This document shows, piece by piece, positions 1 through 64,000 of a stretch of DNA of 64,000 bases. The notes below the pieces were generated by a model that saw only the letters and a list, made by a program, of their open reading frames with translations, was not told where the DNA came from and ran no database searches. A program made the translations under genes and the position numbers. Where the stretch lies: NCBI GenBank assembly GCA_965206645.1, contig CBDBKE010000003.1, positions 480,001 through 544,000 of the forward strand. The letters run 5' to 3'. The stretch's first letter is position 1; each line of letters starts with the position of its first letter. Origin of the DNA: Terriglobia bacterium. GTDB lineage: Bacteria; Acidobacteriota; Terriglobia; JAJPHL01; JAPKYU01.

Positions 1-14
1 AAGTATCATAAGAG

Positions 15-545
15 TTAGACGGAGAATTCGCGCTTCACCCTCTCAGACTTTTCGGCGACGGTGCGGGCTAGCCGTTCCTTGTGCTGGCGCAGGCGGTCGG
101 CCAGCTTGCCGTCCGCGGTGGCGATGATCTGGGCGGCGTAGATGGCGGCGTTCACCGCGCCGGCCTTTCCCACAGCCATCACTCCCACCGGCACCCCGCG
201 CGGCATCTGTACCGCGGCCAGCAGCGAGTCCACGCCCGACAGCGCGGTGTTCGCGATGGGCACGGCGATCACCGGCAGGGTGGTCTCCGCAGCAATGGCT
301 CCCCCCAGGTGAAACGCGCCGCCGGCACCCACCACGATGGCCTTCAGGCCACGCTTCACCGCGGTGCGCGCGTATTCAGATGCGCGCGCCGGCGAGCGGT
401 GCGCGCTGGCGATCTCCACTTCAAAGGGAACGCCGAACTCCTTCAATGTTCGGGCGGTTTCCGTCATCAGCGGCAGGTCCGAATCACTGCCCATCACGAT
501 CCCCACGAGGGGGCGGGGCCTGGAGCTTGCTTTGGGGTTGCTCAT
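15..545 (-). CDS. purE: N5-carboxyaminoimidazole ribonucleotide mutase
   Basis: [24 protein letters not shown] and VQMPRGVPV motifs; start overlaps the purD stop. Confidence 0.97.
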
Positions 546-1834
546 GTGGGTTTCCTGTTCAGTCCCTTTCTGCCGATGTCGCGGCGGTAATGAATCCCTT
601 CAAAGTGAATTTTCTCGACAGCGCCATAGGCCCGGGAGATGGCCTCGCGCAGGTCGCTTCCGCCGGCGGTGACACCCAGCACGCGCCCACCGGCAGTGAC
701 GTACTGGCCGTCACGGAGCCGCGTACCGGAGTGAAACACTTTTACGGCGGGGAGCGCTTCGGCTTCGCCCAAGCCGGTGATGGGTTTGTCGCGCGCGAAC
801 TCATCCGGATAGCCGCCCGAAGCTGCCACCACGCAAACGGTCGCGCCATCCGACCACTCCGGCCGAATGGCCGCTAGACCGCCGCCCGCAGCGGCCTCGA
901 GCATCGGCACCAAGTCCGACGTGAGCCGCATCATCAGCGGCTGGGTTTCCGGGTCGCCGAAACGTACATTGTATTCCAGCAGCCGTGGGCCCTCGGCGGT
1001 GATCATCAGCCCGAAATACAGGATGCCCCGGTAGGGAGTGCCTTCGGCGGCCATGCCGGCCAGCGTCGGCTGCACGATCTTGTCCATAATCCGCTGCCGC
1101 AACGCCTCCGACAGGATGCCGTCTTCGGAGTAGGCGCCCATGCCGCCCGTGTTGGGTCCCTGGTCGTTGTCGAAGACCGGCTTGTGGTCCTGCGTCGGGG
1201 CCAGCGCCAGCGCCGTTTCCCCGTCGGTCACAACCGTGAAGGTGACTTCTTCACCGGCCAGGAAGCGCTCTAGTACCAGGCGGCGGCCAGCCTCGCCGAC
1301 CAGCTCGCCGGCGAGCATTTTTTCCAAAGTAGCCTCGGCCTGGCGGGAGTCGGCAGCTACCACTACACCTTTTCCGGCAGCCAGGCCGTCGGCCTTCAGC
1401 ACAACGGGGAAGCCGAAACGCGCCAGGTGCTGGCGAGCATCCTGGGGATGCTCGCACACCACGGACTCCGCCGTGGGGATGCCGTGGCGTTGCGCGAACT
1501 GTTTCGCAAAAATCTTGCTCCCTTCCAGGCGAGCGGCGGCCTGCGTGGCACCCACAATACGAAGGCCCCGCATCTGAAACTCGTCCACCACGCCCGCCAC
1601 CAGCGGCGCTTCCGGCCCAACCACAGTCAGGTCGGCCCCCAGGCGTTGGGCCAGCTCAGCCATCTCCGGCGGACGCAGGATGTCGCCGCGCTCCAGCGTC
1701 GTCTCCTGCGCGATGCCGGCATTGCCGGGCACACAGTAAACCTGCTCGACCCGCGGGCTTTGCCGCAGCTTCCACACCAGCCCGTGCTCCCGCCCGCCAG
1801 AACCCAGCACCAGGACTCGTATGCGCTCTGCCAT
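542..1834 (-). CDS. purD: phosphoribosylamine--glycine ligase
   Basis: GSGGREH, KADGLAAGKG, GPNTGGMG and EYNVRFGDPE motifs; start set at MAERIRVLV (ATG 1834). Confidence 0.96.
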   Translation of the reverse strand: MAERIRVLVLGSGGREHGLVWKLRQSPRVEQVYCVPGNAGIAQETTLERGDILRPPEMAELAQRLGADLTVVGPEAPLVAGVVDEFQMRGLRIVGATQAAARLEGSKIFAKQFAQRHGIPTAESVVCEHPQDARQHLARFGFPVVLKADGLAAGKGVVVAADSRQAEATLEKMLAGELVGEAGRRLVLERFLAGEEVTFTVVTDGETALALAPTQDHKPVFDNDQGPNTGGMGAYSEDGILSEALRQRIMDKIVQPTLAGMAAEGTPYRGILYFGLMITAEGPRLLEYNVRFGDPETQPLMMRLTSDLVPMLEAAAGGGLAAIRPEWSDGATVCVVAASGGYPDEFARDKPITGLGEAEALPAVKVFHSGTRLRDGQYVTAGGRVLGVTAGGSDLREAISRAYGAVEKIHFEGIHYRRDIGRKGLNRKPT

Positions 1835-1847
1835 ATGGGAACCTGCC

Positions 1848-1875
1848 ATTATGTCCCGGCCGTGCCTCCTGTCAA
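1848..1875 (-). promoter_or_regulatory. sigma70-type promoter of purD-purE
   Basis: Minus strand TTGACA-16 bp-CATAAT, 13 nt before the ATG. Confidence 0.55.
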
Positions 1876-2002
1876 TCACGCTCCCCTTTGTCAGCACTCT
1901 AGTCGAAGCGCTGGGTAGTGGGTCAGTTCCCGAGAAGCCACCATTACCTGCGGTCGTGTGGCCTTGACTCGTAGGTCGAACGGATGCCGTTCTGTTCTGT
2001 GG

Positions 2003-2383
2003 TCACACTCTACCCCGAAACCGATCGAGTTCACGGCGATCGCGTTTCGATGGTTTGCCTTTCCGCGACCCCTCGAAATGCGGCATTGCTTTACGCCCCT
2101 CTGCCAACTTTAGCCGCAACTCCCGACTCGTTTCTGTCTCACGGTAGAGCGTCTGCGCAACCGCCGCCGGGCCGCGCGTCTCACTGAGAAGCACGACCTC
2201 CACCTGAAACTCGCCTGCGCCGCTCTTCACTTGCAAGAGATCGCCGACACGGACCTCGCGCGAAGCCTTGGCTTTTTGTCCGTTGGACGCAATCCTGCAG
2301 AGTTCGCATGCCCGTGCAGCGAGCGACCGGGTCTTAAAGAACCGAGCGGCCCAAAGCCACTTGTTCATCCTCACGCCGGCCAT
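2003..2383 (-). CDS. hslR: ribosome-associated heat shock protein Hsp15 (S4 domain)
   Basis: RMNKWLWAARFFKTRSLA and C-terminal GKPSKRDRR. Confidence 0.9.
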   Translation of the reverse strand: MAGVRMNKWLWAARFFKTRSLAARACELCRIASNGQKAKASREVRVGDLLQVKSGAGEFQVEVVLLSETRGPAAVAQTLYRETETSRELRLKLAEGRKAMPHFEGSRKGKPSKRDRRELDRFRGRV

Positions 2384-2541
2384 ATCCCATTCTCGCATGA
2401 CGGCGCACGCGGAAATGATCACACGCCCACCCGCTCAGCGGTGCGCCACGTTGGATGTATAACGCCCTTACCGTAAATTGACCCAGTACCGAGACGTGAG
2501 AACAGTTGGGTGTTTTCCGCGGACAGGATAATATAAACGGA

Positions 2542-4488
2542 ATGCTTCCTGAGTTCAGCGAAAGCTATGACGTTGTGGTGATCGGCGCGGGGCACGCCGG
2601 ATGCGAGGCAGCCATGGCCACCGCGCGCATGGGCCTGAAAACGGCGCTGTGCACGATCAACCTGGACCTGATCGCGCAGATGTCCTGCAACCCTGCCGTG
2701 GGCGGGATCGCCAAGGGCCACCTGGTTCGCGAGGTGGACGCGCTGGGCGGCATCATGGGTGAGGTGACCGACGCCGTAGGCATCCAGTTTCGCCTGCTCA
2801 ATACCAGCCGCGGTCCGGCCGTGTGGTCGCCGCGCGCGCAGTGCGACAAGAAGCAGTACCGGATCAAGATGCGGCAGGTGCTGGAGTCGGAGCCCAACCT
2901 GAAGATTAAGCAGGCCGAGGTAGCCGACCTGGTGCTTGATGAGCCCGGGAGATTATCTACTACATCAGTAGCAAATAAACTGCGTGGCGTCCGGCTTCGC
3001 GACGGGCGCCTGTTCCGGGCCCATGCCGTGGTCATCACCACCGGCACGTTCTTAAACGGGCTGATCCATGTGGGCGAAACCACCTACCCGGCAGGGCGCG
3101 GCGGCGAGCCCCCGTCACAGTTGCTAGGCGAGGCACTTAAGTTGCTGGGATTCCGCACGGCGCGGTTGAAGACGGGCACGCCGCCGCGGCTCGATGGCCG
3201 CTCCATTGACTGGAGCCGCTTCCAGCCGCAGCACGGAGACCCGGAGCCGGTGCCGTTCTCCTTCCGCACCGCGGCCATCGAGCGGGAGCAGCTCCCCTGC
3301 TACATTGCCTTCACCAGCGAGGAGACGCGCCGGGTGATCCAGGCAAATATCCACCGTTCGCCGCTGTACAGCGGCCAGATCCGTGGGATTGGCCCGCGCT
3401 ACTGTCCTTCGATGGAAGACAAGATCGTGAAGTTCCCCGACAAGGAGCGCCACCAGCTTTTCCTGGAACCCGAGGGTCTGGACACGCATGAGATCTACGT
3501 CAACGGCATGTCCACCAGCATGCCGATTGACGTGCAGTCAGCGATGGTGGCCTCCGTGCCCGGTCTGGAGAATGCCGAAATGATCCGGCCCGGCTACGCC
3601 ATCGAGTACGACTCGGTGGACCCTACGGAGCTGTATCCGACGCTGGAGACCAAGAAAATCTCGGGGCTGTTTCTAGCCGGCCAGATCAACGGCACCTCCG
3701 GCTACGAGGAGGCCGCCTGCCAGGGCATCATGGCCGGCATCAACGCCGGACTGAAAGTGAAGGGCTGCGAGCCGCTGGTGCTGGACCGCACGCAGGGCTA
3801 CACCGGCATCCTGATTGATGACCTGGTGACCAAAGGGACCAACGAGCCCTACCGCATGTTCACCTCGCGGGCCGAGTTTCGCCTGCACCTGCGGATTGAC
3901 AACGCCGACTACCGCCTGACCCCGCTGGGCTACCGCGCCGGGCTGGTGAGCGAGCCGCACTACCGCGAGTTTCTGGCCAAGCAGAAGCGCATCGCGCGTG
4001 CCATCGGTTTGCTCAGCGAGCTGCGGGCCGACCCGCGCGATGCCCTCTGCGCCCGGCTACTGGCCAAGCTGGACGGCGCTGCGGCCTGGACCGAGCGACC
4101 CACATTGGCGCAGTTGCTGCGGCGCCCCGAGGTCTCGATCGAAGACATGGCCGAGATGCTGCGCCGCGCCATTGGCGAGCCCGTCACCCAACTGGAGCTC
4201 AAGTGCGCCGAGATTGATGTGAAGTACGAGGGATACCTGAACCAGCAGCGGCGGCAGATGGAGCGTCTGAAGAGAGGCGAGGGGCAGCACATCCCGGAAA
4301 GCTTCGACTACAACGGCATTCCCGGCATCTCTCGCGAGGTGTCCGAGAAGCTGACGCGCGTCCGACCGCTGACGCTGGGACAGGCTGGTCGCATTCCTGG
4401 CATCACCCCAGCCGCCCTCGCCATCCTCAACGTGTGCCTGGAAGGCGCGGCGCGTGGCAAGCCCGATGGCACGCACTCAGCCGCCTGA
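2542..4488 (+). CDS. mnmG: tRNA U34 5-carboxymethylaminomethyl modification enzyme MnmG/GidA
   Basis: [41 protein letters not shown] and [11 protein letters not shown] motifs. Confidence 0.98.
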
Positions 4489-5137
4489 GGGCTCCGAAGG
4501 CGCCGCGCTGCGAGAGCTTCCCACCATGCTCGCCGAGCTAGGGGTCACCCTCGACGAGCCCGGGCTTCGAGTTGTTCGCACCCACTTTGAACTACTGGTT
4601 CGCTGGAACCGCAAGGTCAACCTGACCGGCGTTCGCGACCCCAGGCAAATTCTGCGCCGCCACTTTGTCGAATCGCTCTTCCTCACCACAGTGATGCCAC
4701 TGGGACCTGGGCTACTCTACGACGTTGGCTCGGGAGCCGGGTTTCCCGGGCTGCCACTGAAGGCCGCTCATCCCGAGATGCAAGTGGTCCTGGTGGAATC
4801 GGTGCAGAAGAAGGCGGCGTTCTTGAAGGAGGTAGTTCGCACGGCTGACTTGCAGGGGGTCCGCGTCGAAGCGACACGCGCCGAGGAGCTGGCGCGCCGC
4901 CCGGACCGGGAATTGGGCCACTGGCTTACCATGCGGGCCGTGGGGCGTCTGGACCGGTTGCTGCCATTACTGCGACAGCTTCTTCTCCCCCAGGGTCAGG
5001 TGGCGCTGTTTTTGGGAGCAGCCGATGCGGAGCGGGCCAGCAGGGTGAGCAGCTTTGCCTGGGGGGAGCCGGTGACAGTGCCCGGTTCGGAGCGCCGGGT
5101 GATTCTGATGGGCCAGGCTCAGGCCCAGGCTCGATAA
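4466..5137 (+). CDS. rsmG: 16S rRNA m7G527 methyltransferase RsmG/GidB
   Basis: [14 protein letters not shown] and [10 protein letters not shown]; follows mnmG. Confidence 0.95.
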
Positions 5138-5152
5138 GTTCCACGTGGAACA
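5137..5152. promoter_or_regulatory. parS centromere-like site
   Basis: AGTTCCACGTGGAACA contains a perfect 14-bp palindrome matching the parS consensus tGTTtCACGTGaAACa; directly upstream of parAB. Confidence 0.9.
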
Positions 5153-5179
5153 TTATTGAGGTTGCGGCAGGGTTGCTGC

Positions 5180-5208
5180 TTGCAATCGGGATGACCAGGT
5201 GCTACATT
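5180..5208 (+). promoter_or_regulatory. sigma70-type promoter of parAB
   Basis: TTGCAA-17 bp-TACATT with extended -10 TG. Confidence 0.5.
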
Positions 5209-5264
5209 AGTTACTAGATTTGTTTAAAACATTCAACATTAAGGTTGGCCTAGGCCAAGATTCC

Positions 5265-6062
5265 ATGGCCCGCGTGATCGCAATTGCTAACCAGAAGGGT
5301 GGCGTTGGCAAGACCACCACCGCCATCAACCTGGCCGCTTCGCTGGCCGCGGCCGAGTGCCGCGTCCTGCTGGTGGACTGTGACCCCCAGGCCAACACCA
5401 CGGGCGGGCTGGGCTTTCGCAAGAATCAGAAGCGCCTCACCCTCTACGACGCGCTGCTGGGCGAGGCTTCGCTCGACGAGGTGGTGCTCGAGACCGAGCT
5501 GCAGGGCCTTTGGCTGGTGCCGTCCGACAAGAACCTGATCGGGGCCAATCTGGAGCTGATCGACGAGGAAGCCCGTGAGCACCGGATGGCCCGTCTGCTG
5601 GGCCCGCTCCGCTCCGAATACCTCTACATTGTGATTGACTGCCCACCGGCTCTGGATCTGCTGACCCTGAATGCCCTGGTGGCAGCCGATGCGGTGCTGG
5701 CTCCCATCCAATGCGAGTACTTCGCGCTCGAGGGAGTCGCCGAGCTGTTGGATACGGTGGAGCGCATCCGGCAGGCCTTCAACCCCGCACTGGCGCTCGA
5801 GGGGGTGCTGCTCACCATGTACGACGAGCGCACCAACCTCTCGCGACAAGTGGCTGAGGATCTGCGCGGATACTTCGGCGAGAAGATATTCACTACCATC
5901 ATCCCGCGCAATGTGCGTTTGGCCGAAGCCCCCAGCTTCGGCAAGCCGATCTTGCTCTACGACGTGCGCTCGCGCGGAGCCGAGAGCTACATCCGCCTGG
6001 CAAAGGAGATCATCGCCCATGGCCAACCTGGAATTGGCATCCAGCGATCGGCAACGGCGTAA
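5265..6062 (+). CDS. parA: chromosome partitioning ATPase ParA/Soj
   Basis: NQKGGVGKTTT deviant Walker A, DCDPQAN, IDCPP and RNVRLAEAPSFG. Confidence 0.97.
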   Translation: MARVIAIANQKGGVGKTTTAINLAASLAAAECRVLLVDCDPQANTTGGLGFRKNQKRLTLYDALLGEASLDEVVLETELQGLWLVPSDKNLIGANLELIDEEAREHRMARLLGPLRSEYLYIVIDCPPALDLLTLNALVAADAVLAPIQCEYFALEGVAELLDTVERIRQAFNPALALEGVLLTMYDERTNLSRQVAEDLRGYFGEKIFTTIIPRNVRLAEAPSFGKPILLYDVRSRGAESYIRLAKEIIAHGQPGIGIQRSATA

Positions 6063-6972
6063 GGTTTTGGGGCGCGGGCTGGGCGCACTGCTGGAGTCGC
6101 GTACGCCGACCGGAGGGCCACCTTCGCCTCCGGAGATCGTTCCCGGCCCCACCGCAGACGCGGGGCCCAACCTGCGCCAGATTCCGCTGGAAGCCATCGA
6201 GCCCAACCCCAACCAGCCGCGCAAGAAGTTTCCAAAAAGCAGCCTGGAGGAATTGGCGGAATCCATCCGCGCTCATGGTCTGCTCCAACCCATCCTCGTT
6301 ACTCCCGTCGTCACTCCCACTTCGGCGGCGGGCAGGTTTCAGCTGGTGGCCGGGGAGCGGCGCTGGCGCGCGGCACAACTGGCGGGACTCCGCACGGTGC
6401 CGGCGCTGGTCGAGGAAGTCCGGAAGGAGCAGTCGCTGGAGCTGGCCCTCGTCGAGAACCTGCAGCGCGAAGACCTGAACCCGCTTGAGGCCGCCACCGC
6501 TTTCGAGCGCCTGACCCGTGAGTTCGGCTTGAAGCACGAGGACGTGGCCCGGCGCACCGGCAAGGATCGCGCCACCATCACCAATCTTATCCGCCTGCTG
6601 AAGCTTCCCGCCGAGGTGCAGGAACTGCTGGCCGAAGGTAAGCTGTCGGTGGGCCATGCCAAGGCGCTGCTCGGGCTAACGTCGGCTGATACCCAGTGCT
6701 GGCTGGCGGATCAGATCGCCTCCCGCGACCTCTCGGTTCGGATGGCGGAAAAACTGGTCGCGAAGTTCTCAAAACGCGGGGGTATTGCTCCACCCAAACC
6801 ACCGAAAGCAATGCAGCTGGATGCCAATACTCGGGCTGCTCTATTGGAGCTGGAACGCACCCTGGGCACCCGCGTCCGCCTCTCTGGCACACCCAACAAG
6901 GGGGCCCTGCTGATTGAGTACCACTCGGCGAAAGAGCTGATGCGCCTTTACGACAAAATACTACGTCAGTAG
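6019..6972 (+). CDS. parB: chromosome partitioning protein ParB/Spo0J
   Basis: LGRGLGALL ParA-interaction peptide, AGERRWRA and ENLQREDLN; SD AAGGAG before ATG 6019. Confidence 0.97.
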   Translation: MANLELASSDRQRRKVLGRGLGALLESRTPTGGPPSPPEIVPGPTADAGPNLRQIPLEAIEPNPNQPRKKFPKSSLEELAESIRAHGLLQPILVTPVVTPTSAAGRFQLVAGERRWRAAQLAGLRTVPALVEEVRKEQSLELALVENLQREDLNPLEAATAFERLTREFGLKHEDVARRTGKDRATITNLIRLLKLPAEVQELLAEGKLSVGHAKALLGLTSADTQCWLADQIASRDLSVRMAEKLVAKFSKRGGIAPPKPPKAMQLDANTRAALLELERTLGTRVRLSGTPNKGALLIEYHSAKELMRLYDKILRQ

Positions 6973-7068
6973 TAGTACGCAACCTCCCATCCCCCGATGC
7001 AGCTCAGGCTGCGCCCAACTACCACCTCCGCTGGGTGGTAAGATAGGCGGCGCCACTTTCCACAACAG

Positions 7069-8671
7069 ATGGCTTACAACGCCGAGGAAATCAGAGGTCG
7101 CCTGCTGAAGGGCGAGCCCCTCTCTTTCTCAGCCGACCAGCCGGAAGAGGAGCGGCAGGTCCTCGCCGACTCCATTGCCGAAGCCGCGCGCGCAGCCAAG
7201 CGCGTGCACATCGAGAATGCCGTCGTCACCGGGCCGCTGGACCTCAGCTACGCCGAGGTGCGAGAGCGGTTTGAGCTTGCGAACGTCGAGCTGCGCGACC
7301 CGGTTGACTTCTCTTTCGCCCGCTTCCACTGTGGCATCGCCTGTCGCCGCGTCCGCTTCACTCGCGCCGCCGACTTTGAGGGCGCCGTCTTCGACAAGCA
7401 TGCCGGCTTCCCTCGTGCCGAGTTTGCGGAGGGCGCCGACTTCCTTGGGGTACAGGTAGGCGGGCAGGGCGACTTCAGCGGGGCGCGCTTTGGGGGGGGA
7501 GGTGCGCTTTGACGGGGCCAAGATTACCGGCGGCTTGTTCTTCCGCCCCGAGGAAGAGCACCGGGCGGAGTTCGCGGGCGAGGCGGGGTTTCACGGCATG
7601 GAGGTGGGCGGGGAGGCGGATTTCAGTGGGGCGCGCTTTGGCCGGGAGGTGCGCTTTGACGGGGCCAAGGTCACCGGCGACTTGTTCTTCCGCCCTGAGG
7701 GGGAGCACCGGGCGGAGTTCGACGGCGAGGCGGGGTTTCTCGGCATCGAGGTGGGCGGGCAGGCAAGCTTCAGCGGGGCGCGCTTTGGCGGCCCGGCCTA
7801 TTTCGAGGGCGCATCTTTTTCGAGCGATGTGTTCTTTAACGGCGCTTTTTTTACCGGAAGCGTGGCATCGTTCCTCAGCGCGTCATTCTCCCTGGTCGCG
7901 CGCTTCCCAGGGACTCGATTCGCCTGCCCGGTAGCCTTCGACCACGCGCATTTCCGCCAACAGGTCTATTTTTCCGGCACAATCTTCGATGGCGACCTCA
8001 GCTTGCGCAAGGCCCGCTTCAGCACGCTGAGCTTCGCGCACGAAGGCCAGGCCGCCACTTTCGCCGCCGACGTGGACTTGAGAGGCTGCACCTACAGCTT
8101 TATTGAATTTATTGAAATAGACGATTGGCGCGAGCTGATGGAACGCATGGAACCTCCGGCTTCGCAACCCTGGGGCCAGCTTATCCGCGCGCTCCGCGCC
8201 GCCGGCGAGGAGCGCGCGGCCCGCGAGGCTTACTACGAATGGCGAATGTCGGCAGGGGCCCGGATCCATTACAAAGAACAGAAGCTCCGCTATCTGGTGG
8301 ACCGCTTCGAGCGCCACGTGGCCGGCTATGGTGTGAGGTCAGGGCCACTCTTTCTTTGGGCCGGAGTCATCCTCGCCTTGGGCGCGGTGGTGTTCGCCAT
8401 GCCCGGCGCCCTGCTACCCGCCAAGGACTTCCCGGCGGAGCTCTCCGCCGAACTGGAGCTCGCGGACTCGGGGTACGTGGCTCCGCTTCGAGGTTTGGCG
8501 GCAAGCGTTCGCTTGTTCGTGCCGGTCGAGGTGTCCGTCGGTCGCCACTGGGAACCAGCCCCGGGATTTTATTCTGGTTGCGCCGCCGTCCTGACCCTCC
8601 TCGGCTGGATTCTGATCCCGGTGGCGGTGGCCTCCTTCACCGGCCTGCTGCGACGCGAGCCAGCGCCTTAA
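7069..8671 (+). pseudogene. pentapeptide-repeat (xFxxA/G-type) membrane protein split by a +1 frameshift in a G8 run
   Basis: ORFs 7069-7512 and 7490-8671 carry the same ADFxGAxF repeats; removing one G at 7492-7499 fuses them; C-terminal hydrophobic helices. Confidence 0.75.
7474..7790 (+). repeat. intragenic ~147-bp (49-aa) tandem repeat, just over two units
   Basis: TTCAGyGGGGCGCGCTTT recurs at 7474, 7622 and 7769 (spacing 148 and 147). Confidence 0.85.
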
Positions 8672-8789
8672 GCTGGACGCCCCACGATGAGCGAAGCCGA
8701 AAGGGTTGTGGACCACTCGGGCTGCCTCAGGCCGCCCGGCGGCGACCTCGCGCCGCTAGCTCCGGCCAGGACCAACTAACCATATAGAG

Positions 8790-10667
8790 CTATTGGGGTG
8801 TGAATCCTACTGTGCGGGCTTTGTTTTGCTCGTCCAGCCAGCGTTTGAGCGGGGCGAAGTAATCAAGGATGGCCGTGGCATCCATCTGGCGTTGCCCAGT
8901 GAGCGCCTCCAGGGCGTCGGGCCAGCGACGGCTCTGGCCCAGGGCGAGCATGTTGCGGAGCTTCTGGCCCGCTGCCTTGTTGTTGTAGATGGAGCAGCGG
9001 TGCAGGGGTCCCTCGTAGCCGGCCTCGCGGCACAGGGCGCGGTGAAACTGGAACTGAAGGATGGTGGCCAGAAAGTAGCGGGTGTAGGGAACGTTGGCGG
9101 GAATGTGATACTTGGCTCCGGGATCAAAGTTGGCCTCGCTGCGCGGTACCGGGGGCGCGATGCCCTGGTAGCGTTTCCTTAGCTCCCACCAGGCAGTGTT
9201 GTAGTCAGCGGGGCGGATCTCGCCCGAGAAAACCTTCCAGCGCCACTGGTCTATCAGCAGGCCGAAGGGGAGGAAGGCAATCTTCTCCAGGGCCAGCTTC
9301 GTTAGCAGTCCAAGGTCAGCACGCTGGTCTGGCACCTTATCCAGCAACCCAATCTGTTTCAGGTACGACGGGGTGATGGACAGGGAGATGGCGTCGCCGA
9401 CGGCTTCGTGGAAGCCGTCGTGGGCGCCGTCACGGTAGAGCATCGGCAGCTGCCGGTAGGCGCGCTGGTAGAAGTTGTGTCCCAGCTCGTGATGGATGGT
9501 GTAAAAATCTTCGGCGACGATCTCGATGCACATCTTGATGCGCAGGTCCTGGTCGAAGTCAATGTCCCAGGCGCTGGCATGGCAGACCACGTTGCGGTCG
9601 GCCGGCTTGGTGAACAGCGAGCGCTGCCAGAAGGTCTCGGGCAGCGGCTCGAAGCCCAGCGAAAGGAAGAAACGCTCGCCGTAGCGGACCATCTCCCGCT
9701 CGTCCACTTTCTTGGCGCGCAGCAGGGCCGTGAGGTCGAAGCCAGGGTCACTCTGCTTGGGGGCCACCAGCGGGTAGATGTTGCTCCATTCCTGGCTCCA
9801 CATGTTGCCGAGCAGGTGCGCCGGGATCAGGCCATCCTCGGGAACCAGATCGCTGCCATACTGGCTGGCCAGCGAGGCGCGGACGTGGGCATGCAGCGCT
9901 TCATAGAGGGGCCGGACCTGCTGCCAAAGCCGCTCAACCTCCGCGGTAAACTCGTCCGGGGCCATGTCGTACTTGGAGCGCCAGAGCACGCCCAGGTCGG
10001 CGAAGCCCAGTTCACGCGCGCCCTGGTTGGCCAGTTCCGCCAGGCGCTGGTAGCGCGGGCGCATCGGGGGTGAGACGGTCCGCCAGCCGACCCAGACCTC
10101 GCGCAGCTTCTCCGCGTCGCGGCTGTTGGCCAGGATGCGTCGCATCTGGTTCAGGTCGAGGCACTCGCCTTGTTTTCCATCCGGGCAATAGCGCCCTTTT
10201 CCGTAATCGCTCTCTAGCGAGGCAGCGATGTCAGTCAGCTCCTTCTGCTGGGCCGGGACGTTGGGGGCCATCAACGTCAGTGACAGCTTGAGCAGTTTCA
10301 GTCTTCGGGCAACGTCGTCGAGGAGGTCCAATCCGTCGAAGCGGGTGGCGGCGTGGGCCAGTTCTGTGGTGGCGGCGAGGACGTTCTTGTGAGCGGCGGC
10401 GGCCAACCGCTCGGTGTCCTCGGTGATGAAGTTGGCCTGCACCCAGGAGGCTCGCGAGCCCTTGACCCAAAGCTCGAGTAGGCGACCTTCCGCCTGCTCG
10501 AGGAACGCCTGGGCCTCGCTGGCCGTGGGCTTTTCCTCGGCATGCGACATGCGGGCGAGCCAGGCTGCCGTCAGCAAGCCCAGAAAGGCAAGGACCGCTA
10601 TCGTCAGGAAACGATATTTCCGGGGCTTATCAGGCATGGGTTTATCAGGCCAGGGTTTATCAGACAT
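8790..10667 (-). CDS. M2 family metallopeptidase (ACE-like peptidyl-dipeptidase), exported
   Basis: [22 protein letters not shown] (HExxH), GFHEAVG and FDPGAKYHI; signal peptide-like N-terminus. Confidence 0.93.
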
Positions 10668-10754
10668 GGATGACTTCCCTTCATAAACTCAGTCGCACAC
10701 CCGTGAAGCTAGGAAACCCTTAGGCAGAACGGAGGAGCGAGGCAAGCCAGGAGC

Positions 10755-13082
10755 CTACGGTGGCAGGCCTATGCGTCGCAACAGGTCCTGGAAGCGCGCG
10801 TCGGAGCGCAGGCTGTCGAAAAGTGGGTCCACATTGAGAAAGGGGAGGGAGTTATTATGCTCCTCACGGGCCTTTTCCAGCCAGTCCAGCGCCTGATTCT
10901 TCTCGCCGAGACCAATATAAACAACGGCAATGAGAAACGCGGAGACATGCCTCCGCTTTGATTGCTCGTTCAGATCTTCCAGTACTTTCAACGCCTCGGT
11001 TCTTTTGCCTGCCAGGCCATACGTGAATCCGAGCGCCGGCAAAATTTCTATGGTACTCCCTGAAACGTTTATCGCACTTTGAAACTCGGCAAGGGCTTCG
11101 TCATACCTGCCGCTTTCCGCGTACATTAATCCCAGGTCAAAACGCGCACGGACAAAGTTTGGGTCCATCTCGATCGTCTTTTGAAGTTGCTCTATGGCTC
11201 TGTCGTACTGGCGCGCAACGCCCAAAAGCCGTCCCACACCCGCGCTAATGGTGAGGGAGAGAGGATCGAGTTCTTGCGCCCGTTTAATCTCTGCGAAGGC
11301 TTCCTCCGAGCGCCCCATCGCCATCAAGTACGTGGCATACCAGTGGCGGGCGGTCGGATACTTTGGGTTGAGCTCAATGGCTCGCTTGAACTCGCTTTCG
11401 GCTTCCGGCCAGTTCCATTCGAAACGAAACTTCACAAAGGCCACCGAAGTGTGGGCTTCGGCGAGCGTGTCATCTATTTCACGCGCCGTCCCCGCGGCGG
11501 CGCTAGCTTTTGACATTGCCTCCTTTTCAGCTAGTCCGGCGTACCCGCCGCATCCAAACAAGGCATTGCAGTCGGCCAACCCCGCGTAGGCCAACGCGTA
11601 ACCCGGGTCTTTGGCAATTGCTTGCTCGAAGTACTGAATGCCTTTCTTTAAGCCTTCTTCGGTCCTCCGATTCCAGTGGTAGCGACCCTTCAGGTAGAGC
11701 TGGTAGGCCTCGGCGTTTTGCGTGTAGCGTTTCGTGAGTCGCTTCCTCTCGTGGCTGGTCAACCGCAGCCGCAATTTCTCAGAGATTTCTTGCGCAATCT
11801 CTTCCTGCACGGAAAAGATGTCGGAGAGTTTTCGGTTGTATTGCGCGCCCCAGATCTGCGACTCGTTCGCCACGTCCACCAGCTCCGCGCGGATGATCAG
11901 GGTATCGCCCCGCTGAAGCACCCTGCCGGCGACCACCGCCCGGGTGTCGAGCTCGCGGCCAACAGCTTGCGGGTCCACCTCCCGGCCCTTGTAGCGAAAA
12001 ACCGTGGTCCTTGGCACCACTCGCAGCTTGGGGAGTTGCGAGAGACTGTTGATAATGGTTTCTGTGATGCCCTCACTGAGGTATTCGGTGTCTGGATCGC
12101 CACTTGCATTCTGGAAGGGCAAGATCGCCAGAGAATCGATCGCTCCGCCACGCCGTCGCGGCCGCGCGCGTGCTGCGGCCGGCGGTCCGCCGGACGTGGA
12201 TAACCGTCCCGACTCCGTATCGCGTTTCAGGCGCTTCAGGTCAGCTAGCAGGTCAGAGGCAGTTTGGTAGCGCAGCTTGCGGTCTTTTTCCAGCGCCTTT
12301 TGGAGGATCCGTTCCAGCTCTGGGGGCATCTCCGGGTTCAAGCGGACGGCAGAGCTTGGGGCCCGGCTCAGAACTGCCTCCAACAGGGCCCCGGAAGTGT
12401 TGCCGGGAAAGGCTTGCCGGCCGGTGGCCATTTCGTAGAGCACGGCGCCGAAGGAGAACAGGTCGGTGCGAGAGTCGAGTTCCTCTCCCCGCGCCTGCTC
12501 CGGCGACATGTAGGCGAGCGTCCCGATGGCCACGCCTGGCAGGGTGACTAGTTCATCGACCGAGGCTGTCGGGAGACTCGAGAGCCCAGGTAGCTCCGCG
12601 TCGGGCTGTTCCGGCGCGAGCTTGGCCAGGCCGAAGTCGAGGACCTTGGCTTGGCCGCGCCAGGTCACGTACAGGTTTGCCGGCTTGATGTCCCGATGCA
12701 CGATTCTTCTGGAGTGCGCCGCCTCCAGGGCATCGACGATCTGGATAGCTAGTTCCAGCACCTGCTCCGTCTCCATCGGCTTGCCCGCAATGCGATGCTT
12801 CAGCGTCCACCCCTCCAGCAGCTCCATGACAATGAACTGCTGACCTTCGTGCTCGTCAATGTCGTGGATGGTGCAGATATTGGGGTGGTTCAGGGCGGAG
12901 GCGGCTCGGGCTTCACGCCGGAAGCGCTCCAGGGCCTGAGGGTCGCGGGAAAGCTCTTCGGGCAGGGACTTGAGGGCGACCATACGGCCCAGGCGGGTAT
13001 CCTCGGCCTTGTAAACCACCCCCATGCCGCCGCCGCCGAGCTTGTCCAGAATCCGGTAGTGCGAAACTGTTCTGCTGTCCAT
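10755..13082 (-). CDS. Hanks-type Ser/Thr protein kinase with TolB-like/TPR C-terminal region
   Basis: [30 protein letters not shown], then SLAILPF domain and TPR repeats. Confidence 0.93.
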
Positions 13083-13319
13083 CGCGGAAGGAGTTGCCCT
13101 CGGGAGGCCATCTTAATCCGGATCTGCGATGTAAGCCACCTCATTGTCCGGGCGGCCTGCGAACCACTCCGGGAGCAGTCGGCGGGATTGGCTAGCTCAG
13201 CACTCCGATCGATGGGCCAAAGCTGTCGTGGTATGGGCCTGGATCGACTCTTGCGTCGATCAAAGTGGTGCGCCCAGCCTTCAGGGCCAGATCTCGTACC
13301 CGCATGGTAGAATTGAAGA

Positions 13320-13667
13320 ATGCCGCTGTATGAATATGAATGCCACCAGTGCAAGCGGCGGTTTGAGCTGATGCAAAAGTTCAGCGACCCACCGGCTGAG
13401 ACCTGCCGGTCTTGCGGTGGCCCGGTCACTCGCCTGATCTCCGCGTCTGCCTTTCAGTTCAAGGGCACCGGGTGGTACGTCACCGATTACGCCCGCAAGT
13501 CGAGCGGAAAGGAGGCCTCCTCCTCGGGCGACGGCGATGTCAAGGAGGGCAAGGAGGGCAAGAAGAGCAAGGACGACAAGAGCAGCAAGAGCGAGGCCGC
13601 GGACAGCAAGACGACCCCTAAATCGGAGAGCAAAACGAAGGACTCTTCAGGAACCCCTCCTAAGTAG
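13320..13667 (+). CDS. FmdB family zinc-ribbon protein
   Basis: MPLYEYECxxC...CxxCGG...FKGTGWYVTDY with a Ser/Lys-rich tail. Confidence 0.9.
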   Translation: MPLYEYECHQCKRRFELMQKFSDPPAETCRSCGGPVTRLISASAFQFKGTGWYVTDYARKSSGKEASSSGDGDVKEGKEGKKSKDDKSSKSEAADSKTTPKSESKTKDSSGTPPK

Positions 13668-13701
13668 TGTCGCGTCCCAGAAATTCGCTACAAAAGTTCA
13701 T

Positions 13702-13772
13702 GACCACTCGCTCACGCTCGTGGCTCGGGAAGCGCGTTGAAAATACAGAGCCGTGCGCGTCAGCAAGCGGTC
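13702..13772. repeat. REP-like imperfect inverted repeat
   Basis: GACCACTCGCTCACGCTCGTGGCTC ... GAGCCGTGCGCGTCAGCAAGCGGTC form complementary 25-nt arms. Confidence 0.6.
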
Positions 13773-13812
13773 CTCCCCGGCCGGGCCCCCAGCCCTGCTG
13801 CATCTGCAACGA

Positions 13813-14634
13813 ATGAGAAACAGGAAGTCTAAGGCAGCGACTGCCGCGTTGCTCGGGATGCTTACTTGCGGCTCGGGAGCTACAGCAGCACGTAGCTTCT
13901 CGCCAGAGGAACTTGTCAAACAGGCGGACGAGATCGTCGCGGTGGAGATTGTTTCAACGAACTACACTGCAACGGCTGCGGATGGTCCCATGTACGTCGA
14001 GGCCAAGGTGCTCAAGTCTGTGAAAGGGAACCTCAACCTCGGACGGGTCATCCGCTTTGGAGCGAGCGCGTGGGTGGGGCCTTCCTATCGAGCGGGCGAG
14101 CGCAGAATTGTCCTGCTGAAGCGACTGCCCGCGGGACACGAATATTTCCAGAAAGCTCGCTGGAGCAGTCTAGACGCGGGCAAATTGAATCTCTTTGTCG
14201 AGGAACGCACTCTGGACGGCTTCTCCCTGTCATCCTTTTCGGACTTTCTTCGCCGGCTCAGCGAGGAGAGCAGGAAAGGGCTGACGATTAAGGTGATGAG
14301 GACTGGCACGTTGACAAACTTGACTTTCTCGGTCGTCCTACACAACAGAAGCAATCGGACCTTGTGGCTGAACCGTTCTGACTTACGGTTCAGTTTTCAG
14401 GCGGGCGAAGTGAGACGCGAGGGTGCAATCGAGTGGAACGCTACCAGTGAAGGTCAGTGGATTTCTTTTCGTCCTGGCGCAACGCTGTCCGGCGTGCTCT
14501 CGGTAAAGTCCAGGGATGTGGCAGGAGAAAGTGAAGGAACCGTCAGTGTTGTTCACTGGAGCGCGCTGTTCCCCTATGTCTCATGGGTAGGTGTCCAGTC
14601 TGCCAAAGTACAATGGATACCGCCTGGAACGTAG
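13813..14634 (+). CDS. hypothetical exported protein (possible TIMP/OB-like plus beta-sandwich domains)
   Basis: Open frame, signal-peptide-like start, SPEELVKQADEIVAVEIV...VLKSVKG pattern; fold is a guess. Confidence 0.6.
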   Translation: MRNRKSKAATAALLGMLTCGSGATAARSFSPEELVKQADEIVAVEIVSTNYTATAADGPMYVEAKVLKSVKGNLNLGRVIRFGASAWVGPSYRAGERRIVLLKRLPAGHEYFQKARWSSLDAGKLNLFVEERTLDGFSLSSFSDFLRRLSEESRKGLTIKVMRTGTLTNLTFSVVLHNRSNRTLWLNRSDLRFSFQAGEVRREGAIEWNATSEGQWISFRPGATLSGVLSVKSRDVAGESEGTVSVVHWSALFPYVSWVGVQSAKVQWIPPGT

Positions 14635-14635
14635 C

Positions 14636-15595
14636 TTAGGCTGGTTTCTGTAACTCCTCGACAATCTCCTGGGCCGCTTGGCGCGCGCGCTCCAGAGCCC
14701 CCGGCTCGAAGCTGATGGCTCCCACCCGGGCGTGGCCACCGCCTCCGTAGCGCTCGCAGATCGTGGCCAGGTTGTGCATTCGCGGCGGGGCGTTCCAGGG
14801 ATTGGAACCCACCGAGATTTTCGTGCGGAACGAGGAGGGACTGATACTGACGCTGTAAACCGCCTCGGGGAACAGGTGGTAGGGAATGAACTTGCTGTAG
14901 CCTTCCATCTTCAGGCCGCTGACATCGAAAAACACCACGCCGCGATCGCAACGAGCGTGCTGCCGAATCACTTCCATGGAATCCAGGTGGCGACGGTACA
15001 GGGGCCGGAACAGGTTGGCGATCTCCGGGTTCTGTATGATGTCTTGCAAGCTGTGGGAGGCCATCATGGGGATCAGGCGGGAGGGCAGAGCGTTGTCCGG
15101 GCTGTTTTCGATGACCAACGACAATTGCATGGCCGGTGCCTCCAGCTTCACAGCCGCGGCAGCATCCGAATATTGCGCGCCGTCAATGACGTCGGCCCAC
15201 TGGATCAGCTCAGCCAGGTCGGACGCCTGGAAACTGAACCGCTCCTCGGCCACCGCGGCAACAAACTTCGTGCAGGACTTGTAGCTGGGGTCATAGAATT
15301 TCTTTCCGCTGCGGTCCTGCTGGAAGTGCTGGGCGTCTTCGGGAGTCAGGAAGGCGCTTTGATGGTGGTCAAACCACCAGGTGAGCCGGGGTGAGCTGCA
15401 ATACTTGAAGTCCACAATGGCGTTCTCGTCCCCATTAAATTCGGCTTCGTCGAACAGCTGCGAAGCCTTGTGGGCCAGGCCGGTATAGACAAATTCCGCG
15501 TCGGGGTGAATCTTGGTGGCGTAGAAGCGACTGAACACAGCGGCTGACGCCGCTCCATCAAAACAGCGATCGTGGAAGAAAACCCGCAGCCTCAT
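14636..15595 (-). CDS. DHH family phosphoesterase (nanoRNase-like)
   Basis: HDRCFDGAASA, VDF, WFDHH and GGGGH motifs. Confidence 0.85.
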   Translation of the reverse strand: MRLRVFFHDRCFDGAASAAVFSRFYATKIHPDAEFVYTGLAHKASQLFDEAEFNGDENAIVDFKYCSSPRLTWWFDHHQSAFLTPEDAQHFQQDRSGKKFYDPSYKSCTKFVAAVAEERFSFQASDLAELIQWADVIDGAQYSDAAAAVKLEAPAMQLSLVIENSPDNALPSRLIPMMASHSLQDIIQNPEIANLFRPLYRRHLDSMEVIRQHARCDRGVVFFDVSGLKMEGYSKFIPYHLFPEAVYSVSISPSSFRTKISVGSNPWNAPPRMHNLATICERYGGGGHARVGAISFEPGALERARQAAQEIVEELQKPA

Positions 15596-15736
15596 GGCCG
15601 ACAGGCGCTCGGGCGGCGCCCCCAGCTCCGCGCGCGCGACGCGCGGAGCGAAAAGCACCTAGTCATAACTGATTCGCGGCTGGAGTGCAAGCACAAAACT
15701 GGGCTGGCGGCACAGAGTGAAGGATGTTCTAGCGGC

Positions 15737-16216
15737 TCAGACCTGCTTTTCGGCCAGGTCACCGACCACGGGAAGCTTCCACTTCTTGTTTTGATATGCC
15801 TGGACCATCAGCACCACCCACAGGACCATAAGCCCCAACGGAAGAACCAAGAACAGGACCAACCCCAGAACCCACCCTAAAACGGGAATTACGGACAACA
15901 CAGCGCTCAGCACTCCAGCTGCAATGATCAGAACTATGGTTGCAGCTAAGAAGAAGAGGGATTGGAAGGCATGGAAGCGGACAAAAGGGTCCCGATTGTA
16001 AGGTTCGAGGACCAGGAACAAGATTCCGGTGATCGGTGTCAACGCGTAGCACAACAGGCCAGCGATGTTGCTCGTAAGTTGGCCGGAGCCGGCGGCACCC
16101 GGTTGGGCTGCCGGCTGGGTCGTGCCGGGCGCGCTCGCGCTCACCTGCTGCCCGCACTTCGGACAAAAGCCTCCGGCGGCAGTAACCTCGTTTCCACAAT
16201 TGCTGCAAAACGCTAT
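15737..16216 (-). CDS. zinc-ribbon plus DUF4870-like membrane protein; apparent ATA start
   Basis: AFCSNCG...FCPKCG, then NIAGLLCY...FVRFHAFQS...WKLPVVGDLAE; SD GAGGAGG precedes ATA. Confidence 0.75.
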   Translation of the reverse strand: MAFCSNCGNEVTAAGGFCPKCGQQVSASAPGTTQPAAQPGAAGSGQLTSNIAGLLCYALTPITGILFLVLEPYNRDPFVRFHAFQSLFFLAATIVLIIAAGVLSAVLSVIPVLGWVLGLVLFLVLPLGLMVLWVVLMVQAYQNKKWKLPVVGDLAEKQV

Positions 16217-16565
16217 GCCGTCCTCCTCGCCTCTCCTGCCCTACGGTTGCAATCACGACCTGCCGCTGGAGCAGGCCGCTGGAGCAGAGAGTAGCACAGA
16301 AGCACGCAGACAGAAATTGAAACCGCAACTCATTTCGCCGCGGCCTATAAGGCTCGGGCTGCAGTGCTTGGAAAGGGTGGAGTGCAGACCGCCAATGAAG
16401 TTGCCGCCCCATTACTACAAGAACTTTCGTACCCCCAAAAAATGGTCCTTCCCGGCTCTTGCGCCAGTCCGTGAAAGCCGGTATGCTCGGGCTTCCCCTG
16501 TCGCCAGTGGGGCACTCAAGAGCAGTTTGCGCAGGACTAGGCGGATTTCCCCTCGGGAGGAGAGG

Positions 16566-16898
16566 ATGGACAAAAGGCGAGCGAACCGATATTCATTCCG
16601 GATGAAAGCCCAGGTGGACTCAATGGGCACTGGCGAACTACCCGGCCCTATTGAGACCTGGACACGCGATGTCAGCTCCAAAGGGCTCTTCCTGGAGCTG
16701 GACCAGCCGCTGGATGAGGGAACGCGGATGAATCTGACCCTGCAGTTACCCTCCGAAGTCACCGGCAAGCCGGTGCTGCTGCGTTGCCTTTCCCGGGTGG
16801 TGCGAATAATCGAGGAAGGAGATAATCGGGTCGGCGTGGGCGCGGTTATCGAAAATTACGAATTCGTCCGGACTCCGGAAGAAGGCGCACCCTCCTAA
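16566..16898 (+). CDS. PilZ domain protein
   Basis: RRANR (RxxxR) and DVSSKG (DxSxxG) c-di-GMP-binding motifs; SD GGAGG. Confidence 0.85.
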   Translation: MDKRRANRYSFRMKAQVDSMGTGELPGPIETWTRDVSSKGLFLELDQPLDEGTRMNLTLQLPSEVTGKPVLLRCLSRVVRIIEEGDNRVGVGAVIENYEFVRTPEEGAPS

Positions 16899-17041
16899 GT
16901 CGGCTCCCCCCGTTACCCGCACGGACGTTGCCGTACAATCCTGCCCCCTGAGAGTGAAACCCTCTCATCTTTGTTCGAATTTGTTCGAAACCCTGATCCA
17001 GCGAAGGCGATCTTTTGCCAGAGAGCAGTTTCTCGGGCCTT

Positions 17042-17989
17042 TCACTGCGGGCTAATGGGGTCCTTGCCTGAGTCCGGCTCCCCCATCTCCAGGTGAATGC
17101 TGTTTCCGCCCGTTTGCTGGGCTTTCTCCAGAGCGCTCATGGCCAGCCCGGTCAGAGTGCCGAGGGAAATGGAGGTTTTCGTGTGGGAGACGCCGATGCT
17201 GGCGGTGACGGGAAGTTTCTTCCCGCCAAAGGCGAAGGAGTGGTTTTCCAAGGCCCGGCGCACCTTTTCGGCGGCCGCCAGTAGGGTGCTTTTCTCAGTC
17301 TCGGGGAGGGCCATGATGAACTCATTGCCGCCATAGCGGCCCAGCTTGTCGGTGCCGCGGCTGATGCGGGAAAGCAGCCGGGCGACCTCGGAAACGACGT
17401 AATCGGCGCACTGCGGCCCGCGGTCTCGCCGTAGCTCGTCAAAGTGGTCAATGGCAATCAGCATGCACCCGATCGGGCGCAAGTAGCGCTTGGTTCGCAG
17501 GAACTCATGTGACAGCCAGTCGAAGAAGTGGCGCCGATTGCTCAGCCCGGTCAGAGTGTCGGTATTGCTCATCTGCTCCAGGCCGTGGGCCAGTTCCTTG
17601 AGGTTGTAGGCCAGCCGCCGCTTTTCCACCGCCCGATCTACCGAAGCCAGCAAGTCCTGGATATTGCGCATGGGTTTCATCAGGAAGTCGTGGGCGCCCA
17701 TGCGAAGCGCCGCCAGCGCCGTTTCGAAGCGCTCCTTCTCGGCTCCGGCTAAGATGACCACCTGGATGGTTTCATCGTGGGCCTTAATGCGCTCCAGCAC
17801 CTTCAGCCCACTGATGCGCTCCAACTTGACGTCCAAAATGGCGGCGTCAAAGCTGGTTTCATCGAGCTTCTGCAGCGCCTGAAAGGGGTCGGTGGTGGTG
17901 AAGGTCTGGTAGCCGCTCTTCCGCAAGGCCTTGTCCAGCATCTGGAGGATCAGTTCGTCTTCGTCCACCACCAGGATATTTGCGGGCAT
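17042..17989 (-). CDS. receiver domain plus degenerate GGDEF (GGNEF) protein
   Basis: N-terminal REC (ILVVDED, ILD, KP), then TDTLTGLSNRR and RGTDKLGRYGGNEF. Confidence 0.88.
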   Translation of the reverse strand: MPANILVVDEDELILQMLDKALRKSGYQTFTTTDPFQALQKLDETSFDAAILDVKLERISGLKVLERIKAHDETIQVVILAGAEKERFETALAALRMGAHDFLMKPMRNIQDLLASVDRAVEKRRLAYNLKELAHGLEQMSNTDTLTGLSNRRHFFDWLSHEFLRTKRYLRPIGCMLIAIDHFDELRRDRGPQCADYVVSEVARLLSRISRGTDKLGRYGGNEFIMALPETEKSTLLAAAEKVRRALENHSFAFGGKKLPVTASIGVSHTKTSISLGTLTGLAMSALEKAQQTGGNSIHLEMGEPDSGKDPISPQ

Positions 17990-18025
17990 CGCTGGCTCCT
18001 TGGCTGCGCGGTCTGGGAAACCGAG

Positions 18026-18054
18026 ATGGTATGCGGAAACAGGCAGTGAGTCAA
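18026..18054 (-). promoter_or_regulatory. sigma70-type promoter of the REC-GGDEF gene
   Basis: Minus strand TTGACT-17 bp-TACCAT. Confidence 0.55.
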
Positions 18055-18114
18055 ATACGCGTCCCCTCGGCCCTTGCTGCCGACATGACCGGTGTCCGGC
18101 GCGAGGGCAGGGCG

Positions 18115-18504
18115 CTACTTCTTGGTAGGGATAACCTTTGGGGAGCTGACCCGCACCAGCGCGTTCTTGAGACGCTGCTCGTTCTCGGCGCCGCGGTCGA
18201 ACCATTCGCGGCGCACAAACTCGACGAACTCCTGGGTCTGTCGCTGCATCTCCATCATCTTCTCCCGCATGTCCAGGATGATCTCCACTCCGGCCAGATT
18301 CACTCCCAGGTCACGGGTCAGCGCCAGGATGGTTTCCAGCTGCTCCATATCCTCATCCGTGTACAGGCGGGTGTTGCCCTCAGTGCGGGAAGGCTTCAAG
18401 AGCCCTTCGCGCTCGTACAGGCGCAGGGTCTGTGGGTGGATGTCGTACTGCTTGGCCACTGCCGAAATCATGTAGGCCGCTCGGTCGCGTCGTACTCGGG
18501 GCAT
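18115..18504 (-). CDS. hspR: MerR-family heat-shock repressor HspR
   Basis: YMISAVA...IHPQTLRLYEREGLLKPSRTEGNTRLY...LGVNLAGV; directly downstream of dnaJ. Confidence 0.85.
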   Translation of the reverse strand: MPRVRRDRAAYMISAVAKQYDIHPQTLRLYEREGLLKPSRTEGNTRLYTDEDMEQLETILALTRDLGVNLAGVEIILDMREKMMEMQRQTQEFVEFVRREWFDRGAENEQRLKNALVRVSSPKVIPTKK

Positions 18505-18507
18505 GGC

Positions 18508-19701
18508 CTATTCCTGGGTGAAGAGGCTGGCGCGCGGGTCGTCCGGATTCAACCGGGACAGTTCGCGCAGAATCTCCTTGGAGCGCTCGTCGCGGATGCG
18601 AGGGACCTGGACTCGCACCTCCACGTACTGATCGCCACGCCGGCGGGTGCGCGCCGACAGCACACCGCGCTCGCGGAGGCGGAACTTCTGCCCGCTCTGA
18701 GTGCCAGGCGCAACCCGCAACAGCGCCCGGCTTTCAATGGTGGGCACCTCGATCTTGGCGCCCAGCGCCGCCTCGCTGACCGTGATGGGGACGGTGATAT
18801 GGATGTCGTCCCCCTCGCGGCGAAAGTAGGAATGAGGCTCGATGCGCACGACGATGAACAAGTCGCCTGGCGGACCGCCGCCAACACCAGCATTCCCTTT
18901 GGCGCCGACGCGCAGTCGGCTGCCGCTCTGGGTGCCGGCCGCGATGCGCACCTCCAGGGAGTCGGATTGGGCAGTGCGGCCCTCCCCGTGACAGGCTGGG
19001 CAGGTGTCCGGCAGTTTACCCGTTCCCCGGCAGCGAGGACAGCCCAGCTGAAAGCGCATGGCGCCGGCGGCCTGGGTGACCTGGCCGCTGCCCCGGCATT
19101 CCGGGCAGATGGCAGCCGCGGTGCCCCCGCCGGGGGTCCCGCTCCCGCCACACGCCTGGCAGGTCTGGTGACGAGGCACATTCAGTCGCGTCACCGTACC
19201 GCGGATCGCCTCCCAGAAGCCCACCGGAACTTCGTGTTCCAGATCTTCCCCGCGAGCCGGGGCGGGTTCCGGGACGCCGGCGGCACGGGGCGAGAAAAAC
19301 TGCGAAAACAGATCCCGCAGGCCTTCGCCGACGCCAGTCGTGCCGGCGGAGCGCCCCCCCCGCGCCGCGCCTCCCCTGAAGATGTTGGAAAAATCGTAGC
19401 CGGAGAAATCGAAGTCGGGTGGCGCCTGTCCCGGGCGAGAACCCCACCGGGGCGGCATGCCTTGCTCGGAGTAGAAGCCGACCTGGTCGTACATTCGCCG
19501 CTTCTTGGGGTCGCTCAGCACATCGTAGGCTTCCTGGATACGCTTAAAGCGCTCCTCGGCCACCTTGTCACCAGGGTTCAGGTCAGGATGGTGTTTCCGG
19601 GCCAGCCGCTTGTAAGCCTTGCGAAGCTCTTGAGTGCTAGCTTTTCGCCCGACGCTGAGCGTCTCGTAGTAATCCTGTTTGGTCGTGGTAGCCATTTCCA
19701 A
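18508..19701 (-). CDS. dnaJ: chaperone DnaJ
   Basis: J-domain HPD, G/F region and four CxxCxGxG repeats; start may be 19695. Confidence 0.95.
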
Positions 19702-19843
19702 CTAACGGTCCCAGGCCAGGTGGCCCGGCCGCGGGCCCAGTCCGAGGGTGCCTATCCGAGGGTGCCCATAGACTAAGCCACTCTAGGGTCCCTATCGCCG
19801 CAAGAGGCTCTTCAGCGAACGTCTAGAAGCTGACGCCGGATGG

Positions 19844-21757
19844 TTATTTTTTCTCCTCGTCTACATCTACAAACTCGGCGTCAATGACTTCACCGTCCTT
19901 TTTCTTGTCTTGGCCCTCGGCCTTTTCCTCGGAGCCGCCGGGCGCGGTCTCCGCGGGTGCTTGCTGCACGTACAAAGCTTCCGCCAGCTTATGGGTAGCG
20001 GTTGTCAGCCCGTCCACGGCCCGCTGGATTTCGTCCACGCTGCCGGATTGCATCACTTTCTTGGTCTCAGCCAGCGCGGCTTCAATGTTGCGGGCGTCGG
20101 CTTCGCTGATCTTGTCGCGGTTCTCGTTCATCACCTTTTCAGTGGAATAGACGAGCGAGTCGGCGCGGTTGCGGGCTTCGACCTCCTCCCGGCGCTGGGC
20201 GTCCTCGGCGGTGTGCGCTTCGGCTTCGCGCGCCATCTTCGCGACTTCCTCTTTACTCAAGCCGCTCGAGGAGGTGATGGTGATCTTCTGCTCCTTGCCC
20301 GTACCCAGGTCTTTCGCCTGCACGTTGAGAATGCCGTTGACGTCAATGTCGAAGGTCACTTCGATTTGCGGAATGCCGCGCGGGGCTGGCGGGATTCCCA
20401 CTAGCTGGAATACGCCCAGCAGCCGGTTGTCGCGGGACATAGCTCGTTCGCCTTGGTGGACGCGGATTTCCACCGAACCCTGGTTGTCCGAGGCGGTGGA
20501 GAAGGTTTCGGTCTTGCGGGTGGGGATGGTGGTATTGCGCTCAATCATCTTGGTCATGACCCCACCCAGCGTCTCGACGCCCAGCGTCAGTGGAGTCACG
20601 TCGAGCAACAGCACGTCCTTGACCTCGCCGCCCAGCACGCCTCCCTGCACGGCGGCCCCCACTGCGACGACTTCGTCGGGATTGACCCCTTTGTGCGGCT
20701 CTCGTCCAAAAACTTCCTTCACCAGTTGCTGGATGCGGGGCATGCGGGTCTGACCACCCACCAGCACCACCTGGTCAATCTTGTCAGGCGTCAGGCCGGC
20801 GTCGTCGAGCGCGATCTTGCAGGGCTCCATCGAGCGCTGGACCAGCGGTTCGACCATCTGCTCCAGCCGCCCTCGGGTCAGTTTCAGCACCAGGTGCTTT
20901 GGCCCGCTGGCGTCAGCAGTGATGAAGGGCAGGTTGACCTCGGTCTCCAGCACCGAACTCAGCTCAACCTTGGCCTTCTCGGCTGCTTCCTTCAGCCGCT
21001 GCAGAGCCATCTTGTCCTTGGACAGGTCAATTCCCTGGTCCCGGCGAAACTCGTCGACGATCCAATTAATGACCACCTGGTCAAGGTTGTCGCCTCCCAG
21101 GTGCGTGTCGCCATTGGTGGACTTCACTTCCACCACACCTTCGCCCACCTCCAGGATGGAGATGTCGAAGGTGCCGCCACCGAAGTCGTAGACGGCGATG
21201 GTCTGGTCCTGCTTTTTATCCAGCCCGTAGGCCAAGGCGGCCGCCGTCGGCTCGTTGATGATGCGCTTCACGTCAAGGCCCGCGATCTGCCCCGCATCTT
21301 TGGTGGCCTGACGTTGCGAGTCGTTGAAATAGGCGGGAACGGTGATGACGGCGTCGGTCACCTTGGTGCCCAGATGAGCCTCGGCGGCCTCCTTCAGCTT
21401 GCGCAAGATCATGGCCGAGATTTCCGGTGGGGTCCATTCTTTGCCGCCGGCCGAAACGCGGGCGGCGCCGGTTGGGCTCTGCTCCACCTTGTAAGGCACC
21501 ATCTTCATTTCTTCGTTCACCTCTTCGTAGCGGCGGCCCATGAAGCGCTTGATGGAATAGATCGTGTTCTCCGGGTTGGTAATGGATTGCCGCTTAGCCA
21601 CTTGACCCGCCAACTGCTCTCCGGTCTTGGCGAAGGCGACCACCGAAGGGGTTGTGCGGGTCCCTTCCTGGTTAGCGATCACAGCTGGCTCGCCACCCTC
21701 TGTAACCGCCACTGCCGAGTTGGTCGTACCCAAGTCAATTCCGATGATCTTGCTCAT
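19844..21757 (-). CDS. dnaK: chaperone DnaK
   Basis: [27 protein letters not shown] and C-terminal VIDAEF. Confidence 0.99.
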
Positions 21758-21833
21758 TGGTTTCTCCTGTGTTTCAAATCTAGCAGTTGGTACTGGCCGC
21801 CAAGCTAAGGGCGGGGCCGCTTAGCAACGCCAT

Positions 21834-21862
21834 AGTATAATATATGCGCAAATCACTGTCAA
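21834..21862 (-). promoter_or_regulatory. near-consensus sigma70 promoter of dnaK-dnaJ-hspR
   Basis: Minus strand TTGACA-17 bp-TATACT. Confidence 0.8.
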
Positions 21863-22034
21863 GTACTAGATGTAGTGTTTATCTACAGTAACTTGCAAGC
21901 ACATTAGTTCCTTCTATAGGGTCATTTTCGGACATGTTCTCGCAATACGACTTCTTCCTGAAGTGTGGCAAGCTAGCCGAAGTGACAAGCCCGGTTTGGA
22001 AAGGCCCCTCAAGACGTGCCTTGCCCGCCCCTAC

Positions 22035-22961
22035 TCAAGATCTGCTTGACCGGCGTAAGTGCTCCCAACCCTGCGGTGACAATTTTTCTCTGCGACCGTC
22101 TGGGTGCAAAAGCGAGATTCCAGTTGTTTTAGTAATGCGGCCGATATGGGTCAGGGGAATGCCCGCCAAAGTGCGAGGTACCCTAGCCGCCCGGTCGGGG
22201 GCCATAGAGAACAGAAGCTCGTAGTCTTCACCACCGTGGAGAGCCTGCTTTACGGATCCGGAACGTGGCAGACGTATCAACTCAACTTCCGCTCCAGTGC
22301 CGCTTTCCTTGGCCAAGTGGTTCAGGTCGGTCGAGAGACCATCGCTGAGGTCAATCATGGCAGAAGCCAAGCGGCGGCGGCGAAGGTGCTCGCCCAACAA
22401 GAGGCGTGGACGGATGGGTGGCAACGGCAGCCCCGAGTCGATCGCGCGCGCTGTGGCTCCCAGCCGCCCGGAAACAAACAGGGCGTCGCCGGGCCGTGCG
22501 CCGGAGCGCAAGACCGCCGTGCCTCGCGGCACGCTTCCGCAGAGGATCGCGTCTGCCAGGAAGATTGTCGAGCCGGAGGAACCGGTATCTCCCCCGACCA
22601 AAAACACCCGATACTGGCGCGCCGCCGCGGCAAACCCTCGCAGGAACCTGCGCGCCCAGGCCGAATCAAACTCTTGGGGCAGCCCCAGGGAGAGAAAAGC
22701 CCAATGAGGTCGGCCACCCATGGCCGAGATGTCACTGAGCGCACGCCCTAGCGCCCGCCGACCCGCTGCATGCGCCGATAGCCAATCGCTTTGGAAATGC
22801 ACTCCCTCGACGAACAGATCTGTGGTCACAATCAGATCCCGGTCGCGGGGAAGACGTAACACGGCGGCATCGTCACCAATGCCCACGATGGTACTTCCCA
22901 CTGCGGGTCTTCCGGTTCTAAGACGTCGCAGAAGGGCAATGATTTGTTGCTCAGTCCGCAT
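22035..22961 (-). CDS. thiL: thiamine-monophosphate kinase
   Basis: GIGDDAA, EGVHF, SDISAMGG, GGDT, IDLSDGL and GGEDYELL. Confidence 0.93.
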   Translation of the reverse strand: MRTEQQIIALLRRLRTGRPAVGSTIVGIGDDAAVLRLPRDRDLIVTTDLFVEGVHFQSDWLSAHAAGRRALGRALSDISAMGGRPHWAFLSLGLPQEFDSAWARRFLRGFAAAARQYRVFLVGGDTGSSGSTIFLADAILCGSVPRGTAVLRSGARPGDALFVSGRLGATARAIDSGLPLPPIRPRLLLGEHLRRRRLASAMIDLSDGLSTDLNHLAKESGTGAEVELIRLPRSGSVKQALHGGEDYELLFSMAPDRAARVPRTLAGIPLTHIGRITKTTGISLLHPDGRREKLSPQGWEHLRRSSRS

Positions 22962-23013
22962 CTGAACTGCCAACAGAATTGGCGGTCACGCATCCCGTTG
23001 TGAAAATTCCGTG

Positions 23014-23043
23014 TTGACACACTTCTGGGCGCTTTGCTAAATT
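23014..23043 (+). promoter_or_regulatory. sigma70-type promoter of the M23 peptidase gene
   Basis: TTGACA-18 bp-TAAATT with extended TG. Confidence 0.5.
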
Positions 23044-23130
23044 GGCGCCACTTTCGGCGGAAGAAGGCCTGGGTTCGAGAGTACGTGCGCTATAAGGAGA
23101 ATCTGCGCGACTCCCCCTAGGAGTGCTGAT

Positions 23131-23979
23131 TTGCGAAATACTTATTATATCTTTGTAGTAGCACACAGCATTCGTGGTCGGATCCGACGCATCCATATCC
23201 CACACTACTTTGTGTACTTCTGCGGCCTGCTTGCGCTGGTCAGCCTGTTCACCGTGCTGGCTGCCTTCGGCTCTTACACACGAATGCTGCTGAAGGTGGT
23301 CAGCTACAACCATATGCGTATGGAGATGGAGGCGCTTAGACAGAAATTCAACAACCTCCAGGCCAAGATGGACCAGACTCAAGTTCAGCTAACCTCCCTC
23401 CAAGACCTTGCCGGCGAAGTCTCGGTTGCCTATGGCATCCGGCGAGGCGGCAATGGAAGTCTACCGGTAGCTGCTGAGACAGAGAAGACTTTTGGAGCGA
23501 CGGCAAAGCACTACCAGTTCCTGTTACGTGCCTCCTACTTCGTACTCCCATACCGACATGAGTTTTTACAAGGGCGCACCGTGAGTACCGGATTGCCGCT
23601 GGACTGGCCTTTGAAGGGCAGGCTAACGGGAAGCTTCGGGGATCGGTTGGATCCCTTCAATGGAGAAGGGTCGTTCCACGCCGGGGTAGACATCGCCACC
23701 TCTTATGGGGCGCCGGTCCGAGCCGCCGCCGACGGTGTCGTACTTAGTACCTCTTGGGAATCTGGGTATGGCAGGGCAGTCATGCTAGCTCACGGTCGCG
23801 GCGTACGCACTATGTATGCGCACCTGGCGGGGTTCAATGTCGCCTCGGGACAGGTGGTGCTGGCGGGCGATACTATTGGCTTTGTGGGACGTAGCGGTCG
23901 TTCCACCGGCCCCCACCTTCATTACGAAGTGCGGATTCAGGATACTCCGGTGAATCCCACGCGGTTCCTTGGGGACTAG
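23131..23979 (+). CDS. M23 family metallopeptidase with N-terminal TM/coiled coil
   Basis: HAGVD, YAHL and STGPHLHYEV motifs. Confidence 0.92.
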   Translation: MRNTYYIFVVAHSIRGRIRRIHIPHYFVYFCGLLALVSLFTVLAAFGSYTRMLLKVVSYNHMRMEMEALRQKFNNLQAKMDQTQVQLTSLQDLAGEVSVAYGIRRGGNGSLPVAAETEKTFGATAKHYQFLLRASYFVLPYRHEFLQGRTVSTGLPLDWPLKGRLTGSFGDRLDPFNGEGSFHAGVDIATSYGAPVRAAADGVVLSTSWESGYGRAVMLAHGRGVRTMYAHLAGFNVASGQVVLAGDTIGFVGRSGRSTGPHLHYEVRIQDTPVNPTRFLGD

Positions 23980-24062
23980 ACTCGGTCCCAGCTTTTCTGA
24001 CCGTTCGACCAGCAGCGCCGACTCCCCTGGAATCCTCCTTCGAAGGTGACCTCCCAGTAGGT

Positions 24063-25121
24063 CTATCTTGCTGGAACGGCATGGGCAGGAACGGCATGGG
24101 AGGCCGGCTGCGGCGAACCCGACTCCCGGAGCAGCCGCTCCAGCGATTCCGCCTCCAAGTCCCAGCGCACCACGGCCGCATTTTTCTCCACCGCAATGGA
24201 GATGCGCTCAAGGGCGCTTGCTACTTCCGCTCCCCGCCCACTCTCATCTTCGCGTGCAGCGAGCGCCACCAGCAGGGTCCGCAGACCCAAAAGGGACCTA
24301 GCCACCTCCTGTGCGCCCTCGCCGGAATCACATTCGGCCACCATATGGAAATTCACCTGTTGCTCTCCAACGCGCACAGCCAGCAAGCCCATCCGGCTGC
24401 CACGAAGCAACTCGATGCCTAGACTGGTCCCGGGGGAGCCAACTCCGACGGGCATCCTCCACTGCCCGAGCCGTTGCAAATCCGCGGCCACCCACACATG
24501 GATTCCCGCCGGCAGGTGGTCCAGCACCCGGAGTTCTTGAAGGCGATCTTCCAAGTCGGGCGCCTCCCGTTCGGCCAGCTCGACCATCTTCCTCATGGGC
24601 CACTGGTCGGGGGCATTGGAAAAAGCAAGTCGTCCCGGAGCCAGGAAGGCCAGGCGAAATGTTCTTCCAGAGGGGCCGGTGAACAAGTTTATGCTGTGCC
24701 CCAGGTGGGCGATGGTGCTCTGCCGGTGTTGGCGGCTGTAGTGCTCCACCTTTTGCCGGTTGAAACGGCCCTGCAGGAGGGCATGAACCACTCGCGCCCC
24801 CTCTGGGCCGGAAATTCCTAGCGAGACCGAGTCCAGATCACGCTCGAAGTCAAACCCGGTAGCTCGCACGAATTCCGAGTATTCCCGCTCCAGTTGTGGC
24901 GGCTCTTGGCCCTCAAGCAGCCGGCGGACCATCGGGTTGTTCCGGAGCCCGGCCAGGTCCAGGTTGATGGCGACTGTCGAACCGGGTGGAAGATAGCGGA
25001 AGGAGCGCAAGGCCTTCTGGCTGCCCGCCTCTATGTACCACCAAACCAGGGCGGCTGCGGCACCGGCTACGACAATGGCTGCGGGCAACAGGACCACCAA
25101 CGCTCTGCGGGGCAGCGGCAA
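24063..25121 (-). CDS. hypothetical membrane-anchored protein
   Basis: 352-aa ORF with one N-terminal TM helix and a YLP...TGFDFERDLD pattern. Confidence 0.65.
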   Translation of the reverse strand: MPLPRRALVVLLPAAIVVAGAAAALVWWYIEAGSQKALRSFRYLPPGSTVAINLDLAGLRNNPMVRRLLEGQEPPQLEREYSEFVRATGFDFERDLDSVSLGISGPEGARVVHALLQGRFNRQKVEHYSRQHRQSTIAHLGHSINLFTGPSGRTFRLAFLAPGRLAFSNAPDQWPMRKMVELAEREAPDLEDRLQELRVLDHLPAGIHVWVAADLQRLGQWRMPVGVGSPGTSLGIELLRGSRMGLLAVRVGEQQVNFHMVAECDSGEGAQEVARSLLGLRTLLVALAAREDESGRGAEVASALERISIAVEKNAAVVRWDLEAESLERLLRESGSPQPASHAVPAHAVPAR

Positions 25122-25316
25122 AAAAAATGCTTCCCTCTTTCCGGAATCTTGCGGTAGAATTCTACCTGAACCCGATGGACCAGGCTACCCCGCCTGGGAG
25201 GGTTTCGTGCCAAGGGGGGCCTGCGGCTTCCAGCACAAAGGTAAGCAATCCGGGCGCCACAGAGGTGTGGCTGCGGCAATCGAAGGCCGTTTTGGTAACG
25301 TATCGAGTTTCCACGG

Positions 25317-25392
25317 GCTGGCGTAGCTCAGTTGGTAGAGCATCTGATTTGTAATCAGAGGGTCAGGGGTTCGAATCCCTTCGCCAGCTCCA
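25317..25392 (+). tRNA. tRNA-Thr (TGT)
   Basis: Cloverleaf, stem CTGAT/ATCAG around TTGTA, TTCGAAT, 3' CCA. Confidence 0.96.
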
Positions 25393-25504
25393 TGCGCCAG
25401 GCCGTGGAGGCCAGCAGGCTGCAGCAGGCTTGTTGCTCGGCGGAGGCAGGGCTGTCGATTGGCTGTGGGAGCATTGAGCGGAGAGAGCAAAGAGGGGTAG
25501 CTGG

Positions 25505-25579
25505 GCGGGAGTAACTCAGTGGTAGAGTCACAGCCTTCCAAGCTGTTGGTCGCGGGTTCGATCCCCGTCTCCCGCTCCA
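25505..25579 (+). tRNA. tRNA-Gly (TCC)
   Basis: Cloverleaf, anticodon loop CTTCCAA, 3' CCA. Confidence 0.96.
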
Positions 25580-25611
25580 ACGATTCCCGTTCGTGCCGAA
25601 GGGGGAGGTCG

Positions 25612-25687
<76 letters not shown>

Positions 25688-25731
25688 GGTTCTAACGAGA
25701 GGGGCGAACCACGACAGCGATTTCAGTGCAC

Positions 25732-25820
25732 GGACAGGTGGCCGAGTGGTTAAAGGCAGCAGGCTGTAAATCTGCCGCCCCTTGCGGGCTACGGAGGTTC
25801 GAATCCTCCCCTGTCCACCA
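25732..25820 (+). tRNA. tRNA-Tyr (GTA)
   Basis: Loop CTGTAAA, long variable arm, 3' ACCA. Confidence 0.95.
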
Positions 25821-26011
25821 GCTTGCTGACTCAGGTGCCAAGCTGATTCCTTTGTGGCTGCTACCGATGTCGGTACTGTAGTGCCGAGGCAACCTACTGG
25901 TGGTGTGCAAGTTTTTTGATGCGATTCTTTCTGCGGTTCGGGTGCAGGGTTAACCCCTGAAACTTTATTGTTCCAGGCGGCAAGTCCTAGGAACGAGGAG
26001 TCGAGGCGACG

Positions 26012-27199
<1,188 letters not shown>

Positions 27200-27211
27200 G
27201 GAGCCACTGCC

Positions 27212-27364
27212 ATGCCGCGCGACATTGTCACCTTGCAGTGCATGGATTGCAAGAATCGCAACTACACGACAACCAAGAATAAGAAGAAGACCCCTGATCG
27301 GTTGCAGTTCAAGAAGTTCTGTCGCACGTGCCGGCACCACACGGCGCACAGGGAAGTCAAATAG
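27212..27364 (+). CDS. rpmG: 50S ribosomal protein L33 (Zn-binding type)
   Basis: Read by hand: [50 protein letters not shown]; SD AAGGAG. Confidence 0.95.
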
Positions 27365-27421
27365 GTTTCGGGTTTCGGATTGCAGATCGAGGAAGGGCGC
27401 GAATAGATCCGCGATGGAAAC

Positions 27422-27496
27422 AGGGGCGTAGGTTCAACGGTAGACCGCCGGTCTCCAAAACCGGTTGTGGGGGTTCGAATCCCTCCGCCCCTGCCA
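27422..27496 (+). tRNA. tRNA-Trp (CCA)
   Basis: Anticodon loop CTCCAAA, 3' GCCA, lies between rpmG and secE. Confidence 0.95.
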
Positions 27497-27560
27497 GTTT
27501 TGCAGGGGGCTTGATGTAATCCACCAGCGTCGGTTTCGGGCGCGCTGACGCGGAAGGCAG

Positions 27561-27851
27561 ATGAAGCAAACCAAGATGCGTACGGCGACCGGGGTCGTCC
27601 GGGAAGTCCGCCACGAGGGAGGCATTATGGGCCTCTTGGACACCGTGCGGTCCTGGCCTGGTCGGATTTCGGGTTTCATCCATGACACGCGCCTGGAGTT
27701 GAAACGAGTCACCTGGCCGGAGCGAAAGCAGGTGCAGGCCACCACCGTTGTGGTGATCGTGACCGTGTTTTTCTTCGGCTTTTATCTGTATTTGGCCGAC
27801 GTTGTTTTTAGGCGCCTGATTGAGCAGGTATTCCAGAGGTTCCGAGGTTAG
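27561..27851 (+). CDS. secE: preprotein translocase subunit SecE
   Basis: ELKRVTWP motif plus one TM helix; start uncertain. Confidence 0.92.
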
Positions 27852-27853
27852 AC

Positions 27854-28468
27854 GTGGGCGAGCCAGAGCAAGAGCAGGTACAGTCGCAGGAACCGCAAGA
27901 GGAGCAGGCGCGCCAGCCGGTCTCGGCTGTGCCGACCGGCAACAAGCAGTGGTTCATCATCCACAGCTACTCGGGCTTTGAGCGCAAGGTGGCCGAGAGC
28001 CTGCGCAGTCGCGTGCAGGCCTTCGGGTTGGATGAGCAGATCGGGCGGATCGAGATTCCGATGGAAACAGTGGCCGAGCGCCGCGCGGGAAAAACGGTGC
28101 AGACGCAGCGCCTGTTTTACCCCGGCTACGTGCTGGTGGAAATGGAAATGAGCGACGACCTCTGGCACCTGGTGAAGGCGACCCCCCGGGTGACCGGGTT
28201 TGTCGGCACGGGCCAGACGCCGACTCCGCTGTCCCCGGAGGAAGTGGACCAGATCCTGAACCGGGCCGCTATCTCGGCTGAGAAGCCGCAGCCGAAACTT
28301 AGCTTTGAGAAGAACGAAACGGTGAGGATCACGGAGGGGCCGTTTTCCAACTTCACCGGGGTGGTGGATGAGATCAACGCGGACCGCAACACGGTGCGGG
28401 TGCTGGTCACCATCTTTGGCCGCGCGACGCCCGTCGAGCTGGAATTCTTGCACGTGGAGAAACTATAG
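27854..28468 (+). CDS. nusG: transcription factor NusG
   Basis: [23 protein letters not shown] domain and [10 protein letters not shown]. Confidence 0.97.
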
Positions 28469-28489
28469 AAGCGGGACTGGTGGTGAGAC

Positions 28490-28936
28490 ATGGCAGTGGC
28501 GACACCCAGAGGTAAGAGGGTTGCGGCGCGAATAAAAGTCCTGATTCCGGCCGGCAAAGCGACGCCGGCCCCGCCGGTGGGGCCGGCCCTGGGCCAGCAC
28601 GGGGTCAACATTATGGATTTCTGCAAGGCGTTCAACGCCAAGACTTCGGCCAAGGAGATGGAGGGTCTGATCATCCCCGTGGTCATGACGGTGTACGGGG
28701 ACCGCTCGTACACGTTTGTGACCAAAACGCCGCCGGCCTCGGTGTTGTTGAAGCGCGCAGCCGGAATCGCCAAGGGCTCCGGCGAACCCAACCGGAGCAA
28801 GGTGGGCCAGGTGACGGAGAAGGACGTAGAGGAGATTGCGCGCGCCAAGCTCCCGGACCTGAACGCGGCTTCGTTGGAAGCAGCCATTCGCAGCGTCAAA
28901 GGGACCGCTCGCAGCATGGGCATCGAGATCGAGTAG
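28490..28936 (+). CDS. rplK: 50S ribosomal protein L11
   Basis: [15 protein letters not shown] and GTARSMG. Confidence 0.98.
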
Positions 28937-28956
28937 CGCTGAGTAAAGAATCGCTT

Positions 28957-29661
28957 ATGCCCAACCATCGCCAAGGTAAGAACTACGTGAAGGCCCGCCA
29001 GCAAGTGGAAGCCCGAACGTACAAGCTGGAAGAAGCTGTTCCGTTGCTGAAGAAGATCCGGTACGCCAAGTTCGACGAAACCGTGGAGGTGGCGTTGCGG
29101 CTGGGGGTCGATCCGAAACACGCCGACCAGATGGTGCGGGGAACGGTGGTATTGCCGCACGGGCTGGGCAGGTCCAAGCGCGTGCTGGCGATCGCCTCCG
29201 GCGAGAAAGTACGCGAAGCTGAGGAAGCCGGCGCCGACTGGGTGGGGGGCGATGATGTGGTCACCAAGATCCAGCAAGGCTGGCTAGGGTTTGAGGCGGT
29301 CGTCGCCACCCCGGACATGATGAAGTCGGTCGGCAAACTGGGCAAGCTGCTCGGACCCCGCGGCCTGATGCCCAACCCGAAGACCGGCACGGTGACCTTC
29401 GAGGTGGCGCGCGCCGTTCGTGAGATCAAGGCCGGCAAGGTGGAATTCCGCACTGACAAAACCGGTGTCATCCACGCGCCGGTCGGCAAGATCTCGTTCG
29501 AGACAGATAAACTGGTAGAAAATGCCGGCACCCTGATTAGCAGCGTCATCAAAGCCAAGCCGGCTGCGGCCAAAGGCAAGTACGTTCGCAGCGTCACCCT
29601 GTCGGCGACGATGACTCCTGGGATTTCACTTGACGTAGCGGTGCTGGAAGCTGGGCCTTAG
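28957..29661 (+). CDS. rplA: 50S ribosomal protein L1
   Basis: KFDETVE and [14 protein letters not shown]. Confidence 0.98.
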
Positions 29662-29775
29662 CGCTGCGCGGTCTCGCAACCCGGTGGGTTTCCAAAGGCC
29701 TTACAGGAGACCGGTCGTGGATGAAGGTAGGGCGAGTGGCCCAGAAGAGTCGGAGCTGATCGAGCAGCGTCAACA
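29662..29775 (+). promoter_or_regulatory. possible L10 leader region
   Basis: Position between rplA and rplJ only; structure not verified. Confidence 0.3.
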
Positions 29776-30303
29776 ATGAAGAACCGCGAGCAGAAACGGA
29801 AGGAAGTGGAAGGGCTGAGGGCGGACCTGGAAAACATGCCCAACGTACTGGTCTCGGAGTTTTCCAAGATCACCGTTGCTCAGGAGTACGAATTGCGCAA
29901 GCAGGTGCGCACGGCGGGGGGCAGATATCGGGTGGTCAAGAACACAGTGGCCGAGCTGGCGGCGCGAGGGACTTCTGCCGAAAGCGCTCTGAAGAACCTG
30001 GTGGGCCCCACCGCTGTGGCATACACCGAGAAGGATCCGGTGGCGCTGGCCAAAATCCTGGTCGCCTACGCCAAAGCGAATCCCTCATTCGTCTTCAAGG
30101 CCGGTGTGGTAGAGGGCCGCGCGGTCTCCATTCAGGAAATTGCCGAGCTGGCCGCTCTTCCGGGCAGGGAAGAGCTGATCCTACGAGTGCTCTACATGTT
30201 GAACGCACCGGCCCGGGGAGTGGCGTCTGCAGTCACAGCGGTCGCCCGCAGTCTGGCGTCGGTGGTCAATCAGGCTGTCGAGGCCAACAAGTTTGCCGCA
30301 TAA
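29776..30303 (+). CDS. rplJ: 50S ribosomal protein L10
   Basis: YRVVKNT, GPTAVAY and ALPGREEL; operon context. Confidence 0.96.
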   Translation: MKNREQKRKEVEGLRADLENMPNVLVSEFSKITVAQEYELRKQVRTAGGRYRVVKNTVAELAARGTSAESALKNLVGPTAVAYTEKDPVALAKILVAYAKANPSFVFKAGVVEGRAVSIQEIAELAALPGREELILRVLYMLNAPARGVASAVTAVARSLASVVNQAVEANKFAA

Positions 30304-30366
30304 CTAGGCAGTTCCAACGCAGTGATTTGGTCGCACTTGCGACCATGCACCTTTTGAGGAGAAGAG

Positions 30367-30768
30367 ATGCCGGAGAAGATTGAAAACGAGAAGATTGACA
30401 ACATCGTAGAACAGGTCAAGGCCCTTTCCTTGCTGGAGGCCTCGCAGTTGGTGAAGCGGTTGGAAGAGACGTTTGGCGTCTCGGCCGCCGCCGCTCAGAT
30501 GGCGGCACCTGGGGTCGGCCCGGGCGGTCCCTCGGCGGCGCCTGCGGTCGAAGAGCAGACCGAGTTCAACGTCATCCTGACCGCGGTGGGAGCTAATAAG
30601 ATCGGCGTCATTAAAGCGGTGCGCGAAGTCACCAGCCTGGGTCTGAAGGAAGCCAAGGACCTAGTGGACAATGCTCCCAAGCCCATCAAGGAAGAGGTTA
30701 CGAAAGAAGAGGCCGAGGGACTGAAGAAGAAGTTCACTGAGGCTGGGGCCACTGTTGAAGTCAAGTAA
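30367..30768 (+). CDS. rplL: 50S ribosomal protein L7/L12
   Basis: [17 protein letters not shown] and GLKEAKDLV. Confidence 0.98.
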
Positions 30769-30798
30769 GCTGAAGTCAAGTAAGCTGAGGTCAAGTAA
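30756..30798 (+). repeat. 15-bp tandem repeat x3 spanning the rplL stop
   Basis: TGAAGTCAAGTAAGC x2 plus TGAGGTCAAGTAA. Confidence 0.9.
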
Positions 30799-30878
30799 AG
30801 GGTTTTCGTCCACGGTTGCGGTCTACTGTGTGACCGCAGCGCCGGGAGGTGCCCGGCGCTGCAGAGGCGACAGGGTTC

Positions 30879-30922
30879 GACTAATAGTTGACTAATAGTT
30901 GACTAATAGTTGACTGGTAGTT
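30879..30922 (+). repeat. 11-bp tandem repeat x4 upstream of rpoB
   Basis: GACTAATAGTT x3 plus GACTGGTAGTT. Confidence 0.9.
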
Positions 30923-31040
30923 GGCTGTGGCGTATTTCCCATTTGCGCGACGAGCATATCCGAGGGAGGAGTGTTCCCTTCCCTTGCCCGGTTCCGGTCG
31001 TGGTGGCGCCCCAGCTTCGGCGGCGGAGGAGATTTGAACT

Positions 31041-34000
31041 ATGCAGACTAGCTTGCACGGCCCGCACGAGCGGATTGATTTTTCCAAGATCGGCACCACG
31101 GTTCCCATCCCGAACCTGATCGAGGTCCAGAAGAAGTCCTACGACCGCTTCCTGCAGATGGACCGACTCCCCAGCGAGCGGGAGGACCTCGGGTTGCAGT
31201 CGGTGTTCAATTCCGTCTTTCCCATCACCGATTTCCGCGGCATCTCGTCGCTGGAGTTCGTGGACTACTCGATCGGCAACTGGGAGTGCAAGTGCGGCAA
31301 CCTCAAGGGCCTGCACCACCTGCGCTCCACCTGCCAGAACTGCGCAGCCACCATCATCACCAATCCGTTTGCCATCGGGCAAGAAGTCCTGTGCTCTCGC
31401 TGTGGCACCTTCAACACCAACGTGGTCGCCTTCTGCAACAAGTGCGGGGATCCGGTCGGGTTGCAGTTGAAATACGACGTGGCCGAATGCCAGGAACGGG
31501 GCATGACTTACTCGGCACCGCTCAAGGTCACCATCCGGCTCACCATTTATGAGAAGGCCCCTGAAACCGGCGCGAAGAGCATCCGCGACATCAAAGAGCA
31601 GGAAGTGTTTTTCGGCGAGGTCCCGCTGATGACCGAAAACGGGACCTTCATCATCAACGGAACCGAGCGCGTCATCGTCAACCAGCTGCACCGCTCTCCC
31701 GGAGTCTTTTTTGATGTTGCCAACCAACGCACCTACTTTCTGGGCAAGATTATTCCTTACCGGGGCTCATGGGTGGAATTTGAATACGACGCCAAGAACC
31801 TGCTCTACGTACGCATTGACCGCAAGCGTAAGTTCCTGGGAACGATCTTCCTGCGCGCCCTGGGCCTGAAGAACGACGAGGAGATCCTGCGCTGCTTCTA
31901 CCAGGTGGAGCGGATCCGGCTTGAGGACAAGAAGCTATACTGGCAGGTTTCGGAAGGTCTGTTGGGTATGAAGCTTTCTCATCAGGTCCTGCAGCCCCGC
32001 AGCGGGGAAGTCCTGATGCACGCCGGCAGGAAAATCACGCCGCAGGTACTCAAGGAACTGCAGAAGGGCCGAGTGCAGCAGGTGGAGATTTCCCTCCACG
32101 ATCTGGAAGGGGCGTTCACGGTGGCCGACGTCGTGAACCAGGAGTCGGGCGAAGTCCTGGCGGAAGCCAACAGCGAGCTGACTTCCAATTTGCTCTCCAT
32201 TCTGCAAGATGCCAAGATTTCGGAGTTCAGCGTCTTGTTCCCTGAACGCGACGAGGTGGGTCCGGTCATCAGCCAGACCCTGAGGCGGGACATCATCAAG
32301 ACTTCGCAGGAGGCTCTGATCGAGATCTACCGGAAGCTGCGCCCGGGAGATCCGCCCACTCTGGAAACAGCCACCTCGCTGTTCCAAGGGATGTTCTTTG
32401 ACCCGCGCAAGTATGACTTTTCGCGGGTCGGGCGGTTGAAGTTGAACATCAAGTTGGGTGCAGATAGCTCCCTGGACAACCGCACCCTGGAGCAGGAGGA
32501 CTTCTTCGCCACCATCCGCTACCAGCTCAAGCTGCGCCGCAATATCGGCAGTGTGGATGACATTGACCATCTGGGCAACCGACGCGTGCGGGCGGTGGGT
32601 GAACTGCTGGAAAACCAGTTCCGCATCGGGCTGGTGCGCATGGAGCGGGCCATCAAGGAAAAGATGTCCGTCTACCAGGAGATCTCCACCGCGATGCCTC
32701 ACGACCTGGTCAACGCCAAGCCGGTGATGGCCGCCATCCGGGAGTTCTTTGGCTCCAGCCAGCTCTCTCAGTTCATGGACCAGACGAACCCGCTGTCGGA
32801 AATCACCCACAAGAGGCGCCTGTCAGCGCTGGGCCCGGGGGGCTTGAGTCGCGAGCGCGCGGGCTTCGAGGTGCGGGACGTGCATCCCACCCACTACGGC
32901 CGCATTTGCCCCATCGAAACCCCGGAAGGCCCCAACATTGGATTGATCTCCTCGCTGTCCTGCTATGCGCAGATCAACGAGTTTGGCTTTATTGAGAGCC
33001 CCTACCGCAAGGTGGAGAAGGGGCGAGCAGTGGATTACGTCACAATCATCAACGGGGGCGATACCGGCTTGAAGGTGGCTGAGCACGTCGAGAAGCGCAG
33101 GCTTGAAGAGAGCAACCGCGAGACGAAGGCGCGGCACAAGCGGGTGGCCGAGTATGAGCCGTACTGCTTCTACCTCTCCGCCTGGGAGGAGGACAAGTAC
33201 GTGATCGCCCAGGCCAACGTGGAGTTGGACGAGAACGGACGCATCGTGCCCGAATTGGTGAACGCGCGCCAAGCGGGCAATTTCGTGCTGAAGAGCCGCG
33301 ACGAAATCGACTTCATTGACATCAGCCCGAAGCAGCTGGTTTCGGTGGCGGCCTCGCTGGTCCCCTTCCTGGAGAATGACGACGCCAACCGTGCCCTGAT
33401 GGGTTCCAACATGCAGCGCCAGGCCGTGCCACTGCTGCGAGCCGATGCGCCCCTGGTGGGTACGGGGATGGAATACGTCACCGCCCGCGATTCCGGTGCA
33501 GTGGTGCTGTGCCGGCGCAACGGGACCGTGGAGACGGTGGACAGCGAACGGATCATCGTGCGCGCCGAAGGGGAAGGGGAGCCGGGCACCATGTCGGCCG
33601 CCATCCACGCCGACGTCTACCGACTCACCAAGTTCAAGCGCTCCAACCAGAACACCTGCATCAACCAGAAGCCCGTGGTGCGCCGGGGCGAGCGCGTCGG
33701 CAGGGGACAGGTGCTGGCCGACGGCCCCTGCACGCACCGCGGCGAGCTGGCCCTGGGCCGCAACATCCTGGTGGCCTTCATGCCCTGGCGCGGCTACAAC
33801 TTCGAAGACGCGATCGTGGTCAGCGAGAAGCTGGTCAAGGAAGACAACTTCACCTCGATCCACATCGAGGAGTACGAGATCGAGGCGCGGGATACCAAGC
33901 TGGGCCCCGAAGATATCACCCGCGACATCCCCAACATCGCGGAGACCTTCCTGCGCGACCTGGACGAGAGCGGGATCATTCGCACCGGCGCCACCATCAG

Positions 34001-35339
34001 GCCAGGCGACATCTTCGTGGGCAAGGTAACCCCCAAGGGGGAAACCCAGCTGACCCCCGAGGAGAAACTGCTGCGCGCCATCTTCGGCGAGAAGGCGGGC
34101 GACGTGCGCGACGCCTCGCTCTACTGTCCCCCGGGCATTGAGGGCATTGTCGTGGATGTGAAAATTTTCTCTCGCAAGGGCCAGGAGAAAGACGAGCGCG
34201 CCAAGACCATTGAAGCCGCCGAGGTCACGCTCCTGGAAAGGAACTTGGCTGACCAGATCAAGATCCTTACCGACGAGCGGCGGAGCCGCTTGATGGCCCT
34301 GCTGGGTGCGAAGAGGCTGCTGGCCGACCTGCATGATGAGCGCACCAATAAGCGCCTGCTGAGCAAGGGCACGGTGCTGACACCGGATTTAATTGCCCAC
34401 ATCAAATCGCGAGACCTCAAGCGCATGAAGTTTGCCGACCGCGACCCGCGGCTCAACGAAGAGGTCGACGAGATTGAAGAGATGACGTCGCGGCAGATTG
34501 ACGTGCTGCAAAAGATCACCAAGGAGAAAGAGGAAAAGCTGAAGAAGGGCGATGAGCTGCCGCCGGGCGTGATCAAGCTGGTGAAGGTCTACATCGCCAT
34601 GAAGCGGAAGCTCTCGGTGGGCGACAAAATGGCTGGCCGGCACGGCAACAAGGGCGTCATCGCCCGGATCGTGCCCGAAGAGGACATGCCCCACCTGCCC
34701 GACGGCAAACCGGTGGAGATTGTGCTGAACCCGCTCGGGGTGCCTTCGCGCATGAACGTGGGCCAGATCCTGGAGACGCACCTGGGCTGGGCGGGCCAGG
34801 TGCTGGGGTTGCATTTCGCTTCCCCTGTCTTCGACGGCGCCACCGAGACCGAGATCAAGAAGATGCTGAAACAGGCAAACCTGCCCCTGTCCGGCAAGAC
34901 CGTGCTGTACGACGGGATGAACGGTGAGCCGTTCGAGCAGCCGGTGACGGTGGGCTACATCTACATGTTCAAGCTCTCGCACCTGGTGGACGACAAGATC
35001 CACGCCCGCTCGATCGGTCCCTACTCGCTGATCACCCAGCAGCCACTGGGGGGCAAGGCCCAGTTTGGCGGGCAGCGCTTCGGCGAAATGGAGGTGTGGG
35101 CTCTGGAGGCCTACGGCGCCGCCCACATCCTGCAGGAGCTGCTCACCGCCAAGTCCGACGACGTCTATGGCCGCGCCAAGATCTACGAAGCCATCGTCAA
35201 GGGCGAAGCGGCGATGGAGCCGGGAGTGCCGGAATCCTTCAACGTTTTGATTCGCGAGCTTCAGTCGCTGTGCCTGGACGTGGAACTGATGAAGCGCAAG
35301 AAAGAGCCGTTGGACACAGCGGCGGCTGCAGCCGATTAG
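31041..35339 (+). CDS. rpoB: RNA polymerase beta subunit
   Basis: [22 protein letters not shown] and GGQRFGEME. Confidence 0.99.
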
Positions 35340-35472
35340 CGCTGTGGCGGTTGACAAGAGGAATCTGGATGCACGCAAAGGGCACCAACAGAACCGCTGC
35401 GCGAGCAGTTGGCGTCTGGATGCGTAAATTCTGGTTTCTTAGCCTTGGGGCGAATGCCCAGTGGAGGATGCC

Positions 35473-39657
<4,185 letters not shown>

Positions 39658-39744
39658 CTGCTCGTTCTGGGCTCTGGCTTCGACCGCCCCGAGCCCGACA
39701 AGCGGCCAGGCACGGCGCTACTCCCCATTACTAGACGGGCCGTT

Positions 39745-40950
39745 TCAGCGTGCTTTGCCGAAAATGCGCTCTAGGATGCCCAGGGCCCGGTCCACATGCT
39801 CTTCGCCGATGATGTAGGGCGGAAGGAAGCGGAGCACGGTGTCGTGTGTGCTGTTCACGAGCAGTCCGGCCTGCATCGCTTCGCTGACAATGGGGCGGGC
39901 GTCGAAATCCAGGTCAGCGGCCAGCATCAGCCCGCGGCCGCGCACAGCTTTGATAAAGGGAAACCGGCGCTGGAGTTGGCGCAGGCGACGCTGGAAGTAG
40001 GCGCCCACGCGCCGGACGTTCTTAAGCAACTTCTCCTGCTCTAGGATATCCAGGAATTCCAGGGCCACGCGGCAGGCCAGCGGCCCGCCTCCAAAGGTGC
40101 TTCCATGCATGCCGGTGCCTAGCGCGGCCGCCACCGGCTCGCGGGCGATGATGGCGCCCAGCGGCAAGCCCGCGGCCAGGGGCTTGGCCGCCACCACGAT
40201 GTCCGGCTTCACCCCAAGGCGGCGAAAGGCGAAGTAGTCGCCCGTCCGCCCCAACCCGCACTGGATCTCGTCCAGGATGAGCAGGGCGTCATACTGGCGC
40301 GCCAGTTGTGCGGCCGCGCGCAGGAATTCCAGGTCCAACTCGAAGATGCCGCCCTCCCCCTGGATGGGTTCCAGCAGAATCGCCGCCGTATGCTCGTTGA
40401 CTCGGGCCCGCAGGTCGGCCACGTCATTGAACCTGACGAACTCCACGCCGGGCAGCAAGGGGCGGAACGGCAGGCGGTACTTCTCTTGCCCGGTGGCGGC
40501 CAGGGCGCCCAACGTGCGTCCGTGGAAGGAGTTATCCAGCGCCACCAGGTGAAACTTGTTCTGCGCCTTGGCGCAGTAGGCCCGGGCCAGTTTGAGCGCG
40601 CCCTCGATTGCCTCGGTCCCGCTGTTGCACAGAAAGACGCGGTCCAGGCCGGCGAGCTTGGCTAGGCGCGCCGCTAGGGGCGCCTGGTAGGCGTGGTAGT
40701 ACAGGTTGGATACGTGGATGGCCCGGCGAGCCTGCTCCCGCATCACCTTCACGATGCGGGGGTGCGCGTGACCCAGCGCGTTTACCCCCAGGCCGCTGAG
40801 GAAATCCAGGTACTTGCGCCCTTCGGTGTCGTACACCCAGCAGCCGCGCCCGCGCTCAATCGCCAGCGGGTAGCGGGCATAGGTCTGAATCAGGTACTTC
40901 TTTTCCAGCTCTTCGATCGACGGTAAACGCCGCTTTTGCCTCGCGCGCAT
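39745..40950 (-). CDS. argD: acetylornithine aminotransferase (class III PLP enzyme)
   Basis: NSGTEA, SFHGRT, EPIQGEGG, DEIQCGLGRTG and HGSTFGG. Confidence 0.85.
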   Translation of the reverse strand: MRARQKRRLPSIEELEKKYLIQTYARYPLAIERGRGCWVYDTEGRKYLDFLSGLGVNALGHAHPRIVKVMREQARRAIHVSNLYYHAYQAPLAARLAKLAGLDRVFLCNSGTEAIEGALKLARAYCAKAQNKFHLVALDNSFHGRTLGALAATGQEKYRLPFRPLLPGVEFVRFNDVADLRARVNEHTAAILLEPIQGEGGIFELDLEFLRAAAQLARQYDALLILDEIQCGLGRTGDYFAFRRLGVKPDIVVAAKPLAAGLPLGAIIAREPVAAALGTGMHGSTFGGGPLACRVALEFLDILEQEKLLKNVRRVGAYFQRRLRQLQRRFPFIKAVRGRGLMLAADLDFDARPIVSEAMQAGLLVNSTHDTVLRFLPPYIIGEEHVDRALGILERIFGKAR

Positions 40951-41023
40951 GGCCGAAACTATATCGCAAACGACACTCCCGCATCAGCGGTTTCGGCCCC
41001 GACCGCAACTCTCGACCGCGACT

Positions 41024-41911
41024 CTACGAAGGCGCCACCACGGTGAGCGCGCCGGGGAATAGTTCCACTTCGGCCGGGGTGTGGCCGATAAATTCCCCAT
41101 CAGCGAAAATGTCTAGCGGGCGATCGGCTTCTACACGAACGCGCGAGGCCTGCAAGTAGGTCACCTCGGGGTGGCGCAGGTGGGTGCCGGAAAACACGCC
41201 AGGGAAGCGGAAAAGCAGCTTCAGCCGGGACATGTCGCGGACCAAACACAGGTCGAGCCGCCCGTCGGCCATGTCGGCGTGCGGGGCAATCCGCATGCCT
41301 CCGCCGTAGCTGGAAGCATTGCCGACGGCAAGCAGCATCATGGGTCCTCGAAGTTCGCCGCTGTCGCTTTGAATGTGAACCACCGGGACGCGCCACTCGA
41401 CCAAGGTGCGCAGCAGGGCGTAGATGTAGATGGCAGTGCCACGCAGGCGGCGGTGGCGGTTGGCGATGCGGTTGGCGTGAGAGTCCAGCCCGAAGCTGGC
41501 GATGCAGCCGAACCAGCGCCCCGCCACCCGCGCCAGGTCTACCCGACGCAGCGGGCCGGTGAGGGCCAGGCGCGTCGCTGCCTCCGTATCCCGCGGCAGG
41601 CCAAGGTTTCGCGCCAGGTCGTTTGCGCTGCCCAGCGGAACAATGCCCAGGGCCGCGCTGTTTTCTGAGGGGATTGTGCCCGCCCCGGCCAGGCCGTTCA
41701 GCACGTGATGGGCGGTGCCGTCGCCGCCCACGGCAACTACTCGTCCGTAGCCCGCATCGGCGGCTGCGCGGGCGCGCTCGAAAGCTTCCTCGGGCGATCT
41801 GGTCTCGGCCACTTCGGCGCCCAACTCCTGACACAACCGGCGCACCTGTTCCAGTTTCTTACGATAGTGACCGGGCCCAGCCGCTACATTCACCAACACC
41901 AGGGCTTTCAT
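41024..41911 (-). CDS. diacylglycerol/lipid kinase family protein
   Basis: VGGDGT, PLGSANDLA, YGGGM and DGE motifs. Confidence 0.9.
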   Translation of the reverse strand: MKALVLVNVAAGPGHYRKKLEQVRRLCQELGAEVAETRSPEEAFERARAAADAGYGRVVAVGGDGTAHHVLNGLAGAGTIPSENSAALGIVPLGSANDLARNLGLPRDTEAATRLALTGPLRRVDLARVAGRWFGCIASFGLDSHANRIANRHRRLRGTAIYIYALLRTLVEWRVPVVHIQSDSGELRGPMMLLAVGNASSYGGGMRIAPHADMADGRLDLCLVRDMSRLKLLFRFPGVFSGTHLRHPEVTYLQASRVRVEADRPLDIFADGEFIGHTPAEVELFPGALTVVAPS

Positions 41912-41926
41912 TTCACAGAAAAACGA

Positions 41927-42010
41927 ATCCGCAGATTACACAGATTTCGCAGATTCTGTCTTTCCGCACTTAGATTGGACCATCTGCGAAAATCTGCGAA
42001 ATCTGCGGAT
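41927..42010. repeat. REP-like inverted repeat built from CAGATT/ATCTGCG units
   Basis: ATCCGCAGATTACACAGATTTCGCAGATT ... ATCTGCGAAAATCTGCGAAATCTGCGGAT. Confidence 0.8.
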
Positions 42011-42022
42011 GAATCTTGCTTT

Positions 42023-43779
<1,757 letters not shown>

Positions 43780-43783
43780 GGCT

Positions 43784-44386
43784 TTACTTGGCCACGACAT
43801 GGCGGCCCTCAACGCGGATGCGGTCATTCAGTACGAGGTTAATGGCCTCGGAGTAGATCCGGTGCTCTTCGCGCAGGATGCGTGCAGACAGCGTGTCCGG
43901 CGTATCGTCATCGAGCACCGGGACGCAGGCCTGCAGGATGATCGGTCCGTGGTCCACGAACTCGTCCACAAAGTGCACCGTGCAGCCGCTCACCTTAACA
44001 CCGTATTCTAAGGCCTGGCGCTGAGCTTCCAGGCCTGAGAAGGCAGGCAACAGCCCGGGATGGATGTTCAAGATTCGGTCGCGAAATTCCCGGACAACGT
44101 GGGGGCTGAGCACGCGCATAAACCCAGCCAGGCACACCAGGTCCACCTGTTTTTCTCGGAGCGCCGCCACCACCTGGCGGTCGTAGGCCTCCCGCTCCAG
44201 GCCCTTGGAAGGGAGAACGCCGGTGGGCAGGCCGCGCTGCCGGGCCCGCTCCAGGCCCAAAGCATCGGGGCGGTTACTGAGCACGACGGCGATCTCGGCG
44301 TTGATACGGCCGGCGGCGACATTGTCGGCGATCGCTTCAAAGTTCGAGCCGCGGCCGCTGAGCAGGACCGCGATTCGCTTCTTCAT
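43784..44386 (-). CDS. purN: phosphoribosylglycinamide formyltransferase
   Basis: SGRGSNF, LAGFMR, LNIHP and GCTVHFV...DHGPII. Confidence 0.96.
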   Translation of the reverse strand: MKKRIAVLLSGRGSNFEAIADNVAAGRINAEIAVVLSNRPDALGLERARQRGLPTGVLPSKGLEREAYDRQVVAALREKQVDLVCLAGFMRVLSPHVVREFRDRILNIHPGLLPAFSGLEAQRQALEYGVKVSGCTVHFVDEFVDHGPIILQACVPVLDDDTPDTLSARILREEHRIYSEAINLVLNDRIRVEGRHVVAK

Positions 44387-44436
44387 CCCGACAACCCTCC
44401 TGCAGTTGCTTATCGCTCTGACCGGAGGTCTTGGCC

Positions 44437-45468
44437 TTACACGTACTCTACCCGGCCCTTGCCAGGGACGACCCGGCCGATCAGGTAATGTTGTTCCTTC
44501 AGCCGGTCCAGCAGCGCGGCCGCCCGACTGTGGCGCGTCGGGGGAACGATCAGGACTAGGCCGACGCCCATATTGAAAGTGCGGAGCATTTCGGCGTCGG
44601 CAATCGCTCCCAACTTTTGAAGATAGCCGAAAATTGGCGGAACGGGCCAGGAATCCAGTCGAATTCGCGCGCGCAGCTTGTGGGGCAAGACGCGCGGGAC
44701 ATTTTCGGTGAGGCCGCCACCGGTGATGTGGGCGGCAGCGGCCAGGGCGCCTTCCTGCTGGAGACTCCGCAGCACCTGGAGGTAGCTGCGGTGCACCCGC
44801 AGCAGCTCCTTGCCCAGGGTTCCCTCCAGTTCGGGAACGCGGGAATCCACCCGTAGCGCCGCTTGCTCGAACAGCAGCTTGCGGGCCAGCGAGTAGCCGT
44901 TGGTGTGCAGTCCGGTCGATGGAATGCCGAGCAGCAGATGACCGGCGCGCACACGGCTGGGGTCCAGAATCTTGCGACGTTCGACCACACCCACGATGAA
45001 GCCGGCCATGTCGTATTCCCCGTCGGCGTAGAACCCGGGCATCTCGGCGGTCTCCCCGCCAACCAGCGCACAGCCGTTGGCGCGGCACGCTTTGGCCACT
45101 CCGGAGATGATCTGCTCGGTGACGGGCTGCTTCAGGCGCCCGGTGGCCAGATAGTCGAGGAAGAACAGAGGCTCTGCACCCCCGACGGCGATGTCGTTGA
45201 CGCAGTGATTGACCAGGTCGGTGCCCACGGTCCGATGGTTGCCCGTAAGGAACGCCACTTTGAGTTTGGTGCCAACGCCGTCACAACTGGATACCAGGAC
45301 CGGGTCTCGCCACCGGCGCTTGGGCATGCGGAACAACCCCCCAAAGCCGCCAATTTCCGCCAGAACATCTCGGGTAAAAGTCTTGCGGGCCAGCAAACGG
45401 ATTTGGGAGCGGGTGCTGCGGGCCATCGCGCGGTTTACACCGGCGTCGGCGTAGGTGATGGGCTTCAA
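44437..45468 (-). CDS. purM: phosphoribosylaminoimidazole synthetase
   Basis: TYADAGV, DGVGTK, GGETAEMPG, GLHTNGYS and TFNMGVG; TTG start overlaps the lepB stop. Confidence 0.96.
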   Translation of the reverse strand: MKPITYADAGVNRAMARSTRSQIRLLARKTFTRDVLAEIGGFGGLFRMPKRRWRDPVLVSSCDGVGTKLKVAFLTGNHRTVGTDLVNHCVNDIAVGGAEPLFFLDYLATGRLKQPVTEQIISGVAKACRANGCALVGGETAEMPGFYADGEYDMAGFIVGVVERRKILDPSRVRAGHLLLGIPSTGLHTNGYSLARKLLFEQAALRVDSRVPELEGTLGKELLRVHRSYLQVLRSLQQEGALAAAAHITGGGLTENVPRVLPHKLRARIRLDSWPVPPIFGYLQKLGAIADAEMLRTFNMGVGLVLIVPPTRHSRAAALLDRLKEQHYLIGRVVPGKGRVEYV

Positions 45469-46274
45469 AACAGCAATCCTGTGCGGGCCCACCGGGTTTT
45501 GGAAAAGAAGTTCCTCACCACCGAGGCGTAGAAGCGAGCCCGATTCAGAACGCCTTCCTGAAGCCAGTCATCCGTGGGCGCCTCGTAGGACCAGTACACC
45601 AGCAGCGGCTTGCCGACCACGTTCTCCAATGGCACCGAACCCCAGAAGCGGCTATCGTTGGAATTGTCACGATTGTCGCCCATGACAAACAGGTGCCCGG
45701 CCGGGACCGTGGTCGGCCCGTAGTTCTCGCGCCGTCTTGGGTGGGTGTGCACGGCGTAGGGCTCCTTCAACCTTTGCCCGTTGATCAAGACCTGGTGGCC
45801 AAGCACTTCCACTCGGTCGCCCGGCACCCCGATGACGCGCTTCACGTAGATCAAGGAGGGGTCACGGGGATAGCGGAAGGCCACAATGTCCTGACCCTTC
45901 ACGTGGCGCACAGCCGGCAGCCTCCAGTCGGTGAACGGGATGCGTGGCCCGTAGAGGAGCCTGGTCAAGAATACATGGTCTCCCACCAGGATCGTGTTTT
46001 CCATGGAGGCGGTGGGGATGATCGTTGGCTCACCGACGAAGGTGCGAATCAGGAACACAAGGACCACGATGCTGGCCAGCCAGCGGATATGGGCTAACAC
46101 CGCCGAGCGACCAGACCGGGTGGCCCCGGACGGAGCTACCGGAGCAGCGCCTTCTCCAGTCTCCTCGGAAACGGCCTCGACCGGCTCTGGGGCAGCCATG
46201 GCTTGGCCGCACGAGCCTTCTCCGGCGGTATGCAGGAGAGCCGCGCCGGTCCCTTCACGTGCCTCGTCTTGCAA
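45465..46274 (-). CDS. lepB: signal peptidase I
   Basis: IPTASME (catalytic Ser), YVKRVIGVPGD (Lys) and MGDNRDNSNDSRFWG; start may be 46200. Confidence 0.92.
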   Translation of the reverse strand: MQDEAREGTGAALLHTAGEGSCGQAMAAPEPVEAVSEETGEGAAPVAPSGATRSGRSAVLAHIRWLASIVVLVFLIRTFVGEPTIIPTASMENTILVGDHVFLTRLLYGPRIPFTDWRLPAVRHVKGQDIVAFRYPRDPSLIYVKRVIGVPGDRVEVLGHQVLINGQRLKEPYAVHTHPRRRENYGPTTVPAGHLFVMGDNRDNSNDSRFWGSVPLENVVGKPLLVYWSYEAPTDDWLQEGVLNRARFYASVVRNFFSKTRWARTGLLF

Positions 46275-47670
46275 GGCCAGCCTCCAGCTCGGCGTTCGGC
46301 AACTCGGTAGGATACTTACGGGTGTAGCAGGCAGTACAGTAGCGGCTGTCCTGATCCTCCACCGCCCGCCGCAGGCTCTCCAAGGAGAGGTAGGCCAGCG
46401 AGTCGGCGTTGGTGTACTCGCGGATCTGCTCGATCGAGCAGTTGGCGGCGATCAGTTCCTTTTCGTTGGGAGTGTCCACGCCGTAGTAGCAGGGAGAAAT
46501 GGTGGGGGGGCAGGAGATGCGCATGTGGACTTCGCGGGCCCCGGCCTCACGGATCATGCGTACGATTTTTCGACTGGTGGTGCCGCGCACGATGGAATCG
46601 TCCACCAACACCACCCGCTGCCCCTCCAGCAGGGTACGCACCGGATTCAGCTTCAGCTTGACGCCAAAGTCGCGGATGGTCTGTTCTGGCTCGATGAAAG
46701 TGCGGCCCACGTAGTGGTTGCGGATCAAGCCAAATTTCAGCGGAAGGCCGGATTCGTTGGCGTAGCCGGCCGCGGCAGGGACGCCGGAATCGGGCACGGG
46801 AACCACAATGTCGGCTCCGGCCGGAGCCTCGCGCGCCAGCAACCGTCCCAGCATCTCGCGGGACTCGTGCACGGGGCGCCCGAAGACGATGCTGTCCGGA
46901 CGGGAGAAGTAAACGTGCTCAAAAATGCAATAGTGGTGCGGCATCGGCGCGCTGAACCGCGTCCGGGTAGAGCTTCCGGCCTCGGCCACCACCAACTCGC
47001 CCGGCTCGATTTCCCCATCGTAGCGAGCGCCCAGCAGGTCGAAGGCGCAGGTTTCTGAAGCAACGACCACGGCGCCATCCAGCTGGCCCAGGCAGAGGGG
47101 CCGGAAGCCGCGCGGGTCCCGCACGGCGATGAGCCGGTCGCGAGTTAGCAGCACCAGGGAATAAGCACCTTCCACCTGGTGCAGTGCCTCCGCAAGGGCG
47201 TCGATCAGCAGCTTCTGGCGCGAGTGGGCGATAAGGTGCAGGATGACTTCGCTGTCGCTAGTGGTCTGGAAGATGGAGCCCCGCTGTTCCAGGCGCCGGC
47301 GGACTTGCCGCGCGTTCACCAGGTTGCCGTTGTGCGCCAGAGCCAGCAAGCCTTTATTGCAGTCCACGGTTAACGGCTGGGCGTTGTTCAGCGAGGTGTC
47401 GCCGGCCGTCGAGTAGCGCGTGTGGCCGACCGCGAACTGTCCGTGGAGTGACGCCAGTGCGGGCTCGCTGAAGACTTCCGACACCTCTCCCATACCCTTG
47501 TGCGCGCGCAACTGGAGGCCGTCGCTGGCCACGATCCCCGCGCTTTCCTGGCCACGGTGCTGGAGCGCATGCAGCCCCAGGTAAACCAGCTTGGCCGCTT
47601 CCGGGTGGCCACAGACTCCCATCACACCACATTCGTCGCGGAACTTGTCCGGCCTGATCACTGCGGCCAT
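46255..47670 (-). CDS. purF: amidophosphoribosyltransferase
   Basis: Propeptide then ECG, LQHRGQESAG, VDDSIVRGTT and Fe-S Cys (CTAC). Confidence 0.97.
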   Translation of the reverse strand: MAAVIRPDKFRDECGVMGVCGHPEAAKLVYLGLHALQHRGQESAGIVASDGLQLRAHKGMGEVSEVFSEPALASLHGQFAVGHTRYSTAGDTSLNNAQPLTVDCNKGLLALAHNGNLVNARQVRRRLEQRGSIFQTTSDSEVILHLIAHSRQKLLIDALAEALHQVEGAYSLVLLTRDRLIAVRDPRGFRPLCLGQLDGAVVVASETCAFDLLGARYDGEIEPGELVVAEAGSSTRTRFSAPMPHHYCIFEHVYFSRPDSIVFGRPVHESREMLGRLLAREAPAGADIVVPVPDSGVPAAAGYANESGLPLKFGLIRNHYVGRTFIEPEQTIRDFGVKLKLNPVRTLLEGQRVVLVDDSIVRGTTSRKIVRMIREAGAREVHMRISCPPTISPCYYGVDTPNEKELIAANCSIEQIREYTNADSLAYLSLESLRRAVEDQDSRYCTACYTRKYPTELPNAELEAGLARRGT

Positions 47671-47700
47671 TATTGCTCCTGGTGCTTCCCCTCGTGGACT

Positions 47701-49956
47701 TCAGTTTTTCAGCTTTAGGTTGTCTGGCAAGGCCTGTTCCCAGATCACTTGCAATTCTTCGACGGTACTCTGGACCGCTGGGTTTCCGTTCACACTTAAC
47801 GAGAACCGTCCCGGTCGGGTCACGCCTAGCTCGTCGGCGCTGACCTCATATTGTGCCGCAATCGAATCCAGCGCGGCAAGGCGATTCTCCGCCACCGACA
47901 CCACAATGCGGGAGGAAAATTCAGCGAACAGGGCCAGTTGCGGACCGAGCGCGGAATCCAGGTTGGCCTCCAGCCCCATGCCGGAAAGGCAAGATTCGGC
48001 CAGCGTCACGACCAGACCCCCATCGCTGACGTCGTGGGCCGATTCAATCACGCCCTGGCGGACCAGCTCACGGCAGCAGGCCTGAACCCGAGCCTCATAC
48101 TCCAGATCCAGTGCGGGCGGCAACCCCCAGACACACCCCAGCACGCTGCGGGCATATTCGGTGGAACCGAAGCGCACCGCCGCCTCGTTGACGTCGCCGT
48201 CGGGGATGCCTCCTAGCAACACGACGCGGCGGCCGGCTGCGCGGAAGCAGTACCCGAGTGGCGTGGCGTCCTTTTCCAGCAGGCCCACCATGCCGACCAC
48301 CGGTGTGGGGTAAATGCTCTGGCCCAGTGTCTCATTGTAGAAGCTGACGTTGCCGCCGGTGACCGGGGTCTGGAGGGCGCGGCAGGCTTCCGCCAGGCCT
48401 TCCACGGCCTCAGCGAACTGCCACATGACTTCGGGTTTTTCCGGATTGCCGAAGTTCAGGCAATTCGTGGCGGCGATGGGCCGCGCCCCAGTGCAACTCA
48501 CGTTGCGACTGGCTTCGGCGACCGCCAAGCGCGCGCCCAGGCGCGGTTCCAGCCAGGCGTAACGTCCGTTGCCGTCCAGGCTGATGGCCAGACCCTGGCC
48601 TGTTTCTTTCAAGCGGAGGACAGCCGCATCGCTGCCTGGCCCCGCGATGGTGTTGGTGCGCACCATCGAGTCGTACTGCTCCCAGATCCAGCGCTTGCCG
48701 GCGATGGTGGGCGAGCCCAGTAGCTGTTTGCAGTCGGCGGTCAGGTTGCGCGCCCCGAAGCCGTGGCGGAATTCCAGGGGAGGCTCCAGCGGAACGGGCC
48801 GGGGAGCCGGCTTGCGCGGGCGCAGGTAAGCCGGGGCCTCCCGCGCCAGGGCGGCGTTGGGAATGTCAGCCACCACCCGGCTGTGATGGCGCACGCGCAG
48901 CCGCTGGTCGTTGGTGACTACGCCGATGGCCACTGCGTCCAGGCCCCACTTGTGGAAGACCGCAGAAATTTCCTGCTCCCGCCCGCGTTCGGCCACCAGC
49001 AGCATCCGCTCCTGCGACTCGCTGAGCATGATTTCGTAGGGAGACATGCCCGTCTCGCGCTGCGGGACCCGGTCCAGTTCGATCTCGATTCCAGTGCCAG
49101 CCCGCGCGCCCATTTCGCAGTTGGAGCAGGTGAGCCCTGCGGCGCCCATGTCCTGGATGCCCACGACCGCCCCGGTCTGCATTGCTTCCAGGCACGCCTC
49201 CAGCAGCAGTTTCTCCAGGAAAGGGTCGCCCACCTGGACGTTGGGGCGTTTCTGCCGGGATTCCTCCGTGAACTCGGCCGAGGCCAGCAAGGACGCCCCG
49301 TGAATGCCGTCCCGGCCGGTCTTGGCCCCCACGTAGATGACTGTGTTTCCCGGCCCGCCGGCACGCGCAAAAAACAGCCGCTCAGCGGGAGCCACGCCCA
49401 GGGCAAACACGTTGACCAGCGGGTTGGAGCTGTAGCACGGCTCGAAGACAGCCTCCCCTCCCACCGTCGGCACCCCGAAACAGTTGCCGTAGTGGGCGAT
49501 GCCCCGGACCACCCCGTCCAGGATGCGCCGGTTCCGCGCCGCTTGGGCGTCTGTCTGCACGGGCCCAAATCGCAGCGAATCCAGCACCGCAATGGGCCGT
49601 GCGCCCATGGTGAAGATGTCCCGCAGGATGCCGCCTACCCCGGTGGCTGCGCCCTGGAAGGGCTCGACAAAACTGGGGTGGTTATGCGATTCGATCTTGA
49701 AGACGCAGGCCCAGCCGTCGCCAATGTCAATGACGCCGGCGTTCTCGCCGGGGCCCTGCAGCACGCACGGGCCCTCGGTGGGCAGGTTCTTTAGCAGCAG
49801 GCGCGAACTCTTGTAGCTGCAGTGCTCGCTCCACATCACGCTGAAGATGCCCAGTTCGGTCAGGTTCGGCTCTCGCCCCAGCAGTTCGAGGATCCGGGCG
49901 TATTCTGCGGCGGTGATCTGGTGTTGCGTGACTACGTCGGGAGTAATCGTGCTCAC
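47701..49956 (-). CDS. purL: FGAM synthase subunit PurL (small type)
   Basis: [26 protein letters not shown] and HDVSDGG. Confidence 0.97.
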
Positions 49957-49961
49957 ACGGA

Positions 49962-50684
49962 TCAGCGCAAAGCGTGGACTGCGAAGGAAGCGCGCCGGGC
50001 CGTCCACTCCACCATCGAGCGGAACACGAACAGCCCATCAGTGGAACCCAGGCGCGCATCGCTGGCGCGTTCCGGGTGGGGCATCATCCCCAGGACATTG
50101 CCGGCTTCGTTGACGATCCCGGCGATATTGTGCAACGAGCCATTCGGATTCGCTTCCAGCGTGACGGCGCCCTCCGCGGTCGAGTAGCGGAACGCTACCC
50201 GACCGTTGCGCTCCAGTTCCGCCAGCGCGTCAGGCTCGGCGAAATAATTGCCCTCGGCGTGGGCGATAGGAATACGCAGGACCTGCCCGGGCTCGCAAGT
50301 AAGAGTAAAGGGCAACGAGGTGTTCTCCACACGGAGGTGTACGGGGCGACAAATGAACCGCAGGCTGCGGTTGCGCAGCGTAGCTCCGGGTAGCAGGCCG
50401 GTCTCCAGAAGAATCTGGAAGCCGTTGCAGATGCCCAGCACCAACCCCCCTCCGTCCGCAAAGCGCTTCACCGCCGCCAGCACCGGAGAGAAGCGCGCGA
50501 TGGCGCCCGTCCGCAGGTAGTCGCCGTAGGAGAAGCCGCCGGGCAGGATCACCGCATCGGCGTTTTCCAGATCCTGCGACCGGTGCCAGATGAAGCTCAC
50601 CGGCTGCTGCAACTGCATTCGAATCGCCTGGTAGGCGTCGTCGTCACAGTTGCTGCCTGGAAAGACGACTACCGCGAATTTCAT
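49962..50684 (-). CDS. purQ: FGAM synthase glutaminase subunit PurQ
   Basis: [23 protein letters not shown] and MMPHPER. Confidence 0.97.
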
Positions 50685-51048
50685 GTCCTGTCTCTATGAT
50701 ACCACAGCGGACGACGCCGATCACGACCGAAACTGGCCCGGAAAAGGCGCGCGGACACATGACGTTTGGAGGAGTTGATTATGGAAGGAAAGAGACGCGG
50801 TGCTGAAATTGGTCCCCCCCGCAGAAGGGAAGTCAAGATAGCATAACTTGGAGATAACGGGAAAAATGCGCGGGACGAACTTCAACCCACACTACAACTT
50901 CTCCAATAAATTTCCTGACAGGCTGCTGGTAAACCTTCGGAGCGACCACTGGCTTCCTCTGACATCTCTGCAGGTTGGCCAAATTTGCAAAGCCAAACTC
51001 CAGCAAGCGGTTCTCGTCGCCTGAAGCGGTGCGTGGCTGCGCAGCCTG

Positions 51049-51393
51049 CTAGCTCGGATGCTCCGTCACGGGAGGTCGGCCTGGTCCACGTTTGGCACGG
51101 CGCTTGGGCCGGCCCGGTCCGCGGCGCTTCCGCGGCCTCCCCGGACCGCGACGTTTGGGCGGTCGCCCCGGACCGCGACGTTTGGGCGGTCGCCCCGGAC
51201 CGCGACGTTTGGGCGGTCGCCCCGGACCGCGACCGCGACGTTTTGGGCGACGTTTGGGCGGTCGCCCCGGGCCACGACGCCCCGGCGGGCGGCCGCGGCG
51301 GCCCAGCGCCGCCAGACGTTCCAGCGCGGAAATCGCTTCCTCCAGTTGTCCTTGTTCCCGACGAAGTGATTGTAGGATTCTCTGAACATTCAT
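51049..51393 (-). CDS. small basic protein: N-terminal coiled coil plus eight AT-hook-like GRP repeats
   Basis: MNVQRILQSLRREQGQLEEAISALERL followed by RRGRPP and (RRGPGRPPK)n; has its own promoter. Confidence 0.8.
   Translation of the reverse strand: MNVQRILQSLRREQGQLEEAISALERLAALGRRGRPPGRRGPGRPPKRRPKRRGRGPGRPPKRRGPGRPPKRRGPGRPPKRRGPGRPRKRRGPGRPKRRAKRGPGRPPVTEHPS
51139..51219. repeat. 27-bp exact tandem repeat x3 with degenerate flanking copies
   Basis: CCCCGGACCGCGACGTTTGGGCGGTCG at 51139, 51166 and 51193. Confidence 0.92.
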
Positions 51394-51402
51394 AGGCGGT
51401 GG

Positions 51403-51431
51403 AATTTAAAAGGAAAATTACTGATTGTCAA
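51403..51431 (-). promoter_or_regulatory. sigma70 promoter of the AT-hook gene (near-leaderless)
   Basis: Minus strand TTGACA-17 bp-TAAATT, 9 nt before the ATG; no SD. Confidence 0.7.
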
Positions 51432-51563
51432 CGAAAATGATTGGGTTTCGTGAAAAAATTTACGTTCTTGGATATCAGCAACATATCTCAGCTCAGCGAC
51501 CTGCAACCCGCAAGCGACAGCAGGCAGAAATGAGGTGTGACGAAGCCAGCTGTGCAGGAAAAT

Positions 51564-53018
51564 TCAACTGCGTGGATGCGCGCGTTCGGGCGTAGCCACT
51601 TCCTCCCGTTCCCGCGCGTGCGAGTTGCGGCTTTTCCGCTTGATCTCGATGTTCAGCCGCTTTATTTTCTGATTTAGCGTCGAGAGGGGAATCTGGAAGC
51701 GCTCGGCGGCTTCAGTCTGGCTCCAGTTCGTTTTCTCCAGCATGTCCACAATGACCCGGCGCTCGCACTCGTCCAGGATCTCGAACAAGGAGGCGCCGGG
51801 GCGCTCCTCCACAACCGACAGCAGGCCCGAACCCTTGCCGGCTCGCTCCCGCAGGGATTCCGGCAACAGCAAAGGATCCACTAAGGGCTCCCGGGAAAGC
51901 ACAACCGCCCGTTCGACGGCGTTCTCCAGTTCGCGCACGTTGCCCGGCCAGTGGTAGTCCATCAGGTGCCGCATGGCTGCCGTCGAAAAGCGGCGCAGCG
52001 GTTTCTGGTTTTCCTCGCAATACTTCTTCAGAAAATGGTCCACCAGCAGCGGGATATCCTCTTTTCGTTCGCGCAGTGGCGGCAAAGGCAGCGAGATCAC
52101 GTTCAGACGGTAGTACAGGTCCTCGCGGAACTTGGCTTCGGCCGCCAGCCGGTGCAAGTCCGCGTTGGTGGCGGCAATAATGCGGACGTCCACCTTGACC
52201 AACTCAGTCGAGCCAAGCGGGGTGAACTCGCGCTCCTGAATCACCCGCAACAGCTTGGCCTGAGTTTCCAGGCCGATGGTGCCGATTTCATCGAAGAACA
52301 GGGTGCCTCGGTCGGCTACCTCGAAGAAGCCCTTCTTAGAAGCGACCGCGCTGGTGAAGGCTCCCTTGACATGGCCGAACAGCAGGCTTTCCAGCAGATC
52401 CACCGGCATGCTGCCGGTATTGACCGGCACGAAGGGGCGGTCGGCGCGCGGCGAGTGGGCGTGGATGGCTTTGGCGATCAGCTCCTTGCCGGTCCCGCTT
52501 TCCCCGCTCAGCAAGACCGTCGAGCGGCTGGGTGCAATCTGCTCCACAAGGTCGAGAATCTTCAGCATGGACTCGCCTTTGCCCACGATATTGGGGAGGC
52601 TGTAGCGCTGCTTCAATGCCCGCCGAAGCTGCACGTTTTCCGCTTCCAATCGGCGGGCGCTCACCGTGTTGCGGATTTCCAGCACGAGCTTCTCGTTATC
52701 CCAGGGCTTGGTCAGGTAGTTGCGGGCTCCGGCGCGCATGGCGGCCACCGCGTTCTCCACCGAGGCGTAAGCGGTGATCATCAGCACTGGCAGGTTCGGG
52801 TCCAGACGACGAATCTCTTCGAGCGCCTCGAGGCCGCTGCGGCCGGGCAGAGCCACATCCAGCAGCACCAGGTCGAAGACCCGGCGCCCCAGCAGTTGCA
52901 GGGCAGCTTCGGCGCTTTCGGCCGAGAGCGCCTCGAAACCTTCCAGGCCAAGCAGGGTCTCCAGGCTTTCCCGGACTTCTGCCTCATCATCAACAATCAG
53001 AATTCTTCCTTCAGCCAT
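51564..53018 (-). CDS. sigma54-dependent response regulator (NtrC family)
   Basis: REC domain, GESGTGKE, GAFTSA, FREDLYYRL, WPGNVRELEN and C-terminal HTH. Confidence 0.95.
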   Translation of the reverse strand: MAEGRILIVDDEAEVRESLETLLGLEGFEALSAESAEAALQLLGRRVFDLVLLDVALPGRSGLEALEEIRRLDPNLPVLMITAYASVENAVAAMRAGARNYLTKPWDNEKLVLEIRNTVSARRLEAENVQLRRALKQRYSLPNIVGKGESMLKILDLVEQIAPSRSTVLLSGESGTGKELIAKAIHAHSPRADRPFVPVNTGSMPVDLLESLLFGHVKGAFTSAVASKKGFFEVADRGTLFFDEIGTIGLETQAKLLRVIQEREFTPLGSTELVKVDVRIIAATNADLHRLAAEAKFREDLYYRLNVISLPLPPLRERKEDIPLLVDHFLKKYCEENQKPLRRFSTAAMRHLMDYHWPGNVRELENAVERAVVLSREPLVDPLLLPESLRERAGKGSGLLSVVEERPGASLFEILDECERRVIVDMLEKTNWSQTEAAERFQIPLSTLNQKIKRLNIEIKRKSRNSHAREREEVATPERAHPRS

Positions 53019-53020
53019 GA

Positions 53021-55918
53021 TCAGACGCTCACGGTTTCTGGCAACGTCTCTCTCAACTTGTCCGGCAACCGGGGAAACTCCAGCAAGAAGGCGGTCCCCT
53101 GGCTCTGAGAGCTTTCCACTCGGATGGTGCCGGCATGCTCTTTGACGATCCCGTAGGTGACCGAGAGGCCCAGGCCAACGCCGGAGCGCAAAATATCCCC
53201 GTTGCCGGCGCGGGCGGCCTTGGTGGTGAAGAAGGGATCGTAGATGCGGTGGATGTGCTTCTGGGATATGCCCTGGCCACTATCCGACACCTGCACCTGA
53301 ACTGCACCTTCACTGGTTTCCGTATGGACCCGCAGACGGCCCCCTTCCGGCATGGCGTCTCGGGCGTTCAGGAACAGGTTGAGAAACACCTGCTGGAGCT
53401 TGCCGGCGTTGCCCTGCACGAGGGGCGGCTGCTGGGCGAAGCGGGTTTCCACCTCCACGTGGCTGGTTCTCAGCGGGTGCTCCAACAAGGCTAGTGTGTC
53501 GCGCACCACTCGGTGCAAGTCCACTGGCACCATCTGGGCGCTGCCGGTGCGGGAAAAGTTCAGCAGGTTATTGACGATTTCCGAGGCCCGGAAGGTGGAC
53601 TTGATAATCTTCTCCAGCAGCTTTCCGCGCGCGTCTTCGTTTGGGAGTTGCTTGGAGAGCATCTGCGCGTAGCTGGAGATGACCGTCAGCGGCGTGTTCA
53701 CCTCGTGGGCCACGCCGGCGGCCAGCAGTCCGACCGAGCTCAGCTTTTCCGCCTCGGCCAGTTGCTGCTCCAGTTCCACCCGCTCGCTCACGTCGTCGAA
53801 GATGAGCAGCCGGCCAATCGGTTCGAACCTCTTGCTGACCAAGGGGGCCACCGCGATGTTCAGGGCCCGCTCGCTGCCCGACGGCGTGCGCACCCGGTAC
53901 CGGTACAGGTTATGAATCCCGCTGTCGCTGCGGAAGCGCAGCAGCTCGGCCACCAGTTCCGCGGGAAGGACTTTGTCCACCGGTTGCCCGCGAGTTCGCT
54001 CGCGCGACAGACCGTACATCAGCTCCAGTTGCGTGTTCCAGCTTTCGACCCGGTCGTCCAGATCCAGCACCAGGATGCCTACGCTGAGCGACTCGACGAT
54101 GTTCTCGTTGAACTCCTTCAGGCGTTCGTATTCGGCTGCCTTTCGCTCGAGCCGCCGGTAGAGCCTTGCGTTCTCGACCGCCGCACCTAGATGCCCGGAC
54201 AGCGCCTCCAACAACGCCACGTCCTCGCTGGACAGGAAGTTGTTCTCGGTGGTCTGGCCCAACCCCAGGAATCCCACGATGCGCCCCTGGGCCCGGCAGG
54301 CGAGGTAATAGTGCAGGTCCAGGGTGGCGATCGCGCGGCGCGCCGGCTCCGGCTCGCCTGGCGCTTGCCGCGTGTTCTCAAAAAACAGATAGCCTCGCGC
54401 GGATTCAGCCCGAGCGGCATCCAAGAAGCCCAGGTCGAGGTCTCCGTCCAGTGACAGTCCCCGAGAATGCGCCAGCCGCATTTGGCCCTGCTCATCGTCC
54501 TGCTCACTGGGCTTTTCATCGGGCAGGAAGACGGCTACCCGGTCCACGTTGAGCGTGTGAGATAGCCGATCGGACACCGCCCCCAGCAGGTGCGGCAGAT
54601 CGGTTTCGGTGCTCAGCTCGCGGCCGAAGTCCACCAACGTTTTGCGGTAGTCGTAGCGGTCGCGGTAGAAGTGGCGGTCCAGTCGCTCTTGAATGCGGGC
54701 GCGCAGTGGATGGAACAGAAGGGCGCTGACCACCACCGCGATCACAAACCCTGTTGTTCCCGTGGCAGGCAAGCTGGAGTGGAATACTAGTCCGGCTAGG
54801 GCCACCACCGTAAAGTACATCGATACCAGTGTCAGGGTGGCCAGCGTATAAGCGGCGCCTCGGCGGAACAGAATGTCCACATCCATCAGCCGGTAGCGCA
54901 GAATCGCGTAGCCGAAGGTCAGGGGGATCAACACCAGGGAAAGCGCCGACAGCTTCATCCAACTGGTCGGCACCGCGCCGAACAGGAAGGGCAGGATGAA
55001 AAAAGCGGCAAAGGGGGCAATGCCGAGGGTCACGCCGCGAGTAATCCACTTCATCTGCTGGCGCAGCAGCGGTGTGTGCGCTCGACGATAAGCCTGGTAC
55101 AGCACGGCCGTGCCGCCCAGAAACCACGCCGCCAGGTGGGCGTAGGCGATGCGATCCAGCCACCAGCTCACGGTCCCGATCGGCAAGCCGATTTCCAGCA
55201 CTCGGGATACGACCCCTAGATGGACCAGCAGCAACGCCGCCGCCGGGGCGTAGGCCAGCGGGAGCAGGAACGAACGGCGCTTCAGCCAATCCCGTGGCTC
55301 TGGAAACGCCAGGGCAAAATGGAGAAACAGGGCCGGCTGCAGGAGGGTGGCCACCACGTTTGACCAGTAAATGGTCCAGTCCAAACCGTCCAGCTTGCCG
55401 GTGTAGCGGTAGAAATACAGGACAAACGAGGCCAGGCAGAACAGATAAAAGTGGAGTGCTCGCGCGGCCTGTCCCCGCCGCAGCACGACATACAGCCCGA
55501 TGCTCAAATACAGCAGCGCGACCAACTGCAAGTAGCGCTGAATGGAACTGCTCCTCTGTCGAGGCTGTGGAATGACAGAGGCGACGACGGGGCGCCCGCT
55601 GCGGCTCAGCACATATTCCGCACTGCCCCAGTTGCCCAGCTGGTAGAGCAGCCTTGTGACGCGGGTGGCCCGGGGAATGGGGGTGCTATTGATGCTGTGC
55701 AGTAGGTCGCCTTCCTGAATTCCGGCCCGCGCTGCCGGCCCGCCGGGCTCCACGTACCGGGCAACGACACCTGCCGCGCTGTCCTGCCAGGTCGCCCCGT
55801 CATGGGGAGGGTGGAATTTGCGCTGCTGGTCGAGGTTGATCCAGGCCAACACGCCCAGTGCGATCGTGAGTAATCCCACGAGTATGGACGTGAACCGTAA
55901 TCGGAATTCCCCGATCAA
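53021..55918 (-). CDS. multi-TM sensor histidine kinase (PDZ-TM-GAF-PAS-HisKA-HATPase)
   Basis: GGPAARAGIQEGD (PDZ), several TM helices, AGVAHEVNTPL, NLFLNARDA, DSGQG, DPFFTTK and GVGLGL. Confidence 0.92.
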   Translation of the reverse strand: MIGEFRLRFTSILVGLLTIALGVLAWINLDQQRKFHPPHDGATWQDSAAGVVARYVEPGGPAARAGIQEGDLLHSINSTPIPRATRVTRLLYQLGNWGSAEYVLSRSGRPVVASVIPQPRQRSSSIQRYLQLVALLYLSIGLYVVLRRGQAARALHFYLFCLASFVLYFYRYTGKLDGLDWTIYWSNVVATLLQPALFLHFALAFPEPRDWLKRRSFLLPLAYAPAAALLLVHLGVVSRVLEIGLPIGTVSWWLDRIAYAHLAAWFLGGTAVLYQAYRRAHTPLLRQQMKWITRGVTLGIAPFAAFFILPFLFGAVPTSWMKLSALSLVLIPLTFGYAILRYRLMDVDILFRRGAAYTLATLTLVSMYFTVVALAGLVFHSSLPATGTTGFVIAVVVSALLFHPLRARIQERLDRHFYRDRYDYRKTLVDFGRELSTETDLPHLLGAVSDRLSHTLNVDRVAVFLPDEKPSEQDDEQGQMRLAHSRGLSLDGDLDLGFLDAARAESARGYLFFENTRQAPGEPEPARRAIATLDLHYYLACRAQGRIVGFLGLGQTTENNFLSSEDVALLEALSGHLGAAVENARLYRRLERKAAEYERLKEFNENIVESLSVGILVLDLDDRVESWNTQLELMYGLSRERTRGQPVDKVLPAELVAELLRFRSDSGIHNLYRYRVRTPSGSERALNIAVAPLVSKRFEPIGRLLIFDDVSERVELEQQLAEAEKLSSVGLLAAGVAHEVNTPLTVISSYAQMLSKQLPNEDARGKLLEKIIKSTFRASEIVNNLLNFSRTGSAQMVPVDLHRVVRDTLALLEHPLRTSHVEVETRFAQQPPLVQGNAGKLQQVFLNLFLNARDAMPEGGRLRVHTETSEGAVQVQVSDSGQGISQKHIHRIYDPFFTTKAARAGNGDILRSGVGLGLSVTYGIVKEHAGTIRVESSQSQGTAFLLEFPRLPDKLRETLPETVSV

Positions 55919-55987
55919 GGCTTCCTCACTAAGCTTCCTGCTTTCTTCCCCATTGGGCTCAGGCCCCTGGGGCCATCTCCACTGTAA

Positions 55988-56032
55988 CCGGTATCAAGGT
56001 GGTCGGCATCAAATTGGCCGGCATCAAGGTGG
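55988..56032. repeat. 15-bp tandem repeat x3
   Basis: CCGGTATCAAGGTGG / TCGGCATCAAATTGG / CCGGCATCAAGGTGG. Confidence 0.8.
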
Positions 56033-56070
56033 ATAGACGCCTCAACACCCAGCACTGACTCTCTCACCCT

Positions 56071-56087
56071 AGCAACTCTGTTTCCAA
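56071..56087 (-). promoter_or_regulatory. putative sigma54 -24/-12 promoter
   Basis: Minus strand TTGGAAACAGAGTTGCT (GG-N10-GC with TTGCT). Confidence 0.55.
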
Positions 56088-56123
56088 TAACCAACGTCCT
56101 TTTCAGAATACATATTGATTGAG

Positions 56124-56136
56124 TATCAACTACTTG
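56124..56136 (+). promoter_or_regulatory. putative IHF site
   Basis: TATCAACTACTTG matches WATCAAnnnnTTR in an AT-rich context. Confidence 0.5.
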
Positions 56137-56342
56137 CATTTTAGCGTAAGCAGGCCTGGACCGAAATACGAAATATAGTATGCTGCCTACTATTTCCCAC
56201 ATAGTCCTGCCTGTTTCTTGTACCTGCTTCATATCACAATGGGATTGGGCTAGCTAGTCCGTGTTGAGGCGCGGCGCTGGGTTTCGGGGACAGCCCACGC
56301 GGTCAGCCTCAAGTGGTGTTTAGCCGAAGAGGGGATTACTGA

Positions 56343-58172
56343 TCAGAAGATGAAGCTAAAGCCGCCGCGGAAGCTGCGGTAGTTCTGGACCAGCAGGAAG
56401 CGTTCCCCATCGGCGGTAATGATGGGCACGTAGCCTTGAGCGAGCAGGTTGCGGAAATCGGCCAACGCTTCCACGCGGCCGGGTAGAACCACCAAAGAAG
56501 GCAGCGGCTGTCGCACCAGGATGTTCAGGTGAGGCTCGGCATACCCCAGGCTTTCGTCGTAAAAGTCGCCAGGAGTCACCGAGGGGCCAAACACCCACTT
56601 ATACCCGGCCAGGACCCGTGTTCGGGTCGCCGGGACATCGGCCTTCAGCTTGATGGCAAGCGCATGCCGGCGTTGCATTCTCAGAATGCTGCGCAACTCC
56701 TCCGGGTCTTTCGTGTGCAGGAACATCCGCTCCGGCGCCAGCACGCCGACGTAGCTATAGGCGAAAGTGCTTTGCAGTCGATCGGAGAAGGTTTGCCGCA
56801 CCGAGGCGCGCACGCCGCTAGTGTGATAATTGCCGCTGTTGAAGGAATACTGCTGGGTGAACACATCCGGAAACAAATCGGCCCAGAAGGGCTCGCCGTT
56901 AACGACAGCGTTCAAGGTCAGATCGCTGATTTCGTCCCGGTAGGCGCCGACTTCCGCCGCTGTGCGGGCACCCAGCTTTCGTTGGAAGCTGGCTTCTATG
57001 TGCCGGCTGCGTTGCACCGTAGGAGAGCCATTGCGCACCGACACACGCGGGAACACGGCCAATTGCGAGGCCACCTGGCGCAGCGGATCCGTGCCTGGAC
57101 GGTACGTCCGCGGCGTCGCCTCGGTATAGTAGACCTGAAACGAGGAAGACTCGCTGGACTGATAGATCACGCGCCCGTAGGGGCTGAAAGTGTTCAGCCG
57201 GTCCAGGAAACGGACGGAGTCATACAGGAAGCCATACTCGACGCGCAGGCTGTCGGCAAACTGCAACCCATTGCTGGCAGCCAGCGTCATGCTCTGTAAA
57301 TTCTCCGCGCTTCCGGGTCCCGAAAACGCGGCAGGCAGGAAAATTTGGCGCAGCGTCAGGGAGACTTCGGGGGTCGAGCCGCTGGCTAACTCCCGCCGCA
57401 ACGCGCCGCGGAAAGCAGCCGCCGGCGTGTGCCGCTCAAAGCCCAGGTTGCCGCTCAACAACACCCTGGTGTTTTGGAACGGGTTGTTGGCAACGGTGAA
57501 CGAGGTGTTGAAGTCGGCCTCGCTGCCGGCGATCGAGGAGCGCCCCATGCCTCCGCTGAACTGCAGCAGCGTTCGGTTCTCGGCGAGGTCGCGCAGGGTG
57601 GGCAACCTGTCGCCGTTCTGCTCGGGCAGGTAACGCAGCACTGGCCGGAAGACACCCGAACTGCGCAACACCCAAGCCCAGTCCTCGTCACTGTCCGGGC
57701 GGCTGCGGCGGCCCCGCAAAATGTCGACGGTTTCCAGCAATGAGGCTAAGTTGACCGAAAGGAAGGAGCGGACGCCGGGTTGGATCTGGATCTCCTGTCT
57801 CAGGAAAGGCAGGAAGCTGGTCAACGTGACGCGGAGGGAATACAGCCCAGGCTTGACCCGTTCCAGCAGGAACGCTCCCTTCTCGTTGGTGTAGGCGTGC
57901 TGGAGGATGCGGCCGTCTCCGCTGATGAGGGCGATGGCGGCTCCCATCTGCGGGATGCCCCGGCGGTTCGTGACCACTCCGGCGAGCGTTCCTAAAGGCG
58001 AGATCCTGCGGGGGGTGGCCCACAGAGAAGATAGGCAAGATGCCGCTAGCAGCCATACTCCCAAAGCGGCAATGAGTTTGCCTCTTCTATCCCTGTCCAA
58101 TCTGGCCCTGTCCAATCTGACCTCCTCGTGCAACTCGGCCTGTTCCCAGGCCGAGTTAGGTACCGCTGACAC
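56343..58172 (-). CDS. carboxypeptidase-regulatory-like domain plus probable outer-membrane beta-barrel
   Basis: GTLAGVV...TNEKGAF...PGLYSLRV domain, alternating beta-strands, terminal FRGGFSFIF; start uncertain. Confidence 0.7.
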   Translation of the reverse strand: MSAVPNSAWEQAELHEEVRLDRARLDRDRRGKLIAALGVWLLAASCLSSLWATPRRISPLGTLAGVVTNRRGIPQMGAAIALISGDGRILQHAYTNEKGAFLLERVKPGLYSLRVTLTSFLPFLRQEIQIQPGVRSFLSVNLASLLETVDILRGRRSRPDSDEDWAWVLRSSGVFRPVLRYLPEQNGDRLPTLRDLAENRTLLQFSGGMGRSSIAGSEADFNTSFTVANNPFQNTRVLLSGNLGFERHTPAAAFRGALRRELASGSTPEVSLTLRQIFLPAAFSGPGSAENLQSMTLAASNGLQFADSLRVEYGFLYDSVRFLDRLNTFSPYGRVIYQSSESSSFQVYYTEATPRTYRPGTDPLRQVASQLAVFPRVSVRNGSPTVQRSRHIEASFQRKLGARTAAEVGAYRDEISDLTLNAVVNGEPFWADLFPDVFTQQYSFNSGNYHTSGVRASVRQTFSDRLQSTFAYSYVGVLAPERMFLHTKDPEELRSILRMQRRHALAIKLKADVPATRTRVLAGYKWVFGPSVTPGDFYDESLGYAEPHLNILVRQPLPSLVVLPGRVEALADFRNLLAQGYVPIITADGERFLLVQNYRSFRGGFSFIF

Positions 58173-59824
58173 TATTGTATCGTAAACGTCGCGGTAGGGG
58201 TGATGGATTGCTTTTTGATCCGATCCGTCACTTTTACCTGCAACTTGTACCGGCCCGGTTCCAGGCTCTCCAGCGGGAGCAACTTCTCCACCGTTATCTG
58301 CTGGAAGGCGCCCTTGATCTGGTCGCTGTTCTCGGTGAGCTGGAACAGGGTCTGGCCATTCTTCAGCAAAGCGTACTCGACGGTGGCCGAAGGCTTGCGA
58401 GTCTTCTCGTCGGTGGCCAGATTGTAGACTTGGAGGTAGATGCCCAAGCGCTGGTTGCGGCTAAACTTTTCCCCGACGCTGGGCCGCACTTTCGTAGAAC
58501 CAATGACAAACTGTCCCTTGCCGATCTGCCTGGTGGAAACCCTTTCCAGCCGATCGGCCAGAATCAGGCTGGAGGCGGCCAGCGAATCCTCATAGTAGCG
58601 GGGCACGCGCAGGGCCATCCGGCTGGTTCCCATGTTGCCGCTATGAATGTCCTTCAGCACCAGATCCAGCCGGTACAAGCCGGACCGCAGCGGCATTCCC
58701 TGCCAGTAGACGCGCTTCTGGTTTAGATACAGCTCCAACTGCTCGGCCGGCACATCTACTTGTATGACATCCTCAAAGGTTTGCACGACGCGCCCGGTCA
58801 GCGTGGTGACCCGCCCGAAGACGTTCACCAGCCCCCGCTGGATCCCCTCAATGTCCTCGAAGGTCATGTCCTTGACATTGACCTGCACGGTCAGAGCCGC
58901 CAGCACCGTGCTGGAGGTAATCCGAACGAAATCGGTGCGAACCTCGAAAGGGAACAGGTTGTAGCTGATCCTGGTCCTGACCACATCCTCCAGGTCCCGA
59001 AACTTGACCGGCGGAGGTCTCTGCAACTTGACGAACTGGTCCATACGCTCGAACTTGCTTTTGCTGGGGCTGTAGGGCCTCATGTCCGAGCCCTGGCCGA
59101 TTTGTTGGTGTTCGATGCCCAAAACGCGATCGACCTTGCTGGCCATGCCCATCGCCTCCAGATGGGTCAGCCCGGCGCCAGGTATATTGATAAGCGCGTC
59201 CTTCTCCGAGGGATCCATCGCCATGCGGAACTCCCCGGTCAAGCTCTTATCTACAAACTCGATCTCTATGTTGGTGCCGATGTCCTCGAGGTAGCGATAC
59301 CGCCATCTCTCGAACGGGTAGGTTTGGGTAAAGCCTCCGCCTTCGTCCATAGGCCTTTGGTACATGCCGCCCCCGACGTTCTCTTCTCTTTCGTCGGGCG
59401 GGCCGAAGGTGATGTAGATGCGGCCGCGGTCGCTTCTCCAGCCCGCAAATCCCGAGCCGAAGTATTGATTGGCATACGCAATACGCCGGTACACCTCTTC
59501 TTTGTACTCGTTCTCTACGCTGTCCGGCGTCGGATCACGGCGCAGCCAGAACTGCTCGATAAACTGCTCCCGTTCTTCCGCGTTCTGAAGGCGCTTGAAA
59601 GTTTTCCGCTCCTCTTCGGTGATGATATAGGCGACGTCTTCTTTGAGCCACCTTTGAAAGGGCCGATTTAGCTCCTTTTCCAGGGAACGCCGCCGGCGCT
59701 CGCGCTCTTTCTTGCTGAGCCGTGGCCGGCCGTCCTTGTCCTTGCCTTTGGCCACAACGGGCCCGGCCAGTAAAAAGAGGAAAACGGCAAACAATAGGAG
59801 GGGGACCCAAGCCTTGAGCTTCAT
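58172..59824 (-). CDS. GWxTD domain-containing exported protein
   Basis: WLKEDVAYII, FWLRRDP, RIAYAN and GWRSDRGRIYITFGPPD; signal peptide; C-terminal Ig-like domains. Confidence 0.88.
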   Translation of the reverse strand: MKLKAWVPLLLFAVFLFLLAGPVVAKGKDKDGRPRLSKKERERRRRSLEKELNRPFQRWLKEDVAYIITEEERKTFKRLQNAEEREQFIEQFWLRRDPTPDSVENEYKEEVYRRIAYANQYFGSGFAGWRSDRGRIYITFGPPDEREENVGGGMYQRPMDEGGGFTQTYPFERWRYRYLEDIGTNIEIEFVDKSLTGEFRMAMDPSEKDALINIPGAGLTHLEAMGMASKVDRVLGIEHQQIGQGSDMRPYSPSKSKFERMDQFVKLQRPPPVKFRDLEDVVRTRISYNLFPFEVRTDFVRITSSTVLAALTVQVNVKDMTFEDIEGIQRGLVNVFGRVTTLTGRVVQTFEDVIQVDVPAEQLELYLNQKRVYWQGMPLRSGLYRLDLVLKDIHSGNMGTSRMALRVPRYYEDSLAASSLILADRLERVSTRQIGKGQFVIGSTKVRPSVGEKFSRNQRLGIYLQVYNLATDEKTRKPSATVEYALLKNGQTLFQLTENSDQIKGAFQQITVEKLLPLESLEPGRYKLQVKVTDRIKKQSITPTATFTIQ

Positions 59825-59998
59825 AGCAAACCTCGCCTTCGGCAACACACAGCCGACATCCGCCAACACTCCAGCACCATCAATCCTAAGAGCCTTGCCT
59901 CCCGTTCGTCAAGCAATCTGTCGCTGTCAAGGAGTCTTTGCGCTCCTGGGCCGCCTCCGGTCGAGGAAGTGGCCCGGAAGTGTCTGGCAGGCGGCATT

Positions 59999-60038
59999 CA
60001 ATACTGCCTGGCAATACTGCCTGGCGATACTGCCTGGC
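59999..60038. repeat. 13-bp tandem repeat x3
   Basis: CAATACTGCCTGG x2 plus CGATACTGCCTGG. Confidence 0.85.
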
Positions 60039-60157
60039 TTGGCTCGATGGGCCCTCGGCCCCAAATGCGATAGTTGACCGCTCCGGCAGACCTGCTGAGG
60101 TGCTTTGGGCTTAGTGTCTTGTGAGTGCCCGCCATCCAGGACACCATTCGGATTCTT

Positions 60158-60230
60158 GGCAACCTTGCCCGTCTCTGATCGTCTAATCTAAAAAGGACTA
60201 CTGGAACCTTGGGTGGGGTTTTGCGTATTA
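60158..60230 (+). promoter_or_regulatory. two tandem ECF-sigma-like promoters
   Basis: GGCAAC-N16-CGTCTAA and GGAAC-N16-CGTATTA. Confidence 0.5.
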
Positions 60231-60334
60231 TCGAACGGGGACCTTAAGATCGCCAGCGGCTCGTCCGGCGCAAAGGGGAAACAAGAGGACCGTGTGGATT
60301 TGCGCCTGGTGCGGCACTGACGGGAAGGCGCCTT

Positions 60335-61765
60335 GTGACTAAGCGGAAAAAGATCGCGATAACTGCCGGGGCTGCGTTGCTGGTGACCATCCTCGTCGTC
60401 GTCGGCATTAAAATCAGCCGCAGGGAGGTGGTGACCGTACAGACTGGCAGAGTCGTCCGCCAGGACCTGGTCTCCGTGGTGACCGCCTCCGGCGAGATCA
60501 AGCCGCTGAACTACGTCAACATTAACGCTACCGCCTTCGGCCGGATTACCGAAATTCTGGTCCGGGAGGGAGATGAGGTCCAAAAGGGCCAGCTGCTGGC
60601 GCGTCTGGAATCGGTCCAACCCTCAGCCGACGTCGAGGCCCAGCGGGCTGCGCTGCGGGCTTCTGAGGCGGACGCCGCCGCTGCCGGAGCTTCTGTCGGC
60701 TCAGCGAAGGCCGCCCAGCGCACGGCGGAGGCCGACCTGTTGCGGAGCCAGGCCGAACTGGAGAAGGCCCGGTTGGAGTTCCAACGCGCCGAGGCGTTGT
60801 TCGGCGACGAGCTGATCAGCAAGGCGCAATATGATGCGGCCAGCGCGGCCTATGAGGTGGCGTTGGCGGTTGTGGCCCAGACGGAAGCGCGCGTGGCGCA
60901 GACTCGTGCCCTGTTGGAGCAGGCCCGATCACAGCGGCAGACGGCGCGGACTCGCATCGGGCAGTCCCGGGCAGGCCTGACGCGCCTCTCCGACGTCCTA
61001 CACCAGTACAGCTTTTACGCCCCTTTGGATGGGGTGGTGACCGACCTGCCTGTGCACGTTGGTGAGAGTGTCGTCAGGGGCATCCAGAACTCGCCGGGGA
61101 GCCTGCTGATGACCATCGCCGACCTGTCCGTGATCACCGCCGAGGTGAAGGTGGATGAGACCGACATCGTCAACGTGCGCCTGGGTCAGTCCGGCGAGGT
61201 CTCCGTGGACGCCTTCCCAAACCAGACCTTCCAGGGGAAAGTGACCGAGATTGGTGCCACCGCCATCATCCGTTCCACAGGCTTGGCCGCCGCACAGTCC
61301 AATGTGGCCAGCCAGGAAGCCAAGGACTTTAAGGTGGTGGTGACCCTGGAGTCGCCTCCCGACAACTTACGCCCGGGGCTCTCCACCACGGCGAGAATCC
61401 GGACGGCGAGCAAGAAGGACGTCCTGGCGATTCCCATCCAGGCGCTCACCATCCGCCAGAAGTCAGACCTGGAAGAAGATGAGGAAGAGGACTCGAAGGC
61501 CGGGGCCGCCCTGGCCGCCGGTCCCGAGGCCCGGCGGAGAGAGAAAGACGGGAAGAAGGAGATTCAGGGTGTGTTTGTGGCGCGCGACAAACGAGTGGAG
61601 TTTGTGCCGGTGGAGACTGGGATCTTCGGCACAACCGACATTGAGGTCACTAGCGGCCTAAGCGGCGGCGAGGAAATCGTCACCGGCAGCTACAAGGTGT
61701 TGCGCACCATCCGCAGCCATGCCAGGGTCCGGGTGGACAACAAAGCGCCCAAAAAGGAAGAATAA
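60335..61765 (+). CDS. efflux periplasmic adaptor (MacA/HlyD-type MFP)
   Basis: N-terminal [14 protein letters not shown], coiled coil, APLDGVV and LRPGLS. Confidence 0.92.
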
Positions 61766-61829
61766 CCCTAGGACCCACAGGAACGGATCGCCGCATTGCC
61801 AGCCACCGAAGCAACGGAGCAAGCGAGGA

Positions 61830-62573
61830 ATGGCGTCTTCTAGAGCGGGACTAGACTCCGCTGGCCAGCAGCCCAACCCACCCCCCGACAGCGTATTGAT
61901 CAAAACCGAGGATTTGTACAAGACCTACCTGATGGGCTCGGTCGAAATCCAGGCGGTCTGCGCCGTGACCTTGGAAATCCAGCGCAACGAATACGTGGCG
62001 GTCATGGGACCCTCCGGTTCGGGCAAATCCACCCTGATGAACCTGATCGGGTGCCTGGATACGGCTTCCGGCGGCCGCTACTGGCTCAACGGGCGGCTGG
62101 TCAGCGACCTGAGTGATGACCAGCTGGCCTTCATCCGCAACAAGGAAATCGGCTTCGTCTTCCAAACCTTCAACCTGCTGGGGCGAGCCTCCGCGCTGCA
62201 CAATGTTGAGCTGCCCCTGATTTACAACGGGACGCCGGCTCAGGAGCGGCTGCTCCGGGCCCAGGAGACTCTGCGGCTGGTGGACCTGGAGAACCGCATG
62301 CGCCACAGGCCCAGCGAGCTGTCGGGCGGCGAGCGTCAGCGAGTGGCCATCGCCCGGGCCCTGGTCAACCATCCCTCGATCCTGCTGGCTGATGAGCCCA
62401 CCGGCAACCTGGACTCGGCCACCAGCCGGGAAATCATGGAACTGTTCGACCGTCTGCATGCCCAGGGAAACACCATCGTGTTGGTGACGCACGAGCGCGA
62501 CATCGGCGCCTGCGCGCATCGTGTCATTCACATTCGAGACGGCAGAGTCGCCAGCGACGAACGAACCAGATAG
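61830..62573 (+). CDS. ABC transporter ATP-binding protein (MacB/LolD-like)
   Basis: [17 protein letters not shown] and [10 protein letters not shown]. Confidence 0.93.
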
Positions 62574-62652
62574 TTTCTAGCGCAGCGACCCGCCCCCCCA
62601 CATTGTGCTGGCGTTGTTCTGGAGCCCGCACTGGTTTACTATTACGCGCGCC

Positions 62653-64000
62653 ATGGCCCAGCCCGGGGACTTCGCCTACCAGGTCAAGCAGTCGACCGAA
62701 ATTGTGCGGCTGGTCGGCGAGCACGTGCGGCTGAAGCGGAGCGGCGGGGCGCGCTATATGGGCCTATGCCCCTTCCATCAGGAGAAGACCCCCTCATTTT
62801 CCGTCCACGGCGGGCTGCAGTTTTACCACTGCTTCGGCTGCGGCGCTTCCGGCGACGTCTTTAAATTCGTCATGGAGACGGAACGGCTCACCTTCCCGGA
62901 AGCCGTGCGCCGGCTGGCCGAGCGGGCTGGCATCCCGCTTCCCCGCGCGCGGGGTCCGGAGGCCGACGCCGAAGCGCGCCTGCGGGCTGCGCTGCTGGAG
63001 ATGCACGAGACGGCGGCCGCCTTCTTCCAGCAGCGACTCCACTCGGCTGAAGGGGCAGCCGTCCGACAATACCTGGAGCGGCGCGGGGTGTCCCCCGAGA
63101 TGGCGGCCGAGTTCCGCCTGGGTTATGCGCCCGCTTCCGGCAGCGCTCTGCTCCGCCAACTTGGCCCGAGCTATGGCACGGAGGTGCTGGAGGCCAGCGG
63201 GCTGGTTCTGAAGCGCGACTCTGGCGGCCACTTCGACCGCTTTCGCGGGCGCCTCATGTTTCCTATCGGCAACGAAGCCGGCAAGGTGATCGCATTCGGT
63301 GGCCGCGCGCTGCGCAAGGAAGATCAACCGAAGTATCTGAATTCTCCGGAAACCCTCATCTATCGCAAGAGTCGCGTGCTGTTCAACTTCCACCGCGCCC
63401 GGGAAGGGATGCGCCGCCAGGAGCTGGTGGTGCTGGTGGAGGGGTACATGGACGCCCTGGCCGTCTTCTCCGCCGGGGTTAGCAACGTGGTTGCCAGTTG
63501 CGGTACCAGCCTGACGCTGCTCCAGGTCAAGGCGCTGGCGCCGCTGGTCAAGACGGTAGTGGTTAATTACGACCCGGACGCGGCTGGGGCGGCGGCCACT
63601 GAGCGATCATTGTCCACGCTGCTGGAAGAGGGCCTGAAGGTCGGCGTGCTGGCGCTGCCCACCGGCCAGGACCCCGACCAGTTCATCCGTTCCCAGGGAT
63701 CGGAAGCCTACCGCGCGCAACTGGAGGCTGCCCCTTCTTTCTTCGCCTTTCTGGTGGAGCGTGCGCGTGCGCTGTTCGATCTGGGCAGCGCCGCGGGACG
63801 GGCCGCCGCCGCACGTCATATTCTGCAGTACATCAATAAATTGCCGGACTCCATGGAGCGAGCCGAGTTGGCCAAAGACCTGGCGGATCGGCTGGGTCTG
63901 GACCGGCAAGTGGTCGGCCGCGAGTTGTCTGTCGCTGCCGCCGATCGGCGTCCCTGGACCGGAGCTGCGGCGTCCAATGCTTCCCAGTACGAGAAGGAAT
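62653..64000 (+). CDS. dnaG: DNA primase (3' end runs past the window edge)
   Basis: Read by hand: GLCPFHQEKTPSF...CFGC Zn finger, DRFRGRLMFPI, KYLNSPET, VEGYMD and YDPDAAG. Confidence 0.96.
   Translation, partial: MAQPGDFAYQVKQSTEIVRLVGEHVRLKRSGGARYMGLCPFHQEKTPSFSVHGGLQFYHCFGCGASGDVFKFVMETERLTFPEAVRRLAERAGIPLPRARGPEADAEARLRAALLEMHETAAAFFQQRLHSAEGAAVRQYLERRGVSPEMAAEFRLGYAPASGSALLRQLGPSYGTEVLEASGLVLKRDSGGHFDRFRGRLMFPIGNEAGKVIAFGGRALRKEDQPKYLNSPETLIYRKSRVLFNFHRAREGMRRQELVVLVEGYMDALAVFSAGVSNVVASCGTSLTLLQVKALAPLVKTVVVNYDPDAAGAAATERSLSTLLEEGLKVGVLALPTGQDPDQFIRSQGSEAYRAQLEAAPSFFAFLVERARALFDLGSAAGRAAAARHILQYINKLPDSMERAELAKDLADRLGLDRQVVGRELSVAAADRRPWTGAAASNASQYEKE

What the first reader, a model, noticed from the sequence alone, without database searches (positions are those of the whole stretch)
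51049..51431. Candidate HMGA-like nucleoid protein: coiled coil plus an expandable array of eight AT-hook-like motifs
Seen: 114 aa, with an N-terminal amphipathic heptad helix and then eight GRP cores flanked by R/K (one RGRP, seven PGRP). Part of the array is encoded by exact 27-bp repeats, indicating recent expansion. The gene has a strong TTGACA promoter, is near-leaderless, and follows the sigma54 two-component pair. Known: AT-hooks bind AT-rich minor grooves (HMGA, Myxococcus CarD), and H-NS/Lsr2 pair an oligomerisation helix with a single hook-like motif. Inference: an undescribed DNA-bridging or xenogeneic-silencing protein for a GC-rich genome, with valency tuned by repeat number.
Basis: partly seen in the sequence, partly recalled or inferred. 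Interest (0 to 1): 0.75.

Follow-up and report, generated by a model that had tools for sequence, protein, structure and literature searches.

The report
Expanded helix-plus-AT-hook protein of Acidobacteria
This is a real gene for a tiny, extremely basic protein (one helix followed by eight AT-hook-like motifs), an expanded member of a large, unnamed family of soil Acidobacteria that most likely binds DNA, although no function has been tested.

Summary
ORF 51049-51393 (-) encodes 114 aa. A confident N-terminal helix (residues 3-29) is followed by a disordered tail of net charge +36 with eight GRP cores (1 RGRP, 7 PGRP). Three 27-nt units are identical. A TTGACA-17-TAAATT promoter-like site ends 9 nt before the ATG.

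The protein is a lineage-specific expansion of an unannotated family (3124 clusters hit, all "hypothetical", no Pfam or NCBIfam model). The family's usual form is about 75 aa: the same helix, an H-NS-like hook (RRGRPPxW[LM]) and an HMGA-like hook (KRRGRPPGSKNK).

Hook number runs from 2 to 10 across relatives. Different codons encode the same GPGRPPKRR unit, and strain-level indels of 18, 21 and 24 nt keep the frame, so selection acts on the peptide. The gene was found in 10 of 11 genomes of its order. Three full-length family members lie among phage genes.

DNA binding, AT preference and self-association are all inferred. The link to the sigma54 pair is local synteny only. The genome has almost no AT-rich islands, so xenogeneic silencing is unsupported. 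Verdict: an undescribed bacterial AT-hook family of moderate interest, with its mechanism untested.

The parts
51403..51431 (-). Sigma70-type promoter-like site, TTGACA-17 nt-TAAATT
   Evidence: 10 of 12 matches, the only site in 50600-51700; the geometry TTGACA-17-TAAATT/TAATTT-9 nt-ATG is identical in the three other genomes of the genus. It is kept, with a different spacer sequence, in two genomes of the sister family (G007, G008).
51394..51402 (-). Nine nucleotides between the -10 hexamer and the ATG, with no Shine-Dalgarno sequence. This predicts a leaderless or 1-3-nt-leader mRNA
   Evidence: from the sequence. The transcription start itself was not mapped.
51049..51393 (-). Coding sequence: 114 aa, 12.9 kDa, pI 12.0, net charge +36
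   Evidence: pN/pS over codons 1-32 is 0.16 against G003 and 0.28 against G004. Contigs from RNA libraries cover 50794-51375 and 50763-51298.
51307..51387 (-). N-terminal amphipathic helix, residues 3-29, the family-defining part
   Evidence: AF2 helix 3-29, pLDDT 89-98. Alignment A1: I21 invariant; M1, I6, L7, L10, E13, A20, E25, R26 and L27 at 90% or more.
51070..51303 (-). Disordered basic tail with eight GRP cores, residues 31-108. The spacing between cores is 9, 15, 9, 9, 9, 9 and 11 residues
51139..51233 (-). Three letter-identical 27-nt units, each encoding GPGRPPKRR, inside the 4.5-copy TRF array at 51113-51233
   Evidence: Strain-level in-frame indels map at 51227-51247.

Best explanation
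The gene encodes a small, intrinsically disordered, very basic nucleic-acid-binding protein. It is a lineage-specific, hook-expanded member of an undescribed family of Acidobacteriota (class Terriglobia, commonest in Bryobacterales).

Most likely mechanism, all inferred:
- Each G-R-P core, flanked by R/K and P, lies in the minor groove of a short AT-rich patch, as the hooks of HMGA, H-NS and Lsr2 do.
- The eight cores give multivalent, high-avidity binding.
- The conserved N-terminal amphipathic helix joins molecules to each other or to a partner, so the protein can act as an architectural or nucleoid-associated factor at AT-rich intergenic DNA.
- The gene has its own sigma70-type promoter and probably a leaderless mRNA.

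Shown here: the gene, its anatomy, purifying selection on the peptide, family membership, variation in hook number, and the conserved promoter geometry.

Inferred: DNA binding, AT preference, self-association and any role in the cell.
For: - Real gene under selection. pN/pS over the helix codons is 0.16-0.56 against five relatives. In G003 three units encode the same GPGRPPKRR with different codons. Indels seen in other strains are 18, 21 and 24 nt, all multiples of three.
- Family. 125 hits with the single protein, 58 in the 1.84-billion representative library, and 3124 of 8000 scored candidates with profile A1. 403 loci were confirmed in species-representative genomes, and nearly all of the best 80 are titled Bryobacterales, Bryobacteraceae, Solibacteraceae or Terriglobia. 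The gene was found in 10 of 11 genomes of the window's order.
- Motifs. Of 217 family members held, 194 have GRPPxW and 189 have GRPxGSKNK-like. The best PDB match of the family profile is the DNA-bound second AT-hook of HMGA1 (2ezd), PKRpRGRPKGSKNK, at E 0.26. One relative reaches 21.4 bits on the H-NS C-terminal model (cut-off 25.6) and 16.4 on AT_hook (cut-off 17.4). A review defines AT-hooks as a GRP core flanked by K/R and often by proximal P (PMC11354804, passages read).
- Structure. One confident helix plus a disordered tail, in both the 8-hook and the 2-hook form.
- Company the motif keeps. The same hook array is joined to XRE-type HTH, winged-HTH and ORC1 domains in 3 of 16 longer hits scanned. 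Three full-length family members lie among phage recombination and lysis genes.
- Possible targets. The genome has about 21,500 A/T-only runs of 5 or more bases. The gene's own 170-nt upstream spacer is 44% GC, in the lowest 0.14% of 200-bp windows, and holds one of only 161 A/T runs of 10 or more.
- No H-NS or Lsr2 above cut-off in this genome.
Against: - No binding, expression level or phenotype was measured.
- Seven of the eight cores are PGRP, so they lack the first arginine of the canonical RGR that enters the groove.
- Pfam AT_hook gives no hit on this protein even at E 10. Only 2 of 40 family members touch AT_hook and 2 of 40 touch Histone_HNS, all below the cut-offs. The HMGA match is not significant.
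- AT-hooks and arginine-rich tails also bind RNA (PMC11354804).
- Four relatives (G001, G006, P0002, P0003) have frameshifts inside the array. Either assemblies err there or the distal hooks are dispensable.
- The family is patchy: 11 of 301 genomes sampled across the phylum. Only 18 candidates per genome were scored in that search.
- The genome already has six full-length HU/IHF matches plus one partial match.
Confidence: 0.55

Rival explanations
1. The protein is an H-NS/Lsr2-type xenogeneic silencer. The helix builds oligomers that bridge or coat AT-rich foreign DNA and silence it.
For: - The architecture, a helix plus a hook-like motif, parallels H-NS and Lsr2 (review PMC6936261, passages read).
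- Hook 1 of the usual family form (RGRPPxW[LM]) resembles the H-NS C-terminal core, 21.4 bits in one relative.
- No H-NS or Lsr2 above cut-off in this genome.
- Phage-borne copies exist. From my own knowledge, H-NS and Lsr2 also have phage or plasmid homologues.
Against: - The genome has hardly any AT-rich islands to silence. Only 0.2% of 1-kb windows are below 50% GC and the minimum is 47%.
- The window's protein has lost the W[LM] part of hook 1.
- The helix is only about 27 residues, with no second oligomerisation site of the kind H-NS has.
- The Pfam H-NS and Lsr2 models are not met.
Confidence: 0.15
2. It binds RNA. The arginine/proline/glycine-rich tail acts as an RNA chaperone or a ribosome-associated factor, and the GRP cores behave like extended AT-hooks.
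For: - AT-hooks and extended AT-hooks bind RNA (PMC11354804, section 1.2 passage).
- Net charge +36 and full disorder.
- One of the 16 longer proteins with the same array carries an IF2_N domain.
Against: - The usual family hooks match the DNA-bound HMGA1 hook 2 and the H-NS core better than anything else does.
- Other proteins with the same array carry HTH or ORC1 domains.
- The phage copies sit beside recombination genes.
Confidence: 0.15
3. It is a tethering cofactor. The helix binds a specific partner, such as a transcription factor, RNA polymerase or the neighbouring sigma54 activator, and the hooks anchor that partner at AT-rich DNA. From my own knowledge, CarD with CarG, and HMGA in enhanceosomes, work this way.
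For: - The helix is the most conserved part of the family.
- The gene order HK, sigma54 activator, this gene is kept in five relatives of the window's family: G001, G002, G003 and G004, with G006 partial.
- CarD joins a protein-binding domain to HMGA-type hooks (PMC2919716 and PMC4374960, abstracts in search listings).
Against: - The neighbours differ outside that family. An amino-acid permease lies upstream in 30 of 40 Bryobacterales loci, and other genes in family f2.
- No sigma54-type promoter lies upstream of the gene.
- No partner-binding domain is recognised.
Confidence: 0.1
4. The expansion is neutral. Only the helix and the first hooks matter, and the extra units are slippage products drifting in number and sometimes out of frame.
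For: - Three identical 27-nt units here, and private identical pairs in G001 and G004, point to recent lineage-specific duplications.
- There are frameshifts in G001 (a 4-nt deletion), G006, P0002 and P0003.
- Most family members manage with two hooks: 197 of 217.
Against: - Units with divergent codons keep the same peptide in G003 and G004.
- Behind the frameshifts of G001 and G006 the hook array is still perfect in the other frame, which points to recent events or assembly errors.
- The indels seen in short-read contigs keep the frame.
- Every genome of the window's family has three or more cores, and five or more in four of the five intact copies.
Confidence: 0.1

Closest known systems
Eukaryotic HMGA1/HMGA2 (AT-hook architectural proteins)
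   Same: Small, disordered and basic, with several GRP-core hooks flanked by R/K/P. The family's second hook (KRRGRPPGSKNK) matches the DNA-bound HMGA1 hook 2 (PKRPRGRPKGSKNK, PDB 2ezd) residue for residue over the core.
   Different: HMGA has three hooks, an acidic C-terminal tail and no N-terminal helix (own knowledge, and PMC4482583 abstract). This protein has eight hooks, seven of them PGRP, no acidic tail and a conserved helix. The match is at motif level only (E 0.26).
H-NS and Lsr2 (bacterial xenogeneic silencers)
   Same: An N-terminal helical self-association part plus a Q/RGR 'AT-hook-like' minor-groove motif (PMC6936261). Hook 1 of the usual family form, RGRPPxW[LM], aligns with positions 15-33 of the H-NS C-terminal model.
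   Different: There is no folded C-terminal domain. There is one short helix instead of a two-site oligomerisation domain. The Pfam models are not met. The window's protein lacks the W[LM] and has a tandem hook array instead.
Myxococcus xanthus CarD (bacterial HMGA-like protein)
   Same: A bacterial protein that joins a protein-interaction part to a run of RGRP hooks that bind AT-rich DNA (PMC2919716 and PMC4374960, abstracts in listings).
   Different: CarD has a CarD_CdnL_TRCF RNA-polymerase-binding domain and an acidic region. This protein has neither, is much smaller and belongs to another phylum.
Bacterial histone-H1-like repeat proteins (Chlamydia Hc2, Pseudomonas AlgP, mycobacterial HupB tail), recalled from my own knowledge, not from a call
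   Same: Tandem short basic repeats whose number differs between strains, with presumed non-specific or AT-biased DNA condensation.
   Different: Those repeats are lysine/alanine-rich (KAAK, KPAA, PAKK), not GRP hooks, and they have no N-terminal amphipathic helix of this family.
Leucine-zipper AT-hook protein of Ignavibacteria-like bacteria
   Same: A helix joined to 3-6 AT-hooks in a small bacterial protein.
   Different: It comes from another phylum. A look-up with a family member (P0140) found no look-alike stretches among this scan's earlier findings. If that note is right, the architecture arose more than once.

Membership tests
AT-hook motif (Pfam PF02178; definition in review PMC11354804) | GRP core tripeptide | tested here: met
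   Eight GRP cores at residues 34, 43, 58, 67, 76, 85, 94 and 105.
AT-hook motif (Pfam PF02178; definition in review PMC11354804) | Core flanked by K/R, often with proximal P | tested here: met
   Every core sits in R/K- and P-rich flanks, for example RRGPGRPPKRR. The definition was read.
AT-hook motif (Pfam PF02178; definition in review PMC11354804) | Canonical R-G-R-P core, with an arginine before the glycine | tested here: not met
   Only 1 of 8 cores is RGRP and 7 are PGRP. Across 217 family members the residue before GRP is R 333 times and P 115 times.
AT-hook motif (Pfam PF02178; definition in review PMC11354804) | Score at or above the Pfam gathering cut-off | tested here: not met
   No AT_hook hit on P0001 at E up to 10. 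The best relative reaches 16.4 bits against a 17.4 cut-off. 2 of 40 members hit at E 0.1 or better.
AT-hook motif (Pfam PF02178; definition in review PMC11354804) | [quoted passage not shown] | not testable with these tools
   Needs EMSA or NMR with netropsin or distamycin competition.
HMGA | Three AT-hooks plus an acidic C-terminal tail, with no other structured part | tested here: not met
   Eight hooks, a C-terminal end of VTEHPS with a single acidic residue, and an N-terminal helix.
H-NS | C-terminal Histone_HNS domain (PF00816) and N-terminal H-NS oligomerisation domain (PF22470) | tested here: not met
   Neither is found on P0001. PF00816 is hit in 2 of 40 relatives, best 21.4 bits against 25.6. 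AF2 shows no folded C-terminal domain.
Lsr2 | Lsr2 domain (PF11774) | tested here: not met
   No hit on P0001 and none over the cut-off anywhere in the genome.
CarD (HMGA-like, Myxococcus) | N-terminal CarD_CdnL_TRCF RNA-polymerase-interacting domain | tested here: not met
   The Pfam scan of P0001 returned only weak TPR noise.
The unnamed acidobacterial helix-plus-hook family (defined here by alignments A1 and A2) | N-terminal helix with I6, L7, L10, E13, A20, I21, E25, R26 and L27, followed directly by a G-R-P-P hook | tested here: met
   P0001 has all of these residues. G34, R35, P36 and P37 are invariant in A1. The profile finds the window's gene at E 8.4e-15.
The unnamed acidobacterial helix-plus-hook family (defined here by alignments A1 and A2) | Second hook of the form KRRGRPPGSKNK, and W[LM] after hook 1 | tested here: not met
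   Both are replaced in the window's lineage by the GPGRPPKRR array. The window's protein is therefore a divergent sub-branch.

The most novel reading that the evidence does not exclude
These proteins are a further, independent family of bacterial chromatin proteins, and the smallest so far. A single oligomerising helix is fused directly to eukaryote-type AT-hooks. In Acidobacteriota they play the role that H-NS, Lsr2, MvaT and Rok play elsewhere. Valency is set by tandem duplication of a 9-residue hook, from 2 to 10 copies. Phage-borne copies compete with or mimic the host protein.
Probability: 0.2. Interest if true: 0.8.

Novelty: new variant of a known kind. Interest (0 to 1): 0.55.

Why it matters
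Acidobacteriota are among the most abundant soil bacteria, and nothing is known about how they organise or silence DNA. My searches found no paper on it.

This family is large, with thousands of sequence clusters. It is tiny and easy to synthesise, and it combines motifs known from eukaryotic HMGA and from bacterial H-NS in the simplest arrangement one could imagine. Natural versions with 2, 3, 5, 7, 8 and 10 hooks form a ready-made series for asking how the number of minor-groove hooks sets affinity, AT selectivity and DNA condensation.

If it turns out to be a nucleoid protein, it adds a new family to bacterial chromatin. If it binds RNA or a partner instead, it is still a common unannotated gene that deserves a name.

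Tried and rejected
- Homodimer prediction for residues 1-45 (two copies, alignment A1) gave 'no answer': scores 0.14 and 0.12 against a mark of 0.42. It says nothing either way.
- None of the three RNA-library runs has contig cover over 51405-51538, whereas a DNA-run contig bridges 51125-51950. This would fit a separate transcript that starts at the predicted promoter. All three runs are from one study and contigs cannot show ends, so I do not count it.
- Rfam found no match in 50500-51700 at E up to 1.
- The 376-nt stretch downstream of the stop codon has no unusual fold, z -0.49.
- The two small ORFs in that spacer have no Pfam hit, and purS lies elsewhere.
- No terminator-like site in 50600-51700.
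- No sigma54-type promoter upstream of the gene. The window has 29 matches at up to 2 mismatches against 34.6 expected, and none in 51394-51563.
- The profile search of PDB sequences found nothing significant, best E 0.26.
- The ESM Atlas returned only acidobacterial hypothetical clusters, score 0.86.
- tblastn of a family member against 50,697 phage records found no match.
- P0131, a 1492-aa hit on the helix, is a TPR protein and so a chance match. The weak TPR_7 hit on P0001 is rejected for the same reason.
- Reading the gene on the + strand is rejected. Open antisense frames exist because of the GC-rich repeats, but only the minus-strand frame is conserved across families with pN/pS below 1.
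- Earlier findings of this scan: nothing near this place and nothing by sequence.

Full report
WHAT IS THERE

On the minus strand, 51049-51393 is an open frame of 114 codons that starts at the first ATG after a stop. The product is 12.9 kDa, pI 12.0, with 33 R, 23 P, 19 G and 8 K. All of its net charge of +36 lies in residues 31-114.

AlphaFold2, given a 40-sequence alignment, predicts a single helix, residues 3-29, at pLDDT 89-98. Everything else is unstructured, pLDDT 55-67. With L7 set as heptad position a, the a, d and g positions hold V3, I6, L7, L10, L17, A20, I21, L24 and L27.

The tail has GRP at residues 34, 43, 58, 67, 76, 85, 94 and 105. One core is RGRP and seven are PGRP, and each is embedded in R/K/P, typically RRGPGRPPKRR.

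TRF finds a 27-nt period, 4.5 copies, 92% matches, at 51113-51233. Three units are letter-identical, which gives perfect periodicity over 51139-51233.

Genome-wide, no other reading frame has more than four such cores, and the next best frames are obvious GC-rich noise.

IT IS A REAL GENE, READ ON THE MINUS STRAND

The repeats keep several antisense frames open. Only the minus-strand frame is conserved.
- Over codons 1-32, pN/pS is 0.16 against G003, 0.28 against G004, 0.38 against G005, and 0.56 and 0.44 against G007 and G008.
- Within the array, G003 encodes GPGRPPKRR three times with different codons. G004 keeps the peptide through many synonymous changes.
- Contigs of related strains differ in the array by 18 nt left out and 24 nt put in (X11), 18 nt left out (X13) and 21 nt left out (X3). 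All are multiples of three.
- Contigs assembled from two metatranscriptome libraries of one study cover 50794-51375 and 50763-51298. This shows the sequence is present in RNA libraries. It does not strictly prove transcription.

THE FAMILY

Pfam and NCBIfam give nothing for this protein or for typical relatives. Every source name seen is 'hypothetical protein'.

Sequence searches found 125 relatives with the single protein and 58 in a 1.84-billion-protein representative library. With the profile of alignment A1, 3124 of the 8000 scored candidates passed E 1e-3.

The usual member is 70-80 aa. Its consensus is MDVSKILAELKAEREQIEEAIxSLERLARGRGRGPGRPPNWM...PKRRGRPPGSKNK.

This sample is biased towards the top hits. 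Of the 217:
- 197 have two GRP cores, 7 have one, 9 have three, 2 have four, 1 has five and 1 (this one) has eight.
- 194 have GRPPxW and 189 have GRPxGSKNK-like.

A pattern scan of one genome per species found 403 confirmed loci. Of the best 80, nearly all are titled Bryobacterales, Bryobacteraceae, Solibacteraceae or Terriglobia. Two are titled Verrucomicrobiia and Gammaproteobacteria MAGs.

Across the phylum the profile hit 11 of 301 sampled genomes, mostly in the window's class. That search scored only 18 candidates per genome. Within the window's own order the gene was found in 10 of 11 genomes. The one miss is 91% complete and in 620 contigs.

HOOK NUMBER VARIES, AND THE WINDOW'S LINEAGE IS THE EXPANDED BRANCH
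- Same genus: 8 cores here, 7 in G002 and 5 in G003. G001 has 5 cores, then a 4-nt deletion in one unit, with four more perfect hooks and the conserved C-terminus in the other frame.
- Same family: 10 cores in G004 and 3 in G005. G006 is frameshifted directly after hook 1, with nine perfect cores in the other frame.
- Sister family: 3 cores in G007, G008 and G009.
- More distant families of the class: 2 cores in G023 and G031.

Identical units are private to each genome. There are three here, and G001 and G004 each have pairs of their own. Duplications are therefore recent and lineage-specific, while the peptide unit is held constant.

Against a tidy story stand four frameshifted sequences: G001, G006 and the metagenome proteins P0002 and P0003. 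Because the hooks behind the shift are still perfect, I read these as assembly errors or very recent events. I could not settle this.

PROMOTER AND NEIGHBOURS

TTGACA-17-TAAATT lies at 51431-51403. It is the only such site in 1.1 kb, against 0.2 expected from shuffles. It ends 9 nt before the ATG, with no Shine-Dalgarno sequence.

The same geometry is identical in G001-G003. It is also kept, with a different spacer sequence, in G007 and G008 (TTGACA-17-TAATTT-9 nt-ATG). The two-hook genes of G023 and G031 instead have AGGAGG-like sites before the start. A leaderless or near-leaderless mRNA is thus a conserved prediction for this order. It has not been mapped.

Upstream lie a sigma54 activator and a histidine kinase. 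That gene order, followed by purQ, purL, purF and lepB, is kept in G001, G002, G003 and G004, and partly in G006. In family f2 the neighbours differ. In Bryobacterales an APC amino-acid permease lies upstream in 30 of the 40 loci scanned, with varied downstream genes. These 40 were the first 40 of the 65 loci for which I had both neighbours. No sigma54-type promoter precedes the gene. I conclude that the gene stands alone and that the sigma54 link is local synteny.

WHAT IT MOST LIKELY DOES

The evidence here is at motif level.
- A review defines an AT-hook as a 10-15-residue peptide with a GRP core flanked by K/R and often by proximal P. It also notes that AT-hooks bind RNA too (PMC11354804, passages). 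By that sequence definition all eight cores qualify.
- The family profile's best match among all PDB sequences is the DNA-bound second hook of HMGA1 (2ezd), at E 0.26.
- One relative reaches 21.4 bits on the H-NS C-terminal model over RGRGRPPKWL, and 16.4 bits on AT_hook. Both are below the cut-offs, and only 2 of 40 members show either.
- H-NS and Lsr2 use a Q/RGR motif in the minor groove (PMC6936261, passages), so a non-arginine before G-R is tolerated there. That makes PGRP plausible but unproven.
- The same array is attached to XRE-HTH, winged-HTH or ORC1 domains in 3 of 16 longer hits, and to IF2_N in one.
- Of 36 confirmed loci in 2.9 million viral contigs, 5 have matches that begin at residue 1. 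Three of them are full-length two-hook genes (residues 1-64 matched; two read out as 63 aa) beside RusA-like, exonuclease, NinG/Rap and endolysin-type genes.

The genome is 61.2% GC with almost no AT-rich islands. Only 0.2% of 1-kb windows are below 50% GC. It does have about 21,500 A/T runs of 5 or more bases. The gene's own upstream spacer is among its most AT-rich spots: 44% GC, with an A/T run of 10. H-NS and Lsr2 are not found above cut-off. HU/IHF gives six full-length matches and one partial match.

Putting this together, I commit to the following reading. This is a multivalent minor-groove binder of short AT-rich patches, mainly intergenic. Its helix provides self-association or partner contact. 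It is an architectural or nucleoid-associated protein, with probability about 0.55. The narrower xenogeneic-silencer reading gets about 0.15. RNA binding, partner tethering and neutral expansion are live rivals.

COMPARISON AND NOVELTY

It works like HMGA, H-NS and Lsr2 in principle, but it is a member of none of them. Each family's defining domain or architecture was tested and not met (see the membership table).

My searches of full texts found no description of such proteins in Acidobacteria, and no small bacterial helix-plus-AT-hook family:
- 'AT-hook' with 'Acidobacteria': one unrelated paper.
- 'Acidobacteriota' with 'nucleoid-associated': four unrelated papers by title and abstract.
-, from listings and abstracts only.

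An earlier unchecked note of this scan reports a leucine-zipper AT-hook protein in Ignavibacteria-like bacteria, which hints that the architecture recurs.

I rate it a new variant of a known kind: a known DNA-binding motif in an undescribed, large bacterial family, with an unusual natural series of hook numbers. Interest is 0.55. The anatomy and comparative data are solid, the organisms matter ecologically, and the tests are easy. No function is shown, and the mechanism would not astonish a specialist.

Noticed in passing
L119:3001-3192, L120:3001-3189, L121:3001-3192 (IMG/VR contigs of 41-55 kb): Full-length two-hook family genes (those of L119 and L120 read out as 63 aa) lie among phage genes: RusA-like resolvase and exonuclease in L119, NinG/Rap endonuclease and transposase in L120, and an endolysin-type peptidase in L121. 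The family therefore also travels on phages or prophages.
   Followed up: partly
G001 (L028:6000-6330), G006 (L033, minus strand), and proteins P0002 and P0003: Four close relatives carry frameshifts inside the hook array. G001 has a 4-nt deletion in one 27-nt unit, and G006 shifts directly after hook 1. Perfect hooks continue in the other frame. Gene callers then extend the product to 172-174 aa through the open alternative frame.
   Followed up: partly
window 50685-51048: This is a 364-nt spacer between the hook gene and purQ. RNA-library contigs that cover the hook gene run on into it, down to about 50763-50794. It has no Rfam family, no Pfam-positive ORF, no terminator-like site and no unusual fold. 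purS lies elsewhere, at G000:C3:768062-768292.
   Followed up: partly
proteins P0005, P0007, P0008, P0010, P0012, P0014, P0015, P0018, P0022: A second unnamed family (MMLHLTAYQ...MEKLEKRVAWATRP) carries the same RGPGRPPK[KR] array, with 4-8 copies, behind a different N-terminal part. A third family (P0026, P0028, P0033, P0041) joins a similar helix and hooks to a C-terminal ...ARARMKAYWAxRRK segment.
   Followed up: no
L094 and L113 (genome contigs): Two family loci sit on contigs of MAGs titled Verrucomicrobiia (a 1.7-kb contig) and Gammaproteobacteria (25 kb). This is either mis-binning or rare transfer outside Acidobacteriota.
   Followed up: no
G000, whole genome: There are six full-length matches to the HU/IHF family (PF00216) plus one partial match, and none to H-NS or Lsr2 above cut-off.
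   Followed up: no
window 51394-51563: The 170-nt spacer upstream of the hook gene is 44% GC, in the lowest 0.14% of 200-bp windows of this genome. It holds A/T runs of 9, 7 and 10 bases, so it is a candidate for self-binding by the product.
   Followed up: no
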